32,000 nucleotides of DNA, from the NCBI GenBank assembly GCA_003507395.1, contig DNVW01000003.1:3947-35946 (forward strand). Reading direction: 5' to 3'. The translations under genes were made by a program, and so were the position numbers. Shown here in pieces: positions 1 to 32,000 of the stretch; the first letter of the stretch is position 1; the number at the start of each line of letters is the position of its first letter. The notes under the pieces are model-generated. The model made no database searches. It was not told the DNA's origin and worked only from the letters and a program-made list of their open reading frames with translations. Source of the stretch: Clostridiales bacterium. GTDB lineage: Bacteria > Bacillota > Clostridia > TANB77 > CAG-508.

Positions 1-8544: not shown

Positions 8545-8931
8545 TTATAAAATATTTAATTTATAATAATTATTTTTGTAAAGATTCATTCTTTCCTCAT
8601 CATTTATATTACTTTTTACTTCATGATTTTCGTCTTCTAATTTAAATATTTTATTTAATTTTCTTAATAAAATTTCTTGTTTTGTATCTCTTATTAAGCA
8701 TGGAACTTTGTTATATCCTAGTGTTTTTGCTGCTAATAATCTTATTCCACCATCTAGAATATAGTACCCATTTTCTTTTTGAATAACTTCAAATGGTTTC
8801 TTAATTCCTTCCTTTTTTATTATCTCCATATATCTACAAACTTTTTCTAAATTTCTGCTACATATTGCGTTAGCTTTAATTCCTTTTATATCTTTTATTT
8901 GTATTTCTTTATATTCTTTATAAACTTTCAT
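8545..8931 (-). CDS. ParB N-terminal-domain (ParB/Srx-like) protein
   Basis: 128-aa ORF. YILDGGIRLLAAKTLG matches the ParB-box pattern (hhDGhhRhhAAhhLG). Confidence 0.7.
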   Translation of the reverse strand: MKVYKEYKEIQIKDIKGIKANAICSRNLEKVCRYMEIIKKEGIKKPFEVIQKENGYYILDGGIRLLAAKTLGYNKVPCLIRDTKQEILLRKLNKIFKLEDENHEVKSNINDEERMNLYKNNYYKLNIL

Positions 8932-9004
8932 ATTATCAATTCCTTTCTTTTTTCTATTTACTTTTTAAAATTTTTGTATTAAAATATAATTACAATCATT
9001 TAAG

Positions 9005-9841
9005 TTAGCATTTAGTTTGGTCGCTTGTGCTAGCTTTTTCTTTTATATTTTTTAGTGTTATTCCATAACACATTTGATACAATTTTGAGATAATTGCATC
9101 TACTAATTGTTCATCTTGACTTTGACTAAATCTTTCTATTAATCCCTGCTTATCAAATCTTGTTGTAATGATTATTGGTAATCTATTTTCGTTTCTATTT
9201 TCAATAATTGTATATAATTTTTCTAATGCCCAGTTACTAATTTTTTCCGTTCCCAGATCATCAATGATCATCATATCAACATTTGAATATAATTCTATTA
9301 ATTCATTTTCTGACTTTGTATTATCTCTAAAAGTTTCCTTTATCATGTCTAGTAAAGTTGTTAGTCTTCCCATTAATACAATCTTGTCATTTTCAATTAA
9401 TTTGTTAGCAATTGATGCTGCTAAATGTGTTTTTCCAAGTCCTGACTCGCCTGTTATTATCAGTCCTTTAGTTTGTACTTTTGTTATACATTTATTTGTA
9501 TAATCATTAGCAACTTTTACTGCTATTTCATTGCCTGAATTAATATTAAAATTTTCAAAGTTCAGATTTTGAAATTTTCTTTCATTATAGTTCTGTTTGT
9601 ATAGCTTGTTTATAACATCCCTAAAATGTTTTCTTTTCTGAATTTCATATTCTTGCTCATCTCTTCTTTTCCAATACTCTTGTGCTTTATTACAATCACA
9701 TCTTTCGTATTTAATTGCATCAGGAGAAATATTAGCATATAAATAATCAAGTCCTATTGGAGCTAATTCTTTGCCACAAAATTCACATTTTTTCAATTTA
9801 TTGTGTATAACTTCGCTACAATTTATATTGTCTAAAACCAT
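9005..9841 (-). CDS. DnaC/IstB-like AAA+ helicase-loader ATPase (element-borne)
   Basis: Walker A GESGLGKTH, Walker B MMIIDDLGTE, N-terminal Cys cluster (CEFCGK...CDC). Overlaps the upstream gene by 26 nt. Confidence 0.8.
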   Translation of the reverse strand: MVLDNINCSEVIHNKLKKCEFCGKELAPIGLDYLYANISPDAIKYERCDCNKAQEYWKRRDEQEYEIQKRKHFRDVINKLYKQNYNERKFQNLNFENFNINSGNEIAVKVANDYTNKCITKVQTKGLIITGESGLGKTHLAASIANKLIENDKIVLMGRLTTLLDMIKETFRDNTKSENELIELYSNVDMMIIDDLGTEKISNWALEKLYTIIENRNENRLPIIITTRFDKQGLIERFSQSQDEQLVDAIISKLYQMCYGITLKNIKEKASTSDQTKC

Positions 9842-10334
9842 TTTCGCTCTCCTCTCTTATATTTTCTTCTTTTTTATTTTCTATATCTTTTGTATTCTTT
9901 TCTTCTGCGTTACCTAACGTTTTGGTAACGTTACTTTTTTCATTTTCACTTTTATGCTTTTCACGAAATCTTCTTTGTCGTTCTCGACCTTGCATTTGAT
10001 ACTTTTCATATTTTTCAATACTTTGATACTTGTCCCAATTTTTTATCAGAAATGTTTCCCCTTCTTTTATTAACATTTCTAATTCTAGAAACTTTTTCAA
10101 AATCTTTTCAATTTTTTTATTAGATTTTCCCATAATCTTTGAAAAATTTTGAATTGTCATCGGATTATTCTCTCCTATTTCTAATCTTCCTTTATTATTA
10201 CATTCAACTGCTATCGCAATTAATTGAATCCACACTCTAAAATAAGTGTCTCCTTCAGGAAGTTTTAAAAGTATTTGAATTTTCCTGTTTGAAAATATAT
10301 TAGTTTCTGTTTTAAACCAAGGTAATTCATACAT
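9816..10334 (-). CDS. Phage/ICE replisome-organizer (DnaD-related) N-terminal domain protein
   Basis: 172-aa ORF. The N-terminus MYELPWFKTETNIFSNRKIQILL...GDTYFRVWIQLI is typical of replisome-organizer proteins. Sits immediately upstream of the DnaC-like gene. Confidence 0.65.
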   Translation of the reverse strand: MYELPWFKTETNIFSNRKIQILLKLPEGDTYFRVWIQLIAIAVECNNKGRLEIGENNPMTIQNFSKIMGKSNKKIEKILKKFLELEMLIKEGETFLIKNWDKYQSIEKYEKYQMQGRERQRRFREKHKSENEKSNVTKTLGNAEEKNTKDIENKKEENIREESENGFRQYKL

Positions 10335-10360
10335 ATCCTCCTTTCCTCACTTTCCATCAA

Positions 10361-10561
10361 TTAATATTTAATTGATTCTTTTTCTTTGCTACTTAGATAT
10401 TCATCTAATGCTTGAACTCTAAATAGAAATTTTCCACCAACTTTAGAGCATGGTATTTGTTTTCTTCTTACTAATTGATTAATTAACCAATAAGAAATTC
10501 CTAAATACTCTGCTGCTTCTTTCATTGTTAGTGTAGTTCTTTGAACTTTTTGTAATTCCAT
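10361..10561 (-). CDS. Excisionase-family helix-turn-helix DNA-binding protein
   Basis: 66 aa. LTMKEAAEYLGISYWLINQLVRRKQIPCSKVGGKFLF is the canonical Xis/MerR-type HTH pattern. Confidence 0.75.
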   Translation of the reverse strand: MELQKVQRTTLTMKEAAEYLGISYWLINQLVRRKQIPCSKVGGKFLFRVQALDEYLSSKEKESIKY

Positions 10562-10641
10562 ACATATCCCTCCTTTTCTTTAAGTTTATTCGGTTATAAG
10601 CCTTCGTTAACAAGTTTTATGTATTTTTTCTTGTTAACTAA

Positions 10642-10670
10642 TTGTATATTACCACAATTTATGGTAAAAT
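10642..10670 (+). promoter_or_regulatory. Promoter candidate for the 10749 gene, overlapped by TTGTTAAC operator-like motifs
   Basis: TTGTAT (10642-10647), 17 nt spacer, TGgTAAAAT extended -10 (10662-10670). Confidence 0.45.
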
Positions 10671-10748
10671 CCTATTGGATTAATTAAATTTTGTTATCAA
10701 AACGCAACTTTTGTGAATTTCGCAATTTGTTAACAAGGAGGATTTGAT

Positions 10749-12005
10749 ATGGAAAGAAAAAATGAAATTAGAATTTCTTTTGAAACAATTAATTTATCTC
10801 AAGTATTTATACACACTGCAGGTTCTTACATGAGTAAACCTATCAGCAAAAACAATAACAAATACTTAGCTAATTTAAGAACTGTTCCAGATGATGAAAG
10901 ATTTGGTTCATTAGTTTTAGAGCTTGAAAATGCAAGTTCAAAAGAAGAACAAGAAAGAATAATAAATGAATTAAAAGCAATTGTGGAAATAGATGAAACT
11001 GCAACTGCTGAACCTCTAACTTTTAATCATGACATTGAAAGTTTAAAAGGATATATTGTATTTGAACCAGAAACTGCAATAGAACACTATGATCTTAATC
11101 TATTAGATTTTATAAGTTATGATTTTGATGTATTTAATGATTACTTATTATTTTTTATTAATTTTTTCGATTATTTTATTGATACATTGGATAGCGAAGA
11201 TATAAATAGAATTGAACTAGATACTTTATATCCTGTATCAGAAATTGTCGAAATTGCAAAAAAATATTATAAAAAAGAAAAGGGTAATTTAATTTATCAT
11301 CAAAGTCTCTTTAAAAAATGTATCAACTTTATTTATTGTATTAATAATCCTTTTGAAAAAGATATTGAAGATTTGACAGCTAAGCAAAAATTCTTTTTGT
11401 ATAACTCTTTATATCAAGATACATTTAAGGAATTTTCGCACGATTTTCATACTACAGATTTATTAGAATATCAGTATAATAATTTTCCTATGAAAAAAGA
11501 AGATATTCAGTTAGAAGATGTATATACCTTAATTTCTACTATAAAAGATTTTGATCCTAGTGGTAGACATATAAGTAATTTACATCAGTTTGTAACTAAT
11601 AATATCTTTACTGCTCTTTATATTACTTTATTTTATGTAGTATCTATCAATAAATTACATATTAAAATTTGTGGAAATTGTAACAGATATTTTTTAACTC
11701 CTAAAAAAAATGTTACATATTGTGACAGAATAGCTGAAGATGCCTTAACTTGTAAAGATATTGGAAGTATTGAACAACAAAAAAGAAAATTAGAATCTAA
11801 ACCTGTATATAAAAAACATAGACGTATTCAACAAATAAAATGCGTGTATGCAGGACGATATAAAGACGAACCTTTCTATAAAAATGATTATGAAACATTT
11901 AACAAAATAGCTAATCAGTTTAAAGATGATATAAAAAAAGGAAAAGCTACTGAAGAAGAATTTGATAAATGGTTAGATACACAAGATAAAACAAGGCAGG
12001 ATTAA
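10749..12005 (+). CDS. Hypothetical protein with C-terminal Cys cluster (CGNCNRYF...YCDR...CKD)
   Basis: 418-aa ORF. AAGGAGG SD lies 7 nt before the ATG. Divergent from the Xis-like gene. No family confidently recognised. Confidence 0.65.
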   Translation: MERKNEIRISFETINLSQVFIHTAGSYMSKPISKNNNKYLANLRTVPDDERFGSLVLELENASSKEEQERIINELKAIVEIDETATAEPLTFNHDIESLKGYIVFEPETAIEHYDLNLLDFISYDFDVFNDYLLFFINFFDYFIDTLDSEDINRIELDTLYPVSEIVEIAKKYYKKEKGNLIYHQSLFKKCINFIYCINNPFEKDIEDLTAKQKFFLYNSLYQDTFKEFSHDFHTTDLLEYQYNNFPMKKEDIQLEDVYTLISTIKDFDPSGRHISNLHQFVTNNIFTALYITLFYVVSINKLHIKICGNCNRYFLTPKKNVTYCDRIAEDALTCKDIGSIEQQKRKLESKPVYKKHRRIQQIKCVYAGRYKDEPFYKNDYETFNKIANQFKDDIKKGKATEEEFDKWLDTQDKTRQD

Positions 12006-12015
12006 TTCCTGCCTT
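11993..12015. terminator. Bidirectional terminator between convergent genes
   Basis: Perfect 9-bp stem AAGGCAGGA (11993-12001) / TCCTGCCTT (12007-12015). The stop codon lies in the loop. A T-run follows. Confidence 0.55.
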
Positions 12016-12031
12016 TAATCATTTTTTTGTA

Positions 12032-12940
12032 TTATATAATAATATCTTCATCTCTTTTATAAATTGCTATCTTTCTAAAATTATCATCTTTATATTCGTA
12101 GGCTGCATCTATTGCACAACATATCTCGTATTTACTAATTGATTTTGGATTGTTTGTTTCAAATTCTTTTTCCGAATACACTCCTATTATTATATTAAAT
12201 TGTTTTAATATTTTTTTATATAAGTCTTCTCTAATATAAAAATATGTACTATCTGAATCAAATGGAGACTGTATTGTTGCTATTCCTGTATCATCATAAT
12301 ATATCCCTGAATAATCATATCTTAAATTTAATAATTTAATAATATCATATTTTAATAGCATATACGTTCTATTTTTATCCTCATTTGTTATTCCTATATT
12401 AGAACAATCATATTCGCTCTCTATATAGCATTCTTTCCATATCTCTTCAACATTTCTTTCTTCATCAGGTAACATTAATTCATCAACCCCTGTATTTATT
12501 TCATACAGATTATATCTATAATAGGTTGTTCCAGAGCTCATAGATACATTATTTAATTCTGATTTACCATAATTTGTTATATTGTTATTTTTTAATGTAT
12601 TCAATCTATAAAAGCATTTCTTTTCGTTTAATTTATTTTTTATCATTTCTGAAATATGAATAGGTATGAAAGTTTTACCATCAAATTCGATTTTTTTCAA
12701 ACAATCTAAAACATTTATATTATCATATGTCTGATTGAATTTTTCTTGTTCCCAATTGATTTTTGCTTCTTTAATTCTTTTAATATATAAATCATAGAAA
12801 TCATAAACCACTTGCGGTTGATTTTTATATTGTAAAGTATCTATATCAATATCTACAAAATCATAATAGTCCTGCCATGCATCCTTTTTCACTTGCAAAT
12901 TAGTCATACACTCTCCAAGTAACTCAAAAAAGCAATCCAT
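12032..12940 (-). CDS. Unknown 302-aa ORF: either a separate partner (probable start M12 at 12907) or the displaced C-terminus of the STAND protein
   Basis: The ORF overlaps the upstream gene by 37 nt. An ATGA stop/start overlap lies at 12904-12907. An A6 run (12926-12931) inside the overlap would fuse the frames with a 1-nt change. No catalytic motif recognised. Confidence 0.65.
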   Translation of the reverse strand: MDCFFELLGECMTNLQVKKDAWQDYYDFVDIDIDTLQYKNQPQVVYDFYDLYIKRIKEAKINWEQEKFNQTYDNINVLDCLKKIEFDGKTFIPIHISEMIKNKLNEKKCFYRLNTLKNNNITNYGKSELNNVSMSSGTTYYRYNLYEINTGVDELMLPDEERNVEEIWKECYIESEYDCSNIGITNEDKNRTYMLLKYDIIKLLNLRYDYSGIYYDDTGIATIQSPFDSDSTYFYIREDLYKKILKQFNIIIGVYSEKEFETNNPKSISKYEICCAIDAAYEYKDDNFRKIAIYKRDEDIII

Positions 12941-15720
12941 TGATATTTTTTTCCAATTCTTTCAATCCTATGTTCATGTCTATCATAGCTATATCTATTT
13001 TTATCATAATTCTCAATTTTTTTGTTGTATCCCAAATCAAACATCTTCTTTAATATTATTGCCATATATAATTCTTCTTGTATTTCTTTATTTTTGCATT
13101 TTTCTATATTAGTATTAAGATTATTTAGCTTTTCTTTTTTTCTTTTTCCTAAAGAATTATTAAATAAAGTTTCATATTTATTAGTATTATTTATAGATAT
13201 TTCTAATATCTTGTTTATATCATAGTTTACTTCTTCATACATCTTCCTTTTATTTATTTCTATTTGTTTAGAAGTAATTATCATTTTCTCATATAAATAT
13301 TTTTGTCTTGTAGTTAAGCTAGATATTAATTCTTGTTTTTCTTTTTTTAATATATCATAAACTTTTTTGTCGTAATAAATAAAATCTTTCATTCTAGACT
13401 CAACTATATATCTTGCAAAATCACCCATATGAGACATAGAAAACATTACATTGTTATACTTTCCTGTTTTATTTAGTAATTTATAAAAATCTCTTTTTGA
13501 AATATATTCTATCGTCAATGTTGGTTTTTTACATATATTATTAAAATTCTTTTTAGTCTTTATGATTTTTCTATCATAGCATAAATGATTTAATAACATT
13601 AGATAATGTCTTATTCTTGTATTAGAGATTTGTTTTGAGCAAAATATTTGTCTTATTTTATGATAATGTATTTTTAATAAATCATTATCCTTATTTAATA
13701 TATGTGCACTATGTATGCAACATAAAAATCTTTCTACAATGTATTGATCATCTACACTAGATATTATATCAATTAGTTCATCTATCAACGTTAAATCTGA
13801 TACAAAAAATGCTGTAAGTGCTTTACTAGACTTATCTCTTATTTCTCTATCAGAAACACTTAGCATCCAAAAAAATAGTTGCACAAAATTTTGCTTTAAA
13901 TTGTAATTAAATTTACTAAGGTCTGCATAGTATGGGATCTTCGAAATACTTATTATTCTTGTCCTTATTATATCAATATTTAAAAAATCCTTTAAGTACA
14001 TATCTCTTATATTATTTTTTAATTTTCTCATTAAATTTGAGAAATAATACACTGCATTTAAGGGGTGATATGTTACTAGCATACTAGATGAAAGAGTTAT
14101 CATCCAATCAAAGAAATCTTCTTCATTTAGATTTGCTGACTTAATATAACCTAAAATTTCTTTTTGCCTAGCTTTTATATTTTCTCCAAAAGATTCTTTC
14201 GATCTATATCTCAATCCTAGTAAATAGCTATAATTAAAACTATATAGTATTGTATCATCATAAAATTCAAATAATTCTTTTCCTGTGCGTATAGGAATAT
14301 GCTCTACCAACGTTTCTACCAAAGACATATTATCCTCTAACATTTTTATAGTAGTTTTTTTATTTAAAAAATCGTTCCATGATTCACTTTCATCTTTTGT
14401 ATTTAATAGATATCTAGCTATTAAATAGTCTGATTGCCTTTGAAATGAAAACTTATATGTAATTCTTCTTTGATTATTTCCTATGTACATATTATTAGCT
14501 TCTATAAGTTTGTGTACTACTAGCTTTTCTATTATTTTGGCTGAACTAATATTCAAATTTAAATTGTCAACAATTGATACAAATTCTTTTACGAACAAGT
14601 ATGTTCGACACTGTTTTACCATTAATTGAGCTATTTCTTTAGCAATTTTATTCCAAAAAATTTTCCCCGTAATTACACTTCCATCATTACAAACCACTCC
14701 TAATTCGTTAATAATATTTTGACTTATTCTTGTAAAATACCTTTCGAAAATAAAAGTTGCAGTATTATATCCCCTTTGTCCTTTAGTTTGTCCTTTTTCT
14801 GAATATTCTTCGCAAAAGATTTTTAATATTAGTGGATTACTAGCATAATTACTTTCTAAGATTTCTCCTATTTCAATGTTATAATATTCACTAAATTTAA
14901 CAGCAGCTTCAACAGCATCGGAAAATCCATATAAAGTTATATTAGGATAATTGTTTAGAATTGACAAAGTTTGTTGCTCTACATCACCATTTCTATATGA
15001 AATTATTAACTTAATATTTTTTTCTTTTATATTATTAATTAAATATTCTATTATGTCTTTTTGATTTTGACGTGCCTCGTTAATTGCATCAAAAATAATA
15101 ATTCCAGTTTCATTATTTTGTTCAGCAACTTTAGCTATTTCTTCAAACAAATCTCCTATTTTCATTTTTTGTTCAATATACTTTATATATTCTTCAAATT
15201 TATATATAGCCTGCCCATAAAAAATAATAGTAGGAACATCATTATTAATTAAATCATTAGCAATTTTAGTCAATAAATGAGTTTTTCCAGTTCCTCCATC
15301 TCCATTTACCACTATAACCTGACTTTTTATATATTCTTTTATTTTATATAAATTATTATTTACTCGTGATAATTCATATAGTCTATTATTACTTTCATTA
15401 TCATTTTCTTCAGATTTATTATTTCTTAAAAAGTCTATAGCCTTTTCATTTTCTTTTACCAAATCATCTACGTTGCTATTATCTTTATAAAAGCATATGT
15501 TAAGTTTTGATTCTAATTCTTCGATATCTTTATAACCACATCTTTCTATATATTTATATATACTTTCTAATTTTTCTTTAATTTTATCTTTAAAGTCTTT
15601 CGTAAGCAAAGAATCTACCAATATTTTATTTTCGGGAGATTCTACATTTATTTCTGTTACTAATTTTTCTCGTATTTCTTTATTACTTTCTTCTATAAAT
15701 GATTTTAATTTTTCTATCAA
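12904..15720 (-). CDS. STAND/NACHT-like P-loop NTPase, large helical C-terminal region (candidate defence sensor)
   Basis: 938-aa ORF. Walker A GDGGTGKT (nt 15280-15303, verified). Walker B-like GIIIFDAINE (nt 15076-15102). About 135 aa of helical N-terminus and about 700 aa downstream with no recognised enzymatic motif. Confidence 0.8.
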   Translation of the reverse strand: MIEKLKSFIEESNKEIREKLVTEINVESPENKILVDSLLTKDFKDKIKEKLESIYKYIERCGYKDIEELESKLNICFYKDNSNVDDLVKENEKAIDFLRNNKSEENDNESNNRLYELSRVNNNLYKIKEYIKSQVIVVNGDGGTGKTHLLTKIANDLINNDVPTIIFYGQAIYKFEEYIKYIEQKMKIGDLFEEIAKVAEQNNETGIIIFDAINEARQNQKDIIEYLINNIKEKNIKLIISYRNGDVEQQTLSILNNYPNITLYGFSDAVEAAVKFSEYYNIEIGEILESNYASNPLILKIFCEEYSEKGQTKGQRGYNTATFIFERYFTRISQNIINELGVVCNDGSVITGKIFWNKIAKEIAQLMVKQCRTYLFVKEFVSIVDNLNLNISSAKIIEKLVVHKLIEANNMYIGNNQRRITYKFSFQRQSDYLIARYLLNTKDESESWNDFLNKKTTIKMLEDNMSLVETLVEHIPIRTGKELFEFYDDTILYSFNYSYLLGLRYRSKESFGENIKARQKEILGYIKSANLNEEDFFDWMITLSSSMLVTYHPLNAVYYFSNLMRKLKNNIRDMYLKDFLNIDIIRTRIISISKIPYYADLSKFNYNLKQNFVQLFFWMLSVSDREIRDKSSKALTAFFVSDLTLIDELIDIISSVDDQYIVERFLCCIHSAHILNKDNDLLKIHYHKIRQIFCSKQISNTRIRHYLMLLNHLCYDRKIIKTKKNFNNICKKPTLTIEYISKRDFYKLLNKTGKYNNVMFSMSHMGDFARYIVESRMKDFIYYDKKVYDILKKEKQELISSLTTRQKYLYEKMIITSKQIEINKRKMYEEVNYDINKILEISINNTNKYETLFNNSLGKRKKEKLNNLNTNIEKCKNKEIQEELYMAIILKKMFDLGYNKKIENYDKNRYSYDRHEHRIERIGKKYQWIAFLSYLESV

Positions 15721-15879
15721 ATTATATAACCTCCTTAATAAATATTGCCACTTTTAAACATAAGTTTATAAATTTTTTAAAATTTTATGTTTTTCTTCAT
15801 AAATTACTCATATATTATACCTTATTCTTTTTATTTAATAAATAATTTTAAGAATATTTGATTATTTTAATGACATGTA

Positions 15880-15908
15880 TTGCAATTTGTTATCATTTAT
15901 TATATAAT
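15880..15908 (+). promoter_or_regulatory. Integrase promoter candidate with operator-like motif in the spacer
   Basis: TTGCAA (15880-15885), 17 nt spacer, TATAAT (15903-15908). The spacer contains CAATTTGTTATCA, related to the motif at 10722-10736. Confidence 0.5.
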
Positions 15909-15977
15909 TCATATTGTTAACAGATATATTAACTCTCTCCCACCCATAGGTATGCCTGAAAGGAGGTGGAAAAGGTA

Positions 15978-17174
15978 ATGGCTGGGAGTATTGAAAAAAG
16001 AGGAAAGAATAGTTACAGATTAGTTTGCCTTGCTGGATATGACTTGCAAGGACGACCTATTAAGAAAACCAAAACAATACACGGAACAAAAAAGGATGCT
16101 GAAATAGAACTTGCTAAATTTGTTGCTGATGTTCAAAACGGTCTTGTAATTGAGGGTAAATCTCTTAAATTTTCTGAATTTACTGACATATGGAAAAGAG
16201 ATTATGGTTCAAAAGAACTTGCACCTTCAACTTACAAAAGATATTGTAGAATGTTAGAAACAAGAATTTTACCATACTTTGGACATTTCTATATTAACAA
16301 AATTAAACCTACTGATATCATGCAATTCTATGATTTACTTAGTAGAGATACACAATTAGTTAGAAAGAAAAGCAACAATGGAAAGAAAACTCTAAAACCC
16401 TTATCTGGTAAGACTATATTAGAACATCACAGATTACTTCGTGCAATGCTACACAAAGCTATATATTGGCAATTGATTGTATCTAACCCTGCAGAACGTG
16501 TTCAACCACCAAAAGCAATGAAACCAAAAAGACGATACTATGATGATGAGCAATGTAAAGTATTATTAGAAAATTTGACAACACTTGGCGAAGATCAAAC
16601 CAAATACAAAGTTGCAATCATTCTAACAGTATTTACTGGTGTAAGACTTGGTGAGCTAATGGGATTAGAATGGCAAGATGTTGATTTTAAAACTGGAATT
16701 ATAAGTATAAATCGTTCAAGTCAATATTTAGCAGACAAAGGTGTATTTACAAAAACACCTAAAACAGAAAGCTCTATCAGAGAAGTAGCAATTCCAGATT
16801 TCGTGATTTCTCTTCTTAGGCAATATAAGTTATGGTATGAAGAACAAAAATCCATTTATGGCGAATTATGGACTGATTCTAATAGGTTATTTGTACAAGC
16901 TGATGGCAAACCTATGCACCCTTCAACAATAAGCAAATGGTTTGTAAAATATGTTGCACAAATAGGACTACCTGTAATTAACTTTCACGGATTAAGACAC
17001 ACAAATGCTACACTTTTAATATCACAAAACATTGATGTAGCAGTTGTAGCAGCAAGACTAGGACATGCACAAATTACAACAACATTTAACTTTTACGTGC
17101 ATCCTATTATTTCTCACAATAGACAAGCAGGAAGTGTTTTAGAAAACTTGCTACTACCACAAAAATTAGTCTAA
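15978..17174 (+). CDS. Tyrosine site-specific integrase (phage-integrase family)
   Basis: The track start 15966 is a GTG inside the AGGAGGTGG SD. The ATG at 15978 gives MAGSIEKRGKNSYRL (typical arm-binding N-terminus). Catalytic residues: R in GVRLGEL, HGLRHT, LGHAQ...FNFYVH (Y). Confidence 0.9.
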   Translation: MAGSIEKRGKNSYRLVCLAGYDLQGRPIKKTKTIHGTKKDAEIELAKFVADVQNGLVIEGKSLKFSEFTDIWKRDYGSKELAPSTYKRYCRMLETRILPYFGHFYINKIKPTDIMQFYDLLSRDTQLVRKKSNNGKKTLKPLSGKTILEHHRLLRAMLHKAIYWQLIVSNPAERVQPPKAMKPKRRYYDDEQCKVLLENLTTLGEDQTKYKVAIILTVFTGVRLGELMGLEWQDVDFKTGIISINRSSQYLADKGVFTKTPKTESSIREVAIPDFVISLLRQYKLWYEEQKSIYGELWTDSNRLFVQADGKPMHPSTISKWFVKYVAQIGLPVINFHGLRHTNATLLISQNIDVAVVAARLGHAQITTTFNFYVHPIISHNRQAGSVLENLLLPQKLV

Positions 17175-17233
17175 AATCTTTTTTCAGATTTCACTAAGGC
17201 AAATAAAAGCCATTAAACTTTTCACGAAAAAAA

Positions 17234-17279
17234 GTAAAAGACTACTAAATATTATTTTAGGTTTCCCATAGTCTTTTAC
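17234..17279 (+). terminator. Hairpin downstream of the integrase
   Basis: Perfect 11-bp arms GTAAAAGACTA (17234-17244) / TAGTCTTTTAC (17269-17279) with a 24-nt loop. The long loop makes terminator function uncertain. Confidence 0.35.
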
Positions 17280-17319
17280 TGAATATTTATTAGAAATATA
17301 AACATTTTATGAGGATTTC

Positions 17320-17338
17320 TTCCCCAACTTTTCCCCAA
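17320..17338 (+). repeat. Two direct TTCCCCAA repeats, 11-bp phasing, at the integrase-proximal element end
   Basis: TTCCCCAA at 17320-17327 and 17331-17338. The same octamer in inverted orientation (TTGGGGAA) lies at 8367-8374 in the relaxase leader. Confidence 0.4.
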
Positions 17339-17432
17339 TTCTACATAAAAAGGCTATTTTTAGTCATTATTGTTAACTAATTGGAGAACATAAAAAATCG
17401 CTACAATCCTTAAGACTGTAACGATATAAGTT

Positions 17433-17508
<76 letters not shown>

Positions 17509-17527
17509 ATTTGTTGTTTGCTTACTT

Positions 17528-17556
17528 AGTATAACTCCATTATTGTCTTTTGTCAA
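17528..17556 (-). promoter_or_regulatory. Promoter of the tRNA-fMet gene
   Basis: Minus strand TTGACA (17551-17556), 17 nt spacer, TATACT (17528-17533). About 20 nt upstream of the mature 5' end. Confidence 0.5.
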
Positions 17557-17630
17557 TACATTTGAACAATTTTTATCTTTTAATTTGAATATATTACTAT
17601 TCCATTGTTAATAGTTTTTCTAATACTTCA

Positions 17631-18233
17631 TTAAACTTCTATTTGTTCTTTAAGGTCGTTATATTTTGCTTCACCTATTCCTTTAACATTTTGTATATCT
17701 TCTATCTTTCGAAAACTTCCATTTTCCTCTCTATACTTAATTATTTTTGCTGCTGTGGATGCACCTACTCCTGGTAACCTTTGTAATTCATCCTCATCTG
17801 CTGTATTTATATTTATTTTTTCTTCCTTTATATTATTTTCAATATTTGCTGTATTATACTCTATTTTTTTATCATTATCTTCTGTGTTTGGTATATATAT
17901 TTTTTGTCCATCTTTTAGTATATAAGCTAAATTTATTTGTGCTAAATCTGCCTTTTCCGTAGTACCTCCTGCCTTTTTAATTGCGTCAATTACTCTTGCA
18001 CCCTCTTCTAGTTCCACTATTCCTGGTTTATTTATCTCTCCTATTATATGCACAACAATTACTTTTTTTGCCTCTTCTTTTATAATATTTTCTTCTTCTG
18101 CAAAATATTCTTCGTAATTATTCTCTTCATAATTATATTCATCTATTTTTGTTAAAACATATATCGAAATTATTATTAGAATTATTACTCCTATAATAAT
18201 TATTATTTTTTTATTATTTTTTAATTTTTCCAA
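17631..18233 (-). CDS. comEA: ComEA-family competence DNA-binding protein (TM anchor, SLBB, tandem helix-hairpin-helix)
   Basis: N-terminal TM helix. GIVELEEGARVIDAIKKAGG. INTADEDELQRLPGVGASTAAKIIKYREENGSFRKIEDIQNVKGIGEAKY. TTG start. Confidence 0.85.
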   Translation of the reverse strand: MEKLKNNKKIIIIIGVIILIIISIYVLTKIDEYNYEENNYEEYFAEEENIIKEEAKKVIVVHIIGEINKPGIVELEEGARVIDAIKKAGGTTEKADLAQINLAYILKDGQKIYIPNTEDNDKKIEYNTANIENNIKEEKININTADEDELQRLPGVGASTAAKIIKYREENGSFRKIEDIQNVKGIGEAKYNDLKEQIEV

Positions 18234-18315
18234 ATAAATCTTTCCTTTCTTTTTCTTTTATTTTACTATTGAATTTTTAAAATACTTAATATATATTTAT
18301 ATTAGAGGAGATTTT

Positions 18316-19539
18316 ATGAAACATATAAAAAAAGTATTTTGTATTTTATTAATAATTTTTAATATTATGATAGTATGTAATTTTAGTAATGCCAGTGAAA
18401 TTAATACATACTCTCCAGTATGTTTACTCATGGAAAGTTCCACTGGTAAAATTTTATATGAAAAAGATATACATAAAAAAGTGTATCCTGCAAGTACTAC
18501 TAAACTTATGACAGCTATATTAGTAATGGAGAATTGTAATTTATCTGATATTGCTACTGTTAATTCAAGCGCTATTGATATTGTTCCAGCTGGCTATTCT
18601 TCTGCTTATTTAAAAAAAGGAGAAAATTTAACTATAGAACAACTATTACATGTATTATTAATTCCATCAGCAAATGATGCTGCAAATGTATTGGCGGAAC
18701 ATGTTGGTGGTACAATTGAAAATTTTGCTAATATGATGAATCAAAAAGCCAAAGAATTAGGTTGTAAAAACACCAATTTTAAAAATCCGAGTGGCATACA
18801 TGATGATAATCACTATTCTACAGCTTATGATCTTTCTATTATTACAAAATATGCTATGCAATTTCAAACTATAAAAGATATTGCAAATACTACAAAATAC
18901 AATTTACCTAAGACAAATAAATATAATAGTGAAGACAGAATTTTCTATAACACAAACCTGCTATTATCACATCATTCTCCAGATGATTACTATTATGAAT
19001 ATGCAACAGGATTGAAAACAGGTTATACAAATCCTGCTAAAGATTGTATTATTGCTACTGCTAAAAAAGATGATTTAGAACTAATTGCTATTATTTTGGG
19101 TGCAGATGACAATATTGGAAATTCTATACCGAAATATTTAGATTGTAAAACACTTTTTGAATATGGGTTTAATAATTATTCTTTTAAAAGCATCGTAAAA
19201 TCCAATTCTTTAATTAATCAAATTTCAATTCATGGTGGTACTAAAGATACAAAAAATCTTGATATTTTAGTAAAAGATGATATTAATATATTTTTGAATA
19301 ATAATTTTAATACGGAAAATTTAACTTCTGAAATAAAATTAAAAGAAAATTTAATTGCTCCTATAAAAAAGGGAAGTGTCATTGGTGAAATTTCTTATAC
19401 TGTAGATGAAAAGATTTACTCATCTGATTTAATTGCTGGAAATGATGTAGAAATAATTGACTTTATGCCAATATTCTTAAGAATATCAATTTTATTGTTT
19501 GTAATCTTTATTATAATTATTGTTTTAAAAAGAAGTTAG
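18316..19539 (+). CDS. D-alanyl-D-alanine carboxypeptidase (S11, low-MW PBP) with C-terminal membrane anchor
   Basis: Signal peptide. SxxK (ASTTK), SxN (SAND), KTG (LKTGYT). C-terminal hydrophobic tail. Confidence 0.85.
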   Translation: MKHIKKVFCILLIIFNIMIVCNFSNASEINTYSPVCLLMESSTGKILYEKDIHKKVYPASTTKLMTAILVMENCNLSDIATVNSSAIDIVPAGYSSAYLKKGENLTIEQLLHVLLIPSANDAANVLAEHVGGTIENFANMMNQKAKELGCKNTNFKNPSGIHDDNHYSTAYDLSIITKYAMQFQTIKDIANTTKYNLPKTNKYNSEDRIFYNTNLLLSHHSPDDYYYEYATGLKTGYTNPAKDCIIATAKKDDLELIAIILGADDNIGNSIPKYLDCKTLFEYGFNNYSFKSIVKSNSLINQISIHGGTKDTKNLDILVKDDINIFLNNNFNTENLTSEIKLKENLIAPIKKGSVIGEISYTVDEKIYSSDLIAGNDVEIIDFMPIFLRISILLFVIFIIIIVLKRS

Positions 19540-19560
19540 AAGTTTAATCTTCTAACTTCT
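19531..19560. terminator. Bidirectional terminator formed by the 3' ends of two convergent genes
   Basis: Perfect 12-bp stem AGAAGTTAGAAG (19531-19542) / CTTCTAACTTCT (19549-19560). Both stop codons lie inside the structure. Confidence 0.55.
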
Positions 19561-20830
19561 TTAAAATATCTTCTCCTACTATAATAGTTATATCAATATT
19601 GTTCGAAGAATCCCCTTGTAATATGTTTCCGATTTTCAATACATTTTTTATATCCTCTGTAATATTTTCTGGTGCATTATTTCTATTTATTATTGTCGTT
19701 TTAGAAGTTTTAGAAGTACTCTCTGTACTCTTAATATTGTATCCCATTCTCTTCAATGTGTCTGAGACCTCATCAAATCTTTCCTCGTTTCCTATTCCAT
19801 TAAGTAATTCTATTTTTATTTCCTCTTTTTCTTCATCACTTACTTCAGATTCTTCTTCATTTATATTGAAAAATAATTTATTTACCACTTTTTTTGTTTC
19901 TTCTTTGTCACTGCTATATATCCATACCACATTTGCAAATTCTGGTACTCCTGGTAAAACTGCAGTTTTTAAATTGTTTATGTTAAATTCAACTGCATAT
20001 GGTATATAATCTTTTACTGCTTTAAAATCCAAATTTGTTTCAACATATTGCTCAGCAATATCTAATAAATTATTAATCTTTGTAACACTATTCCAACTTA
20101 ATAATTTCTTTGCTAAAGTTTTTAAGAATTCCCTTTGTGTTTTCATCCTTCCAATATCTTCTTGTCCATATTCACTTGGATATGTACTTCCATCATTATT
20201 ATGCCTAAATCTTACAACTTGCTCTGCTTTATCACCATCTAGCAATTGTTCTCCAGCTTTTAGGTGTATGTATAAATCCTGGCTACTATCATCATAATCC
20301 ATATCTATCGGTACATTAAATGTAACTCCACCTATTTCGTCGACTAATACTTTTAAAGCTTCTGTATCTACCATTAAATAATATTTTACATTTATGCCTG
20401 TAATATCTGTTACATATTTCATAAGCTTTTGAGGTCCATTTTCTGTTTGATAAACAGCATTTATCTTGTCCCATGATGTAGCACTTGATTTATAATCTCC
20501 TATAAAGGTATCTCTTGGAATAGAAAGTAACGCTGCTGACTGATCCTTTGGGTCATATGAAGCTAATATTAAAGTATCTGTTAAATTTTGGCTTTTTCCT
20601 AATATCAAGCAATATATTTTATCCAAAGTCAATATTGTATCTTTATCATGCCCCATTGCTGTCATTAAAAGTCCTTTTGCTCCTCCACCATTTTTATACA
20701 CTTTATATCCTAAAATTGCTCCTGCCAATAATATGATAAATAATATAACAAGAATAATTTTTTTACCTATACCTCTTTTTTTCTTTTTATTTTTTACTTC
20801 ATTTATTTCTTTTGTTTTCAAATTTCTCAC
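19544..20830 (-). CDS. LytR-CpsA-Psr (LCP) family cell-envelope phosphotransferase with LytR_C-like tail
   Basis: N-terminal TM helix. TDTLILASYDPK...ALLSIPRDT core motif. GTG start. Confidence 0.85.
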   Translation of the reverse strand: MRNLKTKEINEVKNKKKKRGIGKKIILVILFIILLAGAILGYKVYKNGGGAKGLLMTAMGHDKDTILTLDKIYCLILGKSQNLTDTLILASYDPKDQSAALLSIPRDTFIGDYKSSATSWDKINAVYQTENGPQKLMKYVTDITGINVKYYLMVDTEALKVLVDEIGGVTFNVPIDMDYDDSSQDLYIHLKAGEQLLDGDKAEQVVRFRHNNDGSTYPSEYGQEDIGRMKTQREFLKTLAKKLLSWNSVTKINNLLDIAEQYVETNLDFKAVKDYIPYAVEFNINNLKTAVLPGVPEFANVVWIYSSDKEETKKVVNKLFFNINEEESEVSDEEKEEIKIELLNGIGNEERFDEVSDTLKRMGYNIKSTESTSKTSKTTIINRNNAPENITEDIKNVLKIGNILQGDSSNNIDITIIVGEDILKKLED

Positions 20831-20910
20831 TCTTTCTTTTATTTTTATTGTACTTGTCTAGTATAACAAAAAAAAATATAAATATCAATATACTTTTTTT
20901 AAAAAAAGTA

Positions 20911-20939
20911 TAGACAAATTTTTAAAAATGTTGTATTAT
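20911..20939 (+). promoter_or_regulatory. Promoter candidate for the T4SS-like operon
   Basis: TAGACA (20911-20916), 17 nt spacer, TATTAT (20934-20939). Followed by SD AGGAGGTGG at 20950-20958. Confidence 0.45.
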
Positions 20940-20964
20940 GGTAAAAATTAGGAGGTGGTAATTT

Positions 20965-21102
20965 ATATTTAAATTAATCGATTACTTTTTTATTCTTTTC
21001 ATTTTTAATCTTTTTATTGTTTTCTATTCAATTTACAACTTCTTTGATATCAATGTTTTCCACAATTTACAAGGCTCAAAATTAAATCTTAAAATTAAAT
21101 AA
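20965..21102 (+). CDS. Possible 45-aa hydrophobic peptide with non-canonical (ATA) start
   Basis: Strong SD AGGAGGTGG (20950-20958). The only long open frame after it runs 20962-21102, has no ATG/GTG/TTG, and has ATA 6 nt after the SD. The product FKLIDYFFILFIFNLFIVFYSIYNFF... is TM-like. Speculative. Confidence 0.25.
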   Translation: MFKLIDYFFILFIFNLFIVFYSIYNFFDINVFHNLQGSKLNLKIK

Positions 21103-21118
21103 TGGAGGTGGAATTTTT

Positions 21119-22846
21119 ATTAAACGTTTTATTTTTATTCTACTTTTATCTTTTACCTTTTGTTTCTTTGGGTTCAAAATTTTTTATCCCATTTTCACAT
21201 CTAATTCAATTATTATTAATTATGGTTTACACCCATTTGATATTTGTATTGAACAACCATTACTCTGGAAATATATAAAAATTGCCTTTATATTTTCGTA
21301 TATTTTTTCTTCTTTTATGATTTCAAATTCTATTTTTTTATTATTTATTAAACCATTTTATAAACCTAAAAAACTAAAAAAAAGTTCTATCCAAACAACT
21401 CACTCTTCACATAATCAGCTTTCTCTTTTTATTGGCAAAAATGTTTATACAAATGAAAAAATATATCTACCAGAAAAAGCATTATATCAAAATATTTTAG
21501 TAACAGGAACAATCGGTACTGGAAAAACAAGTAGTGCTATGTATCCTTTTACTGAACAATTAATTTCTTACAAATCAAATAGTGAAACCGAGAAAATAGG
21601 AATGCTTATTTTAGATGTTAAAGGTAATTATTGTAATAAGGTAAAAGAATTTTGTCATATATATAATCGTGAAGAAGATTTAATCACTATAGAATTAAAT
21701 GGTAATTTTAAATATAATCCTTTACATAAGCCAAATTTAAAACCTTCTGTCTTAGCTCATAGGCTAAAAACTATACTTTTATTATTCTCCAAAAATAATA
21801 CGGAATCTTTTTGGATAGATAAAGCTGAGCAAATTTTAAGTGAAGCTATAAAATTATGCAGATTATATAATGATTATTATGTTACTTTTGATGAATTACA
21901 TAAAATAATTACGGTTAATAATTATTATAAAGAAAAGATAGAAATTTTAAGGCAAAAATTTATTAATAATTGTTTTACATATTCAGAAACTTATGATTTA
22001 CTCTCTTCAATTAATTTTTTTGAAAAAGAATTTTTAAATTTAGATTCAAGAACTCTTTCTATTTTAAAATCTGAAATTACTCGTATTACGAATAGCTTTG
22101 TCTCTGAATATGATGTATTAAAAACTTTCTCTCCTCCTAAAGAAGAATTGAATTTCTTAGGCTTCGATGAAGTAATAAATAATGGCAAAATAGTTGTTTT
22201 AAATATGAATATTAGTGAATACACAATACTTTCTAAAATAATTTCTGCATATTTAAAATTAGATTTTCAAACTGAAGTTATGATGAGATTGGCAAATAAC
22301 TTTGAAACTTCTAAAAGAAGTGTTGCTTTTATTTCTGATGAATATCATGAATATTGTACAGAAACAGATAGTAATTTTTTCTCTCAAAGTAGAGAAGCTA
22401 AATGTATTAATATTGTCGCTACTCAAAGCTATACGTCGATTTTAAATACTTTAAACAATCAGACTACTGTTAAAATGATTATTCAAAATTTAATAAATAA
22501 ATTATGGTTCAGGACAGATGATATTTTTACAATAGAAGATATCCAAAAACAAATTGGTAAAGAAGATAAAGAAAAATCCACTCACTCAATCTCTGAAAAT
22601 GCTCAAAAAACTGTTTTTAGTTACTTAACAAACTCTTTAAATTCCAAAAATTCAAATATTTCTGAAACTTTAACTACTAGTTTTCAAACAGATTTTATTT
22701 ATGATACAAAGTTTTTTACTCAGGAACTTGAAAATTTTACATCTTTATGTTTCCTTTCTGATGGCAATAAAATTATAAAACCACAAAAAGTAAAATTATT
22801 ACCATATTTTTTATATAAGGAGGATTTTAATGAAAATATTTATTAA
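21119..22846 (+). CDS. Type IV coupling protein (VirD4/TraG-like ATPase). N-terminal TM anchor is included only if translation starts at ATT 21119
   Basis: Walker A TGTIGTGKTS, Walker B FISDEYHEY, IVATQSY. The ATG-ORF starts at 21317, but the frame is open from 21086. SD GGAGGTGG (21104-21111) is followed 7 nt later by ATT AAA CGT..., giving MKRFIFILLLSFTFCFFGF... with two TM helices. Confidence 0.7.
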   Translation: MKRFIFILLLSFTFCFFGFKIFYPIFTSNSIIINYGLHPFDICIEQPLLWKYIKIAFIFSYIFSSFMISNSIFLLFIKPFYKPKKLKKSSIQTTHSSHNQLSLFIGKNVYTNEKIYLPEKALYQNILVTGTIGTGKTSSAMYPFTEQLISYKSNSETEKIGMLILDVKGNYCNKVKEFCHIYNREEDLITIELNGNFKYNPLHKPNLKPSVLAHRLKTILLLFSKNNTESFWIDKAEQILSEAIKLCRLYNDYYVTFDELHKIITVNNYYKEKIEILRQKFINNCFTYSETYDLLSSINFFEKEFLNLDSRTLSILKSEITRITNSFVSEYDVLKTFSPPKEELNFLGFDEVINNGKIVVLNMNISEYTILSKIISAYLKLDFQTEVMMRLANNFETSKRSVAFISDEYHEYCTETDSNFFSQSREAKCINIVATQSYTSILNTLNNQTTVKMIIQNLINKLWFRTDDIFTIEDIQKQIGKEDKEKSTHSISENAQKTVFSYLTNSLNSKNSNISETLTTSFQTDFIYDTKFFTQELENFTSLCFLSDGNKIIKPQKVKLLPYFLYKEDFNENIY

Positions 22847-23165
22847 AAAAATTATTTTTATTTTATTTATTTTTATTGTATTATTTAGCATTTTTAATTT
22901 CACATATTGTTTTTTTGATTCTACACCTAAAATTGTTACAAAATTAAATGAAGCTTTTGAAAAAGTTGAGAGCTGGTTTATGAAGTTAGCAACTCCTGCA
23001 GCTGCTGTGGCTGTTGGCACTGGTGTTTTTATGAAGAAGTTTAGTTTCGGAGATGAAGAAAGAATAAGGATAGCAAAAAAATTAATTAGAAGTTCTCTTT
23101 TTTCATATGGATTTATACTAGCAATTGATTTAATATTATCTGCTATAAAAACTCTTATTGTATAG
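22830..23165 (+). CDS. Small membrane protein, VirB2/TrbC pilin-like topology (signal peptide plus two hydrophobic helices)
   Basis: 111 aa. AAGGAGG SD inside the 3' end of the upstream gene. The central segment KLATPAAAVAVGTGVFM is Ala/Gly-rich and hydrophobic. Confidence 0.5.
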   Translation: MKIFIKKIIFILFIFIVLFSIFNFTYCFFDSTPKIVTKLNEAFEKVESWFMKLATPAAAVAVGTGVFMKKFSFGDEERIRIAKKLIRSSLFSYGFILAIDLILSAIKTLIV

Positions 23166-23174
23166 GTGAATTCT

Positions 23175-24059
23175 ATGGAACAGCAAAATATTTCTTACAT
23201 AATTTTTGAAACTATAAATAATCTTTTAAATAACTTGCTAACCTCTATAGATACGACGCTCTATGAAGTATTAGATGAATTAGTTTTTATAGATACAAAT
23301 ATATTAAAAGTTCCTTTCTTTGAAAAAATATTTGGAACTTACTCTAACAATGGACTTTTGTTAATAGCTAATTCTTTATTAATTGCATTTGTTATATACT
23401 ATGCGGTAAAACTTGCATATTCCAGTTACACCAGCCAACCCATTGAATCACCACGTCATTTTATTCTAAAATTACTTATCTTAGGAATTTGCATTAATTC
23501 TTCATATTTTATATGTGAACAATTTTTAAATATAAATTATTTATTTTCTTCTTCCATTCAAGAATTGGGTCAATATATTTTTGACTCTTCCATTTCTTTT
23601 GCTAAATTAATAGAAAAATTAAATATTGATATTTATTCCACAAGTACTAATTTTAACATTTTTTCTTTTGATGGCATTTCTAAAGCCTTTATTACTATAA
23701 GCTTATTTAATTTAATTTTTTCATATGCTTTGCGATACATATTGGTAAAACTATTTGTCTTATTAACCCCATTTTCATTGCTCACTCTTTTAAATAATTC
23801 TACAAGCTGGTTTTTTAAATCTTGGATTAGATGTCTTTTTTCTTTATTAATAATGCAATCATTTATTGCTTTAATATTATTACTTATCTTTTCTATTAAC
23901 TTTAATTCTAATACCTTATCAAAATTGACTTATTTAGGATGTATATATGCTTTAGTTCATATAAATTCATATATACGCCAATTGGTTGGAGGTATTTCTA
24001 CAGAAGTATCAAATAATTTTGGAATTTCTTCTAATTTTTTTAATCATAGGAGGATGTAA
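23175..24059 (+). CDS. Polytopic membrane protein, VirB6/TrbL-like
   Basis: About 6 hydrophobic helices. The track start 23166 (GTG) lies inside the AGGTGA SD. ATG at 23175. Position after the pilin-like gene supports the call. Confidence 0.5.
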   Translation: MEQQNISYIIFETINNLLNNLLTSIDTTLYEVLDELVFIDTNILKVPFFEKIFGTYSNNGLLLIANSLLIAFVIYYAVKLAYSSYTSQPIESPRHFILKLLILGICINSSYFICEQFLNINYLFSSSIQELGQYIFDSSISFAKLIEKLNIDIYSTSTNFNIFSFDGISKAFITISLFNLIFSYALRYILVKLFVLLTPFSLLTLLNNSTSWFFKSWIRCLFSLLIMQSFIALILLLIFSINFNSNTLSKLTYLGCIYALVHINSYIRQLVGGISTEVSNNFGISSNFFNHRRM

Positions 24060-24337
24060 TGAATTTTATTTTTCCACAAAACTATAACTTTAATAGTAAA
24101 TTGTTTGGCTTTATAGATTATAATTCTTTAATATTAAATATTGTTTGGGATGGTTTTATTTTTATAATATCAAATTCTTTGTTTAACAACCTAAGCGTAA
24201 AAATATGTATAATTATTATTTTATGCTTTCCTCTTCTTTTGTTTACTTTTGTCGGAATTAATAATGAAAACATTATTTATGTGTTTAAGTATGTAATCAA
24301 ATTTTTTATAAAAAATAAACTTTATTTATTTAAATAA
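24059..24337 (+). CDS. Small 2-TM protein (VirB3/PrgI-like position)
   Basis: 92 aa. TAATG stop/start overlap with the upstream gene. Two hydrophobic helices. Confidence 0.45.
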   Translation: MNFIFPQNYNFNSKLFGFIDYNSLILNIVWDGFIFIISNSLFNNLSVKICIIIILCFPLLLFTFVGINNENIIYVFKYVIKFFIKNKLYLFK

Positions 24338-24356
24338 TATTTTACTCCATTGTTTA

Positions 24357-24385
24357 TTGTAAAAATATTTATAAAATGATATAAT
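24357..24385 (+). promoter_or_regulatory. Promoter of the DnaD-like gene
   Basis: TTGTAA (24357-24362), 17 nt spacer, TGaTATAAT (24377-24385). Confidence 0.5.
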
Positions 24386-24418
24386 TTGACAAATGAACAT
24401 TGGGAGGTAACTAATATT

Positions 24419-25399
24419 ATGAAACTAGAAGATGCGGAAATATCACCTTTATTTTCTAAGACAGAAATACCAGATATATTTTTTTCTGAGTATCTTTCAC
24501 AGGCAAATGGTGATTTTGTAAAAGTATATTTGTATTTATTATTTTTATCTAAATATGAAAAAGATGTGAAAATAAATGATTTATCTAAAAAATTAGTACT
24601 TCCTTTGAAGGTTATTCAAGATGCCTTAAAATATTGGGAGGATATTGGTGCTATTACTAAAAAAAATACTGGATATATTATAAATAATCTACAAGAGATA
24701 GAATTATATAAAATTTATAAGCCAAAAACCTCTTTGTCTGCAGAAGAATTAAAAAAATCTGCTGAAGGTCAAAAAAGAGCTCAGGCTATAGAATGTATAA
24801 ATAATAAATATTTTTCTGGATTAATGCCTACTTCTTGGTATCCAGATATTGAATTGTGGTTTAAAAAATATAATTTTGATGAAGAAGTTATGATTGCTTT
24901 ATTTGGCTACTGCTTTGATAAATCTGCTCTTCATAGAAACTACATTCAAACAGTAGCAGAAGCGTGGGCAAAAAATAATATTAGAACATTTACAGATTTG
25001 GACATGTATTACGAAAAACAAGAGAAATTAAATTTAATTGCTAATACTATTTCTAAAAAATTGAGTTTAAAAAGAAATTTGTCTCAATATGAATATGCTT
25101 ATGTTGAAAAATGGGTAATAGACTTTAAATATAATTTAGATATTATAGAAATTGCTTTAAAACGCACTACTTCTAAGGCAAATCCAAGCTTTGATTATTT
25201 AGATAAATTGTTAAGTGATTGGCACGACAGAGGATTTACGACTACAGAAGAAATACAAAAATTCTTATTAGAAATGAAAGAAAAAAATAAAAATGTACAG
25301 AATTTAGAAAAAACTGCTGGCTATAACAAATATGAGCAAAGATCTTATGATAATTTAAACAATTTATACGCAAATGTTAAGAAAAAACAAGAAGCATAA
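24419..25399 (+). CDS. DnaD-domain replication initiation / primosome protein
   Basis: The track TTG start 24386 directly abuts the -10 box, so ATG 24419 (GGGAGG SD upstream) is preferred. N-terminal winged-helix-like segment and a duplicated DnaD-type C-terminal region (EVMIALFGYC..., LDIIEIALKRT...). Confidence 0.75.
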   Translation: MKLEDAEISPLFSKTEIPDIFFSEYLSQANGDFVKVYLYLLFLSKYEKDVKINDLSKKLVLPLKVIQDALKYWEDIGAITKKNTGYIINNLQEIELYKIYKPKTSLSAEELKKSAEGQKRAQAIECINNKYFSGLMPTSWYPDIELWFKKYNFDEEVMIALFGYCFDKSALHRNYIQTVAEAWAKNNIRTFTDLDMYYEKQEKLNLIANTISKKLSLKRNLSQYEYAYVEKWVIDFKYNLDIIEIALKRTTSKANPSFDYLDKLLSDWHDRGFTTTEEIQKFLLEMKEKNKNVQNLEKTAGYNKYEQRSYDNLNNLYANVKKKQEA

Positions 25400-25411
25400 G
25401 GATGTGAAACA

Positions 25412-26413
25412 ATGAGTAATACCACTCTAAAAAATCTTTTAACAGAATATGAAAACAAAAGAATAAGAGCAATTAAGCTTGCTGAGCAGAGGAAAAAAGA
25501 GCTATATATTCAAAACCCTAAATTGCAAGAAATTGATGATAAGTTAAATGCTCTAGCCATTTCCACTGCCAAATCTTTAATAAATAAAAATGATTCTGAA
25601 CTCTTAAAAAATTTAGAAAAAAATATTAACATCTTAAAAAAAGAAAAAATACTTATATTAAACTCAATTGGAAAAGATGAAAGTTATATTTTACCTAATT
25701 ATGAATGTAAGCTATGTAATGATACCGGATATGTAATGCAAAATTCTCATTCTATTATGTGTAGTTGCTTAAAACAAAAAATATTTGATTTAGAATATAA
25801 TAAATCAAATATTTATAATATTAAAAACCAGAATTTTAATAATTTTAATGATTTATTTTATTCTAATGTTGTAGATGAAAAAAAATATAAATCAGATATT
25901 TCTCCTAGAGAAAATATTAAATTGATAAAAGATATTTGTTTTAAATTTATTAATAATTTTGAAAACCCTGAAGAAAAAAATTTATTGTTTACTGGAAATA
26001 CTGGTCTAGGAAAAACTTTTATTTCAAGTTGCATTGCTAATGAATTAATTAAAAAAAATAAAACTGTATTATATCAAACTGCTCCAGTTATGTTAGATAC
26101 AATTATTGATTACAGATTTGGTAAAAATACTAATTCTAACATTTTAGAAAATATATTAACTGTAGACTTATTAATAATAGATGACTTAGGTACTGAATGC
26201 GTTAATAATATGAAATTTACCGAATTATTTAATATTATTAATACACGATTATTAAATCAAAAAAATATTACTAAAACCATAATTTCAACTAACTTAAGCT
26301 TGCAAAACTTGTATAATACTTATGATGAAAGAATTGTATCAAGAATTGTTGGTAATTATAATATATGTTATTTTTTTGGAGATGATATAAGATTTAAAAA
26401 AATCTGTGAATGA
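25412..26413 (+). CDS. DnaC/DnaI-like AAA+ helicase loader with N-terminal zinc-binding module
   Basis: CKLCNDTGY...CSC. Walker A GNTGLGKTF. Walker B LLIIDDLGTE. Confidence 0.8.
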   Translation: MSNTTLKNLLTEYENKRIRAIKLAEQRKKELYIQNPKLQEIDDKLNALAISTAKSLINKNDSELLKNLEKNINILKKEKILILNSIGKDESYILPNYECKLCNDTGYVMQNSHSIMCSCLKQKIFDLEYNKSNIYNIKNQNFNNFNDLFYSNVVDEKKYKSDISPRENIKLIKDICFKFINNFENPEEKNLLFTGNTGLGKTFISSCIANELIKKNKTVLYQTAPVMLDTIIDYRFGKNTNSNILENILTVDLLIIDDLGTECVNNMKFTELFNIINTRLLNQKNITKTIISTNLSLQNLYNTYDERIVSRIVGNYNICYFFGDDIRFKKICE

Positions 26414-26426
26414 TCACAGATTTTTT
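26397..26426. terminator. Bidirectional A-tract/T-tract terminator
   Basis: 13-bp stem AAAAAATCTGTGA (26397-26409) / TCACAGATTTTTT (26414-26426) with a 4-nt loop containing the TGA stop. It lies between convergent genes. Confidence 0.6.
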
Positions 26427-26446
26427 ATTATATAAAAGCATTCTTT

Positions 26447-32000: not shown

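What the first reader, a model, noticed from the sequence alone, without database searches (positions are those of the whole stretch)
12032..15720. STAND-type NTPase joined to a 302-aa ORF across a T_TTT_TTG slippery/homopolymer junction: candidate novel defence system
- The 938-aa protein has Walker A GDGGTGKT (15280-15303) and Walker B-like IIIFDAINE (15076-15102). This is the hhhhD-x-x-[DN]-E arrangement of STAND/NACHT-like NTPases used by Avs and bNACHT antiviral sensors.
- Its N-terminal 135 aa are helical with no recognisable effector domain. I recognise no nuclease, protease, TIR or SIR2 motif anywhere in the protein.
- It ends ...ERIGKKYQWIAFLSYLESV*. The 302-aa ORF overlaps it by 37 nt in the -1 frame.
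- Inside the overlap the zero frame reads GCT TTT TTG (plus-strand A6 at 12926-12931). This is an X_XXY_YYZ heptamer, and a -1 slip or one extra T reads straight through as ...KKYQWIAFFELLGECMTNLQVKK... to give about 1229 aa.
- The alternative is a two-gene operon coupled by an ATGA overlap at 12904-12907.
- Under either model the effector function must reside in unannotated sequence, which makes this the strongest candidate for an undescribed system in the window.
Basis: partly seen in the sequence, partly recalled or inferred. Interest (0 to 1): 0.75.

Follow-up and report, generated by a model that had tools for sequence, protein, structure and literature searches.

The report
Frameshifted Avs2 antiviral gene
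The two overlapping ORFs are one known phage-sensing immune gene (Avs2 family) broken by loss of a single T in a run of seven, so this is a recently damaged copy of a known system, not a new defence system or a programmed frameshift.

Summary
The 938-aa ORF is an Avs2 (AVAST type 2) antiviral STAND NTPase: PADLOC E=1e-93, and solved EcAvs2 9o4e E=3.5e-65. The 302-aa ORF is not a separate gene or a hidden effector. It is the β-rich C-terminal sensor domain of the same protein, shown by profile-profile alignment to the last residues and by Foldseek hits only to SeAvs3-terminase. At least 17 homologues (36-93% identity) are single ORFs of 1208-1242 aa. The closest intact allele differs by 12 substitutions and has GCT TTT TTT GAG (T7) where the window has T6. 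The T6 allele is 100% identical in assemblies of separate sequencing runs, so it looks like a real, recent one-base deletion. It falls at the TPR/C-terminal-domain boundary, inside the family's most conserved motif (ERIGKKYQWIA). Programmed frameshifting is unsupported: homologues are in frame, there is no downstream RNA structure (z=-0.77), and the ORF holds 15 such heptamers. The gene sits next to the integrase of a mobilisable element at tRNA-Met. The only unusual feature is that this Clostridia clade, like many Avs2 relatives, lacks an N-terminal effector domain.

The parts
12032..15720 (-). Whole Avs2-family gene. It encodes 1229 aa when the T-run is T7, and is interrupted here by a 1-nt deletion.
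   Evidence: hhalign against 28 canonical Avs2 proteins gives probability 100, E=1.6e-91, columns 115-1228 vs 311-1495/1523.
12904..15720 (-). ORF1, 938 aa. It contains the helical extension (residues 1-~135), the STAND NTPase (Walker A at 15280-15303, Walker B at 15076-15102) and the TPR sensor region. The last 7 residues (LSYLESV) are out-of-frame.
   Evidence: PADLOC Avs2 PDLC02164 E=1.2e-93. NCBIfam NF041813 Avs2 scores 261.8 bits. PDB 9o4e EcAvs2 E=3.5e-65. Weak Pfam NPHP3_N/NACHT hits. The exact protein is NCBI HBJ11804.1.
12926..12931 (-). T6 homopolymer (A6 on the + strand). This is the frameshift site, and it is T7 in the closest intact alleles.
   Evidence: It is the only indel in 3.69 kb against L001 (93.8% nt identity, T7) and against L098 (12 substitutions, T7). 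L005 and L006 from other sequencing runs carry the same T6 and are 100% identical.
12032..12940 (-). ORF2, 302 aa from the first ATG, or 291 aa from the ATGA-coupled ATG at 12907. It is the Avs2 C-terminal (β-rich) sensor domain, now in the -1 frame.
   Evidence: Avs2 HMM alignments extend across the junction when the frames are joined, and all six PADLOC Avs2 scores rise. hhalign reaches the C-terminus with shared motifs. The AF2 model has pLDDT 77 and is β-rich. Foldseek's only significant PDB hits are 8dgc_A/B, SeAvs3-terminase, E=1.3e-4. The 291-aa form is NCBI HBJ11803.1.
15966..17174 (+). Tyrosine integrase of the carrying element, adjacent to and divergent from the Avs2 gene.
   Evidence: Pfam Phage_integrase 3.5e-26 and Phage_int_SAM_3. 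The same neighbour is found in L001 and L098-L099.
17433..17508 (-). tRNA-Met, the probable integration site. Backbone homology to sister elements ends inside it, at 17477.
   Evidence: ARAGORN. blastn of L098/L099 against the window.
6860..12005 (.). Element backbone shared with sister elements: relaxase 6943-8337, ParB_N 8545-8931, IstB/DnaA-like ATPase 9005-9841, replisome organiser 9816-10334, Xis/HTH_17 10361-10561, DUF6076 10749-12005.
   Evidence: Pfam. Synteny and 97-98% nt identity with L098-L100 over window 6860-17477.

Best explanation
The region is a single gene for an Avs2-family (AVAST type 2) antiviral STAND NTPase. It is carried as cargo next to the integrase of an integrative mobilisable element inserted at tRNA-Met in an uncultured, very AT-rich Clostridia bacterium. 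In its intact form (1229 aa) the protein consists of a helical extension, a STAND ATPase, a TPR domain and a β-rich C-terminal sensor. By analogy with EcAvs2 and Avs2-trypsin (inferred, not shown here), the helical extension, TPR and C-terminal sensor would clasp the ATPase domain of a phage large terminase, and ATP-dependent tetramerisation would follow. In this window one T of a T7 tract has been lost (T7 to T6). Translation therefore terminates 7 codons later, and the C-terminal sensor (291-302 aa) is left in the -1 frame. The break lies at the TPR/C-terminal-domain boundary, inside the conserved ERIGKKYQWIA[FY][FHY]E motif. The deletion appears to be a real, recent allele of one clone. Most likely it inactivates or cripples the sensor (inferred). 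This clade has no N-terminal effector domain and no conserved partner gene, so how even the intact protein stops phage is not known.
For: Family assignment:
- PADLOC Avs2 E=1.2e-93.
- NCBIfam Avs2 is the top hit.
- A profile of the clade hits PDB 9o4e EcAvs2 at E=3.5e-65.
- hhalign against canonical Avs2 gives probability 100, E=1.6e-91, through to the C-terminus.

One ORF is the normal state:
- 17 homologues at 36-93% identity are 1208-1242 aa with 100% coverage.
- Many >=98%-identical 1229-aa cluster members exist.

Single-base deletion:
- It is the only indel against L001 (T7) and against L098 (T7; 12 substitutions).
- L002-L004 read GCA TTT TTT in frame.

Homology crosses the junction:
- Alignment ends move from residue ~932-936 to ~945-951, and all six PADLOC Avs2 bit scores rise.
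- phmmer to 9o4e aligns ERIGKKYQWIAFFELLGECMTN with ERIGKKYQWIAYYEYMARLADN.

ORF2 is the C-terminal sensor:
- The model is β-rich with pLDDT 77.
- Foldseek's only significant hits are SeAvs3-terminase chains.
- The EcAvs2 paper says Avs2 and Avs3 share this sensor and that terminase and bridging-ATP contacts (W1266, E1362, E1364, E1444, E1462) lie in it (PMC13601566).
- The CTD of Avs2-trypsin is 291 aa (10.64898/2026.08.25.746987).

Real allele:
- L005 (ERR636349) and L006 (SRR28454821) are 100% identical to the window over 5.5 kb, including the T6 run, and 8 contigs carry it.

Defence context:
- Neighbours of homologues include AbiEi/AbiEii, HsdR, HipA, Cas9, Septu-like PDC-M62 and GajA.
Against: - The NCBIfam Avs2 score (261.8 bits) is far below the equivalog cut-off of 1000, and identity to canonical Avs2 is only 20-28%, so this is a divergent branch.
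- No N-terminal effector is present, which departs from the tripartite Avs architecture.
- Terminase sensing and defence are inferred from homology only.
- Loss of function is not shown. The downstream piece has an SD-like GGAGAG and an ATGA-coupled start, and it shows no substitutions against the intact allele over 900 nt, so a two-chain protein cannot be excluded.
- I could not inspect raw reads.
Confidence: 0.88

Rival explanations
1. Programmed -1 ribosomal frameshifting (or transcriptional slippage) at T_TTT_TTG makes the 1229-aa protein from the T6 allele as a regulated product.
For: The heptamer fits X_XXY_YYZ in the zero frame, and a -1 slip restores the ancestral frame with at most one changed residue.
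Against: All intact homologues are in frame and need no slip, so the frameshift requirement is not conserved. The 106 nt that start just upstream of the heptamer (12935) and run downstream to 12830 fold no better than shuffles (z=-0.77; 48 of 200 shuffles fold as well). There are 15 such in-frame heptamers in this ORF alone. By general knowledge, a run of 6 is short for efficient RNA polymerase slippage.
Confidence: 0.03
2. The split is functional. ORF1 (helical extension, NTPase, TPR) and the translationally coupled 291-aa C-terminal sensor are made separately and reassemble into a working two-chain Avs2.
For: The break is at a domain boundary (TPR|CTD) and only 7 residues are altered. An ATGA overlap and an SD-like GGAGAG precede the internal Met. 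There are no substitutions in the 900 nt downstream against 12 upstream relative to L098 (Poisson P~0.02).
Against: The split state is seen in only one clonal sequence, and every other lineage keeps one ORF. The break disrupts the most conserved motif of the family. The ATG and the GGAGAG are ordinary coding sequence (G-E-C-M) present in intact alleles as well.
Confidence: 0.08
3. The T tract is a phase-variable (contingency) switch that turns a costly abortive-infection gene off and on.
For: T6 and T7 alleles exist in near-identical backgrounds (99.65% nt identity). Other cluster members look disrupted at other A/T-rich positions (P0098, P0094, P0100).
Against: A 7-nt tract is short for classical phase variation (general knowledge). 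The gene has 21 comparable runs. Only one T6 clone was seen, and no mixed T6/T7 population could be examined. The other truncations may be contig-end artefacts and were not checked at the DNA level.
Confidence: 0.07
4. The missing T is a sequencing or assembly error, and the organism really carries the intact gene.
For: Homopolymers are error-prone, and the record is a metagenome-assembled genome.
Against: Assemblies from different runs (ERR636349, SRR28454821), plus ENA/NCBI contigs up to 130 kb, give the identical T6 sequence.
Confidence: 0.04

Closest known systems
EcAvs2 (E. coli AVAST type 2; PDB 9o4e; Evans et al. 2026, PMC13601566)
   Same: They share the helical extension, STAND ATPase, TPR and β-rich C-terminal sensor. 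Homology covers residues ~48-945 by sequence profile and reaches the C-terminus by profile-profile alignment against canonical Avs2 proteins. The motifs GxxGxGKTHLL, DAINE and ERIGKKYQWIA are shared, and R914 aligns with the bridging-ATP residue R1132.
   Different: EcAvs2 has a ~240-residue N-terminal effector that has no counterpart here. Identity is only about 20-25%. The window copy is frameshifted. Terminase sensing has not been tested for this clade.
Avs2-trypsin-MBL of Vibrio cholerae (bioRxiv 10.64898/2026.08.25.746987) and KpAvs2 (Mrr nuclease; PMC11564622)
   Same: They have the same Avs2 core, with a TPR domain followed by a ~291-aa CTD.
   Different: Those proteins carry trypsin or Mrr nuclease effectors and have partner genes (MBL; Avap1/Avap2). 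This clade has neither an effector nor a conserved neighbour.
Short-N-terminus Avs2 relatives (e.g. P0020-P0038, 1317-1389 aa)
   Same: They also begin essentially at the conserved RYTPxLNV motif, with Walker A at residues 169-196 and no effector domain. The NCBIfam Avs2 model (1317 positions) starts at the same point.
   Different: Identity is only 25-28%. They have slightly longer N- and C-termini and come from different taxa.
SeAvs3 (PDB 8dgc)
   Same: The C-terminal sensor fold is shared, and 8dgc chains are the only significant Foldseek hits for ORF2.
   Different: SeAvs3 has a different TPR architecture and a Cap4 nuclease effector (PMC13601566).

Membership tests
Avs2 (AVAST type 2) | Central STAND NTPase with Walker A and Walker B (hhhhDAINE) | tested here: met
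   GDGGTGKT and IIIFDAINE are present. G140-T147 (apart from the variable G143/T144) and D211/A212/N214/E215 are invariant in the clade, and the same DAINE residues are invariant in canonical Avs2.
Avs2 (AVAST type 2) | Avs2-specific sensor (TPR plus C-terminal sensor domain) homologous over its length | tested here: met
   PADLOC E=1.2e-93. PDB 9o4e E=3.5e-65. hhalign probability 100, columns 115-1228 vs 311-1495. Foldseek matches ORF2 to SeAvs3.
Avs2 (AVAST type 2) | NCBIfam NF041813 equivalog score of at least 1000 bits | tested here: not met
   261.8 bits for ORF1. This is a divergent branch and not an 'equivalog' by NCBI's threshold.
Avs2 (AVAST type 2) | N-terminal effector domain (tripartite architecture) | tested here: not met
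   Walker A is at residue 140, against 320-420 in canonical members. The N-terminus is five helices with no Foldseek hit below E=0.9. There is no hydrophobic segment. Many database Avs2 relatives lack the domain too.
Avs2 (AVAST type 2) | Single uninterrupted ORF | tested here: not met
   The gene is split at T6 in the window and intact in homologues.
Avs2 (AVAST type 2) | Activation by phage large terminase, and phage defence | not testable with these tools
   This needs co-expression toxicity and plaque assays. It is inferred only from homology to EcAvs2, KpAvs2 and Avs2-trypsin.
Avs2 (AVAST type 2) | Defence-island or mobile-element context | tested here: met
   In the window the gene is next to an integrase on an IME that also carries an R-M gene. 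Homologues lie next to AbiE, HsdR, HipA, Cas9, PDC-M62 or GajA. One homologue lies next to RRF.
Programmed -1 ribosomal frameshift | The frameshift requirement and slippery site are conserved among homologues | tested here: not met
   All full-length homologues are in frame (T7 or GCA-T6).
Programmed -1 ribosomal frameshift | Downstream stimulatory RNA structure | tested here: not met
   MFE -17.5 kcal/mol, z=-0.77, 48 of 200 shuffles fold as well.
Programmed -1 ribosomal frameshift | X_XXY_YYZ heptamer in the zero frame | tested here: met
   T_TTT_TTG is present, but it is 1 of 15 such heptamers in the ORF, so it is uninformative.
Phase-variable contingency locus | Tract-length polymorphism within one clone or population | tested here: inconclusive
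   T6 and T7 alleles are seen in backgrounds that differ by 12 substitutions. Read-level data are not available.
Integrative mobilisable element | Integrase, excisionase and relaxase without a conjugation apparatus, inserted at a tRNA | tested here: met
   Integrase, Xis/HTH_17, relaxase, ParB and replication genes are present. tRNA-Met is at 17433-17508. Backbone homology ends at 17477. The far end and the att repeat were not found in the window.

The most novel reading that the evidence does not exclude
The intact form of this Clostridia clade, and the many other Avs2 relatives that start directly at the RYTPxLNV motif, may be conserved single-gene immune sensors with no effector domain and no conserved partner. 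If so, they would have to stop phage by a non-canonical route. One route is stoichiometric sequestration of the large terminase ATPase inside the sensor pocket. Another is toxicity arising from the tetramerised helical extension and NTPase itself. A lesser variant is that the T6 allele is a naturally occurring two-chain (split) Avs2 that still works.
Probability: 0.25. Interest if true: 0.55.

Novelty: new member of a known kind. Interest (0 to 1): 0.2.

Why it matters
For genome annotation, HBJ11804.1 and HBJ11803.1 ('hypothetical proteins') should be merged and labelled as a frameshifted Avs2-family gene. This also removes a false 'novel defence system / recoding' lead. Biologically the allele is a small example of how a costly abortive-infection sensor on a mobile element is knocked out by homopolymer slippage in an AT-rich genome. 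It sits on an element whose restriction-modification gene is also frameshifted. The one open question it touches is how Avs2 proteins without an effector domain confer immunity. This clade's intact alleles (e.g. P0108) would be compact test cases for that question.

Tried and rejected
- **ORF2 as a hidden effector:** rejected. Pfam, PADLOC and NCBIfam give nothing on ORF2 alone. Profile-profile alignment and Foldseek show it is the Avs2/Avs3 C-terminal sensor.
- **An effector in the N-terminal 135 aa:** none found. The region is all-helical, the best Foldseek hit is E=0.9, and there is no hydrophobic segment.
- **A trans-encoded effector or conserved partner:** rejected. DUF6076 is adjacent only on the IME backbone. 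Elsewhere the neighbours are unrelated independent systems. The 1514-aa neighbour in L002 is PDC-M54A-like and not a canonical Avs2.
- **Programmed frameshift:** rejected.
- **Evolved two-gene operon:** rejected as the ancestral state.
- **att repeats of the tRNA within the window:** none found.
- **Literature on effector-less Avs:** Gao et al. 2022 (PMC10028730) is not held, and a phrase search found nothing relevant.
- **Reference genomes:** the scan found only one moderately close relative (L012, 37%). Everything else was canonical Avs2, so it did not help with the T-run question.
Full report
**Observation**

- The 938-aa ORF lies at 12904..15720 (-) with a TTG start. The 302-aa ORF lies at 12032..12940 (-). 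They overlap by 37 nt.
- On the coding strand the junction reads ...CAA TGG ATT GCT TTT TTG AGT TAC TTG GAG AGT GTA TGA. The T6 run is at 12926-12931 and the ATGA overlap at 12904-12907.
- Inserting one T opens a 1229-aa frame.
- The heptamer is not remarkable. The window is 24.7% GC and has 91 T6 and 46 A6 runs. The 938-aa ORF alone contains 15 in-frame X_XXY_YYZ heptamers, and the gene has 21 A/T runs of 6 or more.

**Family assignment**

- PADLOC's six Avs2 models hit the 938-aa protein. The best is PDLC02164 at E=1.2e-93, covering profile positions 240-1165 of 1504.
- NCBIfam's Avs2 model NF041813 is the top hit at 261.8 bits, covering profile 29-995 of 1317. This is far below the equivalog cut-off of 1000.
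- Pfam gives only weak NPHP3_N, NACHT and nSTAND hits.
- A profile of the clade hits the solved EcAvs2 structure 9o4e at E=3.5e-65.
- So this is a divergent member of a described, structurally characterised antiviral family.

**The two ORFs are one gene**

- ORF2 alone hits nothing. When the frames are joined, all six Avs2 alignments extend through the junction, from residue ~932-936 to ~945-951, and every score rises, for example from 313 to 323.8 bits.
- A search with the repaired 1229-aa sequence found nine proteins at 81-93% identity that are 1229-1230 aa long. One at 59% is 1222 aa, and seven at 36-44% are 1208-1242 aa. All cover 100% of the query.
- At the DNA level, L001 (93.8% identical) reads GCT TTT TTT GAG, and the missing T is the only indel in 3.69 kb. 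L002-L004 read GCA TTT TTT GAG in frame.
- The closest intact allele (P0108, loci L098-L100) differs from the window gene by 12 substitutions plus this one T.

**What ORF2 is**

- The published Avs2 architecture is effector, helical extension, STAND ATPase, TPR, then a β-rich C-terminal sensor that Avs2 shares with Avs3. Terminase contacts and bridging-ATP contacts lie in that last domain (PMC13601566).
- In Avs2-trypsin the TPR spans 701-1170 and the CTD spans 1171-1461, which is 291 aa (10.64898/2026.08.25.746987).
- hhalign of the clade alignment (A1) against 28 canonical Avs2 proteins (A3) gives probability 100 and E=1.6e-91 over columns 115-1228 vs 311-1495/1523. Shared motifs run to the end: ERIGKKYQWIA, DIDPS/IDIDT, E..(Y/F)DCS and GEK/SEK.
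- An AlphaFold2 model of ORF2 (pLDDT 77, pTM 0.78) is β-rich. Its only significant PDB matches are the two SeAvs3-terminase chains 8dgc_A/B (E=1.3e-4, probability 1.0).
- ORF2 is therefore the severed C-terminal sensor and not an effector.
- The break lies at the TPR/CTD boundary, inside the family's most conserved motif. The repaired protein reads ERIGKKYQWIAFFELLG and EcAvs2 reads ERIGKKYQWIAYYEYMA.

**Real allele or error?**

- The exact 938-aa and 291-aa proteins are NCBI HBJ11804.1 and HBJ11803.1, from a 'Clostridiales bacterium' MAG.
- Eight contigs carry the 938-aa protein. L005 (ERR636349) and L006 (SRR28454821) are 100% identical to the window over ~5.5 kb, including the T6 run.
- This argues for a genuine allele of one clone. 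It is recent: all 12 substitutions against L098 lie upstream of the junction, and the 900 nt downstream are identical (Poisson P~0.02), so there is no pseudogene decay.
- I could not examine reads, so phase variation is neither shown nor excluded.

**Programmed frameshift?**

This is unsupported, for three reasons.
- The need to shift frame is not conserved.
- The 106 nt spanning and following the heptamer (12935 to 12830) fold no better than shuffled sequence (z=-0.77).
- Heptamers of this type are abundant in the ORF.

**The missing effector**

- Walker A sits at residue 140 in this clade. It sits at 169-196 in the nearest outgroup (1317-1389-aa proteins that begin at the RYTPxLNV motif) and at 320-420 in canonical Avs2.
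- The N-terminal 135 residues are five helices (pLDDT 80). They have no structural match (best E=0.9) and no hydrophobic segment. They align to the region between the effector and the NTPase in canonical Avs2.
- No neighbouring gene is conserved. The neighbours seen are integrase/DUF6076, AbiEi/AbiEii, HsdR/HipA/Cas9, a Septu-like PDC-M62 pair, RRF and GajA.
- The clade is conserved as an intact ORF down to 35% identity, so it is presumably functional. Its output mechanism is unknown. This is the only non-routine aspect, and many database Avs2 relatives share it.

**Context**

- The gene lies between a tyrosine integrase (15966-17174) and DUF6076 (10749-12005). The element also carries Xis/HTH_17, a replisome organiser, an IstB/DnaA-like ATPase, ParB_N and a MobA/VirD2 relaxase.
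- tRNA-Met lies at 17433-17508.
- Sister elements (L098-L100) share 97-98% identity from window 17477, which is inside the tRNA, to 6860. Beyond that point the cargo differs: theirs is an MmeI-like methylase, an S subunit and GajA.

**Verdict**

This is a recently frameshifted allele of an effector-domain-less Avs2-family sensor on a mobilisable element. It is a new member of a known kind and is of low interest beyond annotation. The one real loose end is how effector-less Avs2 proteins work.

Noticed in passing
window 4085-6767 (-), junction ~5646-5652: A second frameshifted defence gene sits on the same element. ORFs of 387 aa and 533 aa overlap by 83 nt and split an N6-adenine methylase motif I (DPFC|GVGGF) at 'TGCCGGA'. 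Deleting one C gives an 893-aa frame with NPPY and a specificity domain, and type I MTase and specificity models align continuously across the repair site. The same split, with an identical junction, occurs in contigs from many samples (63 index blocks; L092-L097). It is therefore fixed in a widely spread element, or possibly tolerated or recoded.
   Followed up: partly
window 6860-17477; tRNA-Met 17433-17508: This is an integrative mobilisable element inserted at tRNA-Met. Its backbone is conserved with L098-L100, and the cargo slot downstream of the relaxase is variable. The window carries the split R-M gene, DUF6119 and two unknown ORFs there, while L098 carries an MmeI-like MTase, an S subunit and Gabija GajA. 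The left end and att repeat were not found within the window.
   Followed up: partly
window 264-4020 (-): Three cargo ORFs lie in the variable slot: 436 aa (264-1574), 220 aa (1589-2251) and a DUF6119 protein of 571 aa (2305-4020). None has a PADLOC hit. Given their position among defence genes, they are candidates for uncharacterised defence functions.
   Followed up: no
cluster members P0098, P0094, P0100, P0012, P0115: Other members at >=90% identity diverge from the 1229-aa frame at different points: after residue ~794 at an A-rich run, after 927, after 891 and after 482. This suggests repeated independent disruption of this Avs2 in natural populations, or else contig-end or chimera artefacts.
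   Followed up: no
window 12032-12931 vs L098: All 12 substitutions between the window gene and the closest intact allele lie upstream of the frameshift, and none lies in the 900 nt downstream (expected ~3.9, P~0.02). Possible causes are a recombination mosaic, chance, or continued constraint on the detached sensor.
   Followed up: partly
proteins P0020-P0038 (homologues, not in the window): A sizeable group of Avs2 relatives (1317-1389 aa) starts right at the conserved RYTPxLNV motif with no effector domain. The NCBIfam Avs2 model has the same length (1317) as one of them. I found no paper addressing how such effector-less Avs2 proteins act.
   Followed up: partly
window 10749-12005 (+): A DUF6076 protein (418 aa) is convergent with the Avs2 gene and conserved in that position in all sister elements (L001, L005, L098-L100). 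It is absent next to more distant Avs2 homologues. It is probably a backbone gene of the element, and its function is unknown.
   Followed up: partly
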